Positions 1-64,000 of a stretch of 64,000 bases of DNA are shown here, piece after piece (positions within the stretch are counted from its first letter, which is position 1; every line of letters starts with the position of its first letter). The stretch lies in the sequence record MN850577.1. One strand, given 5' to 3'. The notes beneath the pieces were generated by a model, which searched no databases, was not told where the DNA came from, and saw nothing but the letters and a program-made list of their open reading frames with translations. Made by a program: the position numbers and the translations under genes. The DNA comes from Escherichia phage heid.

Positions 1-1228
1 ATCTTTACAGACCTTATCTCACAAGGTCTAACACGGTACTAACAAGGTATCTTATAAGCCTGTTATTACCTGTATTTTTAAAAGACTGTCTAGGTAATTA
101 TTCAGAATCTTAAAATTTTTATAAAATAGGACTATCAAGTCATTTTTTAGGGTCTTTGAAGGAACTGAAAAATATCTGTAGAAGATGTATATCTGCTTGG
201 TAGCCCTTAACAACTCCCTTACAAGTACTTTGCAAAATTTTAAAATATCCTTAACAATTTCTTAACAACTCTCTCAAGCTCTTAACAACCCTTCAAAGGT
301 CTTAACAGATTCTTAACAGAACTAACAAGGCTGTAACAGTTTTCTAGGGATTGGTAACAATACCAATTAACAAGTGCTGAATAGGCTTTACAGAATCTTA
401 ACAGATGACTAACAAGAGCTAACAAGTTAATTTTAAAGAGTTATTTTGTTAAGATAATTAACAAGTCTCTAACAAGTGTTTAATCTTTTTAACAAGCTAT
501 TAACATGGTCACTATCTCTTGGTCTATAGTTCCCTTTCCCTCTTAGTGATTCTTTAAACATACCTCTTAAAAGCTCTCTATAGCTCTTTATAAGCTCTTT
601 TAAGTCTCTTCCTAGTAGTTACACCCCAACTATACAGAAAGCTCTTTATAGGGCTTTACAGGAGCTTTTAAGGCTATGTCAAAGGCTCTTACAAGGTTTT
701 TACATGGTCTTAACAGAGATTTAACAAGGGGCTAACAAGTTGCTAACAAGTGCCTTAAAAGCATAACTATGTAGGGTTTGTTAAGAAATTGTTAAGAAAT
801 TGTTAAGAAAATGTTAAGGGGGCTAGCATTTACGTAACTTTTAAGCTACTTTATAGCCCCTATAACATACTTTTAAGACACTAACAAGCCCTTTTTAGAT
901 ATTCACAAGATAGCTAACGAGATGATAAAGCTTACACCCTTATAAGATTCTTTTAAGGCTGTAGGAAGCTTTATAAAGAGCTTTTAAGGGTGAGTTAATG
1001 CAATCCCTTAAGTTAGGTTGATAAGGCTGTTATAGAGCTTTATAGAGCGTTTAAACGGTTGCCCTTCCCTTTCGGGTTATGGGCTTTTATTTAAGTTGAT
1101 TTGATAAGAGATTATAGAGTAGACTATAGAGTTATTGCTTTTAAGGTCTGGTAAGATTCTATCGAATCAGTAGGGTAGATTCTGGAAAGGAAAGGAAAGG
1201 GATTGTATAGAGGTTATTACATAGACGT
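1..1228. repeat. Non-coding A+T-rich region packed with short repeats: over 25 copies of CTTAACA(A/G)/CTAACAAG, often phased at about 11 bp, a tandem GTTAAGAAATT x3 at 779-818, and recurring AGCTCTTTATA and CTTTTAAGG motifs
   Basis: Read directly from sequence; no ORF of 60 aa or more on either strand; lies just 3' of the early-array terminator. Confidence 0.6.
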
Positions 1229-1282
1229 AAAAAAAGCCCCTATGAGAAGGAGCTTTGCAGGTATCTGGGGCTATTTAGCCCC
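1229..1282 (-). terminator. Probable intrinsic terminator ending the early gene array
   Basis: GC-rich inverted repeats (AGCCCC 1235-1240, GGGGCT 1267-1272, AGCCCC 1277-1282) followed on the minus strand by a U7 run (plus A-run 1229-1235), just after the stop of ORF 1293-1541. Confidence 0.45.
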
Positions 1283-1292
1283 GTTGCGTCGA

Positions 1293-1541
1293 TTAGTTGT
1301 AACCTTGTTTATTGTAGTACAGTGAGATAATCAAGTCACCCCAGTAATGATAGTGATGCTCGTCGTTTAATGCCTCTTTTACAGCGTCTTTCCAGAAGTC
1401 ATCAGTAGGGTTATAATCTGGGATAACTTGCTTGATAACTGTCTTCACTAATGAAAAGCATTCATCAGTTCCACCGATATCAAATTTAACGTCCAGAGTA
1501 TAACAGCCATAAGCATTGACAGTTGCGCGGATAGTTGCCAT
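1293..1541 (-). CDS. Hypothetical small early protein (82 aa)
   Basis: ORF with AGGAG Shine-Dalgarno 8 nt upstream and conserved family A promoter/UTR element. Confidence 0.55.
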   Translation of the reverse strand: MATIRATVNAYGCYTLDVKFDIGGTDECFSLVKTVIKQVIPDYNPTDDFWKDAVKEALNDEHHYHYWGDLIISLYYNKQGYN

Positions 1542-1636
1542 TTTTTGAATCTCCTAGTTTAAGGACTTTACTTAGTGGGGAAGGTCATTCCCTCCCCGTT
1601 GATTAGTAATTTACTGCATGTTGGCGTATGTTGCAA
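1542..1636 (-). promoter_or_regulatory. Family A early promoter/5' UTR element: -35 TTGCAA (1631-1636), 17-bp spacer, -10 TAAATT (1608-1613), stem-loop 1577-1597, SD AGGAG
   Basis: Seven copies of a conserved ~70-bp element; the -10 contains the stop codon of the upstream gene; hairpin with conserved core and covarying stem. Confidence 0.55.
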
Positions 1637-1874
1637 GCCTTTTTTCGTTGTATTTTGTCAGAATCTCACAAGATAAAACATCATATTTTGTAACCGCTTT
1701 GCCTTTGTCGAGGTCAAAGAATCCGAACGCTTTACCATCTTTGAATCCGACAACTTCGTAAGATTCTTTGATGATTTCACCATTGAACAAATCACTTTCG
1801 ATACGGTGAAATAATGCTACATCTTCTTTGTCGGTTGCAATTTGTAAAAGTGTGGTTAATTCTACGTTTTCCAT
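1611..1874 (-). CDS. Hypothetical small early protein (87 aa)
   Basis: ORF preceded by family A element. Confidence 0.55.
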   Translation of the reverse strand: MENVELTTLLQIATDKEDVALFHRIESDLFNGEIIKESYEVVGFKDGKAFGFFDLDKGKAVTKYDVLSCEILTKYNEKRLATYANMQ

Positions 1875-1963
1875 CTTGATGCCCCTAGTTTAAGGATTTT
1901 ATTGAGTGGGGGAGGTCATCCCCCGTTAATGAGTAATTTACAGATTTTTGATTGTCTCGTCAA
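1875..1963 (-). promoter_or_regulatory. Family A early promoter/5' UTR element: -35 TTGACG (1958-1963), 17 bp, -10 TAAATT (1935-1940), stem-loop 1908-1924
   Basis: Conserved element; the -10 overlaps the upstream stop codon; stem GGGGGA/TCCCCC. Confidence 0.55.
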
Positions 1964-2468
1964 TGTCTTTTTCAATATCTTTTAAAGTTTTTTCTAAGTT
2001 CTTGATATTGAAAGATAAACCCTCTCCCAATGTTTTGCTGTAACCACTAGGGCGCAAGTCATGCAGTTCGATTTCTTCCACTTCGAAGAGACTAACCAAC
2101 TCACCGCTTACACTGTAAGCCATTGAAACAGTATTTACAGGGGCTTTATAGAACTTGTTTAAGGACTTGATAGAACGCTCATAAGCCATTTTATAACCGT
2201 TTAAAAGGTCTTTAACGTGGTTGCGAACGTTTTTACACTCATCTAAGTAAATCCCTAAGAATAGCGGTAATAACTCTGCTACAGCTTGCATAAAGTGAGA
2301 GACTACAACGGTTGCAACATTACGACGATGTACATAATAAGCCCCATTTTCTGATTTAGTGATGGTTGCAAAGTGTACCCCATTGCAGCGAAATTCGTAG
2401 GTATCTTTAACAGGCTTAGCCATTACAGCATTTGAACGAATGTAGTTGATAGCTTGAAATTTGTTCAT
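1938..2468 (-). CDS. Hypothetical early protein (about 176 aa; ATG at 2468 preferred over the track's longer start)
   Basis: Conserved SD plus ATG context shared with the other early genes. Confidence 0.5.
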   Translation of the reverse strand: MNKFQAINYIRSNAVMAKPVKDTYEFRCNGVHFATITKSENGAYYVHRRNVATVVVSHFMQAVAELLPLFLGIYLDECKNVRNHVKDLLNGYKMAYERSIKSLNKFYKAPVNTVSMAYSVSGELVSLFEVEEIELHDLRPSGYSKTLGEGLSFNIKNLEKTLKDIEKDIDETIKNL

Positions 2469-2560
2469 TTTTGAATCTCCTAGTTTAAGGACTTTATTTA
2501 GTGGGGAGGTCATTACCTCCCGTTGATTAGTAATTTACTTGTTTTGATATCTGATTGCAA
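2469..2560 (-). promoter_or_regulatory. Family A early promoter/5' UTR element: -35 TTGCAA (2555-2560), 17 bp, -10 TAAATT (2532-2537), stem-loop 2503-2521
   Basis: Conserved element; stem variant GGAGGT/ACCTCC. Confidence 0.5.
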
Positions 2561-2628
2561 GCAATTTTTTAAGTTTATCTATAAAGAATCTTTTAAGTTA
2601 ATCCCTTTTAGATAAACCCCCTCGAACA

Positions 2629-2657
2629 AATCTACCAATGTCAAGGGGCGTTGTCAA
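2629..2657 (-). promoter_or_regulatory. Additional sigma70-like promoter: TTGACA, 17 bp, TAGATT
   Basis: Hexamers and spacing read from sequence in the 150-bp non-coding gap 2541-2689. Confidence 0.4.
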
Positions 2658-2689
2658 TACTTTTTTGAAAGTTTTTTGTAAGTTATTGA

Positions 2690-3031
2690 TTAACTGATGA
2701 ATATTTTTTCAGGTTTTACATAGCTGATACGCTGACTTTTTAGCAGGTCATCCCAGATTAACGCGGCGATATGGGCATAACCGGATTCACGTAAAAGCTT
2801 CATTGTTTTACTTCTCGTTTCAAAACGGCTTGCGTAGTACTCACTATTTAAAACCGTTTTATTCCCTTCGTTATCTACATGGATAATCTGCATCACTTGA
2901 AAGGGGCTTGTGTCCTCGCCTTTGTTCCACTGTTCAAAGTATTTTAGGCACTGCATAGGTGACATCTTATCACTTACTTGAGTTGACCAAGATGAATTTT
3001 CTTTATCGGTAATTACGGTTACATAAGCCAT
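2690..3031 (-). CDS. Hypothetical early protein (113 aa)
   Basis: ORF with family A element upstream. Confidence 0.5.
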   Translation of the reverse strand: MAYVTVITDKENSSWSTQVSDKMSPMQCLKYFEQWNKGEDTSPFQVMQIIHVDNEGNKTVLNSEYYASRFETRSKTMKLLRESGYAHIAALIWDDLLKSQRISYVKPEKIFIS

Positions 3032-3125
3032 TTTTGAATCTCCTAGTTTAAGGATTGTACTTAGTGGGGAAGGTCATTCCCTCCCCGTTGATTGACAATT
3101 TACAGATTTTTATCAGGCTTGTCTA
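3032..3125 (-). promoter_or_regulatory. Family A early promoter/5' UTR element: -35 TAGACA (3120-3125), 17 bp, -10 TAAATT (3097-3102), stem-loop 3066-3086
   Basis: Conserved element; the -35 overlaps the stop codon of ORF 3123-3356. Confidence 0.5.
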
Positions 3126-3356
3126 GTCTTTTTCAATGATAATTTCATACTGACCATCTACGCTGTCAAAATAGATACCGTCTTCATCTTCTGTCTTAAA
3201 GTAACATTGTATATCATCACTAGCGGGATAGTCTTGTCTTGCTATCTGACAGACCTGAACAGCATTTTCTTTACTTCCTGTAAACTCCTCAAGCCCTTTA
3301 AAATCACATGAATGACCATTACAAATAGAAAGGATAAGATAAACGGTTGTAAGCAT
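3123..3356 (-). CDS. Small protein with hydrophobic N-terminus and cysteines (77 aa), possibly secreted or a lipoprotein
   Basis: N-terminal LILSICNG resembles a signal/lipobox; SD AAGAGG. Confidence 0.4.
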   Translation of the reverse strand: MLTTVYLILSICNGHSCDFKGLEEFTGSKENAVQVCQIARQDYPASDDIQCYFKTEDEDGIYFDSVDGQYEIIIEKD

Positions 3357-3369
3357 GATTTAAGCCTCT

Positions 3370-3390
3370 TAAAAGCCCCTGTGAGGGGCT
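3370..3390 (-). terminator. Intrinsic terminator-like hairpin
   Basis: AGCCCC-TGTGA-GGGGCT followed on the minus strand by UUUU, between ORFs 3423-3965 and 3123-3356. Confidence 0.4.
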
Positions 3391-3422
3391 AATCAGTGTT
3401 TATAAGGTGATTGCATAGGTTT

Positions 3423-3965
3423 TTAGAAAAAGCTCTTTAAATCTCTCTCTGTGATGTTTCCCGCTAGTGTATCCATGATGTCACAAAAAACCTGAATACT
3501 ATCCGACTGTTGAATACTTTTAGCAAGAAGCTCCAGAGACTCATCAAGATAATTTAAATTTGGGTTATCCAATGAAGGAAGACAAAAAGGCGAAAACATC
3601 GCATTAAACTCGGTTACGTAAACCTTTTTAATCCAATTTAAATCGAAGTATTCTGTAAAACTTGCTACGCCAGACATATTATCACAAGAATAATCATCAT
3701 TCAGGTCATCCTCTGGGATATCAAGTTCTAAGATAACAATATTTTGGGTTTTCATCTGGAAAGCGGCCGTAATAGTGGCATTACCTAACGCTTGCTGGAT
3801 GCCTTCGGCTGTTATCTCTTTCTCATCGTCGCCATAGATTTTATTTTCTGGATACACGTAAAAATTGCCGTCCATGTCCGAACAATTCCATGCACCTGAT
3901 GGCTTGTCACCGTTATTAATCAGGTTGAGGAAATTTTCTTGAGTAGTACCGTGAAAGCATTTCAT
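3423..3965 (-). CDS. Acidic hypothetical early protein (180 aa)
   Basis: ORF; strongly acidic composition; N-terminal HGT and YVY motifs of unknown meaning. Confidence 0.5.
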   Translation of the reverse strand: MKCFHGTTQENFLNLINNGDKPSGAWNCSDMDGNFYVYPENKIYGDDEKEITAEGIQQALGNATITAAFQMKTQNIVILELDIPEDDLNDDYSCDNMSGVASFTEYFDLNWIKKVYVTEFNAMFSPFCLPSLDNPNLNYLDESLELLAKSIQQSDSIQVFCDIMDTLAGNITERDLKSFF

Positions 3966-4055
3966 TTTTGAATCTCCAGTTTAGGATTTAGTGGTAAAGC
4001 TCTTTATCTGGGGCTTACTTTATCGAACTATAAGCCCCTTGTAAAGTACTTTATT
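3966..4055 (-). promoter_or_regulatory. Family B intergenic element: 16-bp near-palindrome TGTAAAGTACTTTAT containing -35 TTTACA and the upstream stop codon, GC hairpin 4010-4038, -10 TAAAGT, SD
   Basis: Four near-identical copies of about 90 bp; -35/-10 spacing 17-18 bp. Confidence 0.45.
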
Positions 4056-4254
4056 TGTTATTTTTTACTACTTTTAAAACCGCACGATAGCCTAAGCAAT
4101 AGGAATCACCGAAGAGCGACCGACCCATGAAGGAGTCCTCTGTAATATCTTTCGCCGTGACGGTTTTTTCTACGCCGTGAAAGAGAACTACATCACCGAC
4201 TTTAATATCTTTGATGTGTGTAGTTTCAATGGTTAAACCGTTAATAATAGCCAT
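4051..4254 (-). CDS. Hypothetical small early protein (67 aa)
   Basis: ORF with family A element upstream. Confidence 0.5.
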   Translation of the reverse strand: MAIINGLTIETTHIKDIKVGDVVLFHGVEKTVTAKDITEDSFMGRSLFGDSYCLGYRAVLKVVKNNK

Positions 4255-4346
4255 TTTTGAATCTCCAGTTTAGGACTTTATTTAGTGGGGAAGGTCATTC
4301 CCGCCCCGTTGATGTGTAATTTAATCTATCTGAAAACCAATGTCAA
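4255..4346 (-). promoter_or_regulatory. Family A early promoter/5' UTR element: -35 TTGACA (4341-4346), 17 bp, -10 TAAATT (4318-4323), stem-loop 4287-4307; A-tract upstream of -35
   Basis: Hexamers and spacing read from sequence; T12 run at 4347-4360. Confidence 0.55.
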
Positions 4347-4360
4347 CAATTTTTTTTTTT

Positions 4361-4765
4361 TTAGAGTTCTGCATAAATTGCATCACAGATACCACGAAAA
4401 TCATGATTTGTCAAATTACGTTGTAACCAAGTGGCGAAAAAGTCAGCGATTGCAAAGTTAGCGTCATACTCGACAGATAGCCACACTTTAACAGCAAACC
4501 GAAACATTTTCAAATCAAGCTCTTTATTCATTACCTTAGATTTGCCTAACATGTCGGACATTTCATATTGTGCACCGTCTAGCGTGATACCTGCTGCAAC
4601 GTCAGCCAATGAGTTTTTTACGTTTTCAACGTCTAAGATAACGCTTTGAATCTTCCCAATAATGTTGTGCAATGTTTCGTCCGGTGCTGATGACGTAATA
4701 ACATTAATCCGGTTAACGGTCAAACGTGCTTTTAAGATTGATAACTCGCGATTATTAATAGCCAT
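4361..4765 (-). CDS. Hypothetical early protein (about 134 aa; ATG at 4765, the track start is a TTG)
   Basis: SD GGAGAA 7 nt before ATG. Confidence 0.5.
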   Translation of the reverse strand: MAINNRELSILKARLTVNRINVITSSAPDETLHNIIGKIQSVILDVENVKNSLADVAAGITLDGAQYEMSDMLGKSKVMNKELDLKMFRFAVKVWLSVEYDANFAIADFFATWLQRNLTNHDFRGICDAIYAEL

Positions 4766-4856
4766 TTTTAAGTTCTCCAATTTAGGATTTAGTGGTAAAG
4801 CTCTTTATCTGGGGCTTACTTTATCGAACTATAAGCCCCTTGTAAAGTACTTTATA
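4766..4856 (-). promoter_or_regulatory. Family B intergenic element (palindrome 4841-4856 containing stop codon 4852-4854, hairpin 4811-4839)
   Basis: Conserved repeat copy. Confidence 0.45.
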
Positions 4857-5124
4857 CTAAATGCAGCTTTTTACCTTTTACTATGATGTAACTCGATGCG
4901 CTATTGCTTTGCACATCCTGATAAATTCTGCGCAAACGGCCTTCGTAGTATACTTTCCAACTGGTTGGAATCTTTTTCCCGTATCCTGTAGCAGTTTTTT
5001 GTAGTCCTGCAAGTTGCCAATCTAAGATATGTTGTTCGGCTTGTAAATCCTCGAAGTGCATTACACCGTTCACATAGTGACGAAGGGTTACGTTTAAGGT
5101 GCGACCGTTGTTAGTAGTATACAT
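4852..5124 (-). CDS. Hypothetical small early protein (90 aa)
   Basis: ORF with family A element upstream. Confidence 0.5.
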   Translation of the reverse strand: MYTTNNGRTLNVTLRHYVNGVMHFEDLQAEQHILDWQLAGLQKTATGYGKKIPTSWKVYYEGRLRRIYQDVQSNSASSYIIVKGKKLHLV

Positions 5125-5215
5125 TTTGAATCTCCTAGTTTAAGGACTTTGTTTAGTGGGGAGGTCATTACCTCCCGTTGATTAGTAATTTACTTGTTTT
5201 AAAAACCAAAATCAA
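5125..5215 (-). promoter_or_regulatory. Family A early promoter/5' UTR element: -35 TTGATT (5210-5215), 17 bp, -10 TAAATT (5187-5192), stem-loop 5157-5176
   Basis: Conserved element; the -35 overlaps the upstream stop codon. Confidence 0.5.
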
Positions 5216-5544
5216 GAGAAATTTTTTCGTTTGCTCAATTCTTGAACAATTACAGCGTAGTAGTCTTTTAAGTCACTGACATTTAAAGCATTTATCAGAG
5301 AATTATAATCATCGACTAACTGAAAATCATCTTTGAAAATGTCGCTGATTTGATAAGTTTTTGATTGAAATCTGAAGCTCATTTCTAACCGTTTTATTTG
5401 TTCATCACTTAAACGCTCCAGAAAGCTCATTACAAGGCTATTATTGACCTGTTGCGTGATTGCCTTATTTGCTAGATTATAGGCTTTATATGCCTTATAT
5501 AGCGCGAAAATGGCAATGATTGCAGTGATACCAGTCATTAACAT
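5212..5544 (-). CDS. Small membrane-anchored protein (110 aa)
   Basis: N-terminal hydrophobic segment MLMTGITAIIAIFALY; SD AGAGGAAA. Confidence 0.5.
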   Translation of the reverse strand: MLMTGITAIIAIFALYKAYKAYNLANKAITQQVNNSLVMSFLERLSDEQIKRLEMSFRFQSKTYQISDIFKDDFQLVDDYNSLINALNVSDLKDYYAVIVQELSKRKNFS

Positions 5545-5834
5545 GGTGTTTCCTCTTTACGTGATACTTTGCCATTTACAGTTATCTCATAAGAATCTAG
5601 TAAGTCACTTTTAGATTTTACTGGACTTTTAAAAGTATCATCATAAATATTTACTTGCAATACAGGTTTTTTATACTCCCTGCAACTATTCCATAAACAA
5701 ATCACTACACGACGGCCTTTTATTTTACCGTGCAACCATTCCATAACATCATGATTATTTCTTGATGTCTCGATAAAATCAATTTTGTTGAGTAACTTGC
5801 TTAGATTTTCACGAACTTTATTGGATAATTTCAT
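5538..5834 (-). CDS. Hypothetical small early protein (98 aa)
   Basis: ORF with conserved SD context. Confidence 0.5.
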   Translation of the reverse strand: MKLSNKVRENLSKLLNKIDFIETSRNNHDVMEWLHGKIKGRRVVICLWNSCREYKKPVLQVNIYDDTFKSPVKSKSDLLDSYEITVNGKVSRKEETPC

Positions 5835-5926
5835 TTTTGAGTCTCCTAGTTTAAGGGTTAATTTGATAAAGCTCTTTATCTGGGGCTTAAGATATCAACT
5901 TTTAAGCCCCTTGTAAAGTACTTTAT
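5835..5926 (-). promoter_or_regulatory. Family B intergenic element (hairpin 5882-5910 with stem GGGGCTTAA/TTAAGCCCC and a different loop; palindrome 5911-5926)
   Basis: Stem conserved while the loop differs from the other copies. Confidence 0.45.
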
Positions 5927-6183
5927 CAGATTAAATTGCCAGTTAATGATAAGTGCATTTTGTAACCTTGTTTAGTGAATACGTTCACTTTACCGAGTGT
6001 TTTTACACCTTTAAAAAGGTTATTTGAACTGCGTTTTAAGGTTAAATGTTTATCAGCCTTCACGCCCCACCTTACATTAGATTGTTTTCCGTTGTCAACC
6101 ACTTTCCCGCATAACTTTTTAGCCATAACGCGAGCGTCATCACGAGTTTTTGCAGCAATTACAACGTTTTTGATAATAGCCAT
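5926..6183 (-). CDS. Basic hypothetical small protein (about 85 aa; ATG at 6183)
   Basis: ORF; same SD context as 4361-4765. Confidence 0.5.
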   Translation of the reverse strand: MAIIKNVVIAAKTRDDARVMAKKLCGKVVDNGKQSNVRWGVKADKHLTLKRSSNNLFKGVKTLGKVNVFTKQGYKMHLSLTGNLI

Positions 6184-6273
6184 TTTTAAGTTCTCCAATT
6201 TAGGATTTAGTGGTAAAGCTCTTTATCTGGGGCTTACTTTATCGAACTATAAGCCCCTTGTAAAGTACTTTAT
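6184..6273 (-). promoter_or_regulatory. Family B intergenic element (hairpin 6229-6257, palindrome 6258-6273 containing stop codon 6270-6272)
   Basis: Conserved repeat copy. Confidence 0.45.
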
Positions 6274-6650
6274 TTAATTTTGAAGATAGTTACGTAACCA
6301 TCACTACCGATTATTTGAGACACTCCAGCTTTTTCTACTTGATAGCCCATATTTTCAAGATGATAAACAGCATCATCATAACCATATGCGCCACCCTGAT
6401 AACGTCTCTTATCGCATTTTATCAGGTTTTTACCACGTCCCGCAAGTGCATGCAAAATGGCTTTTTCACTTGAAAGAGTACCATCTAGCATTGTCGCCGT
6501 GTAATGGTTGATTTTATTCCCGTTAATATCATACTTGAAATTGAACGAGTGAACAACAATAACGTTACCTTTAAAATTCTCATCAAGTGACTTCTCCAGT
6601 ACGCTACGAAAGTTGTCTTTGTTGATGAATTTAGGTGCACGATATTTCAT
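6270..6650 (-). CDS. Hypothetical early protein (126 aa), first gene of the early array
   Basis: ORF with family A element and a strong promoter upstream. Confidence 0.5.
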   Translation of the reverse strand: MKYRAPKFINKDNFRSVLEKSLDENFKGNVIVVHSFNFKYDINGNKINHYTATMLDGTLSSEKAILHALAGRGKNLIKCDKRRYQGGAYGYDDAVYHLENMGYQVEKAGVSQIIGSDGYVTIFKIK

Positions 6651-6745
6651 TTTTGAATCTCCTAGTTTAAGGACTTTACTTAGTGGGGAGCGTCATTCCC
6701 CCCCCCGTTGATGCAAATACTAGATAACCCCGTTCAAAGAGTCAA
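6651..6745 (-). promoter_or_regulatory. Family A variant: -35 TTGACT (6740-6745), 17 bp, -10 TAGTAT (6717-6722), stem-loop 6685-6706, SD AGGAG
   Basis: Best sigma70 match in the array. Confidence 0.55.
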
Positions 6746-6866
6746 TAAAAATTTTAAAAATATTTTTGGCAAAACTGTAATGAAACGGGTGCGCACGACT
6801 ACCACAAAACAGAACGCAAATCAAGAATTATTTTTCAATCCGCTACAAATTTTTCTCTTGACTTTT

Positions 6867-6902
6867 GGGGAGAGGGGGAGTAAGAGGGGGAGAGGGGTTG
6901 GG
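6867..6902 (+). other. G-tract cluster (GGGG AGA GGGGG AGTAAGA GGGGG AGA GGGG TT GGG), a canonical G-quadruplex-forming motif
   Basis: Five G-runs of 3 or more with loops of 2-7 nt, in an otherwise AT-rich genome. Confidence 0.5.
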
Positions 6903-6922
6903 CTGGCTGTCTATAAAAACCT

Positions 6923-7100
6923 ACCTGCACAATTCTAAAATGATTTTTCTTGCCCGACCTGAGCGGGGTCTGCACGTTTTGAAAATGAAAAAGCTCTTTG
7001 GAGATTACCTGCACAGTTTGAAAATGAATTTTCTCTTTGGAGTTCAAAATTTTCTCTACAGATTTCTCTACAGAACTCTACCTGCACAATTCTGAAATGA
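6923..7100. repeat. Four direct repeats of about 21 bp, (T)ACCTGCACA(R)TT(Y)TGAAAATGA, at 6923, 6970, 7007 and 7080; two copies extend to a 38-bp tandem unit ending CTCTTTGGAG
   Basis: Read directly; non-coding region between the macro-like gene and the early-array promoter. Confidence 0.6.
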
Positions 7101-7173
7101 AAAAGCCCTCCTTACCTGAAAAATTTACCAGATAAGAAAGGCTTAGGCTATTGTGAATATTCTACAGAGTTTC

Positions 7174-7959
7174 TTAGTTCTTTGCGTCTAAGAAGGTAAC
7201 TTCTGGTGAAGAGAAAACTGTCTCGATATCCTCATCAGTTCTTGCATAGATATAAGTATCTGCATCACTGCCAAATGTTACTGCAATCCTGTGATTGCTC
7301 TTCGACAGGTGGGTAACTAGAGCGTTACTCAGAGACATCTTTTCAACCGGAGGGTTACTTTGATGTATCTTACCTTTTCTTCGTCTGAAGAGGGTAACTG
7401 CGTTATCTGTGAACACTGCTACACCTGCAAAGTATTCTGGTTCACAGTAGTTCTTCCAACCTGAGCGTAACTTGTGGTACATCTCTCCTTCGTAGACATA
7501 AAGATACACATCTACACTCTTCATCACCTGATTAATGATAACTGTGACGGCTTGAGGGTCTAGCCCACCGATACCTGCACCAATCATAGGTAAACCAACC
7601 TTCTTCAACTGGTTGACTTCACAGTATCTGTTAAGCTGTTTCAAAGATGACTCTAAAGCACTGTATCGGGCATCTTTACCAGTCTTAAGCTGAGTGTAAA
7701 GGTTAGCTATACGACCTTGTTTTAAACGTGCTACAGAGAAATTACCCAGTAAATTTTCACAGGGTTTGTGTCCTATACCACCTGCATATAGATAAACTTC
7801 TGTATCGGTCTCATATGCTTTTGGGTAAAGTTTAGAAATCTTGTCAGCGATACCTGCACCCATTAAATTCATACAGTTGCAACCGTGACCGATGATGTCA
7901 AACTTACCTTTATCAAATGCGGCAAAGATATCACCATTGATTATTTTTACAATACCCAT
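7174..7959 (-). CDS. Macro-domain-like protein (261 aa), tentative ADP-ribose binding/hydrolase fold, with a C-terminal extension of unknown function
   Basis: Motifs GHGCNCMNLMGAGIA and LPMIGAGIGG resemble the macro-domain N-x-x-N/G-rich loops; call from motif memory only. Confidence 0.4.
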   Translation of the reverse strand: MGIVKIINGDIFAAFDKGKFDIIGHGCNCMNLMGAGIADKISKLYPKAYETDTEVYLYAGGIGHKPCENLLGNFSVARLKQGRIANLYTQLKTGKDARYSALESSLKQLNRYCEVNQLKKVGLPMIGAGIGGLDPQAVTVIINQVMKSVDVYLYVYEGEMYHKLRSGWKNYCEPEYFAGVAVFTDNAVTLFRRRKGKIHQSNPPVEKMSLSNALVTHLSKSNHRIAVTFGSDADTYIYARTDEDIETVFSSPEVTFLDAKN

Positions 7960-8159
7960 TTAACATCTCTCCCAAGATTCTTTATCTTCTGAAGGTTTTA
8001 CACGTTGCCCCTCATGGTCTACCCAGATACATCCACAACCTTCACAGATTACTGGCATTGCATAGCCAGCTTTAAAGTCATCTTCAGTGATAAGACCTTT
8101 TAAGTCACCTGTATCACGTCCAAACATTTCTATAGAACAGTCTTTGCAGAAGTCAGCCA
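7960..8159 (-). CDS. Small Cys-rich protein (about 66 aa), putative zinc-binding
   Basis: CxxC and CEGCGC motifs; ATG overlaps the stop of the upstream ORF. Confidence 0.4.
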
Positions 8160-8380
8160 TTGATAATTGCCTCTTGAATGATGATACCTTTACCACAACG
8201 GCTTTTAAAGTCTTCCAATGGTTGGGAGATGAAGCCACGCAAGCAATCACTAAATACTAAGTTTTTCCTGTAGGCTATCACATCGTTTGCTGTAAACGGG
8301 ATGACTTCATTTCTTCCAATGAATACTGCTGACCGGATGAGTTTCCGTGTCTTTTTATCTCTGGCTAGAATTACTCTCAT
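8153..8380 (-). CDS. Hypothetical protein (75 aa)
   Basis: ORF in operon context. Confidence 0.4.
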   Translation of the reverse strand: MRVILARDKKTRKLIRSAVFIGRNEVIPFTANDVIAYRKNLVFSDCLRGFISQPLEDFKSRCGKGIIIQEAIING

Positions 8381-8681
8381 AATTTACCTTCTCAGTTAGC
8401 TCATATAAATCAACATGCTCAATACTATCAATGTTGATATCAATCTTTTTGAAGCGTTCTATCACTTCATTGTCAGTCATCCATATCAGACACCAATGAT
8501 TCTGGATGGATTCTTCAAGAAGTTCAACACAATCTTTAAAAGTTTTTGTATCACTTCTTGTGCCTACTACTGCGATTGTTCCATATAGCCACTTACCATT
8601 GCCATAAGATACTTGTGCTACGCCAACTTCTTTACCTTTCTCGTAGTAAACGGCTACAAAGTCTCTTCCATTAATCTGCAT
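8355..8681 (-). CDS. Hypothetical protein (108 aa)
   Basis: ORF. Confidence 0.4.
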   Translation of the reverse strand: MQINGRDFVAVYYEKGKEVGVAQVSYGNGKWLYGTIAVVGTRSDTKTFKDCVELLEESIQNHWCLIWMTDNEVIERFKKIDINIDSIEHVDLYELTEKVNYESNSSQR

Positions 8682-8683
8682 AG

Positions 8684-8956
8684 TTACTTCCTCGTTTTGA
8701 GAACTGCTAAGATTTCTTTAGAGTCTGGTAAGAACCATGTGTAGTGATTCTCTTTGATTTCTGGATGAGTGTCAACCTTTATTTTGCACTCTTTACCAAC
8801 ATGCTTAAGCTGTGCTGTGATACCTTGCATAAAGATGTGACACATTACATTATCCATAATCGTAGGTAAGAAATCAATCCTCATGTAAGTATCTTTCGGT
8901 CTCGGTAGAAGTAAGTAACCTTCTGTGTAGAAAGTTTCATCATTACTTTGTGTCAT
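8684..8956 (-). CDS. Hypothetical protein (90 aa)
   Basis: ORF. Confidence 0.4.
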   Translation of the reverse strand: MTQSNDETFYTEGYLLLPRPKDTYMRIDFLPTIMDNVMCHIFMQGITAQLKHVGKECKIKVDTHPEIKENHYTWFLPDSKEILAVLKTRK

Positions 8957-9222
8957 TACTGCTTATTCCCTAATAAAATCATATCAATAAGGTTATTAGC
9001 TTTGATTGTGCACTGGTAAAATCCATCACGATAGAACTCAAGGGCTGCTGCCACATCACTACCAGTATTACCTTTGATAGTAAATCTTGAATCTTCTTGA
9101 GTATACTTATCACTCTCACTTACTTGGGAGTTTTTGAATGTACTGTTCACTTTGTTCGTTGAACACCCTGACATAATTATCAGTAACACAAACATTATAA
9201 AACTCTGGCTTAGTTTTTTCAT
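8956..9222 (-). CDS. Outer-membrane lipoprotein, o-spanin-like (88 aa)
   Basis: Signal peptide with lipobox LIIMSGC; starts inside the 3' end of the preceding membrane-protein gene in another frame. Confidence 0.45.
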   Translation of the reverse strand: MKKLSQSFIMFVLLIIMSGCSTNKVNSTFKNSQVSESDKYTQEDSRFTIKGNTGSDVAAALEFYRDGFYQCTIKANNLIDMILLGNKQ

Positions 9223-9463
9223 ACGTTAGTACCTCTTTTGTGTGCTTATTCTTAGCAAGCACATCTTTCAAATCATTTTTGTAATTGGTGCTGAGTGTGG
9301 CTAAACCTTCCTGATAAGCATCTTTGGCAACACTTATTAGTTTCTCATTATTTAGCTCAGTTTCAGCAACTTGGTAGTCTCTGTAAGAGTACCCTCCCCA
9401 GACACCTGTCCCAACTAAGAAAACAATTATGAAAGTAGCTTGACAGAACTCTTTAAATGTCAT
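9116..9463 (-). CDS. Type II membrane protein, i-spanin-like (115 aa)
   Basis: N-terminal TM segment FIIVFLVGTGVWGG, coiled-coil-like remainder, overlapping lipoprotein gene. Confidence 0.45.
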   Translation of the reverse strand: MTFKEFCQATFIIVFLVGTGVWGGYSYRDYQVAETELNNEKLISVAKDAYQEGLATLSTNYKNDLKDVLAKNKHTKEVLTYEKTKPEFYNVCVTDNYVRVFNEQSEQYIQKLPSK

Positions 9464-9482
9464 TTAACAATCTCCTGAAATG

Positions 9483-9503
9483 AAAAAGGCTCCCGAAGGA
9501 GCC
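9483..9503 (-). terminator. Intrinsic terminator
   Basis: GGCTCC-CGAA-GGAGCC hairpin followed on the minus strand by a U-run. Confidence 0.6.
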
Positions 9504-9515
9504 TGTATCTTAACC

Positions 9516-9995
9516 TTAACCGAGGACTTTAGCAAGGATATTTGCAGCCATCGAAGAAGCTTTTGCAGCAGCAACTACGCCAGCCTTGACAGTGCTATCC
9601 TTAATAGCAGATACCGTTGCAGCATCAGTAAAGAGATAAGTGATTGTTTTGGAACCACTTGTAAAGGAAAGCATAAGAGTAGTTTCCAGATTGAAAGAGC
9701 GATATGGAGCACCTTCTTTAACGATACCTTCAGCACCTAACTCTGAAGCCTTACCCATATCATAGATAGTCATCAGATTTTCTTTGTGTGCAGTCGTTGA
9801 ACCAGCACCTTTTACGTGCTTCTTAACGTTTAACAATGCACGATATTCACGAATGCTGCCATCAGCTTTTACATTAACAGCACGGAAAATTTTACCTTCA
9901 AAGTTACCTTGAATCATTTTACGAACTACTTCAGATTTGTTTGCCGTATCGTCCAGTGCTACCGTAATGATATTGTTCATAAGTTCTTCTCTCAA
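9516..9995 (-). CDS. Hypothetical protein (159 aa)
   Basis: ORF. Confidence 0.4.
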   Translation of the reverse strand: MREELMNNIITVALDDTANKSEVVRKMIQGNFEGKIFRAVNVKADGSIREYRALLNVKKHVKGAGSTTAHKENLMTIYDMGKASELGAEGIVKEGAPYRSFNLETTLMLSFTSGSKTITYLFTDAATVSAIKDSTVKAGVVAAAKASSMAANILAKVLG

Positions 9996-10687
9996 TGTTT
10001 AACTAACATGGTTTTAATGTGTGGAAGGATTCTGTTTACCTTCTGAACATTCTTCTCTGTATCTTCTATAAAGCATACTATATTAAAGTAAGGAAGAATG
10101 CAAGACTGAATCATCCTCACTTTCAAACTTTCTGCACTTATAGAGTTAGTTCCAAAACCACGCATAAAAAGCAAGTAATCATGCTCTATATTGTGCCTTA
10201 AAAACATCTCAGTAGGTATTCTCTGAGATTCACCTCTTGCTGTCAAGAGTCCAACTGCTGCATGATTTGCAATTGCATCAATAATGTTGAAAACATATGT
10301 TGGTTTTGCTCTTACAGAATCAAGAAGATTAGTGTACTGTGAGAATGACCCATCAGTCAATTCCGTTGAGCAATCTTCATGATTAAAATTTGTAAGAACA
10401 CCATCAATATCTGCTAAGATGAGGTTACCTTTTTCTACAAGGTCTTTATTGACTATCACTAAACTATCACGCCTTACACCTATAGTTTGTCCAGTCTCTT
10501 TGTCCACAACGTTCACAATGGGTTCTGATGTGTGGAACTCTTCAAGTGAACATACAACCTCTCTTGCAGTGTCTTCAAAATCTCTGCACTGTTCTGGAGT
10601 CCATACACAGGAATCAAGACCTAACTCATGAGGATGCAAGTCATAAGCGTGGCACAGGACTTCATCAGACTTTTTTAATTTTTTCAT
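9992..10687 (-). CDS. HAD-superfamily phosphatase-like protein (231 aa)
   Basis: Motif I LILADIDGVLT (DxDG) and C-terminal FIEDTEKN. Confidence 0.4.
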   Translation of the reverse strand: MKKLKKSDEVLCHAYDLHPHELGLDSCVWTPEQCRDFEDTAREVVCSLEEFHTSEPIVNVVDKETGQTIGVRRDSLVIVNKDLVEKGNLILADIDGVLTNFNHEDCSTELTDGSFSQYTNLLDSVRAKPTYVFNIIDAIANHAAVGLLTARGESQRIPTEMFLRHNIEHDYLLFMRGFGTNSISAESLKVRMIQSCILPYFNIVCFIEDTEKNVQKVNRILPHIKTMLVKH

Positions 10688-11213
10688 GGTTTACCTTAGA
10701 AATGTTTGTTGCAAATTCACATTGAGCAATAACTTTCATGTTGTTATAGACATCTTGAGAGTATTTCTTAGCTTTAGGGATTCTGTACGAATACCCAGCA
10801 TTATATGACGCTAAAACTTTTTGTAAAGTCTTCTTTGACTTTGGCTGACCATGCACCTTTGTCCAAAACTCAAGTTCTTTGTGCGTTTCCTTTGCAGCAT
10901 AGTCAAAGTCTTTTAAGAGTTTCTTTTTAGCCACATTAGGACTAATTTTGTTACGCTTTACAACAGTCTTCAAGTGATTCTGGAAAATACCATAATCGTG
11001 TGTCTTTTTATTCTCTACCTTCAGACCTAACTCTGACTCTTGTAAGGCTATAGCAGCTAGAGTGATACCCCAACCTTTACCCATATTATTCTCACCATAC
11101 TGGTAAGCTTTTAACATGTTTACTTTTTGACTAATTGATAGCTCTGGGCAGTCAACTGCATAAGATAAGTGTGCTGTAAACATTAAGCACAAACCTAGAA
11201 TCAATTTCTTCAT
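10665..11213 (-). CDS. Lytic transglycosylase (SLT domain) with signal peptide, candidate endolysin
   Basis: Signal peptide MKKLILGLCLMFTAHLSYA; SLT motifs IALQESELG, YGIFQN, SYNAGYS. Confidence 0.55.
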   Translation of the reverse strand: MKKLILGLCLMFTAHLSYAVDCPELSISQKVNMLKAYQYGENNMGKGWGITLAAIALQESELGLKVENKKTHDYGIFQNHLKTVVKRNKISPNVAKKKLLKDFDYAAKETHKELEFWTKVHGQPKSKKTLQKVLASYNAGYSYRIPKAKKYSQDVYNNMKVIAQCEFATNISKVNHEKIKKV

Positions 11214-11273
11214 TGGTTCTCCTGTTTAGTTTATCGTGACAACAATTATACAGTACTCTGCACAAAATACAAA

Positions 11274-11300
11274 TAAAAAAGGCCGCCGAAGCAGCCTTTT
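11274..11300 (-). terminator. Intrinsic terminator after the rIIB-like gene
   Basis: Minus-strand RNA hairpin GGCUGC-UUCG-GCGGCC (one G-U pair) followed by U6. Confidence 0.55.
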
Positions 11301-11313
11301 AAGAAATTACTTA

Positions 11314-12423
11314 TTAGATTTCACGTTTACGCTGAGAGATGAGTTCACCAGCAGTACCGACGATGACATGCAAAGCTTCAGTCTTACCGTCCCATGCTTT
11401 CAGCACTTTGCGTTGGTTATCAACGATTGCTGCAACTTCATAACGAGAGGAACGCATCTTCATATCGTTGTAATCAGTTGGGACAGATACAACATCTCGT
11501 GGATGGACACGAACCTTCAGGATTGTATCACCTGAGAAGCAACGGACATAATCCCAAGCACCAACATGAAGACCCTGGGAGCAAGTCACATTACGGTTAT
11601 TATCAACCATCCAACGTGGCATTTCTACAATGTTACCCAAGTCATTAGGTACTCTGTATGTGTGGGAGTCAACCAGCTTGCCTTCACGAGTAGAGACTTT
11701 CTTCCAACCAATGATGTAGCCTTCTTCATCAATCTCAACATCAAGGTGAGATACGAATCCCCAAAGTTGTTCTACAGAATCTTTAGATGGATTTTCCATC
11801 AGTTTTTCGAAGAACATTACAAGGCGTTCAAAACCTTTATCTCCAGTCTTCATCATGTGAAGAATACGGTCAACCAGAGTAGAACGCATCTCAACAGCAC
11901 CGTAGAATAGTTTGTCACCTTTGATTGTGATAGCACCCTGAGTGAAGTTTTCGATAGACTTACGAATGTTCATTAGTTCGAAAGCTTTCTTATACTCACC
12001 GGATACAACAGCCATCACGATTTCTTTGTAGTTTGGATGGGTAGATTCAACGATTTCAGAATCTGCACCGAAAGTCATGATAACAGAGTCGCCAGTAATC
12101 ATGTACTCAATCTGGTTGCCATTCTGCATAGCTTCGTGCAGTTTATTTACTGGAGCTTTCTGTACAGCGTCTTTAACGACCTTTTCAACTGGTTTGCCAG
12201 CTTTCTTTTTAAAAGTCTTAGCAACTTGCTTCAAAGTCTTCGTAGCTGGTGTAGAAGTCACCTTCTTCTTCCCTTTTAAGGTTGCTTCATGACGCTCTAC
12301 AGCACGACCAACTGAACGGGTTGAAGTGTTAAATTTCTGTGCAATAGCTGTTTTGGTCAGCTTACCTTCTTTAACCAGTTTGTAAATTTCTGCGTCAATC
12401 TGTGCTTTAGTTTTAGTAGTCAT
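11314..12423 (-). CDS. rIIB: rIIB-like protein (369 aa)
   Basis: Position immediately downstream of the rIIA-like gene; N-terminal HTH-like segment; similarity judged from memory. Confidence 0.4.
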   Translation of the reverse strand: MTTKTKAQIDAEIYKLVKEGKLTKTAIAQKFNTSTRSVGRAVERHEATLKGKKKVTSTPATKTLKQVAKTFKKKAGKPVEKVVKDAVQKAPVNKLHEAMQNGNQIEYMITGDSVIMTFGADSEIVESTHPNYKEIVMAVVSGEYKKAFELMNIRKSIENFTQGAITIKGDKLFYGAVEMRSTLVDRILHMMKTGDKGFERLVMFFEKLMENPSKDSVEQLWGFVSHLDVEIDEEGYIIGWKKVSTREGKLVDSHTYRVPNDLGNIVEMPRWMVDNNRNVTCSQGLHVGAWDYVRCFSGDTILKVRVHPRDVVSVPTDYNDMKMRSSRYEVAAIVDNQRKVLKAWDGKTEALHVIVGTAGELISQRKREI

Positions 12424-12467
12424 CTTATTACTCTCTCTTGTTAGTTAATCAATCAATTTGTGAGGCT

Positions 12468-12497
12468 ATTCTAAGGGGTTTTGAAGCCCCTTGTCAA
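12468..12497 (-). promoter_or_regulatory. Sigma70-like promoter TTGACA, 18 bp, TAGAAT with a GC palindrome in the spacer
   Basis: Hexamers read from sequence between the rIIA-like and rIIB-like genes. Confidence 0.4.
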
Positions 12498-12502
12498 ACA
12501 CT

Positions 12503-14869
12503 TTAATCGTAAATTGTAGTCCCTTCTGGAACACACTTCACATCAAAGCCTAAAAACTTACTCACTTCGATAGGTGATACTTTATTCCAATCTAAGTGTG
12601 AAAGCAAGAAGTTTTCTTGTTTTCTTTTTGAAAGATAGTTTGTCACCTTAATAACCATACGGTCACCAGCTTTCTTAATTTTATTGTAAAGCTTTGTATC
12701 ATTGTCAAGACAGTCTTTCAAAGTTTTCAATACACTAATAGTATAAGTGTATGCAAATGGTGCAGCAACGTATTGGATTTTACCGAACATTGCCTCTACA
12801 GCCTCTTCATTACCTTCTAGGAAGATAGTTTTGTTTGTATCCCGTGAATAGCAATAACCACGAGAAATCTTCCTATTATTGAATGTAAAGTTTCTGGCAA
12901 TAATCCAGCTACTTGTAAGGTCAAGAACACCATTCATGTAGATGCGTGTCATATACCTGTTGTGATTAATCCAATGAACATCAGTTAAGCTGTCGTTCAA
13001 GAGCTTCTCATCTACTTCAATCCAGTCTTCTGGTATCTTTTTCCAATTTGCTTTTCGGAAAACATAGACTGTCTTTCCAATAACATTAGCAACTGACTTA
13101 GCTACATCTTCTGGGGATGAGCAAAAACATTCACCATCAACTGTGTCACCAATTGCCTTAATGTAAAGCTGAGGTTCTTCAATTGTGTCTAAGTCCTCTG
13201 AAACCTCTTTATAGGAAGCTACAGATTCTGCTGGAACAGCTTTCCAGAGTTTTACAACACCTCTCACAGCCTCTTTACGCTGATAATGATGCTCCTTATC
13301 AGACATTTTCACAATCTTTAACAAGCTTTTATCAAGTTTGTGTAGATTGATTAAATCATCTAACTCTTTTTCAGTCGAGAATACAAACACAATACCATTG
13401 TATCTGTGGAACAGGCCTGACTCGTTAGCGTAGTCTCGACATGCACCACGCAAGATTTGATTTCGTCCTACAGTCTTCTCAGTACCGTTTTTATTGCGAC
13501 GGTCATTAATCACGAACAAAAACTGTTCAATTTGGCTTTTACGCATTGCACCAAAGATATTGAACATACTTGCCTCTTGAGTGTAGGAAAGTGCTGTTGC
13601 ACGAATCTTACTCTCTAAAGAGTTGAACTTGACATAAGCAACTGGGTCATAAAGGTAATCTACTTTAGGGATGTTGTTTCCGTTCCTATCAACCTTAATA
13701 TTACCTTTACCGTCACGTTCATAAATGACTGAGCCGTCTTCTGCGTAGATAATCCCACGACGAATGTTTAGCAATTCTTCTTCCAGAGAATCAAGCTTAA
13801 CGCCTCCCCACTCTAGCTTTGGACACACAGCATTAAACATCTCTCGTGAGTTCAAACGTAACTCAGCATAAGCCTGTGCAGCATCCATGAGTGTAGGTTG
13901 GCTATTAACTTTCTTGATAACATCCTTTGTAATGGCTTCAGTTATCTTTTTAGTAGCCTCAATGATAACATTTTTTGTCGTGTCATTCATCTGCAATGCT
14001 TCACGAGAAGCTGCAATAGCAACTGAACCAATAGGCATGTAGATGTTTACAAGGTCTACGCTCCTACGGAAAAATTCTGGCAATACTTTGAAGAAATCAT
14101 CACCAAGTAATGCTTCCATATTAACAGGGTAGGCAATGTTACCCATCACCACATTAAACTCTGTCCTGTTACCACTAGAACGCCAGCTTTGCTTATGAAT
14201 CATGGCATCATAAACACCTTCTTCACGGGCAATGACGTTCATATCTGCTAATACATCGTCGTACTCAATATTACTTTCTGGTTTTACAGTGAAGTATGAG
14301 TACACATTCCCAGCTTCTTCAAAGAACTTTGAGATACGGTGGTCAGCAACTGCCACACGTACAGCTAAACCATTAGGTTCTTTTGTTGGGTTAGTTGTCA
14401 GCTTAGTTACTTGAGGGATACCATTCTCAAGGTAAACAGAGTACTTATTAACAACACCATCAACATAGCTAGATACTGTGAATGACTGAGCAATTGCAAA
14501 TGGTGACTTTGAGCCGATACCCATTGCACCAATGTAGTCATTGGAGTCATTCTTTGTAGAAGCCCCGTAGTTTAGGTACAAGCTCATAACTTTGTCATGA
14601 GTTAATCCAGTTCCAAAATCACGAACTTCAAAGTAAGGCTCAAAACGAGTAGGTAAATGCACATGGAATGGGATGTTCTCTTTTCCAGCTTCTTTCTGAG
14701 CATCTACTGCGTTACATGACAGTTCACGAATAACTGCCCTTTCTTTAAATGTGTATACACCAGAACTCAAAAGGCTGAACATTTCAGGTGTCATTGTAAT
14801 CTGTGCTTGAGACGTCTCTAAAGAAGTTGAACTCTTAATCACTTCTGCGTGGTCGTTTACCATGCGCAT
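12503..14869 (-). CDS. rIIA: rIIA-like protein with N-terminal GHKL/HATPase-like segment (788 aa)
   Basis: N-terminal ELSCNAVDAQ resembles the GHKL N-box; size and gene order typical of rIIA/rIIB. Confidence 0.5.
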   Translation of the reverse strand: MRMVNDHAEVIKSSTSLETSQAQITMTPEMFSLLSSGVYTFKERAVIRELSCNAVDAQKEAGKENIPFHVHLPTRFEPYFEVRDFGTGLTHDKVMSLYLNYGASTKNDSNDYIGAMGIGSKSPFAIAQSFTVSSYVDGVVNKYSVYLENGIPQVTKLTTNPTKEPNGLAVRVAVADHRISKFFEEAGNVYSYFTVKPESNIEYDDVLADMNVIAREEGVYDAMIHKQSWRSSGNRTEFNVVMGNIAYPVNMEALLGDDFFKVLPEFFRRSVDLVNIYMPIGSVAIAASREALQMNDTTKNVIIEATKKITEAITKDVIKKVNSQPTLMDAAQAYAELRLNSREMFNAVCPKLEWGGVKLDSLEEELLNIRRGIIYAEDGSVIYERDGKGNIKVDRNGNNIPKVDYLYDPVAYVKFNSLESKIRATALSYTQEASMFNIFGAMRKSQIEQFLFVINDRRNKNGTEKTVGRNQILRGACRDYANESGLFHRYNGIVFVFSTEKELDDLINLHKLDKSLLKIVKMSDKEHHYQRKEAVRGVVKLWKAVPAESVASYKEVSEDLDTIEEPQLYIKAIGDTVDGECFCSSPEDVAKSVANVIGKTVYVFRKANWKKIPEDWIEVDEKLLNDSLTDVHWINHNRYMTRIYMNGVLDLTSSWIIARNFTFNNRKISRGYCYSRDTNKTIFLEGNEEAVEAMFGKIQYVAAPFAYTYTISVLKTLKDCLDNDTKLYNKIKKAGDRMVIKVTNYLSKRKQENFLLSHLDWNKVSPIEVSKFLGFDVKCVPEGTTIYD

Positions 14870-15055
14870 AATACTTTCCTCTCAGTTTACTGTTAAATTA
14901 CTTATTAAACATTTTACCAGAACCACCACACATAGGGCAACATCCTGCCCTTATGTACCCCTCTCCATTACAGTAGTCACATTTTTTGTGCTCTGCAAAG
15001 TACTTGCAAAGGAGGTAGACAAATACTGCTACACAACCAAGTGACAGTAAAATTT

Positions 15056-15391
15056 CTATCCAATATGCTTGCATGACTCACCTCTCATATTCTTGTAAAG
15101 GATAAAGCTTCTGTCATGGACGATACTTGTAGACACTGCAAAGTTACTTTCAAGCATCTGTTTGTTTGGATTGTAGAAGCTTTCTTTAAACTCGTCAAGT
15201 GCAAATTGGTGATTATCTGGAAGACCTTTTACACAGACCTTTATTGTAATTGCTGCTGCGACCTTGCCAGTCAGTTCTTCTTTAGCTGCTACTAAAATTT
15301 TGTTAAGAAACTTATGGCCATCTTCAGGCTTCTTGATGTTCTCCCAACGTTCTTCTAAGACAATGTTGATGTTCATCTCTTTGATTTTCAT
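15056..15391 (-). CDS. Hypothetical protein (111 aa)
   Basis: ORF. Confidence 0.4.
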   Translation of the reverse strand: MKIKEMNINIVLEERWENIKKPEDGHKFLNKILVAAKEELTGKVAAAITIKVCVKGLPDNHQFALDEFKESFYNPNKQMLESNFAVSTSIVHDRSFILYKNMRGESCKHIG

Positions 15392-15406
15392 AGTTTTCTC
15401 CAGAAA

Positions 15407-15430
15407 TTAAAAAGGCTCCCGTAGGAGCCT
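15407..15430 (-). terminator. Intrinsic terminator after the NAMPT-like gene
   Basis: AGGCTCC-CGTA-GGAGCCT hairpin followed on the minus strand by a U-run. Confidence 0.6.
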
Positions 15431-15444
15431 CTTATCATATACTT

Positions 15445-17226
15445 TTAAAGCTGCTTGTCAATATTATTTCGAATATCACCAAGAGTTGTGTAACCAAACT
15501 GCTCAGAGTCACTAAAGACTAAACGTAAAGCACAAGCTGGGTGGTCAAGTACATCTGCAAAACTCTGGAATCCATAGCCATCTACAGCTTTCAGCTTACC
15601 ACCATCCCACATAGGTGCTACACCACCAAAGGCAGATTTCTTAACACCACTATCTGTTTTAGGGTCTTTTGCAAGCATAATCTCTTTACCACCAATGCTT
15701 GCAAGAGTTGCTTTGACAGCAAATGCAAAGGTGTCACGAGTCATGTACTGGTAAGTGTAAGAACCTACGCCAAACACTACGTTAGAGCTTGCAAAACCCA
15801 TTTCATACAGACGCTTCAGGATTTCGTTTGCACGTTCCAGCGTGATAGAGTCACCATAGATAAGTCCGATATGCTCATCCAGTACCTTAAACCCTTTAGA
15901 GTTAATAGTTCCCCCAAAGATGTTGTACAGTGTCTTAATAGCTCCATCAATCTCAGCTACAGGACGTGTTACAACGTTTGCAGAACCAACCATATAAGCG
16001 TTTTTCAACAGCACTGTATCAGCAACTTCAAAGTCTTCTCTGTCAACAACCATTTCGTAGCCTTCTGACAGTAGCCATCCAGCAATACCATAATTGATGT
16101 TTTCAAGCTTCATGTTCAGAACAGCATTCAACATTGTGTCACTGGCTTCAAGCTTGCTTAAGTGTTCGTAATAAGCCTTTTTAGCACACTCTAAGTGGAT
16201 TGCTTTATAACCTGTGACAATATGTACAGGGTCTCCAGAGTCAGGACGAATTACCAGTTTACCGTCACGTCCCATAATCTCTTTGCGAAGTGCTGGTAAG
16301 ATTTCTGACACAGTTCTCCAGAAGTTATAAGTGTCTGAAACAACACTTGCAATACCAGTTGGGTAAGTTTCTGTTAAGAAACGACGGAAGGTTTGTAACT
16401 CACCTTTAAAGCGTCTTTCTTCTTCAATCAACTCATTACCACCTTCCCAAGCAATGTTTGCACACATTACAGAGTGCTCAGTGGCTGGTACAGAGCTACC
16501 AATATCAGAGATTGGGTAGGACTGTCCATAGATTCGTTTAGCCGTATACACAGCAGGGAAGCTATCAGTTCCTTTAAAGCTGGTTAAGTGGCCTACAGCG
16601 TTAAATGCGTCATCAGTAAAGCCGGACATACCACGCATAGCAAAGTCATGGCACTGATAAGGCAAATGCAAGTCGTTGTCACAAGTAAGGTCAGCCCACT
16701 TCTTACAGATACGTTTGTAGTGCAATGCAATAGTTGCAATGGTACAAGCCTTCCAAATCTCAGCAGAGAAAGCATCTTCCAGATAACCTGCTACCCAATG
16801 GAAACCTGAAACAGTGTTCTGGAAAACAATCATTGGGACACGCATAGGGACAACTGTACCTTCTTCTACAGCGTATACTTCAACTGGTAGATAACCTAAG
16901 TCGTGAAGTGCTTCCCAATGCTCTCGACTGATAGCATCTTTACCCAGAACACCATTCATGACTTCTAAGATTTCATCAATGGCTTCTTTTTTATCACGTT
17001 CAAAGAAAGTGGCGTTCCAGTGGTCTATCAAGTAATCTTTAACGAAACGTTGAATACCAAAAGCTACTACACCATCAATTGCTAAGGGGCTGTTAAACCA
17101 TTTGTCACTACGTGGTGTCAGGTTGAACATCAAGTACTCTGTTGCACTAGGGTACTGGTAAACATGACCAGATTTGTAAGCATCTGCGTTTAAACCTGCT
17201 GGTACTGCATAAAGTGATTTAGTCAT
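15445..17226 (-). CDS. Nicotinamide phosphoribosyltransferase-like protein (NAMPT/NadV family; candidate Namat of an NAD+ reconstitution pathway)
   Basis: 593-aa ORF with overall NAMPT-like features; adjacent to a PRPP-synthetase-like gene. Confidence 0.6.
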   Translation of the reverse strand: MTKSLYAVPAGLNADAYKSGHVYQYPSATEYLMFNLTPRSDKWFNSPLAIDGVVAFGIQRFVKDYLIDHWNATFFERDKKEAIDEILEVMNGVLGKDAISREHWEALHDLGYLPVEVYAVEEGTVVPMRVPMIVFQNTVSGFHWVAGYLEDAFSAEIWKACTIATIALHYKRICKKWADLTCDNDLHLPYQCHDFAMRGMSGFTDDAFNAVGHLTSFKGTDSFPAVYTAKRIYGQSYPISDIGSSVPATEHSVMCANIAWEGGNELIEEERRFKGELQTFRRFLTETYPTGIASVVSDTYNFWRTVSEILPALRKEIMGRDGKLVIRPDSGDPVHIVTGYKAIHLECAKKAYYEHLSKLEASDTMLNAVLNMKLENINYGIAGWLLSEGYEMVVDREDFEVADTVLLKNAYMVGSANVVTRPVAEIDGAIKTLYNIFGGTINSKGFKVLDEHIGLIYGDSITLERANEILKRLYEMGFASSNVVFGVGSYTYQYMTRDTFAFAVKATLASIGGKEIMLAKDPKTDSGVKKSAFGGVAPMWDGGKLKAVDGYGFQSFADVLDHPACALRLVFSDSEQFGYTTLGDIRNNIDKQL

Positions 17227-17271
17227 CTTTTAATCTCTCTCAAAATGGGGCTTTTAAGCCCCTATAAACTT

Positions 17272-18168
17272 TCAATCAAGGTTTGCTACAGTAACTTGAC
17301 TGTAATGTGTTAAGCCACGGTCTTTAGCTTCGCCTAAAGAGTTTGTAGTGTAAATATGGTCGATACCATTGTCAAGAAGGTTTTCAACATCTTTAGAGAA
17401 GATACCATGTGTTACATAAAGTTCCACACGTTTTGCACCTGCTTCACGAAGATGCTTCGCTGCTTCTATGAAGGTTCGACCACCATCACAGATATCATCC
17501 AGAATCATGACGGTTTTATCTGTCAAATCAACATCATCAAGGATTCGCATACCAGTAATTTCACCAGTCTTAAGGTTACGCACTTTAGACATTGTGATGT
17601 ATGGTTTATCCACCTCTTTAGCAGTCTCTGCAATCTTCTTAGCAGCACCTGCATCTGGGGCTACTAAGTAATCAATCAGTGGGTCATTTGCATAGTGGAC
17701 TGCAATTTCCTTTTGAGGAATACTCTGGAAGCAGTTAAACAGGTTATCTGGTACATAGCTGTGAGGGTCAACTGCACAGACTGCATCAAAACCCATTGCA
17801 TTAACCTGTTGTGCAAACACTTTCAAAGCTGCTGCATCACCTTTAAACATGTGACGGTCGTAACGTGCATTTGGCAAATAGTAAAAGATAGCAGTCTTCA
17901 TAGCAAACTTATGAGGTACTAAATCATCAATTGCTTCTTTAGCAAGTGCCACAGCAAACAATGTGTCCTTATCATAACCTTTTACAATCATAATCACATT
18001 GTTGATAGATGATGCTGCATAAGCAGTAAAATCAACAAACTCTGGCGAAAAGTGTCCACCAATCTCACCAGAAGGGAATTGGACGATGTTAAACTCTTCT
18101 TCATGAGTCCCTTTAGTTGGTGAATGAACTGTAACACGGATAGATGTTTTCATAGTTTTCTCTCTCAA
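17272..18168 (-). CDS. Ribose-phosphate pyrophosphokinase-like protein (PRPP synthetase family; candidate ADP-ribose pyrophosphate synthetase)
   Basis: Motifs VDPHS and MILDDICDGGRT (PRPP-binding loop variant). Confidence 0.6.
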   Translation of the reverse strand: MREKTMKTSIRVTVHSPTKGTHEEEFNIVQFPSGEIGGHFSPEFVDFTAYAASSINNVIMIVKGYDKDTLFAVALAKEAIDDLVPHKFAMKTAIFYYLPNARYDRHMFKGDAAALKVFAQQVNAMGFDAVCAVDPHSYVPDNLFNCFQSIPQKEIAVHYANDPLIDYLVAPDAGAAKKIAETAKEVDKPYITMSKVRNLKTGEITGMRILDDVDLTDKTVMILDDICDGGRTFIEAAKHLREAGAKRVELYVTHGIFSKDVENLLDNGIDHIYTTNSLGEAKDRGLTHYSQVTVANLD

Positions 18169-18443
18169 TCAAAAGTTACGTTTGTTACTGCCATTGCAGA
18201 TTTGCATTTTGCAGGGTCTACAACGTGATAAAGTACACTACAGTTACCTGTGCTGTCTGGTACAGGCTTTACCCATTGCTGCTTTATAGTTGGCTCTCCT
18301 AAGTCTTTGTAAGAGCCATCTGTAAAGTTGTTTACCATCTCAAGTGCAATTGGTTCTGGAACATGACCACGTATCATGTACATCTCACAACCATTACCAC
18401 CTTCACTGACTAATGGTAAAATCTCCCACTTCTCTTTAGCCAT
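18165..18443 (-). CDS. Hypothetical protein (92 aa), co-operonic with the NAD salvage pair
   Basis: ORF whose stop overlaps the start of the downstream gene. Confidence 0.4.
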   Translation of the reverse strand: MAKEKWEILPLVSEGGNGCEMYMIRGHVPEPIALEMVNNFTDGSYKDLGEPTIKQQWVKPVPDSTGNCSVLYHVVDPAKCKSAMAVTNVTFD

Positions 18444-18951
18444 TATAAGTTGCCCTATAAACTGTCTCGAACTTCAACAGGAGAGATATTGCCAAATCTG
18501 TATAGTTGTTGTCAAGCACATCTGGCATATTGTTTTTGATATATTTCTCTTGCTCTTCATAGGTCATCTTAGGTGTACTTAGGAGGCTATCTCCTTGCTT
18601 CTGGTTATCAGCTTTAGTTTGGATAAACCAGTTTGCACAGTGATGTTCACCACCTTTTGTAACAGGTTTGTGGTGACCTAATGTAAATGTTTGCTTACCC
18701 GTATACCTGCAAAGATTGTTCAGTGTTGCAATGGTGTTCTTCACAACACACCATTCATACAGGTTATCTATTGTGTAGTGTGGGTAATAACGGACAAGTG
18801 CTCTTTCACGGAAGTTATCACGATTCCAAAGAACCATGTGATTAGAATTTGAAGGGTCATATTTGTGGGAGTCTATAAACTCTTGACGCTCATCAAAGCT
18901 GAGTCTTAGAACTGACATTGCAACCGAACGTTTCAGGTTTGACAGATACAT
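18436..18951 (-). CDS. HNH-like endonuclease (171 aa), tentative
   Basis: Partial HNH pattern GHHKPVTKGGEHHCANW (HH..P...GG....N). Confidence 0.3.
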   Translation of the reverse strand: MYLSNLKRSVAMSVLRLSFDERQEFIDSHKYDPSNSNHMVLWNRDNFRERALVRYYPHYTIDNLYEWCVVKNTIATLNNLCRYTGKQTFTLGHHKPVTKGGEHHCANWFIQTKADNQKQGDSLLSTPKMTYEEQEKYIKNNMPDVLDNNYTDLAISLLLKFETVYRATYNG

Positions 18952-19002
18952 TTTACCTCCAAAATAAAAAGGGAACCTTTACAGTCCCCTTATAGTATCT
19001 GT

Positions 19003-19323
19003 TTACTGAGCTACTTTCAAGATGCTTGTGAATGAAATCTCACTCTCATCCATAAACTCTTTTGCTTCTCCAGTAACTTTCACAAAGTTATCTAGGCAGA
19101 TAATCTTCTTATCTTTCTTGCTGTAGGTTAGCTTAACCTTTTCAATATCTTTCTTAGAGCTTTTCTCTTCATTAAAGAGTTTTACAGCTTCTTTGAATGG
19201 GAGGTATGAGCCATCATCATCGCTAATAAAACCTGTACCACAATAGTAGAAGTTGTATTCTTTAGCCATAAACTGGCACAGTACGAAAATCTGTAATTTA
19301 CGAGTGTTATAAACTTTGCTCAT
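19003..19323 (-). CDS. Hypothetical protein (106 aa)
   Basis: ORF. Confidence 0.4.
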   Translation of the reverse strand: MSKVYNTRKLQIFVLCQFMAKEYNFYYCGTGFISDDDGSYLPFKEAVKLFNEEKSSKKDIEKVKLTYSKKDKKIICLDNFVKVTGEAKEFMDESEISFTSILKVAQ

Positions 19324-19325
19324 GG

Positions 19326-19592
19326 TTATTTAACCTTCTTGTTACGTTTACGGTTACGAGCTTTCTTAGCTGCTCGTTTAATAGCTGCTGCACCAGATTG
19401 GCGGTGGGCTTGTTTCTTACCACCTTTACCACGTCCTACGTAGATGTAAGGCTGCTGTTCAATTTGGCTTGCAAGAACCTGTGCAACCGCTGAAGCATCT
19501 ACACCGACCTGCTTTCCAGTCATAGAAACAATTGCTGCTGCTTTTTCCAGTGCCTTCAAGAATCCAGCTTTCATATTACCTAAAATTCCCAT
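19326..19592 (-). CDS. Small protein with highly basic C-terminal tail (88 aa), possibly nucleic-acid binding
   Basis: C-terminus KRAAKKARNRKRNKKVK. Confidence 0.4.
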   Translation of the reverse strand: MGILGNMKAGFLKALEKAAAIVSMTGKQVGVDASAVAQVLASQIEQQPYIYVGRGKGGKKQAHRQSGAAAIKRAAKKARNRKRNKKVK

Positions 19593-19688
19593 TTTTAGTC
19601 TCTCTCATTAAAGTTTAATACAGAACTTATGAAGTTCTTCTTCAGTGATACCAATTGGAGTTATACCTTAGTCCATTTGCCAGAATAA

Positions 19689-20174
19689 TCACTCTGCTCT
19701 CCACTGACAATCACCTTGCCATCCGTACTCTTTTCTCCAGAGGTTTTGGTTATCTGAACCACGATACGGTTTAACTGTTGGTTTAGATGAATCATACTTA
19801 CCATCAATCACCACGTCAACATATTTCATCACATCAAGGTGAATTTTTTCATGTAACTGAAAACCTGTCCAGAGCCAGATAGATTTTTCTGGGTAAACGG
19901 TTTTAATACGTTTGCATATGTTGGTAACCTCTTGAATGTTTCTATCATCCAGAGGTTCTCCACCAAGTATTGACAGCCCACTGATGGCATTATCATCCAT
20001 TAACTTAATGATGCCATAAAGGTTTGCATAAGTGAACTCTTTACCAGCATTAAACTTCCAAGATTCCTTATTAAAGCAACCTTCACAGTGATGCTTACAA
20101 CCAGCTATGAAGAGGCTTACACGAACCCCTTCACCATTAGCTGTGTCAAATGGTCGAATCTCCATGTAATTCAT
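19689..20174 (-). CDS. nrdG: Anaerobic ribonucleotide reductase activating protein (radical SAM)
   Basis: CKHHCEGC (Cx3Cx2C) motif; adjacent to class III RNR. Confidence 0.7.
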   Translation of the reverse strand: MNYMEIRPFDTANGEGVRVSLFIAGCKHHCEGCFNKESWKFNAGKEFTYANLYGIIKLMDDNAISGLSILGGEPLDDRNIQEVTNICKRIKTVYPEKSIWLWTGFQLHEKIHLDVMKYVDVVIDGKYDSSKPTVKPYRGSDNQNLWRKEYGWQGDCQWRAE

Positions 20175-20183
20175 CTAGTTACC

Positions 20184-20483
20184 TCACCAATACATATAAG
20201 TGTTCTTAGCGGATTTCTTTGGAGACTTGCTATCAATATCAAAATCTTCATCTAAGAAGGATGTCTTAGAAAGCTGCCTTATTTGTGTTCTTGTAAGACG
20301 TTTAGTGGCCTTCTTAATCTCTCTACAAGGCTGGCTTGTGAAGTCGTAAGAGCCACCTTTTCTAGACATCATATCAGAGTGGTAGTAGACCTCTGAAGCA
20401 TTTTCTCTGTTACGTACCTCATTTCTCCACTCATAAAGTCCATGAACGTTCTTTAAACCTTTTCTTCGAATTGTTTTACTCAT
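20184..20483 (-). CDS. Hypothetical protein (99 aa)
   Basis: ORF. Confidence 0.4.
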   Translation of the reverse strand: MSKTIRRKGLKNVHGLYEWRNEVRNRENASEVYYHSDMMSRKGGSYDFTSQPCREIKKATKRLTRTQIRQLSKTSFLDEDFDIDSKSPKKSAKNTYMYW

Positions 20484-20875
20484 TCAAATACCACCTGACA
20501 AGGAACCTGTTTAGTAATAAATTCTTCACAGTGCTCTTTAATGAAGTTTTGTAATGGTACACAATCTTGTGCGCAAGTCATTAGCATAATGTACTCTGGG
20601 TTCATGATGTTTTCAAGGGTGTAGAAGACAACATCATCAGACAGCTCGTGACCATCTTCTTCAGACCAAGTTCCAGAGACTACAGCTAGTTTATCAAGTA
20701 ATTCATTAGGCAATACTACACCATCTTCTACAGAATCACTTAGAACATTGTCACCAATATACAATGTGAAGTTCGTATGGAATGTTGAGTACCTTACGTG
20801 ATTCTTTTCACAAGAGCCACACTCTGAGGCATAATCTTTAATCCACTCTAACTGTTTTTGGTTCAACTTAATCAT
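20480..20875 (-). CDS. Hypothetical protein (131 aa)
   Basis: ORF. Confidence 0.4.
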   Translation of the reverse strand: MIKLNQKQLEWIKDYASECGSCEKNHVRYSTFHTNFTLYIGDNVLSDSVEDGVVLPNELLDKLAVVSGTWSEEDGHELSDDVVFYTLENIMNPEYIMLMTCAQDCVPLQNFIKEHCEEFITKQVPCQVVFE

Positions 20876-21087
20876 AATTTCACCTTAGTTGGTAATGCAC
20901 TGAATGCTATAGCTAACCCTAAAAATGGTTTGAAGCATGACCATAAATCCATCTGACCATGATATGAGAAACTCCATTGTGGGTCTGAAAATCCCCATAC
21001 CATAACACTAACACCAAAAAAGAAGACTGCTATATGTAGTATGGGTATCAATACTTTTAAGAGTGTTGTCATTGTTAATTCCACCAT
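20872..21087 (-). CDS. Small membrane protein (71 aa)
   Basis: Two hydrophobic segments. Confidence 0.4.
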   Translation of the reverse strand: MVELTMTTLLKVLIPILHIAVFFFGVSVMVWGFSDPQWSFSYHGQMDLWSCFKPFLGLAIAFSALPTKVKL

Positions 21088-21461
21088 ATAGTTTTACCAT
21101 TATCACATGTGTAAAGATACTCTACAGAAGTTTGTGGGACAAGTATAGTGGTGCTACCACTAAGTACACTCACAAAATGAGTAACCTCACGATGCTGATG
21201 AGTTTTTACACAATTGTTTGCCTCCATCCATATCACAGTTTTGTATGAATAGAACACAGCCAAGACACAAAGTGTAATAACTCCAACTATCATGGTAAAC
21301 TCAGGCAAAAAATCTGACTGTATGATGTCTCTAAATCGCATTATTCCAAGAATAAATAAGATTATCAGACATACAATCCCACAAACTGCTACATAAAGCC
21401 ACAAGTCCATAATGTAACTCCAAATAAAAAGGTGATGTAAGCCTATCAAGACCCACACCAC
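21075..21461 (-). CDS. Membrane protein (128 aa, about 3 TM segments)
   Basis: Hydrophobic segments. Confidence 0.4.
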   Translation of the reverse strand: MVWVLIGLHHLFIWSYIMDLWLYVAVCGIVCLIILFILGIMRFRDIIQSDFLPEFTMIVGVITLCVLAVFYSYKTVIWMEANNCVKTHQHREVTHFVSVLSGSTTILVPQTSVEYLYTCDNGKTIWWN

Positions 21462-21472
21462 CTTGTCAAGTT

Positions 21473-23617
21473 TTACATAGAAACCCTATCCTTAATTTCT
21501 GCCATCTTAGCGTCATTCATTCGAGACTGACCTTTAATTTTTGTGAATGACAAGTACCCGCACACCCTGTTAATCACAGAGATATCATGTGAATGGCAAA
21601 CCTCACATTCTTCAACATCAGCCTTTGGTCTGTTACCACAATGTTCACAGATTGCTAAGTCAAAGTTAAGCCCCTGATAGAAACCTTTCAACATCCCTCT
21701 TGTAATACAACTTTTAAGTGCTGTTAAGTTTTCTGGGTTAGCTACCCTTACATACTGGATTCTACCACCTCTACAGATATGGAAGAATGGCTCTTCTAAG
21801 TCCTGCTTCTCAAATGGTGAGATGTCTGCTGCAACATTCATATGGAAACTGTTTGTAAAGTATTCCTTGTCAGAGACACCTTTAATAACGCCAAACATAT
21901 CTCTGAACTGTTTTAACTGAGTTCCACAAAGTGATTCTGCTGGAGTGCCATATACCGCATACAAGAAGCCATCTTCGTTCTTAAACTCTTCAGTTTTCAT
22001 GTTAATGTATGCCAGAACATCATATGCAAAACTACAGCTTCCAACTTCATGGAGTCGTTTACCTTCAGCAAGAACAGATAGCTCATCAAGCGCAGTAACC
22101 CCAAAAGAAGCTGTGAAGGACTTCACGATATCCCAGCCAACCTTGTCAGTAGGTTTCTTATTCCCTTTGTACAGACCACCCTGTGTGAATGCAAGAGGGT
22201 TAGAGCTTGCTGGCATGTTAGCAATCATTTCGTAGCGTTTCTTGTGGAAGCTGCGAATCATCTCTAGGTACTTATCAAGCTCTTTCCAGAAATCTAAACC
22301 ATTCTCTTTAGAATACTGGTAAATCATTGGCAAGTTCAAAGATACAGCACCAATGTTAGCACGACCAACATAGAACTCTTCTCCATTCTCGTTAAGATAT
22401 GGAGATAAGAAAGCTCTGCAACCCATCGGTGAAATCACCTTACCAGAACGCTTAAAAGCATCTGCTACAGCACCATGACCAGATACACTTAAGAAATCTG
22501 GATACATCGCTTTAGAGCAACACTCAATAGCTTTTTCAAACAACCTTGCTTGGCATACATCAAGTTTATGTCTTGTCTCTTCATAGATATACACAAGTTT
22601 AGGAAACACAACAGGTTTTTTGCTTTTTCCTTGCCCGTTCATCCTTACATTAAGGATTGTATTGGCAATCATAAACTGAAGACGGTTATCTTCATTGTGC
22701 ATATCTGGTTCCAACAGGCCAAATGTCAGAGTAGTAAATGCAAAATCACCGCGACTGCAAGGAACAGTGTTAAGTTTCATTTCAAGAGATTGGAAACCTT
22801 GTGTTAACTCATTCTGTAATTGCTCCATTACGTAATTATAGTGTTGCTCTTTAGGTATTCCGTACTCTTCAGCTTTCTCTGAGTGGTACACTAAAGATTT
22901 TTTAGCATACGGTACAAGTACCTTATCAATCTCTGCTAAAGTAAAGCCACCAAATTGCTGTGCAGTTGCTGAAAGAACTACATCGCCAATAACCTGTAAG
23001 GCTGACAGCACAGACTTTGGTTCACAGTATTCGATACCAGACATTTCAAAGCCACCTTTCAGTACTTTACCGATGTCAAACAGGCAACAGTTGATACCAC
23101 CAAAAATTAGGTCTCTTAAATCATGGATGTAGATAAACCCTTTTTCAATGGCTTCAAGTTCCTCTGGTGTTAAATGGTACTGTTTAAAGATTTCTTTAGT
23201 CAAGTAACCACGAATAATTGAGCCTTTTGTAGAAATTAAACTGCTGTCAAAGTTAGCATTTTCACGGTCACCTAAGAAGAGTGTATCTCTAGTCTTTTGG
23301 TAAAGCTCATCCCAATTTTGAGCAACCTCTTTACGGTAATTTCTATATGTTGAGTAAGACTCATAAATCTCGTGATTGACTTCTGCCAAAGCACCCTCAA
23401 CAATACTGTGAATATCATTTACCGAAATTAGCAAATTATTCTGCTTAGTGGACTTTACCAGAATCCTCATAAATGCTGACTCAAGAGCTTGAGTAACATC
23501 TGGTGGAAGCTCTTTATAACCAACTCTGTTAGCTGACTTTGTGACTGCTGCTAAAACTTTTTTGATATCAGGTTCTTCAAGTGAGCCATTCTTTTTAATA
23601 ATCTGTACTTTGTTCAT
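21473..23617 (-). CDS. nrdD: Anaerobic ribonucleoside-triphosphate reductase, class III
   Basis: C-terminal glycyl-radical motif RVCGYL and Cys-rich zinc site CEHCGN...CEVCH; size 714 aa. Confidence 0.8.
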   Translation of the reverse strand: MNKVQIIKKNGSLEEPDIKKVLAAVTKSANRVGYKELPPDVTQALESAFMRILVKSTKQNNLLISVNDIHSIVEGALAEVNHEIYESYSTYRNYRKEVAQNWDELYQKTRDTLFLGDRENANFDSSLISTKGSIIRGYLTKEIFKQYHLTPEELEAIEKGFIYIHDLRDLIFGGINCCLFDIGKVLKGGFEMSGIEYCEPKSVLSALQVIGDVVLSATAQQFGGFTLAEIDKVLVPYAKKSLVYHSEKAEEYGIPKEQHYNYVMEQLQNELTQGFQSLEMKLNTVPCSRGDFAFTTLTFGLLEPDMHNEDNRLQFMIANTILNVRMNGQGKSKKPVVFPKLVYIYEETRHKLDVCQARLFEKAIECCSKAMYPDFLSVSGHGAVADAFKRSGKVISPMGCRAFLSPYLNENGEEFYVGRANIGAVSLNLPMIYQYSKENGLDFWKELDKYLEMIRSFHKKRYEMIANMPASSNPLAFTQGGLYKGNKKPTDKVGWDIVKSFTASFGVTALDELSVLAEGKRLHEVGSCSFAYDVLAYINMKTEEFKNEDGFLYAVYGTPAESLCGTQLKQFRDMFGVIKGVSDKEYFTNSFHMNVAADISPFEKQDLEEPFFHICRGGRIQYVRVANPENLTALKSCITRGMLKGFYQGLNFDLAICEHCGNRPKADVEECEVCHSHDISVINRVCGYLSFTKIKGQSRMNDAKMAEIKDRVSM

Positions 23618-23635
23618 TATTGCCCCTTTACATGC

Positions 23636-23657
23636 TAAAAAGGTCTCCGAAGAGACC
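23636..23657 (-). terminator. Intrinsic terminator upstream of nrdD
   Basis: GGTCTC-CGAA-GAGACC hairpin flanked by A/T runs. Confidence 0.5.
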
Positions 23658-23665
23658 CTTTCATT

Positions 23666-23872
23666 TTAAATCTTTTTAGAAAACTTCGCAAAGATTTCTC
23701 TTAGTTTTTCAGTGATGCCTAGCTGTATCTCTAATATTTCGAAGATAACCCATAGTAACATGGCTCCAAACAATGAACCTTGTTCAAAGTCAGTAAATAG
23801 GTTAACAATAAGCATACCAATCACAATAGCTGGTGCATCAACAACCAAACCTTCCCAAATGCGTTTAAGCAT
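23666..23872 (-). CDS. Small membrane protein (68 aa)
   Basis: Two hydrophobic segments. Confidence 0.4.
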   Translation of the reverse strand: MLKRIWEGLVVDAPAIVIGMLIVNLFTDFEQGSLFGAMLLWVIFEILEIQLGITEKLREIFAKFSKKI

Positions 23873-24107
23873 TATTCACCTCTGCCATAAAATTCTGTAG
23901 CGTCCCAACAGGTTTTAGGTTTTGTCCATCGGTTTTCATGATGAATGGCATCTGACGAACTGGCATCTGTGCAATATCCATCAGGTCTGACAGTTCATAA
24001 TCCTGCCCTAACATTCTCACAACATGGTCAATACCACGAGCTTTTGCAAAATTCTTTGCAGTCTCACACTGAGGGCATCCAGTTTTGGAGTAAATTATAT
24101 AAGTCAT
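23865..24107 (-). CDS. nrdH: NrdH-like glutaredoxin/thioredoxin-fold redoxin
   Basis: CPQC active-site motif; 80 aa; directly upstream of the RNR genes. Confidence 0.65.
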   Translation of the reverse strand: MTYIIYSKTGCPQCETAKNFAKARGIDHVVRMLGQDYELSDLMDIAQMPVRQMPFIMKTDGQNLKPVGTLQNFMAEVNNA

Positions 24108-25180
24108 TAAGGAACCTCTAAAAATCCACTATTCAAATCATCTACAACAGTATTCAACAGGTACGCACCGTTCTGTTGCTCCTGATTAGCATTCTGCTCT
24201 TTATCAATTTCCATCTTCTTAATCATGTACTTCAAAGGTGGTTCTTTGGGAGCTACAAAATCTCTTGGAATGCCAAACATATCATACAGTGGGGCAGCAT
24301 TATAGTAAACCCACTCATGAAGAAGCTTTGTATTTAAGCCAACTACAGCACGTCCTTCGGAGAAGATATAATACGACCATTTCTCTTCACTTTCAACTAC
24401 TTCATCTAAGATTACTTTAATCTCTGGAAGAATCTGTTGAAAAGCTTTCTGCCACTCATCATCTCTTAAAGTTTCTTTTAAAACTTCAATATCAATTTTA
24501 GTGTGAAGGATTTCGTCAAGCATAATCTTCTGGACAGCTTGAGCAATACCCTGAAATTTATCTTGAGCATCAAGTGCAAAGGTACATGCAAAGGATGCCA
24601 TAAAAGATATACCTTCAAGTGCAGTCACTGCAAACAGACCTTTTAGAATCACTTTATGGAAGTGTAAAGGGTCTTTGTCCAGAAGTGAATCACGTACATA
24701 ACTCAGTCGGTAGTTTATCCCTTCATCCAATAATTCTTCAAGAACACGATTCACAGTTTTTAATCGGTCTTGCACAGCAACATTCTGGTTAATCTCATCT
24801 AAGATTGTTTCAGGGTTTTTAATACATTGCCTTACAATCTCTGAGTAAGTAAGAGCATGTAGGTTTTCAATCTCAGACTGCTTCATAATTGCAGTTGCAT
24901 ATATGTCATCAGAGATAAAAGGTGCAAAGGCAAATGCCAAGCTCTTAGCAACTTGAGTGTCTGCTTCCCATTGCCACTTAAGAATCTCAAGCATTACACC
25001 TGACATTGATGCTGGGACACTCTCAAAATCAAGACGTGATTGTTCAAAAGGGAACTCATCTTCTGACCAATCTTGTGCTTTTTGTTGTTTATAAAGTTCA
25101 AAGATTTTTGGGTAGTGCTTATTGAGTGAGTCAAAAGTTTTTCTCTCACCACCTAAAAAGATTGGGTGCTGGTTAATCAT
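24107..25180 (-). CDS. nrdB: Ribonucleotide reductase class Ia beta subunit (about 357 aa; the track's longer start to 25240 is less likely)
   Basis: Ferritin-like di-iron protein features; adjacent to nrdA. Confidence 0.7.
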   Translation of the reverse strand: MINQHPIFLGGERKTFDSLNKHYPKIFELYKQQKAQDWSEDEFPFEQSRLDFESVPASMSGVMLEILKWQWEADTQVAKSLAFAFAPFISDDIYATAIMKQSEIENLHALTYSEIVRQCIKNPETILDEINQNVAVQDRLKTVNRVLEELLDEGINYRLSYVRDSLLDKDPLHFHKVILKGLFAVTALEGISFMASFACTFALDAQDKFQGIAQAVQKIMLDEILHTKIDIEVLKETLRDDEWQKAFQQILPEIKVILDEVVESEEKWSYYIFSEGRAVVGLNTKLLHEWVYYNAAPLYDMFGIPRDFVAPKEPPLKYMIKKMEIDKEQNANQEQQNGAYLLNTVVDDLNSGFLEVP

Positions 25181-25434
25181 AGTGTGATTTCTCCTTTCTT
25201 TATCATTTCTGAGGCTTGTTTTCTGTCTAAAACTTCCCAATTTTCTTTGTTAAACATCTCATAAGGTCTTGCATAGATTTTACCATCTACTGTGGAGATG
25301 TAAGAGATACCAGCAACCCATGAGTCATCCTTTTGTTTTATCATCATATCTGTGCTACTCACATAGTACATCGTTTTCCGAGGCTTGTGGAGCAAGTATA
25401 TAGGTCGCTCATGTTTTTCTATTAAATCTTTCAT
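25177..25434 (-). CDS. Hypothetical small protein between nrdA and nrdB (about 85 aa; start uncertain)
   Basis: ORF; internal ATG with SD GGAGAG avoids overlap with nrdA. Confidence 0.35.
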   Translation of the reverse strand: MKDLIEKHERPIYLLHKPRKTMYYVSSTDMMIKQKDDSWVAGISYISTVDGKIYARPYEMFNKENWEVLDRKQASEMIKKGEITL

Positions 25435-25489
25435 GGTCTCTCCAAAGTTATTTTTAGAGGGTCTTTTACGACCCTCATAGTTATTAAAA

Positions 25490-27724
25490 CTAAACACCAC
25501 AACCCTCGCAATAAGCATCTTGCAGTGCAGATTTACCTACACCAATGCGACTGTTAAGGTAGTACATGGTTTTCATACCAACTGAGTTGGCATAAATCAT
25601 GTACTTCAAAGCTTGAGCCAATGATACCTTCTTAGACTTTGCATAGTCAACATAGAAGTCTGAAGAAATAGCTTGACCAGTGAACTTTTGAACAATTGCA
25701 TAACAATCAATCATATCAAAGGTGTCAATATCCCAAGCAATTTCATAAACATACTTCAACTCTTCATAATCTGGAACAATAAACAGTACGTTACCAGTTG
25801 CAGATTTTTTAGTTAAAATAAAGTCACGAATTGGGTACAAGCCATTTGTCGTATTAGTTGCTAGTGAAGAACTCTCATTAGGCATGTAAGCTTCTAATAC
25901 AGAGTTTCGGATTCCACCATTCTCTTTGATACGTTGTGCTAAGTCATCCCAATCATATCTTAGTTTTGCATCATGCTTTTCATCAATCTTCTTGTTAGCT
26001 GTCTTTGGAGGAACCCAGCCTTCAGGATACTTAGTGAACTTCATGTACTCTGGAACACCACGCTCTTTAGCAAGTCTCAGAGAGGCTTCATGCAGATAGT
26101 AAGAGTGCATTTCAGCAAGCTCATGAAGCTTCGTTTTACCTGCTCGTGAAGAGTAGTTCACGTAGTTCTTCGCAAGGTAATGAGCCACATTTGTAAGGCC
26201 AATCCCAACAGAACGACGCTTCTGAACATGGTTACGCATCGACGGATACGGATAATCCATAAGGTCAATAACGGAGTCAACCATTGCAAGAGCATAATAA
26301 GCAACGTCAGCGTATTCATCTTCTGAAATTCTCCCTGCAACCAAACTAGCTAGGAAGCAAAGAGCCACCTCACCATCCTCTTTCACAGCATCATCTCTGT
26401 AAAGGTCTGTCTCTTTCTCAAAACCATACACTGGCAACACAATTTCCATACAAAGATTTGACATCTTCAATGACTCTTTAAATGGTGTATGCGTGTTTGC
26501 ATTGTTAGTGAAGAATGGATACACACGACCTGTAGCATAACGCTGTTGAATAAACAGCTTAGCAATTTCACGAGCCTTTACTCGTCTGTGCTTAACTCCT
26601 GAATGTACTGCGTGACCAACTGCCATAGCAAACTCATCAGCAGATGCTGTGTAGAACATGTCATAGAGTTTTGGTGCATCTTTGTAAGAGAATAGCAACC
26701 AATCTGTATCATACTGAACACACTGCCAGAAATAATCGTTTGTGCCGAATGAGTAGTCCATCTCATTAATACGTTTAGAAGGAACCGTTGTAGGGTGCTT
26801 CAAACGCAGTAAATCTTCAATCTGCGGGTCTAGAGCAGTGTAGAAGTTATTAGCTGAACCACCACGACTCTTCTGTTTGTTTGCCTCTACAGATGAACGT
26901 ACAAGCTTATAATAAGGCAGCTTACCCATGTGTTCAATAGTATTTTGACGGATGCCATCACCAATAGTGCGAGTCTCCATCAGCATCCCAATGCCAGCTT
27001 GCTTTGTGGTCATGTCATAGGCAACCTTTGCAGCAATACCTAGAGATTCAGCAGTATCATTCGCCTTAATCAAACAGCATGACGCATAACCTGATTTAGT
27101 AGCTCTTAAACCATTTAAATAAGGCGTAGGAGCATTAATCTTCAGGTCAGATAGGTAAGTGTACAGCTTGATAACATCTTGCAGTCTACGGTGCTTTGGT
27201 TGCTTCTCAAAGGCTTTCATAGCCATACCCATAAACATAAATTGTGGTGACTCAAAAAGTCTTCCTGTTTTAATATCACGGATACCATACTTGTCTCTGA
27301 ACTGTTTCAAGACTGCATAACCGTAAGAGATATCTTTTGAGTGTACGATGTAACCTTGCAGGTATTCAAGCTCTTCCTGTGAATAATCCATCTTCTCCCA
27401 AAGTCCTGCTCTCTCCATATTTTTAACGAAGGTAACCAGCGTAGGAACCTTAGTAAAGCCTCCAAAGGCTTCTTTGTAGATAATACCCAAAAGCAGTCGT
27501 CCTGCCATATCTGAGTACTCTTGAGTTTGTTTATCAACACAAACATCAATCATGGCTTGGTGCATCTCTTTTGTAGTGCAACCCTCATAGACACGTTTCA
27601 TGGCTTCCATAGTGACTTCTGACCAGATAATCCCACGTTTATCTGCCCATGATGCCCACTTATTCAGTCTTTCTGGGTCAAAGCTTACTACTGTACCGTT
27701 TGATTTTTTAATTGTCTTAATCAT
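25490..27724 (-). CDS. nrdA: Ribonucleotide reductase class Ia alpha subunit
   Basis: 744 aa with N-terminal ATP-cone-like segment and conserved RNR features. Confidence 0.8.
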   Translation of the reverse strand: MIKTIKKSNGTVVSFDPERLNKWASWADKRGIIWSEVTMEAMKRVYEGCTTKEMHQAMIDVCVDKQTQEYSDMAGRLLLGIIYKEAFGGFTKVPTLVTFVKNMERAGLWEKMDYSQEELEYLQGYIVHSKDISYGYAVLKQFRDKYGIRDIKTGRLFESPQFMFMGMAMKAFEKQPKHRRLQDVIKLYTYLSDLKINAPTPYLNGLRATKSGYASCCLIKANDTAESLGIAAKVAYDMTTKQAGIGMLMETRTIGDGIRQNTIEHMGKLPYYKLVRSSVEANKQKSRGGSANNFYTALDPQIEDLLRLKHPTTVPSKRINEMDYSFGTNDYFWQCVQYDTDWLLFSYKDAPKLYDMFYTASADEFAMAVGHAVHSGVKHRRVKAREIAKLFIQQRYATGRVYPFFTNNANTHTPFKESLKMSNLCMEIVLPVYGFEKETDLYRDDAVKEDGEVALCFLASLVAGRISEDEYADVAYYALAMVDSVIDLMDYPYPSMRNHVQKRRSVGIGLTNVAHYLAKNYVNYSSRAGKTKLHELAEMHSYYLHEASLRLAKERGVPEYMKFTKYPEGWVPPKTANKKIDEKHDAKLRYDWDDLAQRIKENGGIRNSVLEAYMPNESSSLATNTTNGLYPIRDFILTKKSATGNVLFIVPDYEELKYVYEIAWDIDTFDMIDCYAIVQKFTGQAISSDFYVDYAKSKKVSLAQALKYMIYANSVGMKTMYYLNSRIGVGKSALQDAYCEGCGV

Positions 27725-27741
27725 TTTTGAATCCTACAGAT

Positions 27742-27765
27742 GAAAAGAGCCTCCGAAGAGGCTCC
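27742..27765 (-). terminator. Intrinsic terminator upstream of nrdA
   Basis: GAGCCTC-CGAA-GAGGCTC hairpin followed on the minus strand by a U-run. Confidence 0.55.
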
Positions 27766-27770
27766 ATAGT

Positions 27771-28106
27771 TTAAATCTTGAAAATTTGCTCATTCTGCCA
27801 CATATCGTAAAACTTATCACTTACTTTTGTGACTGACGAGGTGTGCATACAATTTAGGAACCATGATGGTGCGCTAGCATCCATAATTGTTTCAAGTTTT
27901 TGTGTAACGTTCACATCCATGTCTGCAACAACGTAATTACCTCTCATCTTGCAAACAATTCTTCCAAACAAGATTGCACTTCTACCTCTTCGGTCATCAC
28001 AGTACATGACTGTGTCTCCGTGCTTAACATCTTGTCCGATACTATCAACACCTAACTTAGCACCTGAGATAATGTCATCATAAGATAGCTTTTTTGCTTT
28101 AGACAC
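27771..28106 (-). CDS. Hypothetical protein (111 aa)
   Basis: ORF. Confidence 0.4.
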   Translation of the reverse strand: MSKAKKLSYDDIISGAKLGVDSIGQDVKHGDTVMYCDDRRGRSAILFGRIVCKMRGNYVVADMDVNVTQKLETIMDASAPSWFLNCMHTSSVTKVSDKFYDMWQNEQIFKI

Positions 28107-28431
28107 GGTATTTCTCCAAGTTTCTTTTCAGATACAACCAGCCATAGTCAGTCCTTTCTACGCCCATAAAGAGTGGAGCCATCACAACTTTACCAAAAGT
28201 GTTTCTGTGTTGGCAGATTTCAAAAGAATACTCTTTCTCAATATCAATACCGTATTTGTACAGGACTGCTTTTAAAACTTGTTCATTGTCCAGAAGTGTA
28301 TCTGGAGTCTCACCATATTTTTCTAGTAACGGGTCATTCATAAACACCGTCATAGAAATATTGTAGTTTGAGAAGTGGCTCAGAAGAGCCACACCCTCTT
28401 TATTAATGTTCTGTGAATCCATTATAACCAA
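28099..28431 (-). CDS. Hypothetical protein (110 aa)
   Basis: ORF. Confidence 0.4.
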   Translation of the reverse strand: MVIMDSQNINKEGVALLSHFSNYNISMTVFMNDPLLEKYGETPDTLLDNEQVLKAVLYKYGIDIEKEYSFEICQHRNTFGKVVMAPLFMGVERTDYGWLYLKRNLEKYRV

Positions 28432-29158
28432 CCCCTTTTAACCAGCACTTCAGGTTATTAGCATCATAATTCAGTTTCGGGTATGAGGTTACATGGAACT
28501 GCTCACCATCATAGTAGACAATATCTGCAATCCATAGTCCGTTCTCTTTACAGAAGTCTTTATCTGCTTTAGAGGTAATTGGATTAACTTCTACAAAACC
28601 ATCTACACCCAAATCCTTTAAGCTACCTACAATACCTTTGCAGATAACGCATGTCTCAGATACTACCACAAAAAGTTCTTGGCTTTCAAGTTCTACAATG
28701 TATTCACCAAGCTGTACTTTAGGGAGATTTGATTGCTTCATAATCTTCCCATCGGCTGCACGAACAATAGCATACCACTCTTTACCATCAACTACTGACA
28801 TTCTGATAATACACTCTTGACCAGTACGCTTTTCAATGTCTGCAAGACGTTTTAAAGCTTCTTCATAGTTATCTGTGTACTTCAGGTCATTATTATGGCA
28901 AACAGCTTTCATAGCACCGTTATGGTCATGTTGTGACAGATAAATCAAACCGTCAAGAACATATTGCAAATCTGCCTGAGCATCCAGTGTCTCAATGGGG
29001 TCTTTCTCTTCAATTGCTTTTACAAGCTCTTTTGCTTCTTCAAGCATACACAGAGATTGAGATTTTAAAGATTCCCAATACTCATCACTGTAAGGTTGCT
29101 TTTGAGTGTTTCCACAACGAAGGTTCCAGTTTTTTACTGATTCTCTTGAGTTAAACAT
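28403..29158 (-). CDS. Protein with MazG-like nucleotide pyrophosphohydrolase N-terminal segment (251 aa), tentative
   Basis: EEAKELVKAIEE ... ETLDAQADLQYVLDGL resembles the MazG EExxE / E(L/I)GD helix motifs. Confidence 0.3.
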   Translation of the reverse strand: MFNSRESVKNWNLRCGNTQKQPYSDEYWESLKSQSLCMLEEAKELVKAIEEKDPIETLDAQADLQYVLDGLIYLSQHDHNGAMKAVCHNNDLKYTDNYEEALKRLADIEKRTGQECIIRMSVVDGKEWYAIVRAADGKIMKQSNLPKVQLGEYIVELESQELFVVVSETCVICKGIVGSLKDLGVDGFVEVNPITSKADKDFCKENGLWIADIVYYDGEQFHVTSYPKLNYDANNLKCWLKGVGYNGFTEH

Positions 29159-29397
29159 TCGGACTCCTTAAAATATTTGTTAACCTTTAGCTCTCGTGTT
29201 TCAATATATTCTAGATGTTCACGTAGCTCTTGACGTTTAAGCATTAGGTGCTGCATTTGAGACTCAACAGCTTCAACTTCTTTAATTATTGACTCTCTAG
29301 CATTTGCAAGGATGCGCTCAAGTTCTTCAATCTTGCTGTCAACTTTTGCTACATGACTCACAGCTTTACTTTTGTTAAACATTTTATTCTCTCTCAA
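29134..29397 (-). CDS. Hypothetical coiled-coil protein (87 aa)
   Basis: ORF. Confidence 0.4.
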   Translation of the reverse strand: MRENKMFNKSKAVSHVAKVDSKIEELERILANARESIIKEVEAVESQMQHLMLKRQELREHLEYIETRELKVNKYFKESECLTQENQ

Positions 29398-29403
29398 TAG
29401 TTA

Positions 29404-29901
29404 TCAAGCACAATTTGCTTTCATTACCTTATGGATTCTTTTTTCAGCATCTTCATAAGTTTCTTTAGTGATAAACTTAATTGCTGCAATATTGGCATTG
29501 TAGAAGAGTCTGAGCTTAGAGTCAATCCTTTTTGTCATTACATCGAATTTATGTTGAAGGTTTGCTTCACCATAGACTAGGCCACCTTTTGTGTAGTAGG
29601 TCTGAATAATGTAAAAGTCAAAAAATTCTTTTCCAAAACTCTCAATATCTTTTTTAATATACTCAGAAGAAGTCTCATAAGTCATCCAATCACTTTCCTT
29701 AGTGACTATCTTCTTCCGAGTCTTCCCAGCAACTTTTCTTTTGGTCACACTGTTAAACTGTTTCTTTCCGATATAATATTGTCCAGTCTTCTTACAGTGC
29801 ACTAAATAGACAAAGCCAAAATGTTTAGTGGGGTCAACTTCCCCACATAAAGATACCCAATGACCGTAGGTAGGGCAATTGCCAAATCCTTTAATCTTCA
29901 T
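29404..29901 (-). CDS. GIY-YIG-like endonuclease (165 aa), tentative
   Basis: FVYLVHCKKTGQYYIGKK matches the (G)IY-x10-YIG spacing. Confidence 0.35.
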   Translation of the reverse strand: MKIKGFGNCPTYGHWVSLCGEVDPTKHFGFVYLVHCKKTGQYYIGKKQFNSVTKRKVAGKTRKKIVTKESDWMTYETSSEYIKKDIESFGKEFFDFYIIQTYYTKGGLVYGEANLQHKFDVMTKRIDSKLRLFYNANIAAIKFITKETYEDAEKRIHKVMKANCA

Positions 29902-30422
29902 TCATAAGCTTCTCCGTGATTTGAAAACTCTTTATGTAGTTCTTCTCTTTTCTTTGTGACTGCATCTTTGGCATCTTCAATACTGTCAAAATACCCCAGA
30001 AAGTGAGATACTCCGTGTGTCATAACTCTGGCCTTCCATTTTTGGTTAGCCTTATAGAAAGATACACCCTTAACTCCAGATGTGTTGTTGGAGTGTGTTC
30101 TTCTATTCCAAGAGTTTTCAGCTTGTGTGCAAACCCTTAGATTTAATCTCCGATTATCATTAGTAATACCGTTTCGATGGTCTACTCTGTTAGGTAGGAA
30201 ACCGTCTGTGTACAGGATTGCTAAATCATGAGCCATATAGGGTTTTCTTTTAATTTTTATCCTAATATAACCTCGCTTATGTGGTGTACCTGCAATGGAA
30301 CCTATAACTGTTCTTTTAGCTGATTTCTTTATCCACGTAAAGACCCCTGTTTCGGGGTCATAGTGTAGATATTCTTTAAGTATCTGCTGAGTCAACATTT
30401 GGAGTCCAACCATACTTTTCAA
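29898..30422 (-). CDS. HNH homing endonuclease with AP2 DNA-binding domain
   Basis: HNH motif VDHRNGITNDNRRLNLRVCTQAEN; AP2-like GVSFYKANQKWKARV...GYFDSIEDAKDA; paralog of 39990-40502. Confidence 0.65.
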   Translation of the reverse strand: MKSMVGLQMLTQQILKEYLHYDPETGVFTWIKKSAKRTVIGSIAGTPHKRGYIRIKIKRKPYMAHDLAILYTDGFLPNRVDHRNGITNDNRRLNLRVCTQAENSWNRRTHSNNTSGVKGVSFYKANQKWKARVMTHGVSHFLGYFDSIEDAKDAVTKKREELHKEFSNHGEAYE

Positions 30423-31422
30423 ATGAAAAAATATCTGATTTATTTCGCTCTTGATAAGCTAGGAAGAAATGCTGTTCCATTAACTCTAACGGCGTCTTTG
30501 TAACGGTCTGTCCATCCCATGACACATAGGTATAAGAGTCTTTTTTAGCATAAAGTTCATAGATAGCGTCAAGACACTCTTTGTAGGTCTCTTTACCCTC
30601 TAAAGCATTCATCACAGCTACTTTACCAGCACCTTTTAGGCCGAAGTAGTTGTCTGCATTATCTCCAGCAACAGCCTGATAACACAAGAATTTAAAACCT
30701 ACACCAACTGTTTTTGCAGCTTTTGGTTTTGATTTGATAGGGCAATCCCAGATATTACCAACATTATTATCAGCGATAAAAATTAGTGGTGATTTTTCAT
30801 AAGTCATATCAATACAATAAGTCCCTTCAGCTTGTCGAAGGTCTTTGTCAATACTCATAAGAGCAGCTTTCTTACCCATCTTTTCAGCTTTAGCAATTAC
30901 GATTGAATCGGCTTCGAAGCCTCCCCTTAAGAGTTTGAACTCTGGTCTTGACAGAAGATATTCACGACAAGCAACTAAGTGTGTTGGTGTGACAGCATCT
31001 TTACGGTTACCTTGATATTGGTGCTCAAGACCTTTAATGTCTTTATGTTTATGCACACCTTTCTCTGTTAAGTAACCTACCCAAGTTCTCTCTTTACCAA
31101 CAACCTTAAGCCATTCCTGAAGAACCTGTTGAGTAGCCATGATAGCTTCTTTTTCACTCTTAGCTTCTTTCCAAGTCTGTCTTTCCCATTCATCTTCATC
31201 AAATGTCAGGCCAAGTTCTTCCACAAGGATTCTCTGGTCTGCTAACCATCTTGCAGCATCTTTCGCATTATCAAATGGTTCAGATTCTTCTGCTGTGAGT
31301 TTATTGACATATTTATATTTTGCTTTCTCAACTACACAAGCACCTTTATAGGCAATACTGTCAGAGTCAATAAAAACATGTGTAACTGAATCGGGAAGTT
31401 TTGTTAATGTGTACTTCTCCAT
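30376..31422 (-). CDS. FEN-family 5'-3' exonuclease / flap endonuclease (RNase H-like)
   Basis: N-terminal VFIDSDSIAYKGA and H3TH-like AGDNADNYFGLKGAGKVA. Confidence 0.55.
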   Translation of the reverse strand: MEKYTLTKLPDSVTHVFIDSDSIAYKGACVVEKAKYKYVNKLTAEESEPFDNAKDAARWLADQRILVEELGLTFDEDEWERQTWKEAKSEKEAIMATQQVLQEWLKVVGKERTWVGYLTEKGVHKHKDIKGLEHQYQGNRKDAVTPTHLVACREYLLSRPEFKLLRGGFEADSIVIAKAEKMGKKAALMSIDKDLRQAEGTYCIDMTYEKSPLIFIADNNVGNIWDCPIKSKPKAAKTVGVGFKFLCYQAVAGDNADNYFGLKGAGKVAVMNALEGKETYKECLDAIYELYAKKDSYTYVSWDGQTVTKTPLELMEQHFFLAYQERNKSDIFSFEKYGWTPNVDSADT

Positions 31423-31484
31423 TATGGCTCTCCATATGAAAAAGCCCCATACTAAGTACAGGGCTTTAAAGTAACTTTTAGAGA

Positions 31485-32342
31485 TTAGTCTTCTGTATCG
31501 AAGTCTTCATCTTCTTCGTCATCTGGGTCTGGTAAATCTTCATCATCACCATCATCAGAAGCATTCGAAGGTTTATGGTCTGTTGCGTCTTCTTCAGTGA
31601 TTTCACCGTTATCTTCAACACCATCAAGACCAAGCATAGCCAGTTCATCTTCATCCAGTTCAGGCTCACCATTAGCACCGTTACCACCAGTGTAAGGTAC
31701 AAGAGTGTCAATGATAAACTGTTCCTGAATAGGTTTTGTCAGAACATTGTTCTCAAAAGTGTAGAAGTGAGTAGAAAGAATCACACTACCAAAAGAACCG
31801 TTGCCAACTGCAATATCTGGATGAATTACATCATAGTTCTTGTCATCTTCATGTTTATCAGATGCTTGAGCTTTGATTTTCTTCATCGGCTGCTTAACAG
31901 CTACACGCTTACCATTTACTTCTTCAATCAGCATTACAGGGAATGACTGTTTAGCTGTCCATACAGCACCATCTTTATAAGCTGCTGCACGACTTACTTT
32001 CAAGATGTAGTAAGTGTCTGCTTCAAAAGGTGGTTTACAACCAAACTTCTCTTCGAAGTCATCTGCATCAACTGCTTCAGTAGTAACTTTATCCCAGCCT
32101 TCTGGATTTTTCTTAGACTTAGTAAACTCTTTAAACAGTTTGTTACCGTCTTCTGCCAGAATTGATACGCTGTAGTTACAATCTTTTCCTGGGAATTTCT
32201 TATCAATAGACTTACCTTTTCCCGGACGTGGTGAAGTGTTCAGGTAATAAAACCAGACATCTTTCAGCAGGTAACGCAGAGTTTGACGTTCAGTACCGTT
32301 GTACTTCTCTACCGGAGCTTTCATTTTAACAACTTTAGACAT
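31485..32342 (-). CDS. Single-stranded DNA-binding protein with acidic C-terminal tail
   Basis: C-terminus DDGDDEDLPDPDDEEDEDFDTED; position in the replication module. Confidence 0.5.
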   Translation of the reverse strand: MSKVVKMKAPVEKYNGTERQTLRYLLKDVWFYYLNTSPRPGKGKSIDKKFPGKDCNYSVSILAEDGNKLFKEFTKSKKNPEGWDKVTTEAVDADDFEEKFGCKPPFEADTYYILKVSRAAAYKDGAVWTAKQSFPVMLIEEVNGKRVAVKQPMKKIKAQASDKHEDDKNYDVIHPDIAVGNGSFGSVILSTHFYTFENNVLTKPIQEQFIIDTLVPYTGGNGANGEPELDEDELAMLGLDGVEDNGEITEEDATDHKPSNASDDGDDEDLPDPDDEEDEDFDTED

Positions 32343-32560
32343 TATTTAAACCTCTATCTCAATTTATGAAGAGTACCAATTCTAATTTGTTGATACTCTA
32401 TTGTCAAATACTAATTACTGGAAGTTGTGCTTATCTTTAGAAGCTGCTTTACGTGCAGTTTTTCCAGTTCTTACACGTTTCTCTTCATAGTATTTTGCTG
32501 GTTTTCCAGCAGTGGCTTTTAAGGAATCCCCAAAAACTTTTTCAAATGCTTTAGAGTGTT

Positions 32561-32854
32561 TCATGATATTCTCCGATATACTTGATATTCAAACACATTT
32601 TCTTTAATTATAAACAGCCAGCTAATATTATGCTGAGGTAGCGCAATGATGACTGTAATCATGCTTTGGTGGAAATCTTCTTTTATCTCAACTTCCCCAT
32701 CGCATTTCATAAGGAGCATTCTATAGAACCTATCAATCTTTGTCAAACACTCTTCCTGAAATTTATTTAAACTTTTTTCTTCAAAGAAGGGTGTGAACCC
32801 CTCTCTTTTATAACTATCACTCAGTTTCGAATGGGCAGTCATCTGCATCCTCAC
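32561..32854 (-). CDS. Hypothetical protein (97 aa)
   Basis: ORF. Confidence 0.35.
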   Translation of the reverse strand: MRMQMTAHSKLSDSYKREGFTPFFEEKSLNKFQEECLTKIDRFYRMLLMKCDGEVEIKEDFHQSMITVIIALPQHNISWLFIIKENVFEYQVYRRIS

Positions 32855-34808
32855 TTAATACAGGTGGAATCGTTGAGCTTTGACGATGCTCTTCAGTATA
32901 AACTTCACCAGTCTCACGGTCAAACACTTCATCCTCATAATGTGGTAAAGAGTCATCGTAATGGTCTTCAGCTTCACCAATACCAAACTGTTGGCGAATA
33001 TTTTCTGCTGCACCATCAATGTCAACTCCGCAACCAGATGCTTTGATGAGGCGTCCTGTATCTGGATTGTACCAAGTATGACCAGCAATACCCGTTGACT
33101 TACCGTGACGGCGACATTTAGTTAGCTTGATTTTTGTCAAGTTTTTCTTAACAGGGTCTGGGTCAACCTTGTTACGCATTAACAGAATGTTGTTCATAGA
33201 AATCTGGAAATACGCACCAGAGCCTTTAATATCCTCTTCAGAGATATCCCCACCTTCAGAGTTAGCCTTCTGACCACCTGCACTCTTACGAACGTGACAG
33301 ACGTTTACCTGTGCATACTGGTAGCGTTTGCAACGACGCAATAGTTCAGACAATACTTCCTCTTCATCCGTATCAGAACGTGACAGAGCCAACGTAATAG
33401 GGTCAAGAATAATAATCTTACAGTCTAAACTATTAACAAGATAGTCAACAAACTCCAGCAGGTTATCTTGGTCAATTGCCCCTTGATGGTCAACGATATG
33501 GATACGACGACCTTTAGATAGTTCTGCGTGTGCTTCCTTTAATTCATCCCAATCACGTTCGTCATAAGGAATCTCGGAAATCTGCTTGCTCAGGTGGATT
33601 GCACAGAGCATCTCCATCAACTCTTCATAGGTATCTTCTACAGGAATTACACCGATATTATAATCAGTTTCTTTCCAAGCTGAGTAAATCATCTCACGAG
33701 TGTAAGCTGACTTACCTACTGAAGATGGTGCTGCAATAGTTGTAATCTCACCTAGACCATAACCACCATAAGTCAGCCTGTTCAAATCTCCGAAAGATTC
33801 TGGGAAAGGAATCAATGGAATCTGACCACGATTCTTCATTGCCTCAAAACCATCTGCAAAGTTCTTGATACCAGCAGGACAGTAACGAGGTGCATTGTAG
33901 ATACGCTGCTTAAATCCTTCCAGAACTGTATCTTTCTCTTTATAGAACTTTGTCCACCACTCGTTAAGGTCTTTTACGCCTTCTGGATACTGGAATAAGC
34001 GAACCTTCTCAATAGGTAGGATACCAGCAGCCTCTTTGGTAGCTTTAGCACCTGCTTCATCGTTATCAAAGCACAAGTAAATCTCATCAAATGATGTGAT
34101 GTACTGATAGTTGTCTTTGATAGACTTAATGTTTGCACCTGATGGAACAGATACGTGACAGTAATTCTTACGACGAGACTTGTCCTTAATCGCAAGAGAA
34201 GTCATATAGATTGCTGTCGCACATTCCATCTCACCTTCCCAGATGAATAGACGGTTACCACCTTCTGGAGCAATCCATGAACCGAACATTGCTAGTTCAC
34301 CTTTAATGTCTCCAACACCACCAGAAAAGTCTTTTAGCTTACCACGTAGGTGCTCTTTTGGATGGTCTTCTGGGTAACGGTGACGAACACGGTAGCCAAC
34401 ATGTTCTAGCTTACCATCTTCATTACGTTTGTAAGTTGGATAGAAGTGCGCATCAATTTCACCGTCACTGTCAATGTCAACCTTGATACCTAAGCGTTCA
34501 AGGACTTTTGCAGGAATCTTCCTATCCTTTAAGTCCATTGCTTCAAGGTTTTCTTTTACATCGTCTAAATCCATTCCACGGAAAGTACGGTTTTTATTGT
34601 CTGAACCAGTAGAATAAGTGCTCACGATTTGTCCTTTATCAAAATCCCACTCTGGGAAACCTTTGTTACAACTAAAGCAAGTCATTGAATAAGAATCATC
34701 GTCATGATGATAGATTGAACCAGCATCTGATGAACCACAACGTGGACATGCGCAATGACCAACAAACTGACCAGCCTCTTTCAATTTACGACCTTTAGAC
34801 ATTAGCAC
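32817..34808 (-). CDS. Bifunctional DNA primase/helicase (T7 gp4-like)
   Basis: N-terminal zinc ribbon CPRCGSSD...CFSCNKG, TOPRIM-like middle, DnaB-type P-loop AAPSSVGKSAY. Confidence 0.75.
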   Translation of the reverse strand: MLMSKGRKLKEAGQFVGHCACPRCGSSDAGSIYHHDDDSYSMTCFSCNKGFPEWDFDKGQIVSTYSTGSDNKNRTFRGMDLDDVKENLEAMDLKDRKIPAKVLERLGIKVDIDSDGEIDAHFYPTYKRNEDGKLEHVGYRVRHRYPEDHPKEHLRGKLKDFSGGVGDIKGELAMFGSWIAPEGGNRLFIWEGEMECATAIYMTSLAIKDKSRRKNYCHVSVPSGANIKSIKDNYQYITSFDEIYLCFDNDEAGAKATKEAAGILPIEKVRLFQYPEGVKDLNEWWTKFYKEKDTVLEGFKQRIYNAPRYCPAGIKNFADGFEAMKNRGQIPLIPFPESFGDLNRLTYGGYGLGEITTIAAPSSVGKSAYTREMIYSAWKETDYNIGVIPVEDTYEELMEMLCAIHLSKQISEIPYDERDWDELKEAHAELSKGRRIHIVDHQGAIDQDNLLEFVDYLVNSLDCKIIILDPITLALSRSDTDEEEVLSELLRRCKRYQYAQVNVCHVRKSAGGQKANSEGGDISEEDIKGSGAYFQISMNNILLMRNKVDPDPVKKNLTKIKLTKCRRHGKSTGIAGHTWYNPDTGRLIKASGCGVDIDGAAENIRQQFGIGEAEDHYDDSLPHYEDEVFDRETGEVYTEEHRQSSTIPPVLSEDADDCPFETE

Positions 34809-34995
34809 CTCTTCGTTGTAGTTCTGCCTTCAATCCATTTTCAATCTTGTCCAGTTCATGAATTTCATCTGCAATCTCTTTCCTTCGTGATTCAACTCTC
34901 TTAAGACGTTCAATCATTACCTCATTGGAAAGAGATGAGAGTTCCACTAAACGGTGGTCAATAACTTTAAAATTGTCTTTTACTCTCATCTTCAT
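34795..34995 (-). CDS. Hypothetical coiled-coil protein (66 aa)
   Basis: ORF. Confidence 0.35.
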   Translation of the reverse strand: MKMRVKDNFKVIDHRLVELSSLSNEVMIERLKRVESRRKEIADEIHELDKIENGLKAELQRRGANV

Positions 34996-35003
34996 TCTCT
35001 CTT

Positions 35004-35747
35004 TTAAACTTTAATGATGGCTCTTAGCTTGTTCTCAAGGTCTGCAAGAGTACCATTATTATGAATAATGTCACGCTCATATTTTGTAGAAATCCCATTT
35101 TCTGAAACATGTGATGAAACTTTGTCCACATTGTCTCTTTTTACTTCAATAGTTTGGTGTGCAAATCTACTCAGCCATTCAGCTTCAGAGTCAAATCTTA
35201 AATCACTGATTAAGACAAAACCATATTGGTTTCTAAGTGAGCACATTTCATGGAATCTAACCATTCTTTTTTCAAGGTCTTTAGACCAGAACTTGTCGCC
35301 CATTACTTTACGGACAACTTCAGTACCCCAAATCTGTTGAATTTGTCTTGATGAGAATTTATACTTTTTACTAAACCCCAGACGTGTCAATAGAGTCGGT
35401 TTAGCAACCTTCTTAAGCTCCATGATTAATCGTCCGGTTAACTCTGACATAAGCTTGAAGTCCATATGGTAACGTTCATCTCTGAAGGTGAACTCCATAG
35501 CTTCCGTAACTTTAAACATCAGTTCAGAGTATGATAAGTCAAAAACCTGTGGAGTCTCTTTAGTTTCACCGCACAGGTCATTCCAAGTCAAGTCAAATAT
35601 CTTTGATGCAGATAGTTTAAGGTTGTCTGCAAAGGCCATTACAGCAACATTGTAGCCATACTCATCCTCTAAGATGTTCTTCACAATAGAACATGAGGTG
35701 TCTTTTCCAGAACGTGCCTTTCCAGTAAATGCGATAATATTACTCAT
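35004..35747 (-). CDS. Deoxynucleoside monophosphate kinase-like P-loop protein
   Basis: P-loop GKARSGKDT at the N-terminus. Confidence 0.55.
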   Translation of the reverse strand: MSNIIAFTGKARSGKDTSCSIVKNILEDEYGYNVAVMAFADNLKLSASKIFDLTWNDLCGETKETPQVFDLSYSELMFKVTEAMEFTFRDERYHMDFKLMSELTGRLIMELKKVAKPTLLTRLGFSKKYKFSSRQIQQIWGTEVVRKVMGDKFWSKDLEKRMVRFHEMCSLRNQYGFVLISDLRFDSEAEWLSRFAHQTIEVKRDNVDKVSSHVSENGISTKYERDIIHNNGTLADLENKLRAIIKV

Positions 35748-35765
35748 TTTATCTCCCTTAATTAC

Positions 35766-35790
35766 TAAAAAGCCCCCAACTAAGGAGGCT
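35766..35790 (-). terminator. Terminator-like hairpin (imperfect)
   Basis: AGCCCCC...GGAGGCT hairpin with A-run on plus. Confidence 0.35.
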
Positions 35791-35808
35791 TGTAAGATTT
35801 ATAAAGAC

Positions 35809-36609
35809 TTAGTGCAGTTGCTCAGCAGACTCTTTTTCAGCCATAGCTGAGATTTGCTTCACAAAATCATCACCGAAGTTAATGCGTAGTTTTTCTTCAA
35901 TGATTGAAGCACCAATGTTCACCAAAACATCATTGATGGCTTGCATACTAACGCCACCAGTCATCTCCTCAATGAACTCAATACTTACACCCATCATCTG
36001 TGAAAGTTGGATTAGTGCAACGATATTCATCATCGTAGAGATAGCTGGAATCATCAGTGCAACTTTCACCTGAAGTGGTTCTATATCAGCTACAGAGTCA
36101 TTTTCAACAGCTTCTTCCAAAGAATCTTTGGTTTGCTGGATAATTTCTTGGATTCGTGGGTTTAGTTCTTCTACCCCCCAATCAAGTTTTTCATATCGTG
36201 AAAGCTTCTCTTCCATTCGCTTCTCAAGAGCAGCCATAACAGCACTTGTTGATGAAATTATCATGGAAATTAACTCATTATTACCTAATAACAGTAATAA
36301 GTCCTTTTCTTCAGAGTTAAGGGAGATATAGTCATTTTTCTGCATCTCCTTAAAAATGAACTCTGCAAGAGCATCAACACCTACGACTATAGATGCTAAA
36401 GCAAGTGTAGTGTCTGTCAACATCATGTTAACCTGTTCTGCAAAAGCACCGTTATCAGACTTGTCTTCAGGCAAGTTATAGCTTGCAGGCATAAACTGTT
36501 CTGTGTAGTTGTTACCGCGAAGAATCATAGCCATGCTTTCTACGGCATTGATTAAAAATGCTTCGTCAATACCTTTTTCTTCAAGCATCTTTTCTACATC
36601 GATATTCAT
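35809..36609 (-). CDS. Hypothetical protein (266 aa)
   Basis: ORF. Confidence 0.4.
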   Translation of the reverse strand: MNIDVEKMLEEKGIDEAFLINAVESMAMILRGNNYTEQFMPASYNLPEDKSDNGAFAEQVNMMLTDTTLALASIVVGVDALAEFIFKEMQKNDYISLNSEEKDLLLLLGNNELISMIISSTSAVMAALEKRMEEKLSRYEKLDWGVEELNPRIQEIIQQTKDSLEEAVENDSVADIEPLQVKVALMIPAISTMMNIVALIQLSQMMGVSIEFIEEMTGGVSMQAINDVLVNIGASIIEEKLRINFGDDFVKQISAMAEKESAEQLH

Positions 36610-36610
36610 A

Positions 36611-37033
36611 TTATTTCTCTCTCAGTTGGTTAAGTTTCTTTCTAGAACATTTTAAGTTTTCGGATGAAGAAAAGTCAAGTGTCTTTTCAGAACGTGGATA
36701 ATAGTGCCTATCCCAAGAAGTTTCAACATCGTTAATCAGTGATGCTAGATTACACAGGTCTGTACCACTTTGCAACCTCTTTTTAAGAGAATCTAGTAAA
36801 GCAACTGTGTCTTTAGCTTTACGTCTTGCTGTAGCAACATCTTTCATATGCTCAAATACAGAGCATTTTAAGTCATCTTCATAGTTTTCAGACAACTCTA
36901 TTTCATGTTGTATATCAACCATTCTCCTGTGATGGTGAGCATATTCCCGTTGAGCAGCAATGTCAAGTTCTTCCAACTTCTGCAAAGCTCTAACAAAGTC
37001 AGCTATGTCTGGGTGAACAAACATTTTCTGCAT
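36611..37033 (-). CDS. Hypothetical protein (140 aa)
   Basis: ORF. Confidence 0.4.
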   Translation of the reverse strand: MQKMFVHPDIADFVRALQKLEELDIAAQREYAHHHRRMVDIQHEIELSENYEDDLKCSVFEHMKDVATARRKAKDTVALLDSLKKRLQSGTDLCNLASLINDVETSWDRHYYPRSEKTLDFSSSENLKCSRKKLNQLREK

Positions 37034-37290
37034 GTAAGCCTCTTTTAAGTAACTATTAAGTTTTAATCTTTTATCTTAACGTATTCTATACGTTATACTT
37101 TAAAGCTTTTTAAAAGCTATTAAATAATCTTTTAAGAGTTTTAAAGTATCTGTATAGTTAAACTGTTAAGTAACCTTTTAAGTAAAAACCCACTTCGCAA
37201 AGATTAACACCTTGTCAAGTACATTGTCAACTTGCTTTTTATAATTTTTTGCAGTAATGTATGAGGTTAATGATTTTAGAGGGAGTAAAA
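37034..37290. promoter_or_regulatory. AT-rich divergent intergenic region at the strand switch, with repeated CTTTTAAG motifs and TTGTCAA/TTGACAA elements
   Basis: 257 bp non-coding between the divergent operons; motifs read directly. Confidence 0.4.
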
Positions 37291-39990
37291 ATGGAAAACG
37301 TAGATTTTAAAAACTTACATTTGGTTGGTGATACAGAAACTGATGGTTTACTCCTTGAGTTCACTAAAGTTCACGTAATGGCCTTTGCAGACTATAAATC
37401 TGACGATGAAGAGCCACCTGTATGGGTCTTTACAGATGAGCCTATCCTCGGTCACAAGTACACTAAGTACATCAAGGGCGGCTTACGTGAAGGTGTTGAA
37501 TTTGCGTTAAAGGCAAAACGTCTTTGCATCCATAATGGTCTCGGCTATGACTGGTGGGTTTTCAATCACATTGCGCCTGATTTATGGAACTTTGATAATC
37601 CAAAATGTAAGCCGTGGAGTAATTTCTTTCAGGATTCTCTTATCCAGTCTCGTGTTCAGTGGATGGATAGGCCAACCCCAAAGGGTTATAAAGGTGCTCA
37701 TGGTTTGGCTGCATGGGGTGCTCGTGTTGGTGTCCGTAAACCAGAGATTGAACATTGGGGTGTGTGGAATGCAGAAATCTTCACTCGTGTTGTAGAAGAT
37801 ATCCGTATTAACGCCAAAACTAAACGGGCACTTGATAATGAGTATCTCAAGCTTAAGAAGTGTGGCATAGATACTTATGAAACCTATATGCGAGCTAAAG
37901 AAACATCTTTCTGGATGAGTCAACAAGCTATCAATGGTTGGAAAGCTGATAAGGAGCTTATGGAGTTCCATGTAAAGGAACTTGACAAGTTGACTAATGA
38001 GCTTGCTTCAGAGGTTGAACCACATCTACCTCCAACTATTAAGACCAAAGGTAAAGTCACTGGAGAAGAGTTTGCAAAAGCTTGGAATGAGTATGTTGAA
38101 GCATTTGGTCATGCAGATGGACTGAAAAGAATTACCAAGTACCCTAAGACAAAGTATCGTCAGCAGGTACGTAATGGTGAGATGCAGACTTATGAAATCA
38201 AACCATTTGGTAAGCCAACTACAAAGATTTTTAACATTGAAAAAAGGAATTGCTATACACCAACCAACTCTGTAACTGGTGAAGAGTACAAGGAGGGTTT
38301 TGTAGCAATGAAGGATGCTCGTGAAATTTGCAATGAGTTGAATGCAAAGATTGGTAAGAAATGCAAAGACTGGAAGCCAGTAAAAACAGTCAAAACTGTG
38401 AAGTACTATAACAGTCACGTTGTTAACCACTTTGAACTTGAGTCAAGTCGCTACACAGGTTTGATTGATGCACCGTATACACCAATTGAGTTTGAAGTTT
38501 CTCGTATGACTCAGGTAGCAGTTGTTAAAGACTACTTGAAATCAGTTGGTTGGATTCCAGATGACTGGAACTACAAGAAAGACTCAGATGGTCGCCCTGT
38601 CAAAGTTTGTCGTTTCAAAGACAATAAAAAGATGATTACAAAACATCCTAAGTGGCAGGAAATGGTTGAGCGGTGTGGTTTGAGCTATGTTGAGCACGAA
38701 GGTGTACAGTATATTGAGCATAACTGGTCTGTGAAGAAGTACACAGATTTGCTTGAGCCTTGCTTAATCCGTACTTCACCAAAACTTACTGAATCATCTT
38801 ATGATACGATTGAAGGTGAGCTTGGACAGAAGATTGCGAAATACTACACTTTGATGCACAGACGCAGAACTATTGAGAACTCAAAGGATGATGAAAAAGG
38901 TTGGTTGAACCAGATTCGTCCTGATGGTCGCCTTAGTGCTGGTGCAATGGTGTTTGGTACTTCAACTGGACGTATGACACAATATGGTATTGTAAACGTA
39001 CCGTCTGGTGCTGCTGTCTATGGGGAACCAATGAGGGCAGTGTGGATTTGTGAGGAAGGGACTAACGTTGTCTCTGTAGACATGAACTCAGCCCAGCTAG
39101 TTCTTCTTTGTAACTTTATGGGTGACAAAGACTTCACCAAAGCGGTAACGCAAGGTAAAGAAGAGATTGAGTTCATTCGTCAAGAAGATGGACGCTATTA
39201 CTGCAAACATTTTGATGAGTATCTCAACCCAGAAATTGATAAGTACCTTCGCTATGACTCTGAGAATGACCTGTACGTTGTCTATTCAGGGACTGATGCA
39301 CATACACTGAACAGTATTTACTTTAGCTTGAATGATGAGCAGGATATCTTGACTTGTCGAGCTACTCAGGATGAGAATCTTCTTCATGAGATTAGCAAAG
39401 GTCGTAAGAAAGCTAAGAATGGTATCTATGCACTGCTGTTCGGTGCAGGTGATGAGAAGTTTGCTAAGACGATTAAAGCTGCAACTACTCAGGAAGGAGC
39501 ACTGACTAAACAGACTTACTTTATTCGTTTGCCTAAAATTAAGAAGCTGCTAGATGACTTGGAAGCTGACTACAAAGCAACTAAAAAGGCACTTGAAGAG
39601 GTGTTTGGTAAGACTGCTGCAATCTCTAAAGGGGGTTTTGTAAAGGTTGCTGGAGCTTGGTTGTGGTGTAAATCTCCACATAAGTTATTGAATTATTTGC
39701 TCATGGGTTCGGAAAGTCAGATTCAGAACGAGGCAATTAACCTTGCTTGCCGTCGTATGATTGACGAAGGTTTGATGAAGTTGAACGGTCGCAAACCAGC
39801 TATAGGTGCTCGTTTATTGTGCTCCTATCACGATGAGACGAGTTGGGAATGCCCAGAAAGTATGACGGCAGAGGTGAAGGCTGTCACTGATTGGTATTAT
39901 GGACAAGCCTCTAAGAACTTAGGGCTTAAGAGTGAAACACTAGTAACTGGTACTGGTAAGGTTGGTAAAAGCTGGTATGAGGTACATTGA
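37291..39990 (+). CDS. Family A DNA polymerase with N-terminal 3'-5' exonuclease domain (about 899 aa; ATG at 37291)
   Basis: Exo motif GDTETDGL; size; SD GGGAG before ATG. Confidence 0.75.
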   Translation: MENVDFKNLHLVGDTETDGLLLEFTKVHVMAFADYKSDDEEPPVWVFTDEPILGHKYTKYIKGGLREGVEFALKAKRLCIHNGLGYDWWVFNHIAPDLWNFDNPKCKPWSNFFQDSLIQSRVQWMDRPTPKGYKGAHGLAAWGARVGVRKPEIEHWGVWNAEIFTRVVEDIRINAKTKRALDNEYLKLKKCGIDTYETYMRAKETSFWMSQQAINGWKADKELMEFHVKELDKLTNELASEVEPHLPPTIKTKGKVTGEEFAKAWNEYVEAFGHADGLKRITKYPKTKYRQQVRNGEMQTYEIKPFGKPTTKIFNIEKRNCYTPTNSVTGEEYKEGFVAMKDAREICNELNAKIGKKCKDWKPVKTVKTVKYYNSHVVNHFELESSRYTGLIDAPYTPIEFEVSRMTQVAVVKDYLKSVGWIPDDWNYKKDSDGRPVKVCRFKDNKKMITKHPKWQEMVERCGLSYVEHEGVQYIEHNWSVKKYTDLLEPCLIRTSPKLTESSYDTIEGELGQKIAKYYTLMHRRRTIENSKDDEKGWLNQIRPDGRLSAGAMVFGTSTGRMTQYGIVNVPSGAAVYGEPMRAVWICEEGTNVVSVDMNSAQLVLLCNFMGDKDFTKAVTQGKEEIEFIRQEDGRYYCKHFDEYLNPEIDKYLRYDSENDLYVVYSGTDAHTLNSIYFSLNDEQDILTCRATQDENLLHEISKGRKKAKNGIYALLFGAGDEKFAKTIKAATTQEGALTKQTYFIRLPKIKKLLDDLEADYKATKKALEEVFGKTAAISKGGFVKVAGAWLWCKSPHKLLNYLLMGSESQIQNEAINLACRRMIDEGLMKLNGRKPAIGARLLCSYHDETSWECPESMTAEVKAVTDWYYGQASKNLGLKSETLVTGTGKVGKSWYEVH

Positions 39991-40502
39991 TGAGAGATTG
40001 TGGATTCACACATGAACAGTTAAAGTCTTGGTTAGATTATGACCCCGAAACAGGGGTCTTAACATGGATTGGCAGACCTCCACATAGTAGTAGGGTGGTT
40101 ATTGGAAGCCAAGCTGGAGCAATTAAGCGCACAAGGTCTGGTGTGTATATGCACACACAGATTTTAGGATACAGGACAGGCAATCACCGAATTGCTTGGT
40201 TCTGGATGACAGGTAAGTGGCCTGATAAACACATTGACCACAAAGATGGAGATGGTTTGAATAACGCTTGGGACAATCTAAGGGAGGCCACAAAAGAACA
40301 GAACATGTCTAACAGGAGACAACCTAGAACATCAAAAAACTTAAAAGGTACAAGTAGAAGCAAGTCTGGTAAGTGGATAGCCCAGATTAACCATAATGGT
40401 AAGACTATACATATAGGGACATACACAACAGAAGAAGAAGCCCATAAAGCTTACTGTGAAGCTGCTATTAAACTCCACGGAGAGTTTGCAAAACTAAGTT
40501 GA
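39990..40502 (+). CDS. HNH homing endonuclease with AP2 domain, overlapping the polymerase stop
   Basis: YDPETGVLTWI, HNH motif IDHKDGDGLNNAWDNLREATKEQN, AP2-like KSGKWIAQINHNGKTIHIGTYTTEEEAHKAY. Confidence 0.65.
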   Translation: MRDCGFTHEQLKSWLDYDPETGVLTWIGRPPHSSRVVIGSQAGAIKRTRSGVYMHTQILGYRTGNHRIAWFWMTGKWPDKHIDHKDGDGLNNAWDNLREATKEQNMSNRRQPRTSKNLKGTSRSKSGKWIAQINHNGKTIHIGTYTTEEEAHKAYCEAAIKLHGEFAKLS

Positions 40503-40553
40503 CAAGGTGCTCAGGGAAGAGTACCTTATACAATATCTTGTATAGGAGGACTT

Positions 40554-40763
40554 ATGAGCCATCGTGGAAGAACCCATGCAGCGATGATGAAAGGCGCTTC
40601 AAAGGAAACTATCAAGAACCGTAAGCAGAAGTTGTTTGAGAGAATGAACAGGTTAATTGACAATTCATCTCTTTCAGGTTCTGAGAAGGTTTTCTTGAAA
40701 GGTAATCTGAAAAGCATTGCACAAGAACTTATTGACATTGAGTATTGGAGACATCAAAAATGA
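40554..40763 (+). CDS. Hypothetical protein (69 aa)
   Basis: ORF with SD TAGGAGGA. Confidence 0.45.
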   Translation: MSHRGRTHAAMMKGASKETIKNRKQKLFERMNRLIDNSSLSGSEKVFLKGNLKSIAQELIDIEYWRHQK

Positions 40764-40972
40764 CACTTGCAGACGTTATCCAACAACTTCATGATAACTG
40801 CTATACTCCAGAGTTGATTCAGGAGATGCTTATTGTAGTGATGCCTAGTAAGTTCGTAAAAGGTTTTAATAATGACTCTTTAAGGTCTGCGCATATCCTT
40901 ATTGTTGATGGTAAGATTGCAAGGGACCGTACTGGAGTCCTTAAGGGCGAACGTATTAATATTAACCTCTGA
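40760..40972 (+). CDS. Hypothetical protein (about 70 aa)
   Basis: ORF with SD GGAGA. Confidence 0.45.
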   Translation: MTLADVIQQLHDNCYTPELIQEMLIVVMPSKFVKGFNNDSLRSAHILIVDGKIARDRTGVLKGERININL

Positions 40973-41158
40973 ATATTGGAGATACCGAAAATGAAACGCA
41001 AAGTTAAGTTTTTTAATTTATATGGAAGAGTTGGTAAAGGTTTTGACTGGCAACTGTTACGCTCAAATGTTAAAAGCAATGAATTAGCACCACTTATCAT
41101 TCATTATCGACGTACATACAGAGAAGTAGAGCATCGTGAACAGTAAACAGGGGTGTAT

Positions 41159-41396
41159 TATGTGGAAATCAGTAATTGCGCTTGGTGTTATTTTTCTATC
41201 TGGCTGCAACCCTTCTTATGAAGATAAAAATGCTTCTTACAGCCTCCCACCAGAGATGCAAGATTGCAGAGTATACAAGTTACATGGTGATGCTATAAGC
41301 AGAGATATTGTTGTTGTCAGATGTCCAAACTCCCAAACAACAACATCTTATAGCTATGGCAAAAATGGTCAATCACACACTACGGTTATTGAGTGA
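41159..41396 (+). CDS. Small lipoprotein (about 78 aa)
   Basis: Signal peptide with lipobox FLSGC. Confidence 0.45.
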
Positions 41397-41406
41397 GGGT
41401 TTCACG

Positions 41407-41613
41407 ATGGAAGTCCTAGTAAACTATATCTATTGTTATGATGTTGTTCACTCTACTACAACGGTAGCTCAACGTAACCCAATCGTCCCACGAGAAGGTG
41501 AGTTGGTTCGCATTGATGGTTGGACTTACACTGTGGAAAGCATCATTCATAAGTTTGATGTTGCTGGTGATGTTCAAGTTATTGACGTAGAAATTGGTGG
41601 CAAGAGGAAATGA
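41407..41613 (+). CDS. Hypothetical protein (about 68 aa)
   Basis: ORF with SD GAGGG. Confidence 0.4.
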   Translation: MEVLVNYIYCYDVVHSTTTVAQRNPIVPREGELVRIDGWTYTVESIIHKFDVAGDVQVIDVEIGGKRK

Positions 41614-41801
41614 ACAAAGAAGATAAGTATAAAAATGCTGTACGGACTCCTGATGGAAAGATTCAGTCCTTCGTCCTGACAGTTGGTGGAAAGCCATTTC
41701 GTTGCCACTGCGGAGCAAACTGTTTTCATAAACCAGATAAAAATGACTTAGAGCTTTACGCATGTAATGCTTGCAATACTTGGTATCACTCAGAGGAATA
41801 A
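41610..41801 (+). CDS. Small zinc-ribbon protein (63 aa)
   Basis: CHCGANC...CNACNTW Cys4-type pattern. Confidence 0.45.
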   Translation: MNKEDKYKNAVRTPDGKIQSFVLTVGGKPFRCHCGANCFHKPDKNDLELYACNACNTWYHSEE

Positions 41802-41803
41802 AA

Positions 41804-42904
41804 ATGACAATCCTATACAAACAAAATAAAGATGGCTCTTTCAACGTCTGGTCATGCGTTGCTGTAGGTGACAAAGTTATTACAACCTATGGTAAAGAAA
41901 ATGGCAAGATGATGTTTGAAGAGTATACAGCAGAACCTAAAAACATCGGTAAAAAGAATGAGCGTAACGCTGAACAGCAAGCTCTCTTTGAAGTTGCTGC
42001 TAAGTATAAAAAGCAAGTTGACCGTAAAGGTTATGCTTACACAAAAGAGTCTGCACAGAATACTGAGAAGGTAGGTGTACAGCTTGCTCATGATGCTGCA
42101 AAGGTTAGTCATGCGAAGTACCTGAAGTTCCCTGCTGATGCTCAACCAAAACTTGATGGTGTTCGTTGTAGAATTTCAAGAGATGATGATTCAGTTAGTT
42201 TCACGGCTTATTCTCGTGAGAATACTGTTTACAACGTTCCAGAAGAACTAATCCCAGATTTGCTTTTGTTGCTTAAATTACATCCACAAGTTGAAGACTT
42301 TGATGGCGAGATTTATGCTCATGGTTGGGACTTAGAAGACATTGTGTCTATGATTAAGAATGCTGACAATCCAGACCGTCACCTTCTTAAATTCTACTGG
42401 TATGATATCTGCGACAATTCAAAATCTTGGCCTGAACGTCGTGAAGTTATTGATAACTCACCTATTGTTGAGCTTGGGGATACCTGTAGAGTTGTTCCTG
42501 TACAGACTATCCGTGTAAATTCTTGGGAAGAGTTTGATGAAGCTCATGATAAGTGGGTTGAAGCTAAGTTTGAAGGTGCAATGTACCGTTCAATCTCTGA
42601 AGACTCCTTCTATGAGTGTTGTCACCGTTCATACTTCTTGATTAAGCACAAGAAGATGCACACTGAAGAGTTTAAAGTGACTGGTGTAAAGACCGATAAG
42701 CGTGGTCATGGCAAGTTCGTTGTAGAGACTCTTCCTAACGTCTTTGTAGATGTTTCATGGAAGACTACTCACGAGAAGAAACAGTATCTTGCTGAACACC
42801 CTGAAGAGTTTATCGGGAAACCTTTAACGGTTCAGTTCCAGAAGATGACTCGTAAGGGGTCTTTACAGTTCCCTGTAGGGCTAGTTATTAGGGATTATGA
42901 ATAA
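41804..42904 (+). CDS. ATP-dependent DNA ligase
   Basis: Motif I KLDGVR (KxDG); size about 366 aa; SD GAGGAA. Confidence 0.7.
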   Translation: MTILYKQNKDGSFNVWSCVAVGDKVITTYGKENGKMMFEEYTAEPKNIGKKNERNAEQQALFEVAAKYKKQVDRKGYAYTKESAQNTEKVGVQLAHDAAKVSHAKYLKFPADAQPKLDGVRCRISRDDDSVSFTAYSRENTVYNVPEELIPDLLLLLKLHPQVEDFDGEIYAHGWDLEDIVSMIKNADNPDRHLLKFYWYDICDNSKSWPERREVIDNSPIVELGDTCRVVPVQTIRVNSWEEFDEAHDKWVEAKFEGAMYRSISEDSFYECCHRSYFLIKHKKMHTEEFKVTGVKTDKRGHGKFVVETLPNVFVDVSWKTTHEKKQYLAEHPEEFIGKPLTVQFQKMTRKGSLQFPVGLVIRDYE

Positions 42905-42907
42905 ACT

Positions 42908-43054
42908 ATGTTCAGTACAGTCATTCTGTTTATACTGGTTGTCTTTGTATTGTCATACGTTGCAAGTAAGCTTTTGGACACATCTTTTGCAATGGGTGTC
43001 TTGTTTACAATCTTTTGTTTCGTGACACATATAGCTATCAGAACTTTTTTATAA
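42908..43054 (+). CDS. Possible small hydrophobic membrane peptide (48 aa)
   Basis: ORF below the track threshold; two hydrophobic segments; weak SD. Confidence 0.25.
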   Translation: MFSTVILFILVVFVLSYVASKLLDTSFAMGVLFTIFCFVTHIAIRTFL

Positions 43055-43061
43055 AAAGTTG

Positions 43062-43119
43062 TTGACATAGAAAATTTGGTGAGTATACTGAGCAGCATAA
43101 ACCAACGGGTACTCACCAA
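43062..43119 (+). promoter_or_regulatory. Sigma70-like promoter TTGACA (43062-43067), 16 bp, TATACT (43084-43089), bracketed by a perfect 10-bp inverted repeat TTGGTGAGTA / TACTCACCAA (43076-43085 and 43110-43119)
   Basis: Hexamers and inverted repeat read directly. Confidence 0.55.
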
Positions 43120-43255
43120 CATCACTTAAGAGTCTTTGAAAAGGGTTTTTTAAGTGATGTGGGGCGAGGCTCGGTGAGGTGGGGTAAGGCATAGTGCGGT
43201 GCTGTTTGGTATGGGTAGTTAGTCTCATCTACATTAAAATGAGACTTACCTTTTT
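43120..43255 (+). repeat. G+T-rich structured repeat unit 1: palindromic box CATCACTTAA...TTAAGTGATG, GGT-periodic tract, hairpin AGTCTCAT-CTACATTAAA-ATGAGACT followed by T5
   Basis: Read directly; lies in the long leader of gene 43470-44057. Confidence 0.6.
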
Positions 43256-43393
43256 AAAAGGTCTTTAAGAGGGTTTTTTAATGAGGTAGGGTAAAGTAAT
43301 GCTTGGTCTGGTTTGGTAAGGCGCGGTCTGGTTTGGTAAGGTAAGGTTCGGTATGGTATGGGTGGATGGTAGTAGCCACGTTAAAAATCTACC
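43256..43393 (+). repeat. G+T-rich structured repeat unit 2: box AAAAGGTCTTTAAGAGGGTTTTTTAATGAGGTA, GGT-periodic tract, hairpin GGTAG-loop-CTACC
   Basis: Read directly. Confidence 0.6.
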
Positions 43394-43451
43394 AAGTTTC
43401 TAAAGAGTCTTCTGTTGAGGGTTCTTTACAAACAACTTAACAATCAACTAA

Positions 43452-44057
<606 letters not shown>

Positions 44058-44059
44058 TT

Positions 44060-44500
44060 ATGAATACAAAAGCATTAGCAGCAAAGTTTAGTTACGGTGA
44101 CACTGTATCACACTCTGAGATGGATACCTTCTTAGGTATTGTGAAGCCAACTTATCAAGGTGACATTGTTAAGTACGAAGATGAAATGAAGGCTTATGCG
44201 CTTACACGTCTAAACCGACTTGAGAAGTTTATTGAGAAGCTTCTTAAAGAAGAGAAGATTTATCTGGTTGCTTCAATGGGTGTTGGTTATCGTGTGGTTG
44301 AACCTAAGCATCAAGCAACTATTGCAAAACGTAAAATGTCTGGTAAGATTGGTCGAGCTTTAAAGCAAGCTACTCAAGCGATTGAGAATGTGAATACTAT
44401 GGCACTTAGTCATCAAGAACGTTCACGACTGATTGAACAGCAAAACCATTTAGCTGCTATGAAAGCTAACATTAATAAGCAACGTAGAAAACCTTTCTAA
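44060..44500 (+). CDS. Hypothetical protein with basic C-terminus (146 aa)
   Basis: ORF adjacent to 43470-44057. Confidence 0.5.
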   Translation: MNTKALAAKFSYGDTVSHSEMDTFLGIVKPTYQGDIVKYEDEMKAYALTRLNRLEKFIEKLLKEEKIYLVASMGVGYRVVEPKHQATIAKRKMSGKIGRALKQATQAIENVNTMALSHQERSRLIEQQNHLAAMKANINKQRRKPF

Positions 44501-44509
44501 GTTGACTAG

Positions 44510-44534
44510 GTAGCCTCTTCGGAGGCTCCTTTTT
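44510..44534 (+). terminator. Intrinsic terminator
   Basis: AGCCTC-TTCG-GAGGCT hairpin followed by T5. Confidence 0.6.
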
Positions 44535-44668
44535 AAAAGGTCTTTAAGAGGGTCTTTTAATGAGGTATTGTTCGGTGTTGTATGGTAGGGTCTGGTCCGG
44601 CAGGGTCTGGTTCGGTCCGGTAGGGTCTGGTATGGGTAGTTAATCGGAGCTACATAAAAATTCGATTA
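44530..44668 (+). repeat. G+T-rich structured repeat unit 3 (hairpin TAATCGGA-GCTACATAAAAA-TTCGATTA)
   Basis: Same architecture as units 1-2; hairpin stem changed on both arms while the loop is conserved. Confidence 0.6.
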
Positions 44669-44803
44669 CATCACTTAAGAGTCTTTTAAGAGGGTTTTTA
44701 AGTGAGGTGTGGCACGGTAATGCTAGGTAGGGTCAGGTCAGGTCAGGTGAGGTAAGGTGTGGGTAGTTAGTCTCAGCTACATTAAAATGAGACTTACCTT
44801 TTT
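44669..44803 (+). repeat. G+T-rich structured repeat unit 4 (GGTCAG x3 tract; hairpin AGTCTCA-GCTACATTAAA-ATGAGACT followed by T5)
   Basis: Read directly. Confidence 0.6.
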
Positions 44804-44920
44804 AAAAGGTCTTTAAGAGGGTCTTTTAATAAGGTATTGTATGGTGTAGTTTGGTTAGGTATGGTTGGGTGTGGTAAGGTAGGGTATGGAAGGATGGCAG
44901 TAGCCTTATAAAAAATCTGC
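44804..44920 (+). repeat. G+T-rich structured repeat unit 5 (hairpin GGCAG-loop-CTGCC)
   Basis: Read directly. Confidence 0.55.
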
Positions 44921-44940
44921 CAAATAAGCTATAAAATCTG

Positions 44941-44969
44941 TTGACAAGTCAGGTGTTATAGCTTATTTT
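44941..44969 (+). promoter_or_regulatory. Sigma70-like promoter TTGACA, 17 bp, TATTTT (weak -10)
   Basis: Hexamers read from sequence upstream of gene 45014. Confidence 0.35.
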
Positions 44970-45013
44970 TATACTCAATGTAATACAAAATTTAATATAA
45001 CTTTGAGGTCATT

Positions 45014-45397
45014 ATGAAAAAGGTTTTATTAGCTGCTGCAATGGTTATGGCAATGAATTTACCAGTTAATGCAACAGAACTTCCAAATGTGGACTTATCA
45101 GGTGTTCCAGAAGACACTTGCCAGATTGTTAAAGGTGTTGCTCTAGCTAATGGTGAGTTACTTAAACCAATCTCTGAAGAGTCTTTAACAGAGATGACTG
45201 ATAAGGTAACTGACTATCAGTATCGTGTTCTTGCAGAGTATTTCCTACAATCTGCAAATATTAAAGAGAAGCACCCTGATGATATTGATGTACAGGCTAT
45301 GCTCAATCATCGTATTCAGTTTAAAGAAGACTTGATGCAAAAAGCTATGTATGGTGTTGAGTATTTCTTAGAAAACAGAAGCTGCACAGGTATTTGA
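45014..45397 (+). CDS. Secreted/periplasmic protein with signal peptide (127 aa)
   Basis: N-terminal MKKVLLAAAMVMAMNLPVNA; two cysteines. Confidence 0.5.
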   Translation: MKKVLLAAAMVMAMNLPVNATELPNVDLSGVPEDTCQIVKGVALANGELLKPISEESLTEMTDKVTDYQYRVLAEYFLQSANIKEKHPDDIDVQAMLNHRIQFKEDLMQKAMYGVEYFLENRSCTGI

Positions 45398-45398
45398 T

Positions 45399-45611
45399 AT
45401 GGCTCTTAAAAAGTTACATCCCAGAAGCGGTTATGGTAAGATAATTGACGATACAGACGGCTTTACAGTCTTTACAGTTATCTGTCAAGATGATTCACAG
45501 ATTGAAAAGGCTCTTGACGATTATCTTAACGATGAACGTGAAAAGGTCAGGGCTACTAACATAGACTCATTAATTGATACTTCACGCAAACGGAAGAAGA
45601 AAGATGAATGA
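45399..45611 (+). CDS. Hypothetical protein (70 aa)
   Basis: ORF. Confidence 0.4.
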   Translation: MALKKLHPRSGYGKIIDDTDGFTVFTVICQDDSQIEKALDDYLNDEREKVRATNIDSLIDTSRKRKKKDE

Positions 45612-45903
45612 GGTTTTTGACCCTTATGCCCCACAAGATGATTGGGAGGCTGATAGAGAGGCTGAAATGGAGAGTTATATTTGTCCAATGGATGTAGACG
45701 AAATGAGAGACTTCGTTGCACATCGTTTTAAGAGAGAGATTAAATCCAGAGGTCTTTCTCAAGAGCAAGTTGCTAAAATTTGTGGTATCTCTCAGGCTCG
45801 TGTGTCCAACATAATTCATCTCACTGGTAATGTCTCCCTTGAGTATATGTTGGAAGTATGTGAAAAATTTGGTGTTAATTTTAATTTAAGGTTGGCAGAT
45901 TAA
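45604..45903 (+). CDS. HTH (XRE-like) DNA-binding protein (about 99 aa)
   Basis: LSQEQVAKICGISQARVSNIIH helix-turn-helix pattern. Confidence 0.5.
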   Translation: MNEVFDPYAPQDDWEADREAEMESYICPMDVDEMRDFVAHRFKREIKSRGLSQEQVAKICGISQARVSNIIHLTGNVSLEYMLEVCEKFGVNFNLRLAD

Positions 45904-45904
45904 T

Positions 45905-46264
45905 ATGAAACGTGAAAACATTATCCACTCTGAAAACTTCGCATTAGGCTTTTACGGTGTACCTACTCACCTTGAAAAGTATTATGGTGTGAAGATTCTC
46001 TCCAATCTCATTATGGCTTACAAAGATGGTAAGATTAAGCATACTGAGAAGAAACGTGTCATGGGTTATATGGCTGTAGGTTCAGCAATATCAAACATCA
46101 AGCTGGAAACCACTAGCAGTCAGTTTGTGAAAGACCACTTCATTAAAGAGCTTTACCAGAATCTTGATGGTGTAGATGTTCAGGCTGTTTGGCTGGATGT
46201 TGACGGTCATAACTACACAAGTTTTGTTTTCAAAAACGATGACATTAAGTGCTTGTTCCCATAA
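45905..46264 (+). CDS. Hypothetical protein (119 aa)
   Basis: ORF. Confidence 0.4.
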   Translation: MKRENIIHSENFALGFYGVPTHLEKYYGVKILSNLIMAYKDGKIKHTEKKRVMGYMAVGSAISNIKLETTSSQFVKDHFIKELYQNLDGVDVQAVWLDVDGHNYTSFVFKNDDIKCLFP

Positions 46265-46277
46265 TAGGTGATTAACT

Positions 46278-46793
46278 ATGATTGATATCTACTTACAAGA
46301 TGCTCATGCAGATTTCCTTAAAACGATGCTTAAAAAGTTTATGGCTTCACAGTATGAGAATGAAGCATCTTTTAAAATAGTTACATGTGGCGACGAAGCT
46401 GGTTTTGTTGAGATTGAACATGAAGGTACTGGAAAGACTGTTTGTAAGCTACCTGATAGCATGTTCTCTAAAACGTTCTTAACAAAGACTAGTATAAATG
46501 TTAAGCTTGTTCCTCAGATTGAAACATACTCTGGTACAGATTACCCTAAAGGCTTCAAGTCACTGATGAAACACTTCTTAGATGACTTTGTGAGTAATCT
46601 TCTAAGTGAGGTAACAGAAAGCCGTACAATATTAACTGTAGAGAATCTAGGGAACACTATCAGGGTTACTTCTGACCGATATTCTATGAGTCTCTTAGAC
46701 TTCGTTCCTAAGAACTTTGATGGTATTCTGGATGAAGAAGATGACTGTGTAGACTTTATATTGGTTCTTGAGCCAGTTTTTGAGGTTAAATAG
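46278..46793 (+). CDS. Hypothetical protein (171 aa)
   Basis: ORF. Confidence 0.4.
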   Translation: MIDIYLQDAHADFLKTMLKKFMASQYENEASFKIVTCGDEAGFVEIEHEGTGKTVCKLPDSMFSKTFLTKTSINVKLVPQIETYSGTDYPKGFKSLMKHFLDDFVSNLLSEVTESRTILTVENLGNTIRVTSDRYSMSLLDFVPKNFDGILDEEDDCVDFILVLEPVFEVK

Positions 46794-47054
46794 ATGAAAA
46801 TTGAACACTGCTATGAGTCTGATGGAACACCTATCCGATGTCCACATTGTGGGTGTACAGACTTACAAGGTGAGGTAAGTGAAATAGTCAATGGTCATAT
46901 TGCTGAAGAAAGTACCCGATGCACAGGGTGTAATGAAATTATCGCTTTCTGGGCTTATGGTTCATACCAACCCTCTCCACATTTTATCTACCATCGTAGT
47001 AAATTTGTGAAGAGTGTCATCAACTGGTTCATTAAGAAAGGGTTTACAAAATGA
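46794..47054 (+). CDS. Small zinc-ribbon protein (86 aa)
   Basis: CPHCGC...CTGC pattern. Confidence 0.4.
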   Translation: MKIEHCYESDGTPIRCPHCGCTDLQGEVSEIVNGHIAEESTRCTGCNEIIAFWAYGSYQPSPHFIYHRSKFVKSVINWFIKKGFTK

Positions 47055-47596
47055 TTAAACTAATATTTGCAAGTGGTGAAAACGGTGAATTTGGTACACC
47101 GACTGGTATGCCGTGGCCTCGACATAAACAGGACATGCAAGAGTTTAAGAGACTCACTAAAAATAACTTAGTAGTCATGGGTAATGAGACTTTTAAGACT
47201 CTGGGTAGTAAACCTCTACCAGAACGTGCAAACCTAATCTTAACAAATTCTGTACCATATTTAGGCATAGATTTTGGCAAAGATGATGTAATGTATGCTA
47301 AGGCCAGTAAAGAATCCTTTGGAGCATTTTTGAAGTATCTTGATAGCTCTATTGATGAAGATGTCTTTGTAATTGGTGGTGCAGGTGTTCTTGTCGATGC
47401 TTTGCCGTATGCTGGTGTAGTTTTCCATACAGTTTTCCATAAAGTCACTGAAGAGGCCACTGTGTATTTACCTTTTGAAAACTTCTTCGATAAACTGTAT
47501 GATAACCGTGTGTTTACAAAGGTACAGTCAAAACCATCAGAGGATGGTAAAGCAACTTTTGAAATTTATGTTCCACAAGTAAAAGGACACTTTTGA
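47051..47596 (+). CDS. folA: Dihydrofolate reductase
   Basis: N-terminal LIFASGENGEFG..GMPW and VVMGNETFKTLG..PLPER motifs; adjacent to thymidylate synthase. Confidence 0.7.
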   Translation: MIKLIFASGENGEFGTPTGMPWPRHKQDMQEFKRLTKNNLVVMGNETFKTLGSKPLPERANLILTNSVPYLGIDFGKDDVMYAKASKESFGAFLKYLDSSIDEDVFVIGGAGVLVDALPYAGVVFHTVFHKVTEEATVYLPFENFFDKLYDNRVFTKVQSKPSEDGKATFEIYVPQVKGHF

Positions 47597-47597
47597 T

Positions 47598-48497
47598 ATG
47601 TCACAAGCAGATTTGAGTTACAAAAATATCCTGAACCATGTTTTATCAGTTGGTGAACTGCGTACTACACGAACTGGAGATGTTATCTCTGCTTTTGCTC
47701 CACCAAAATTTCGTTTTGATATGCGTACTGGTTTCCCACTCTTAACATCTAAACAGGTGTTTACACGGCAAGTTATTGGGGAAGCTTTATGGTTCCTGAA
47801 CGGTGAGAATAAACTTGGTGAACTCCGTTACCGTACTTGGGGTGAAAATGATGGGGAACGTTGGACTATCTGGTCAGATGATTTTAAACGCTGGTTAAGC
47901 TCTAACTATTCCTCTGAGCAAGACTGGTTAGAAGATGCAGGTGGAAGAATCTACGGGGTTCAGTGGAGAAACTTTGAAGGTCATAATGGTTGTGTTGTAG
48001 ACCAGTTAGAGACCTTAGTAACGAAGATGAAAGGTGATATCACAGACCGCTACATGCTTGTTAATGCTTGGAATGCAGCAGATATTGCAGCTAACTCAAT
48101 GGCTTTAGCACCTTGCCATGTTCTGTTTCAGATTTATATCACTAACGAGGGTGAAGTTGACTTACAATGGTATCAGCGTTCTGTAGACACCTTTCTAGGG
48201 CTTCCGTTTAATATTGCGTCTTATGGCTTCATCTTAGAAGTTCTTTGTAAGATGACTGGATACACTCCACGATACTTGATAGGTGTCTTTGGAGACACTC
48301 AGATTTACCAGAACCATATGAAGCAGGTTTATGAACTGATGAACAATGAAGAGTTCCATGCACCTACTTTTGAGATTGGTGTACAGCTTAACACCCTAAG
48401 TGACCTTAAACATCTTACTGCAAGTGACTTTATCGGTGGCATTAACAACTACCAACATGCAGGAAAGATTGAAGCGCCTTTGTCAGTAGGCAAGTAA
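47598..48497 (+). CDS. thyA: Thymidylate synthase
   Basis: RTGDV near the N-terminus, active-site region LAPCHVLFQIY, size 299 aa. Confidence 0.8.
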   Translation: MSQADLSYKNILNHVLSVGELRTTRTGDVISAFAPPKFRFDMRTGFPLLTSKQVFTRQVIGEALWFLNGENKLGELRYRTWGENDGERWTIWSDDFKRWLSSNYSSEQDWLEDAGGRIYGVQWRNFEGHNGCVVDQLETLVTKMKGDITDRYMLVNAWNAADIAANSMALAPCHVLFQIYITNEGEVDLQWYQRSVDTFLGLPFNIASYGFILEVLCKMTGYTPRYLIGVFGDTQIYQNHMKQVYELMNNEEFHAPTFEIGVQLNTLSDLKHLTASDFIGGINNYQHAGKIEAPLSVGK

Positions 48498-48498
48498 A

Positions 48499-48533
48499 AC
48501 AAAAAAGGCTCCCGTAAAAAGGAGCCTTAAAAT
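48499..48533. terminator. Bidirectional intrinsic terminator between convergent genes
   Basis: AAGGCTCC-loop-GGAGCCTT hairpin flanked by an A-run and a T-run. Confidence 0.6.
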
Positions 48534-48534
48534 T

Positions 48535-48906
48535 TTATTTTTCAGTATTCTTTGTGTTCTTCTCAGTAATAGCTTGCAAGGCTGATACTGATTGAGCCAG
48601 ATTGTTCACACTGTCAGAGAATTTATCAAGAGTTTTGGTAAGTTTTGCGTTTTCACCCTTAACATTCTCTAACTGAACTTTCTGGTTCTCCATCCCTAGC
48701 TGAATCAGTCTCATGTCAGACTGTAAATCACGAATAGCTGAATAGTTACTTTTGGAATAATTATCTAGCTGCTGTAACTTTGTTGTGACAGACACTTCTT
48801 GCTTACCACTTGAAACTTGCATAGTGGTATACATCCCAATAACACTAAAAATACCAACTACAATTGCACCAATATTATTTTTAAAAGCTTCCTCTAGCCA
48901 CTTCAT
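48535..48906 (-). CDS. Membrane-anchored coiled-coil protein (123 aa)
   Basis: N-terminal TM segment. Confidence 0.4.
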   Translation of the reverse strand: MKWLEEAFKNNIGAIVVGIFSVIGMYTTMQVSSGKQEVSVTTKLQQLDNYSKSNYSAIRDLQSDMRLIQLGMENQKVQLENVKGENAKLTKTLDKFSDSVNNLAQSVSALQAITEKNTKNTEK

Positions 48907-49101
48907 TTATTTCTCCCCCTTAAAAGCTTTTTCTAAGTTATCTACGAACTCATCATCAATAGGTGTGTCTGTTTTACTCGCAAGGTATCTTGCAAGCTTA
49001 AAGAACACTTTCTCAATCATGTATTCACTTAGAAGGGATAAAATGAGTTTCCAGAAGAAGCTACCTAGATTTTTTAGAAGAATTGCTAGGATTGTAGGCA
49101 T
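48907..49101 (-). CDS. Small hydrophobic protein (64 aa)
   Basis: ORF. Confidence 0.35.
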   Translation of the reverse strand: MPTILAILLKNLGSFFWKLILSLLSEYMIEKVFFKLARYLASKTDTPIDDEFVDNLEKAFKGEK

Positions 49102-49180
49102 TTAATCACCTCATCAGCCAAGATGGTGAGAATACCTATAAAGAATATTAACACCATCTTAACAATCAGTCAACAAGGGA

Positions 49181-51532
49181 TTAAGCAGTTCTTACCCAAG
49201 CCATTAACTTGTAGAACTGGTTAGTAACACTAAATGCTGAACCAGAACCTGTACCACCAGTGTTACCACTAACTGTATGAGTGTGAGCACCGATACCTAC
49301 ACTGTGAGCATGGTTACCAGCAGAAGCGGCAGTACCACTTACAGAGTGGGTGTGAGCACCGTTAGCATCGGTGTAACCCGGTCCTACACCAATACTACCA
49401 CCACCACCACCAGAGTAGTGTGTAGAGTTCTGACCAATCCACGAAATGGAATGGTTGTGGTTACCAGCAGATGAAGTAGAGCCACTTACAGAGTGAGCGT
49501 GAGCACCAGTCGTGTTAGTGTTTTTTGTTCCGTAGTCAAAAGATGAAGTGGTAGCAGAAAAACTGTGAGTGTGTGATGGTAAGTTACCAACAGCTAACGT
49601 CACAGAATCTGAACCACCTGTTGTAGCAACATCTGAACCGTTAGCTGCTGCAACCCTGATAGTTCTACCAACACCGTTGTTCAGATACGTCCAAGTTAGA
49701 CCAGGCAGTGCTGTATTAGGGTTAACATTGCTGTTAAACCATGTCACAATACCTACTGGATAGATTTTGTTAAGGTCTGTAGAGTCACTTACTGCCTGTG
49801 CAATCTTCTGGTCAGTTTCAGTTTTAGTGTATGCACCAAGCTCTGAAGGGGTTGGCTTCTGAGCCTCTGTGTAAACCTTAGACCACTTAGCCTCAAAACC
49901 TTTACTGTCTACAGATGTTCTGTACCACATCCCACCATTTTTATACTGGAACTTTAGTTGCGCACAGGCAGTAGAAGATGGCACCGCCTGATACATTTGA
50001 AACACAAGTGCTGTGTAATCAGCATTTGTTGAGGTTACATTATATAAGCCTGTTTTAGCGTTCCATGCCACACCATCTGCATTCTGCTCTGTAGCTTCTC
50101 CTGTAGAACCTGCAACCATGAATCTCTGATTAGCTGCTGACTGAGTGAAGTATCTAGCATCTAAGTTAGACCAATCAGAAGGTTTTACCTGTCCAGTAAT
50201 CTGTAGAGATTTAGACAGAAGAACTTCGTCAGCTAAGTCGAGTCTTGCACCAGTCAAGTAGTTATGGAATGATGCCGTACCAGAACCATTAGTACCACAA
50301 CCGATAAACCACTTATTTGTGTTATCAGTATTCTTACCAACAATGTAAGAAGAATTATTCTGAGCCTTGCTGTAGATTCTTAATGCTTCACCATCAGATT
50401 GAATATTCTGCTGTAAAGTGAATGTGTTAGCTTCATTCTTCTTAGCAAGATTTGCGTATGAACCGATAAGAACATAACGAGAGTCAATGTTAGTCCAGTC
50501 AGAAGGTTGAACTTGACCAGTTACAGTTAGTGTTTTATTGATATTAACACTTGTCCCTACAGTAATCTTGCCACTAGTTTTGTAGTTTTCTAGAGATACG
50601 TTATCACCTTCGTTACTATTACCAATGTACCATCTGTTGACACCTGTGCTATCAATCGCCTTAATGTACAATGGTTGTGCAGCATTGGCATTCTGTAGCC
50701 TAATTGCTTCACCATCTTTTTTGAAAACACTTAGTTGGTTGAATGTGTTTAAACCACTGAATGTGTTATTACCAACTAGCTGCGCAAATCTCTGATTAGC
50801 TGCTGTCTGAGTAAAGTATCTAGCATCTAAGTTAGAGAAGTCAGAAGGTTGAACCTGTCCAGTAATAGCAAGAGCCTTATTAACAGACACAATTGCACCT
50901 AGAGTGATTCTTGAACCTCTGCTGTTTTCGAGATGAACATCAAGACTTCCTTGAGTTAGATTCCCAACAGCCCAAGTTTTATCATTATTGGCATTTCGAC
51001 CTACAATAGCAGAGTATGCCTCACTTGCACCCGCAGGGGTCTTCAGTGTCAACTGCTCACCATTTGCTACGACACTCTGTTTAGCTTGGAATGAGTTTGT
51101 AACAGCAAGTCTTGCATATCTTGCATCATTCTCTTCATCAGTTCTCATCCCAAGTTCATTAGGACTTGGCTTATTAAGAGTATGATAAACAGTTGCAGAC
51201 CTTGAAGCATCTGCAATAGTTAGTTTAAGGCCATTTGCATTGATTTTAAAAGCCTTTAAAACATCCCCCATAGTAATCTCAGAAGAACCTGTAGGGTCAA
51301 ATACTGCCTTACCACCATAAAGTAACTTGACAATTCCTAAGTCACCCGTCATAGTGCTACCAGCAATCTGGACAAACCTTTCTAGTTTAAAAGATGCTAA
51401 GAAGTCTTGATAGGTCATTCGACGGTCTTCATCACCCAGCATTTCAGGTCTCTTTTTAACCCTGACATGAAGGAGGTCGTCTGAACGAATTGTATCAATT
51501 GAGTTTAACTCACTCAACTTGTAATCTGCCAT
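49181..51532 (-). CDS. Tail fiber protein (783 aa) with three internal repeats and C-terminal His-box repeats
   Basis: Triplicated segment ...ITGQVQPSDW(S/T)N(L/I)D(A/S)RY...; HxH boxes (GAHAHSVSG, GNHNHS, GAHTHSVSG); C-terminus shared with 51579-52727. Confidence 0.65.
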   Translation of the reverse strand: MADYKLSELNSIDTIRSDDLLHVRVKKRPEMLGDEDRRMTYQDFLASFKLERFVQIAGSTMTGDLGIVKLLYGGKAVFDPTGSSEITMGDVLKAFKINANGLKLTIADASRSATVYHTLNKPSPNELGMRTDEENDARYARLAVTNSFQAKQSVVANGEQLTLKTPAGASEAYSAIVGRNANNDKTWAVGNLTQGSLDVHLENSRGSRITLGAIVSVNKALAITGQVQPSDFSNLDARYFTQTAANQRFAQLVGNNTFSGLNTFNQLSVFKKDGEAIRLQNANAAQPLYIKAIDSTGVNRWYIGNSNEGDNVSLENYKTSGKITVGTSVNINKTLTVTGQVQPSDWTNIDSRYVLIGSYANLAKKNEANTFTLQQNIQSDGEALRIYSKAQNNSSYIVGKNTDNTNKWFIGCGTNGSGTASFHNYLTGARLDLADEVLLSKSLQITGQVKPSDWSNLDARYFTQSAANQRFMVAGSTGEATEQNADGVAWNAKTGLYNVTSTNADYTALVFQMYQAVPSSTACAQLKFQYKNGGMWYRTSVDSKGFEAKWSKVYTEAQKPTPSELGAYTKTETDQKIAQAVSDSTDLNKIYPVGIVTWFNSNVNPNTALPGLTWTYLNNGVGRTIRVAAANGSDVATTGGSDSVTLAVGNLPSHTHSFSATTSSFDYGTKNTNTTGAHAHSVSGSTSSAGNHNHSISWIGQNSTHYSGGGGGSIGVGPGYTDANGAHTHSVSGTAASAGNHAHSVGIGAHTHTVSGNTGGTGSGSAFSVTNQFYKLMAWVRTA

Positions 51533-51545
51533 TATAAATTTTCCT

Positions 51546-51569
51546 CTTAAAAGGGGCTATACAGCCCCT
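51546..51569 (-). terminator. Intrinsic terminator between the two fiber genes
   Basis: AGGGGCT-ATAC-AGCCCCT hairpin followed on the minus strand by a U-run. Confidence 0.5.
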
Positions 51570-51578
51570 GTAAAGAAA

Positions 51579-52727
51579 TTAAGCTGTTCTCTGCCATACA
51601 TACAATACGAAGGATGGCTGTTCAACGCTAAATGCTTGACCAGAACCAGTTGTGCCAGTTGTGCCAGAGTGCGAATGCTCACCTGCTCCGGTTACTGTTA
51701 CTGTTGCTGAGTGGCTGTGGGAACCAATTGCAACAGAATGGCTATGAGCACCAATACCAACTGTGTGATTATGCGCACCAATTGCTACAGAGTGAGTGTG
51801 GTTGTTAGCTGTTGTCAGCGTAGCTCTTGGGTCATAGCTTGCCCCCTCAACTGATAAACCTCTCCAACCACCATCAGCATAACCACGATTAATGAATGTT
51901 GTTTGTGTTAAACCAGCAGCACTGGTTGTTCTGTTACCATAGTCATAAGTAGATACAGTCTTTGTTCCATAGTCAAACGTTGTAGTCCCTTTAGTACCGT
52001 AGTCAAAAGCACTGATAGAGGCCGTTGCACCGTGTGTGTGACCACCACCAGTGACGTATACTGAGTGAGTATGTGCAGGAATGTTGTTAACTGTCAGTGC
52101 AGTAGTCTGCGAACCAAACGTTGAACCAACTGGCCTAGAAGCACTATCATAACCTACAAGTGCTCTTCCTTTTGAAACTAACTCCCAAGTACCTCCACAA
52201 ATTAAATATGTAGAAGGGTTTGCAGGATTCATAGAGAGATGGATAGTACCTACTGGATAAGAAGCCTGAACAGCCTTGTACAAGTTATTTACTGCTCTTG
52301 CTGTAGCATACTTATCTGCATCCTCGTTATAAAGGTTAGATGTCACCCAGTTCTGAACATTACTTAACCCAACCTGTGCCTTAGTGGTATTGTGTGGGTT
52401 GCTCTTATCATCAATATGTTGTTGAATAAGATTATTAACCTCTTCTGAAGACATAATCTGTAGATTTGCTCTTGCCTCAGCTACATTAACAATGTCTGAT
52501 AAGTTATTTTCAGCAACTAACTGGAGAGCATTAATAACGTTATCTAAACCAATTTGTGTCTTAGTAACACCATGTGGGTTATTTCTTAGGCTTGAGTGTG
52601 GAGCAAGTAATTGCTCAAGAGTGCATCTCTTATCCTCGATACCCTGTTTAAGATGGAAGATATCACTAAGGTCAATTGGTAAGGCTGCTTGAGGCAAGGC
52701 ACTAATTTGAATTTCACCTACTGCCAT
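51579..52727 (-). CDS. Second tail fiber protein (382 aa) sharing the His-box C-terminal domain
   Basis: HTHS/HNHT/HSHS boxes and C-terminus ...GSGQAFSVEQPSFVLYVWQRTA paralogous to the 783-aa fiber. Confidence 0.6.
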   Translation of the reverse strand: MAVGEIQISALPQAALPIDLSDIFHLKQGIEDKRCTLEQLLAPHSSLRNNPHGVTKTQIGLDNVINALQLVAENNLSDIVNVAEARANLQIMSSEEVNNLIQQHIDDKSNPHNTTKAQVGLSNVQNWVTSNLYNEDADKYATARAVNNLYKAVQASYPVGTIHLSMNPANPSTYLICGGTWELVSKGRALVGYDSASRPVGSTFGSQTTALTVNNIPAHTHSVYVTGGGHTHGATASISAFDYGTKGTTTFDYGTKTVSTYDYGNRTTSAAGLTQTTFINRGYADGGWRGLSVEGASYDPRATLTTANNHTHSVAIGAHNHTVGIGAHSHSVAIGSHSHSATVTVTGAGEHSHSGTTGTTGSGQAFSVEQPSFVLYVWQRTA

Positions 52728-52729
52728 TA

Positions 52730-60745
<8,016 letters not shown>

Positions 60746-60746
<1 letters not shown>

Positions 60747-60985
60747 TACATTTTTCCTGCTCTTCTAAGTTCGTTGTAAGCAATTTCCTCTTTATACGAC
60801 CTCTGAATCTCAAGAAATTGTCTCAATGATAATAAATCAGAGAATGTCATAGCAAAGAGTTGGTCAAGTGTTTCTTTACACCCTTCCATACCATAAATAG
60901 CAAGCACAAATTTCATCTCGTCTGCTTCTTCATAGGTTGCCTCTACAGCAGCATCAGTTAGTGGTGTCTGTAGAGTGTTACCCAT
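60746..60985 (-). CDS. Tail assembly chaperone (second of pair)
   Basis: Small ORF between the tube-chaperone gene and the tape measure. Confidence 0.45.
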
Positions 60986-60987
60986 GT

Positions 60988-61386
60988 TTACTGAGAAGTT
61001 AGGCTTTTGAAAATGCTTGCTTCGAAAAAACTTCCGAAGTTTGCCTCCAGCGCAAATGCTAAGTAATCAATAAACTCACCGTAGTTTGCTTGGAAGTACG
61101 TATCAATATTAAGTGGGAAGTCATCAACAGTTGCCCCTTGAAACAGCAGGGTAGCCATCTCTTCAAGGTTAATTTCTTCAATTCTGTCAAAACAAGCTTC
61201 AACAAGTTCTTTAAATGGAACCATTGGAGCTTCTTTCTTACCCTTGTCAGTCAGACTTGATAGCATCTGTGCAAAGGTTGGGACAACAATCTTACCCAAC
61301 TTCATAGACATCTTAATACCATCTCTTGCCCCAAGCAGAACGATATTTACTTTCTTACCATTAATTACTCTAGATTCTGTTTTCAT
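60988..61386 (-). CDS. Tail assembly chaperone
   Basis: 132-aa ORF immediately downstream of the tube gene. Confidence 0.45.
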   Translation of the reverse strand: MKTESRVINGKKVNIVLLGARDGIKMSMKLGKIVVPTFAQMLSSLTDKGKKEAPMVPFKELVEACFDRIEEINLEEMATLLFQGATVDDFPLNIDTYFQANYGEFIDYLAFALEANFGSFFEASIFKSLTSQ

Positions 61387-61410
61387 TGTGATTCCTTAAT
61401 ACTTTAAAAG

Positions 61411-61446
61411 AAACAAAAAAGGGGAAGACCTTTTAAAGTCTCCCCC
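61411..61446 (-). terminator. Intrinsic terminator after the tail tube gene
   Basis: GGGGAAGAC...GTCTCCCCC hairpin followed on the minus strand by a U-run. Confidence 0.5.
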
Positions 61447-61458
61447 TTATAGGATTTA

Positions 61459-61905
61459 TTAAACACTTGACGCTGGAATTGTAGAAGTGTAGTCTAACTT
61501 CTCACAACCAAAAATCCAAGTTTTAGAGTTCTGGTCACGACCAAGTTCAATCTGTGGTAACTCCTGCAACCAAGCGTTAATACCAGTTGCCAGAACAGAG
61601 CCTGATGGGTCGTAGATTACGAAGTTAGAAGAGATATCTTCTTCAAGTTCCATATTGTCTTGTTTAGCTTGAATTGCAGAAAGCATCTGGTTAGAGAGAG
61701 AAGTCTGCATTAGCTCAATCTCAATAGTACCTGTCTTGTCTGCATTTCGTGTCAGAGCAACCTGACCACCTGCACCAACAACTGGTGTCACAAGTGGTGA
61801 TGTTCTCTGTAGACGCAAGAATGAGTCTGGAGCAAAGCCTTCAATAGCAATGCCGTTCCAGCTACATACAACGTCTTTAGGGGAATATTGCTGATACATA
61901 GCCAT
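61459..61905 (-). CDS. Tail tube protein
   Basis: 148 aa immediately downstream of the sheath gene. Confidence 0.6.
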   Translation of the reverse strand: MAMYQQYSPKDVVCSWNGIAIEGFAPDSFLRLQRTSPLVTPVVGAGGQVALTRNADKTGTIEIELMQTSLSNQMLSAIQAKQDNMELEEDISSNFVIYDPSGSVLATGINAWLQELPQIELGRDQNSKTWIFGCEKLDYTSTIPASSV

Positions 61906-61920
61906 TCCAATTTACCTCTA

Positions 61921-63273
61921 TTATTCGTAAGCCACTGTACCTTTCAAGTCAACATCCAAGATAGCCCCTGCTAAGATACCTGCGAAGGTAACATCTTTCA
62001 GGATACGTGCTTTCTTGTCTGCTAAAGCAACTTGAGAGGCTTTAGGAACATTAACTGTGTAAGATGACAGGAAGTTTCTGTTGACTGCTCTTTGCAGAGA
62101 GGTTTCAATGACTTGACGAATACGGGTAATACCAGTATCATCATAAGTAATCTTACCACCCTTCTGGTTAATTAGCAAGTCTCTCAGAGAAGTTTTCAGG
62201 TCTGATTCTAACCAGTCAACACCACGGACGATATCAATCCATTCCCCACCAGAAGTAATCCCTCTACGAACCACTGGAACACCACCATCAAGGTCAATAA
62301 AGTTACAGTGACGAACATCTAAAGCAGACTTCTGAATACTTGTCAGAGGTCTCTGATTAGATGGTTGTAGAGAAGCTGCTACGCCAGTTAGCTGAGCATT
62401 ACCCCAAGCAATTGAGCCTGCATCATATGGAGCACCATAAGCAATGTATGCCATCTCTGGATAATCTTCTGCTGCTGCGTGATGCCACAAGCAAACTGTA
62501 CGAGTGTACATATTCTTAGCAAGCTGTGCTGGAACATCATTTGCACTGGCTAATTCTGTACCTTGTAGGGCTGTTACATCGGAGTTAGCCGTAAAGAAGA
62601 TTTTCTTACGAGCCTGAATCTCAGAAGCCATTGCTAAGACAAACTGTTGAGTTCTGTCTTCTGCTGCAATGAAATACCAGTCAGTAGAGTAAGCTTCGAT
62701 AGCTGCCAGAGCAGTTGCTGCTGTATCAGCAGTTGTACTTGCAATATATACAGTCTGTGCTGTGGTTGTTACTTTCACAAAGTCATTATCACCAGCTTTG
62801 GTAATAATCATTGTGGCAGAGCCATTGCTACCAGTTACATTCACAGAAACCTTATCTTTGATTGTTGGGTCAGCTTCAATCTGTGTTTTAAACTGTTGCA
62901 ACACTACCTCAGCAGTGTCTGAATCTTGTGCTGTGTACTGGTATGGTTGAGAAATTCCACCGCCAACAGCTACAGTAATTGAGTAGTCTGTACTTTCGGT
63001 AACGGCATCAGGAATTGATACAGTGTACTGCATAGCGCGTCTACCGATATAAAGCTGAGTTACTTTAGGAGTCTGACTCCAAAGTTGTTTAGCAGCCTTA
63101 TATGCAGCAGTATTCTCATCGAAATCTTCAGCAACTTCAGTTAAGGAAGTGTAACCACGTACTCTTTCTTCAAAGTTATCTGTTGAAGCTAAGAATAGTG
63201 GCAAACCAAAACCTTCTCTTGTAGTTCCTGCGGTGTTCAATGTAATATCTACATTAACAATTGGATTCCACAT
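61921..63273 (-). CDS. Contractile tail sheath protein
   Basis: 450 aa; position upstream of tube, chaperones and tape measure. Confidence 0.6.
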   Translation of the reverse strand: MWNPIVNVDITLNTAGTTREGFGLPLFLASTDNFEERVRGYTSLTEVAEDFDENTAAYKAAKQLWSQTPKVTQLYIGRRAMQYTVSIPDAVTESTDYSITVAVGGGISQPYQYTAQDSDTAEVVLQQFKTQIEADPTIKDKVSVNVTGSNGSATMIITKAGDNDFVKVTTTAQTVYIASTTADTAATALAAIEAYSTDWYFIAAEDRTQQFVLAMASEIQARKKIFFTANSDVTALQGTELASANDVPAQLAKNMYTRTVCLWHHAAAEDYPEMAYIAYGAPYDAGSIAWGNAQLTGVAASLQPSNQRPLTSIQKSALDVRHCNFIDLDGGVPVVRRGITSGGEWIDIVRGVDWLESDLKTSLRDLLINQKGGKITYDDTGITRIRQVIETSLQRAVNRNFLSSYTVNVPKASQVALADKKARILKDVTFAGILAGAILDVDLKGTVAYE

Positions 63274-63873
63274 TTATTTTACCCCTTTGGAGTCTACATC
63301 TAGATGGATAGTATATTCTGGTGGCTCTTGTCCTTCTTCATAAACCAACTCACCATCAACAATGACACGCTCAATAATACTTCCACGTTCATCCTTCAGG
63401 ACTGAGTTTTTTACAAGAGTTACAACAAGAGGTGCAGAATTTTCGAAATCTGTATTGAGATAAGTATAGTCATTCGGGATAGCTCCAGTGTCTAGTACTG
63501 TAGCTCCTGTTTCTTCAAGGATTAAATCTCTGACTGAACTCATCTCTAATCGTTGTTTAAGCTCAAGCATAATACTGTGAGCACCTTTACCATTCACCGT
63601 AATTAATACTGGAATCTGAAAAGCAATTCTGTAGCAAACTACATCATCCTCAACAAACTTATCAAGAACCCAACCATAAGGTGTTGCAGCATCTTGACAA
63701 TATACGGTAATAAATGGCTGGTCAGGTTTTAAACCTTTGTCATTTGAGTTATCAGAAGGGTAAGCTCTAATTACATTTGGTCTATTATTTTTATCACGAG
63801 CTAGTCTGTGACCAATAACACCCACTAAGGTTCTAACTAGACCTTTTTCAAGTTCTGCTGTTTCTAACTGCAT
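63274..63873 (-). CDS. Tail completion / neck-proximal protein (199 aa)
   Basis: Position immediately upstream of the sheath gene. Confidence 0.35.
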   Translation of the reverse strand: MQLETAELEKGLVRTLVGVIGHRLARDKNNRPNVIRAYPSDNSNDKGLKPDQPFITVYCQDAATPYGWVLDKFVEDDVVCYRIAFQIPVLITVNGKGAHSIMLELKQRLEMSSVRDLILEETGATVLDTGAIPNDYTYLNTDFENSAPLVVTLVKNSVLKDERGSIIERVIVDGELVYEEGQEPPEYTIHLDVDSKGVK

Positions 63874-64000
63874 TCATTTTATCCCTTCTAATAATGATAT
63901 ATTCATAATGGGATGTATGGGCTAATTGCTGTGACCAATCCATAGTCATAAATACTTCATACTCATGACCATCAATCATAACAATATCAGACTCATTCCA

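Follow-up and report, generated by a model that had tools for sequence, protein, structure and literature searches.

A predicted NARP1 (Adps-Namat) NAD+ reconstitution operon in the Felixounavirus Escherichia phage heid

Introduction

The NARP1 pathway was found by deleting genes 79-80 of the BASEL phage Bas63 (JohannRWettstein; MZ501086), a Felixounavirus (Osterman et al., 'Phages reconstitute NAD+ to counter bacterial immunity', 10.1101/2024.02.11.579819). In that work, plaquing of Bas63 Δ79-80 was ~20-fold lower on SIR2-HerA hosts, ADPR-PP was confined to infections of defended cells by wild-type phage, and the host genes pncC and nadR were dispensable for the rescue (10.1101/2024.02.11.579819). 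The pathway further defeated type I Thoeris, DSR1, DSR2 and SEFIR, whereas type II Thoeris withstood it (10.1101/2024.02.11.579819). The Bas63 evidence is genetic and metabolomic. Bas63 Adps failed to purify, and the biochemistry comes from homologues of SpβL1 and ICP1: purified SpβL1 Adps converted ADPR and ATP to ADPR-PP, with no product detected in the canonical-Prs control, and SpβL1 Namat joined ADPR-PP to nicotinamide to give NAD+, favouring ADPR-PP over PRPP (10.1101/2024.02.11.579819).

Structures are described for both enzymes. The residues named in ICP1 Adps are Phe18, Arg87, Phe92, His121, Asp161, Lys185, Asp212/213/216 and the PP loop Cys215-Ser220, which binds the ATP donor phosphates, and the α11-α12 module of PRPS is lost (PMC13586617). 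SpβL1 Namat combines a Nampt-like core with a Namat-only selectivity clamp, formed by the SCH motif GSXΦXΦXΦTRD, in which X is aromatic, and a stacking residue on the SCL; Nampt has no equivalent of the aromatic motif, and in Bas63-type proteins the SCL carries a Lys and then the stacking residue (PMC12774641).

In the proposed mechanism, a SIR2-, TIR- or SEFIR-based host NADase defence (SIR2-HerA, type I Thoeris, DSR1/2) would cleave NAD+ to ADP-ribose and nicotinamide, Adps would form ADPR-PP by moving the β,γ-pyrophosphate from ATP to the terminal ribose of the ADP-ribose, and Namat would swap the pyrophosphate of ADPR-PP for nicotinamide, yielding NAD+ directly and allowing phage replication to continue. 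NARP1 is a major phage counter-defence, through which phages survive many immune systems that kill by draining NAD+. An earlier note on Escherichia phage heid (MN850577.1), made from the letters of a 64,000-nucleotide stretch (hereafter the window), read an adjacent pair of Prs-like and NAMPT-like genes as a candidate module of this kind, and here we compare that pair with the described systems.

Gene order and transcription unit

The region is 96-98% identical at the nucleotide level to many Felixounavirus genomes, and by its sequence the window is that of a Felixounavirus, a Felix O1-like coliphage. The matched genomes belong to Felix O1-like myoviruses whose hosts are E. coli, Salmonella and Shigella. 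Four minus-strand frames lie head to tail within 15410-19020 (ORF171, ORF92, adps and namat), with the following features:

18969..19020, minus strand: upstream terminator (18991-18969) and abutting promoter-like site (19020-18992), from reading the sequence and scanning for consensus; the transcription unit probably starts here
18436..18951, minus strand: ORF171 (phrog_3500), weakly HNH-like, first gene past the upstream terminator
18165..18443, minus strand: ORF92 (phrog_4726), directly upstream of adps, counterpart of bas63_0078
17272..18153, minus strand: adps, Prs-like, 293 aa from ATG (the mechanical ORF opens at TTG 18168 and encodes 298 aa)
17247..17262, minus strand: hairpin in the adps-namat spacer, GGGGCT-TAAA-AGCCCC then ATTTTG, read from the sequence
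15445..17226, minus strand: namat, NAMPT-like, 593 aa
15946..16209, minus strand: lineage-specific insertion domain of Namat, residues 340-427
15410..15433, minus strand: closing intrinsic terminator, AAGAGGCTCC-TACG-GGAGCCTTTT then TTAATTT, 10 pairs

As the earlier note had described, a Prs-family gene sits directly upstream of the gene for a 593-aa NAMPT-family protein and the pair ends at a strong terminator; the ORFs, their Pfam and PHROG matches, and a 10-bp stem with a T tail at 15433-15410, 12 nt past the Namat stop, all bear this out. Both genes lie on the minus strand in the same orientation, separated by a 45-nt spacer, in a Felixounavirus setting. A pattern scan placed a promoter-like site directly ahead of each of two terminators. 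Since ORF171, ORF92, adps and namat are bracketed by terminators, these sequence patterns make them look like one transcription unit, and to this extent the placing of the two upstream ORFs in the same operon stands.

A Shine-Dalgarno-like TGAGAGAGA box precedes ATG 18153 and recurs before the Namat ATG. Because both enzyme genes share it, the box favours ATG 18153, and Adps likely starts there, as a 293-aa protein annotated in the same way in Bas63, rather than at TTG 18168. The spacer hairpin, with its 6-bp GC stem, could act as a partial attenuator or as a processing or stability element, and the cited papers do not describe it. The PHROG search placed rIIA just downstream of the operon, and a scan of the window for tRNAs and Rfam families found none.

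The Prs-like protein carries the residues of Adps

Pfam (Pribosyltran/Pribosyl_synth) and PHROG (phrog_619, E 3e-98) both assign the Prs-like protein to its broad family, and the 298-aa ORF contains the VDPHS and DDICDGGRT motifs first pointed out from the sequence, here as AVDPHS and LDDICDGGRTF. It is 80% identical to the Bas63 protein, 32% to ICP1 Adps, 30% to SpβL1 Adps and 24% to E. coli Prs. When aligned with these four proteins and human PRPS1, its residues F26, R97, H131, D167 and K190 correspond to ICP1 F18, R87, H121, D161 and K185, its D219, D220 and D223 to D212, D213 and D216, and its PP loop C222-T227 to C215-S220; the catalytic β-hairpin lysine, K190, is K162 in SpβL1. The sole tested Adps residue to be replaced is the ICP1 adenine contact Phe92, which is Met102 here and likewise Met in Bas63.

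Comparison with canonical Prs points the same way. Among NCBIfam models the protein passes only the broad TIGR01251 subfamily, scoring 127 bits where E. coli Prs reaches 423, and it falls below the cut-off of every Prs equivalog model. Its C-terminus stops before α11-α12, leaving it without that Prs module, and its loop reads DGGRT rather than a TGGT-type sequence, all of which sets it apart from canonical Prs. A PDB sequence search returned canonical Prs entries only, with none named Adps among the matches. On its sequence identities and equivalog scores, we assign the protein to the phage Adps clade.

The DGGRT loop had been taken in the earlier note as a hint of altered substrate specificity. 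We rejected it as an Adps signature: active Adps enzymes carry DGAAS (ICP1) or SFGGT (SpβL1, close to the canonical TGGT), so the PP loop varies among active enzymes and DGGRT is not diagnostic.

Two N-terminal alleles of Adps

The adps gene is under purifying selection (dN/dS ~0.1), and its first half differs from that of Bas63. Precisely where adps begins, nucleotide identity drops from 100% to 62%, to be regained by ~17570, so that the first ~165 codons are 62-84% identical, whereas the flanks are 95-100% identical; at the amino-acid level, codons 1-165 are 69% identical. Within this stretch dS is saturated at 2.4 and dN/dS is 0.10, which rules out diversifying selection on the divergent half and indicates that the Adps N-terminal domain is an old allele exchanged by recombination, neither decaying nor rapidly adapting. 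The allele found in the window is the commoner of the two in the database, and the cited NARP1, Adps and Namat papers contain no discussion of the swap.

The NAMPT-like protein carries the Namat clamp

The second protein matches NAPRTase/NAMPT_N in Pfam and phrog_448 among PHROGs (E 4e-201). In a PDB sequence search SpβL1 Namat ranked first (9w5w/9w5x, E 6e-128), with HdNadV and human NAMPT behind it, and an AlphaFold2 model (pLDDT 93.8) has 9w5x as its best fold match, with a TM score of 0.95 on the target.

Core positions were checked at Phe189, Arg192, Asp215, His245, Arg306 and Asp308 in SpβL1 numbering. The Nampt-like core is present as F195, R198, D221, H251, R327 and D329, in which H251 is the catalytic His and R327 is SpβL1 R306, and D15, Y17, A248, G458 and D459 are also kept. 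The SCH motif reads GSYTYQYMTRD at residues 488-498, and the third SCL residue is Lys42, followed by Trp43, which is the Bas63-type arrangement.

A lineage-specific insertion domain in Namat

Namat exceeds the SpβL1 and ICP1 proteins by ~100 residues in length, and the surplus consists of a loop of ~15 residues (258-273) and an insertion of 88 residues (340-427) between the RPDSGDP strand and the next helix. Whether modelled by itself or within the whole protein, the insertion was confidently predicted to form a small α/β domain, and no recognisable structural relative was found. By sequence it occurs in Ounavirinae-type phages only (253 records). Compared with homologues of the Shigella phage Silverhawkium and phiSUSP1 type, the insertion is 43-50% identical and the core 82-86%, a rate of evolution about double that of the core. 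Inserts of different kinds, from 0 to ~75 extra residues, occupy this site across the family, and the Namat structure paper makes no mention of the insertion (PMC12774641). Possible roles for the domain would be docking of Adps for substrate channelling, regulation of Namat, or evasion of a host inhibitor. We give only an outside chance to the idea that the insertion is a functional add-on rather than neutral decoration, or that the co-transcribed ORF92 or ORF171 extends NARP1 against a non-canonical NADase.

Proposed function and alternative readings

We read the locus, with high confidence, as an intact NARP1 (Adps and Namat) counter-defence operon of a Felixounavirus. This level of confidence follows from complete conservation of the catalytic residues together with strong purifying selection: of the catalytic and substrate-contact positions tested against the structures of ICP1 Adps and SpβL1 Namat, all are retained bar three conservative contact substitutions. 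The suggestion that the pair serves NAD+ reconstitution is likewise supported, the operon being an orthologue of the founding Bas63 operon with the defining residues and motifs of Adps and Namat. The enzyme activities and anti-defence phenotype of the window phage are predicted from this orthology; the chemistry would carry over from SpβL1 and ICP1 homologues that are 30-48% identical, and the counter-defence phenotype from the sister phage Bas63, whose Adps is a somewhat different allele.

Plain nucleotide and NAD salvage would have the Prs-like enzyme make PRPP from ribose-5-phosphate and a NadV make NMN, which host NadR/PncC would turn into NAD+. Pfam, PHROG, NCBIfam and GenBank do label the genes ribose-phosphate pyrophosphokinase and nicotinamide/nicotinate phosphoribosyltransferase, and in vitro, if no ADPR-PP is supplied, SpβL1 Namat can still turn PRPP into NMN (10.1101/2024.02.11.579819; PMC12774641). 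However, a ΔpncC ΔnadR host background did not keep Bas63 from overcoming defence, the canonical-Prs control for SpβL1 Adps gave no detected product, and Namat offered both substrates used ADPR-PP only (10.1101/2024.02.11.579819). With the window Adps under all Prs equivalog cut-offs and lacking the C-terminal regulatory helices, and with the adenine clamp motif, absent from Nampt, present in the window Namat, we regard salvage as highly improbable. A NARP2-type pathway, in which NMN made by a NAMPT-like enzyme is completed to NAD+ by a phage NMN adenylyltransferase, as in Vibrio phage KVP40, draws on the same protein family, and the canonical NadV HdNadV ranks third among the PDB matches of Namat. 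Yet the Nampts of NARP2 make up a clade of their own, in phages without Adps (10.1101/2024.02.11.579819), whereas here Adps adjoins a protein with the Namat signature motif and the Bas63 annotation shows no Nmnat across the syntenic 40 kb, making this the reading to which we attach the least credence.

The NARP1 operon could also be larger than two genes, with ORF171 and/or ORF92 feeding or protecting the pathway as the Macro-domain phosphatase Adpp (NARP1-AP) or RyDEP do. The overlapping or tightly spaced frames between two terminators, and the accessory genes known in other NARP1 operons, speak for such a four-gene module, and the earlier note had allowed that the two ORFs, one of them HNH-like, might be cargo or accessory. 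The accessory role found no support. The HNH likeness of ORF171 is weak (phrog_2214, E 1.8e-6), with no match in a Pfam search, and its homologues in phAPEC8 and Klebsiella phage KP13-26 (Stephanstirmvirinae) adjoin a UvrD/Rep helicase rather than NARP1; ORF171 is therefore not NARP1-specific, and we rejected an accessory role for it. ORF92 has no Pfam or NCBIfam match and is found in Ounavirinae only, and since it is confined to one phage lineage its linkage to adps-namat carries no independent weight; we found no evidence supporting an accessory role for this gene either. Neither ORF carries a Macro, RyR or other Pfam domain. More broadly, no Macro or RyR (PF02026) domain of the NARP1-AP/RyDEP kind was found in four flanking ORFs on both sides (a set that leaves out the 58-aa ORF at 14898-15074), among which the sole Pfam match was DUF7390 in ORF106. 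Deleting genes 79-80 alone, moreover, sufficed for the Bas63 phenotype (10.1101/2024.02.11.579819). Taken together, these observations make a four-gene module very unlikely.

The two-gene NARP1 assignment would correct the database labels 'ribose-phosphate pyrophosphokinase' and 'nicotinamide phosphoribosyltransferase', and it predicts a phage able to withstand SIR2-HerA, type I Thoeris, DSR and SEFIR, though not aRES.

Comparison with known systems

Canonical Prs (E. coli Prs, human PRPS1) has the same fold as the window Adps and shares its core His131, DD219-220 and Lys190, but at 24% identity the window protein lacks the α11-α12 regulatory/filament module and has a remodelled PP loop. Similarly, Nampt and NadV enzymes (human NAMPT, HdNadV, KVP40 NadV) share the fold and the core His251, Arg327 and Asp329 of the window Namat, whereas the Namat-only aromatic clamp motif is present in the window protein and has no reported equivalent in Nampt.

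The NARP1 enzymes of SpβL1 (9W5W/9W5X) and ICP1 (PMC13586617) are closer relatives. Their identity to the window proteins is 30-32% for Adps and 47-48% for Namat, the catalytic and ligand residues align, and the same two-step chemistry would be expected. SpβL1 Namat matches the window fold at TM 0.95, with GS-Y-T-Y-Q-Y-x-TRD aligned; the window protein differs by the extra 88-residue domain and ~15-residue loop, and by Lys42 and Trp43 on the SCL instead of Arg40. Where the window has DGGRT as its PP loop, ICP1 has DGAAS and SpβL1 has SFGGT.

The closest system is that of Bas63, from the same genus, with the same gene order and spacing: 0077 (171 aa), 0078 (92 aa), 0079, 0080 and, further along, rIIA, as in the window. 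Its Namat, gp80, is identical at 584/593 positions (98%), both proteins being 593 aa long, and its Adps, gp79, at 233/293 (80%), without gaps, both being 293 aa. The PP loop, the catalytic Lys, the SCH/SCL clamp and the Namat insertion are identical in the two phages, whereas a further small gene, 0081, follows namat in Bas63 and is absent from the window, and the first ~165 adps codons are divergent. As the operon is nearly the same as the one in which NARP1 was discovered, it is not new: NARP1 is already known, and the window operon is effectively its type example. Recognising it here adds nothing to the published Bas63 work; two minor features stand beside it, the pair of Adps N-terminal alleles among Felixounaviruses and the insertion domain of Namat.

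Sequence features of the adps-namat operon

Nucleotide comparison with Bas63, a sister Felixounavirus, revealed a sharp mosaic boundary in the operon, with identity dropping from 100% to 62% precisely at the start of adps before rising again downstream. Across the first ~165 codons of adps, dS between the two phages was saturated and dN/dS was 0.10, a combination indicating that the Adps N-terminal domain exists as two old alleles circulating among Felixounaviruses through recombination. This segment and the candidate regulatory sites are as follows:

~17670-18169, first ~165 codons of adps: mosaic segment
15410-15461, minus strand: good sigma-70-like promoter (TTGACA-16-TATGAT) and terminator
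18969-19020, minus strand: good sigma-70-like promoter (TTGAAA-17-TACTAT) and terminator
17247-17262, within the 45-nt adps-namat spacer: short GC hairpin of sequence GGGGCT-TAAA-AGCCCC, then ATTTTG, with a T-rich tail reaching 17241

At both unit ends (15410-15461 and 18969-19020), the sigma-70-like promoter stops 0-1 nt short of the terminator stem. RNAs from these predicted promoters would start within the stem and would escape the adjoining terminator. The spacer hairpin may act as an attenuator of read-through or make the RNA more stable.

Comparison with related loci

In Stephanstirmvirinae, homologues of ORF171, the weakly HNH-like first gene of the unit, have a UvrD/Rep-type helicase directly downstream (phAPEC8, L009 3968-6084; Klebsiella phage KP13-26, L010 3986-6346). 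KP13-26 also carries nadR and pnuC ~2 kb further upstream (L010 1-1973), an NAD-related gene set of another kind. The annotated ICP1_2011_B Namat (L002 4781-6100) has ~55 fewer N-terminal residues than the other Namats, and the missing stretch contains the Asp/Tyr nicotinamide contacts as well as the selectivity-clamp loop (SCL); its start codon is probably annotated too far downstream.

Gene content also differs from Bas63, which has an additional 345-nt gene, bas63_0081, after namat (L006 20509-20853) that the window lacks (~15392-15444). Likewise, whereas Bas63 nrdD is split by an insertion with a homing endonuclease gene (L006 12828-13570), this insertion is missing from the window, where nrdD is a single uninterrupted 714-aa ORF (21473-23617).

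Follow-up and report, generated by a model that had tools for sequence, protein, structure and literature searches.

Two polymorphic HNH-AP2 genes at the ends of replication genes in a Felix O1-like phage are probable free-standing homing endonuclease genes

The genome of Escherichia phage heid (MN850577.1) carries two paralogous genes, HNH-A and HNH-B, that probably are free-standing HNH(HNN)-AP2 homing endonuclease genes and would constitute intronless homing cassettes. When relatives are compared, presence or absence of a gene and polymorphism among alleles are found at exactly the two junctions where HNH-A and HNH-B lie, in genomes that are otherwise collinear and 90-99% identical. An earlier reading of the DNA without database searches (the sequence-only reading) had proposed this comparison, and had named two further open reading frames, one GIY-YIG-like and one HNH-like, among the likely insertion hotspots and sites of gene conversion. 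Comparative genomics supports free-standing homing endonucleases at HNH-A and HNH-B, but not at a neighboring GIY-YIG ORF nor at an ORF at 18436-18951. HNH-A and HNH-B belong to an already known kind of element, and are annotated as homing endonucleases in near-identical phages.

The stretch analysed here (the window) is 64 kb long and is the genome of a Felixounavirus, or Felix O1-like phage. About 260 GenBank phage records match the regions around both HNH-AP2 ORFs, nearly all of them Felixounavirus or other Ounavirinae, with Escherichia, Salmonella, Shigella and Citrobacter as hosts. At locus A, the junction of an exonuclease gene with the GIY-YIG ORF, the closest matches are Felixounavirus NRG857CP1 and Escherichia phage bumzen (99.7-99.8% identity), and the annotation of bumzen names the three ORFs corresponding to 29404-31422 ‘GIY-YIG homing endonuclease’, ‘HNH homing endonuclease’ and ‘5'-3' exonuclease’. 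We compared locus A across 31 related loci, from three GenBank phages and 28 IMG/VR contigs, and locus B, at the end of the polymerase gene, across 29 related loci; full-length copies in GenBank were counted out of 258 records for HNH-A and out of about 260 for HNH-B. A tblastn search of the 64-kb window recovered no third HNH-AP2 gene and no Endonuclease VII-type gene, and NCBIfam returned no matches for the four proteins considered (HNH-A, HNH-B, the GIY-YIG ORF and ORF 18436-18951). Coordinates of all features are collected in Table 1.

Table 1. Positions of the features discussed, numbered from the first base of the window.
Feature	Coordinates	Strand	Remarks
ORF 18436-18951, conserved	18436..18951	-	phrog_3500 (no known function); possible HNH-like motif LGHH...N...N
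GIY-YIG ORF, SegE-type catalytic domain	29404..29901	-	165 aa; outside the mobile cassette
HNH-A, free-standing HNH_3 + AP2 endonuclease gene	29898..30413	-	171 aa from ATG 30413
Palindrome/hairpin GACCCC-GAAACA-GGGGTC in HNH-A	30342..30359	-	within the 23-nt identity 30340-30362
5'-3' exonuclease gene, conserved, upstream of HNH-A	30376..31422	-	phrog_107
Endonuclease-linked substitution block, exonuclease 3' end	30408..30464	-	from alignment, ~57 nt
Family A DNA polymerase gene, conserved, upstream of HNH-B	37261..39990	+	uninterrupted in the window
Polymerase last six codons including stop, HNH-B-associated form	39973..39990	+	TGGTATGAGGTACATTGA vs empty-site TGGCTTGAAGTACACTAA
HNH-B, free-standing HNH_3 + AP2 endonuclease gene	39990..40502	+	170 aa
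Palindrome/hairpin GACCCC-GAAACA-GGGGTC in HNH-B	40041..40058	+	within the 23-nt identity 40038-40060
HNH-B last 69 nt	40434..40502	+	94-100% identical across otherwise unrelated alleles; absent at empty sites

Both HNH-AP2 ORFs exist as intact paralogs, their proteins aligning at 34% identity over 164 residues (E 3e-22). They lie on opposite strands, HNH-A on the minus strand, a point on which the sequence-only reading was silent, and HNH-B on the plus strand. The mechanical ORF of HNH-A reaches back to a TTG at 30422, and the ATG at 30413 is the start annotated in bumzen, which is 99.7% identical. The YDPETGV motif that had been picked out as common to the two proteins is real, and is accompanied by an exact 23-nt identity at the DNA level in two places in the window. 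An HNH catalytic motif had also been proposed, and both proteins pass the curated Pfam cut-off for HNH_3 (PF13392, 24.8 bits), HNH-A with 31.1 bits and HNH-B with 53.9 bits, and keep the D-H...N...N motif intact. The catalytic D-H...N...N...N residues (D83, H84, N92, N96 and N108 in HNH-B numbering) are invariant in nine diverse alleles, both window proteins included. The proposed AP2-type domain is recovered by Pfam (PF00847, cut-off 33.3 bits) in HNH-B, at 38.1 bits, but falls below the cut-off in HNH-A, at 17.6 bits; HNH-A nevertheless aligns with HNH-B through the AP2 region. Among solved structures, the AP2 part of HNH-B matches plant AP2/ERF domains including WRI1 (E 3e-8). Both proteins match phrog_99, ‘HNH endonuclease’, with E-values of 1e-64 to 1e-71, and the match spans the full length of HNH-A. 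An intron or intein context can be ruled out, since both ORFs occupy their own frames, differing from those of the neighboring genes, and Rfam identifies no intron in the 64-kb window.

At locus A, the first ~12 codons of HNH-A and the last 13 of the exonuclease gene overlap in different frames, and the HNH-A stop overlaps the GIY-YIG start (ATGA). In 17 of the 31 related loci there is no HNH gene, and the exonuclease and GIY-YIG genes overlap each other directly. The other 14 have one, as at least four allele classes with protein identities to the window of 98-100%, 84%, ~56% and ~50-54%, between flanking genes that are 90-99% identical. The window's own allele is full-length in 25 GenBank records, and 77 further records match just the first 81-129 nt of HNH-A, which marks them as carrying other alleles at the same site; Felix O1 is among these, its match confined to the first 81 nt. 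The left boundary of the cassette, exact from the alignment, falls inside the exonuclease gene. Its right end, GGAGAAGCTTATGAATGA, mimics the empty-site sequence GGAGCCGTGTATGAATGA, so that the GIY-YIG gene keeps its ribosome-binding site and start context.

The cassette at locus A is linked to a short block of substitutions at the 3' end of the exonuclease gene. From 30464 to 30408 the window is 68-72% identical to empty sites, as against 93-100% for the rest of the exonuclease gene, while the HNH-A carriers L004-L006 are 100% identical to the window over the last ~60 nt of that gene. All 15 occupied sequences have one form of the block and nearly all of the 17 empties the other; two empties, L007 and L025, are recombinant within it. 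In the occupied form, a change from AAT to GGT (giving TAT-GGT) creates the HNH-A ATG and alters the exonuclease C-terminal tail, which ends in KYGWTPNVDSADT in occupied alleles and in KYNWEPCMNED in empty ones, each followed directly by the stop. Judged from these alignments, the corresponding region of empty alleles is likely the target-site region of HNH-A.

The arrangement at locus B is similar. That the second ORF starts on the polymerase stop codon was correctly noted from the sequence: the HNH-B ATG shares one base, the A at 39990, with the polymerase TGA (...CAT TGA TG). In relatives the polymerase gene does contain an intron, and the gene in the window has none. Twelve of the 29 related loci are empty, six carry HNH-B at 89-100% identity, and nine carry other HNH-AP2 alleles (39-49%) at the same position; the remaining two, L051 and L052, come from distant phages with no HNH gene after the polymerase gene. 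HNH-B is full-length in 48 GenBank records, and 99 further records match just its last 69-147 nt. Here too the end of the upstream gene goes with the cassette. The polymerase ends in WYEVH, encoded as TGG TA(T/C) GAG GTA CAT TGA, in all seven HNH-B carriers, the window included, and in WLEVH, encoded as TGG (C/T)T(T/A) GA(A/G) GT(A/C/T) CAC T(A/G)A, in 11 of the 12 empties. The carrier-type end places a GAGG, likely a ribosome-binding site, 7 nt before the HNH-B ATG.

These patterns might also arise if HNH-A and HNH-B were ancestral accessory genes that many lineages have lost by deletion, in which case the polymorphism would record decay rather than invasion, and the proteins might be inactive or otherwise used. 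Some of the polymorphism must indeed be loss and not gain, judging from two kinds of trace. Phage ST11 retains just the last 113 nt of HNH-B, in what looks like a remnant, and the empty-site genomes L047 and L025 bear carrier-type flank footprints, consistent with precise loss. A frameshifted HNH allele lies at locus A in L016. Against loss as the whole account, cassettes have crossed between backgrounds. In L053, from another Ounavirinae lineage, HNH-B is 96% identical while the polymerase is 55-72% identical, and the terminal polymerase codons that travel along with HNH-B are identical. In the window itself, HNH-B sits in a polymerase haplotype otherwise seen empty: polymerase sites 39711-39969 follow the haplotype of the empty-site genome L032, and from 39976 onward the window follows the HNH-B carrier haplotype, which places the left recombination junction within the six nucleotides 39970-39975. 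Moreover, the two window genes run to full length and keep their catalytic motif. A homing endonuclease gene is expected to be both gained and lost in the course of its life cycle, and loss alone is thus no substitute for homing; we consider decay without invasion improbable. The gene conversion that had been predicted at the HNH-AP2 sites is supported by this sharp junction and by the endonuclease-linked substitution blocks in the adjacent gene ends.

A different question is raised by how the alleles at one locus are related to each other. Locus B alleles share their last 25 residues at 69-96% identity (94-100% over the last 69 nt), and locus A alleles share their first residues at 89-96% identity, yet in the cores identity drops to 30-52%, and two alleles of one locus resemble each other there no more than alleles of different loci do. 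Shared ends around unrelated cores fit recombinational replacement of the core between conserved segments rather than divergence in place, and the pattern is possibly new for HNH-AP2 alleles. These locus-specific ends and unrelated cores, together with mosaic blocks that are common throughout the 3' half of the polymerase gene, are also what might be seen if it were mainly general homologous recombination between co-infecting phages that moved the cassettes as morons or exchangeable alleles, with conserved stretches at the gene ends and inside the genes serving as homology arms and no cleavage needed. As a full explanation, however, we find this unlikely. Catalytic residues are kept in every allele examined, which argues for selection on nuclease function, and the sharply bounded flank blocks that always accompany the cassette are the signature expected of target-site immunity. 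Several unrelated cores at a single site are not expected of a single enzyme with a single target, which suggests that ordinary recombination contributes alongside homing.

Each cassette is ~0.5 kb long, has no evident promoter, lies where a conserved replication gene ends and in the same direction, and substitutes its own version of that gene's last codons. The substituted codons supply the translation start, as an ATG for HNH-A and as the likely GAGG ribosome-binding site for HNH-B, and differ from the empty allele at several bases. Under the homing interpretation, the enzyme would nick or cut the empty or foreign allele near the junction during co-infection, recombinational repair from cassette-bearing genomes would copy the cassette with a short flank, and the carrier allele would escape cutting through its altered terminal codons. 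We infer nuclease activity, a target site, resistance of the carrier allele, and mobility that is current rather than past. Because the free-standing enzymes of T4 often cut hundreds of bases away (PMC2988022), a target within the linked block is something that we only infer.

The two remaining ORFs behave differently from HNH-A and HNH-B. The sequence-only reading had noted a GIY-YIG-like ORF directly beside the first HNH gene, and this identification is sound: the ORF matches Pfam SegE_GIY-YIG (PF19835) with 98.7 bits (E 3.7e-28, cut-off 25). Across 13 homologs, Y32, Y43, E112 and N135 never vary and R62 hardly does; these residues were mapped to the catalytic residues of I-TevI by motif inspection, and the I-TevI catalytic domain takes the first three places among the fold matches (probability 0.75-0.87, E 0.13-0.38). 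No separate DNA-binding domain is apparent, as the model consists of the catalytic domain and one C-terminal helix, and there is no further Pfam domain. All 31 relatives have the ORF, at an identity (84-100%) that follows that of its flanks; the copy in L030 appears frameshifted. Its nearest relatives in the database lie, without exception, on phage-sized contigs of ~85-90 kb. We read it as a fixed phage nuclease, by prediction, rather than a polymorphic insertion. The ‘NAD synthetase’ label that it carries in phrog_447 and in several GenBank records is, from the Pfam and fold evidence, an inherited mis-annotation.

ORF 18436-18951, described as HNH-like, is only weakly so. It matches phrog_2214, weakly (E 1.8e-6), and its model contains a beta-beta-alpha element at residues 89-121 in which H93, H103, H104, N107 and N116 are invariant; however, Pfam gives no HNH match even at E 10, and the best fold match, to the Gme HNH nicking endonuclease, is non-significant (E 1.6). 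A sequence search of solved structures returned nothing informative for this ORF or for the GIY-YIG ORF. The ORF is nearly universal in relatives: a 1.6-kb query, 32% of which is this ORF, is covered to 80% or more by 218 of 248 related records. Since this ORF and the GIY-YIG ORF look fixed in relatives, they are not polymorphic insertions, and the suggestion of insertion hotspots holds for the polymorphic sites of HNH-A and HNH-B but not for these two. Presence at identical positions in all relatives, combined with a lack of cleavage activity, had been named as a sign of domesticated or inactive proteins; the positional part describes these two ORFs and not HNH-A or HNH-B.

The 23-nt stretch common to the two HNH genes, TATGACCCCGAAACAGGGGTCTT, occurs exactly in both and nowhere else in the window, and contains a perfect 6-bp palindrome with a 6-nt spacer that forms a hairpin in the minimum-energy and centroid folds of both gene contexts. 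In Ounavirinae HNH-AP2 genes, which we grouped into 13 lineages at <90% protein identity, the palindrome lies ~52-55 nt inside the gene, and the codons GAC CCC ... GGG GTC are used by all 12 of the lineages that have the D-P-x-x-G-V peptide. The adjacent Tyr codon, the loop and the downstream codons vary, as do the codons of other conserved Gly, Pro, Val and Ala columns. The hairpin codons, described as the rarest of this genome, make up 3% of Pro (CCC), 8% of Gly (GGG), 9% of Val (GTC) and 38% of Asp (GAC) codons, with a joint expectation of ~8e-5 per gene. Such conservation argues for selection at the nucleic-acid level. The YDPETGV peptide does not by itself account for the element: in ~57 homologs that come from unrelated phages and were chosen by peptide pattern and not by DNA, the peptide is kept while its codons vary freely, and no perfect Watson-Crick stem is present. 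Nor is it a genome-wide repeat, with two copies in 64 kb, both in HNH genes. An intrinsic terminator is not supported, as there is no T-run and the terminator scan made no call, and no Rfam family matches the hairpin. A scan conditioned on the palindrome itself also found the element in HNH genes of 30-47 kb contigs (one of 47.4 kb) with ~49% GC, and in a few GC-rich contigs.

The palindrome could act as an RNA hairpin that limits endonuclease expression, as an operator bound by a dimeric protein, which might be the AP2 domain itself, or as a recombination junction. The AP2 domain of a cyanobacterial HNH-AP2 protein reportedly binds G/C runs. We offer as a tentative idea, well short of the confidence we place in homing itself, that the palindrome is a selected cis-acting element that, with the conserved ends, enables swapping of cores, making the whole a cassette-exchange system for homing endonuclease specificity.

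HNH-AP2 genes have been described in several other phages. Free-standing HNN/HNH-AP2 endonucleases are known from the Xanthomonas oryzae (Xoo) phages Xp10, OP1 and Xop411 (PMC2248197), and HNH-AP2 genes have been counted in the T4-related phages RB49, RB43, RB16 and JSE (PMC2993671). The window proteins share the organization of the Xoo phage proteins, an N-terminal region followed by an HNN-type His-Me finger without cysteine dyads and then AP2, and the Xoo boxes HRLAWLL, WP, DNR, NLRE and EN are recognizable in them as HRIAWFWMTGKWP and NNAWDNLREATKEQN. In the Xoo and T4-related phages, as here, the genes occur in multiple copies per genome, are variably present, and leave degenerate remnants. 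In the Xoo phages, however, no conserved flanks were found, and sequence-independent spread has been proposed (PMC2248197), whereas the window genes keep to fixed sites, with boundaries conserved precisely and flank substitutions linked to the cassettes. The GACCCC-N6-GGGGTC hairpin is not seen in homologs outside Ounavirinae, a few contigs excepted.

The closest functional parallel is T4, for which intronless homing of promoter-less free-standing cassettes is established (PMC2988022). Like MobA, MobE and the seg genes of T4, HNH-A and HNH-B are promoter-less cassettes between conserved nucleotide- or DNA-metabolism genes and are read with the upstream gene, and they share with mob and seg genes presence and absence between relatives, co-conversion of flanks, and replacement of one endonuclease by another at a single locus, for which the T4-type example is SegH and Hef in place of mobC and mobE (PMC2988022). 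They differ in that the DNA-binding region of Mob proteins is not AP2, and in that the window cassettes overlap and rewrite the last codons of the upstream gene. Activity has been demonstrated for MobE and MobA, whereas that of HNH-A and HNH-B is predicted. Among solved structures, a single HNH_3-type homing endonuclease shows sequence similarity to the HNH part, and marginally so (E 0.049): I-HmuI (1U3E), an HNH nicking endonuclease of Bacillus phage SPO1. By analogy, HNH-A and HNH-B may be nicking enzymes that leave one strand intact. I-HmuI, however, is encoded within an intron, and it carries NUMOD and helix-turn-helix modules where the window proteins have AP2.

Within the genus, Felix O1 has six HNH copies (PMC3185647), and its HNH-AP2 endonuclease has been noted in the literature on AP2 evolution, as cited in PMC4237383. 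UAB_Phi87 has only one endonuclease gene (PMC4837284), and endonuclease gene numbers vary between Felixounaviruses (PMC4837284, PMC8300805). The window shares genus and gene family with Felix O1, which has another allele at locus A, and the window alleles differ from those of Felix O1 in having other cores (A1 and B1). The earlier Felix O1 papers cited here do not describe the polymorphism of the sites, their boundaries or the hairpin, and the hairpin in Ounavirinae HNH-AP2 genes is possibly new.

As a statement that this phage carries HNH-AP2 homing endonucleases, the finding matters little, since such genes are already known in Felix O1-like phages. Its practical use lies in phylogeny building and in the engineering of therapeutic or biocontrol Felix O1-like phages: both the exonuclease and the polymerase gene have a hotspot of recombination and gene conversion at the 3' end, and these ends are best left out of trees. 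With the empty and occupied alleles defined here, substrates are at hand for a first set of cleavage and homing assays in the genus. If functional, the hairpin and the pattern of shared ends around unrelated cores would be relevant to the regulation of homing endonuclease genes and to the way in which their specificity changes.

Unrelated HNH-AP2 alleles of the same locus are nearly identical at the ends of the gene, and their cores are only 30-52% identical. This cassette-like mosaic suggests, from the pattern of sequence identity, that the cores of HNH-AP2 alleles may be replaced by recombination. Each of the two HNH-AP2 ORFs in the window, HNH-A after the exonuclease gene (locus A) and HNH-B after the DNA polymerase gene (locus B), also carries a perfect GACCCC-N6-GGGGTC hairpin about 52-55 nt into the reading frame. 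The codons that make up this palindrome are the rarest in the genome, and it is unchanged in all 12 of the 12 Ounavirinae lineages; some 57 homologs from other phages have the same peptide but lack the palindrome.

Coordinates of the features associated with the HNH-AP2 genes and the polymerase gene
Feature	Position	Remark
Perfect palindrome/hairpin, GACCCC-N6-GGGGTC	window 30342-30359 and 40041-40058	one per HNH-AP2 ORF
Near-identical allele ends, locus B	window 40434-40502	matching position in loci L037-L050
Carrier-type flank codons at empty sites	L047 (UAB_Phi87) 5880-5900; L025 and L007, exonuclease 3' end	
Polymerase-gene insert/intron	L060 5281-5564; L055-L059 about 4200-5000	window equivalent ~39432/39433, between polymerase codons ...GIYA and LLFG...

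Some genomes in which the junction lacks the cassette have partial flank codons of the type seen in carriers (L047, L025 and L007). These three are recombinants at no more than 15-60 nt from the insertion point, and such recombinant flanks look like footprints of earlier cassette loss or of partial co-conversion. Apparent frameshifts were seen in the locus-A HNH gene of one relative (L016, about 5010-5521) and in the GIY-YIG gene of another (L030, about 5495-5987), and represent either decaying copies or sequencing errors.

Downstream of HNH-B, the presence of a small 69-aa ORF (40554-40763), or its arrangement with respect to the small ORF that follows, varies between related phages; L032, L033, L037, L038, L045, L048 and L054 are among those that lack it. 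This region is a further indel hotspot beside the cassette. Elsewhere, 128 nt of the HNH-B core recur at 99% identity in Shigella phage vB_SflM_004 (MK295205.1, 55747-56275), beneath a gene whose annotation is thymidylate synthase and with three places in the record. The fragment could mark a third locus, occupied by a copy or remnant of an HNH-AP2 gene.

PHROGs (phrog_447) and many GenBank records call the GIY-YIG ORF that adjoins HNH-A (29404-29901) 'NAD synthetase', a label contradicted by Pfam and by the fold model. Felixounavirus DNA that matches the window at about 93% identity also lies within MG065664 and MG065668 ('Campylobacter phage A132/A126') and GU169904 ('Staphylococcus phage SA1'), which are probably mixed or mis-assigned assemblies.

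The polymerase gene preceding HNH-B is itself interrupted in several relatives by a group I intron (in L060, Rfam RF00028 at 62.1 bits), which is absent from the polymerase gene of the window. For Felix O1, the genome paper counts the DNA polymerase gene among those checked and reports no insertions within them. At the same site as the intron, L055-L059 have inserts of similar size, and an Endonuclease VII-like HNH ORF lies in that of L056. The polymerase gene is mosaic in its 3' third (window 39000-39970 against L048, L049, L050 and L054): in genomes whose N-terminal part is 99-100% identical, nucleotide identity falls to 62-83% from about 39060, and a second breakpoint lies near 39690. Such mosaicism is compatible with gene conversion having taken place repeatedly around the intron and endonuclease sites.
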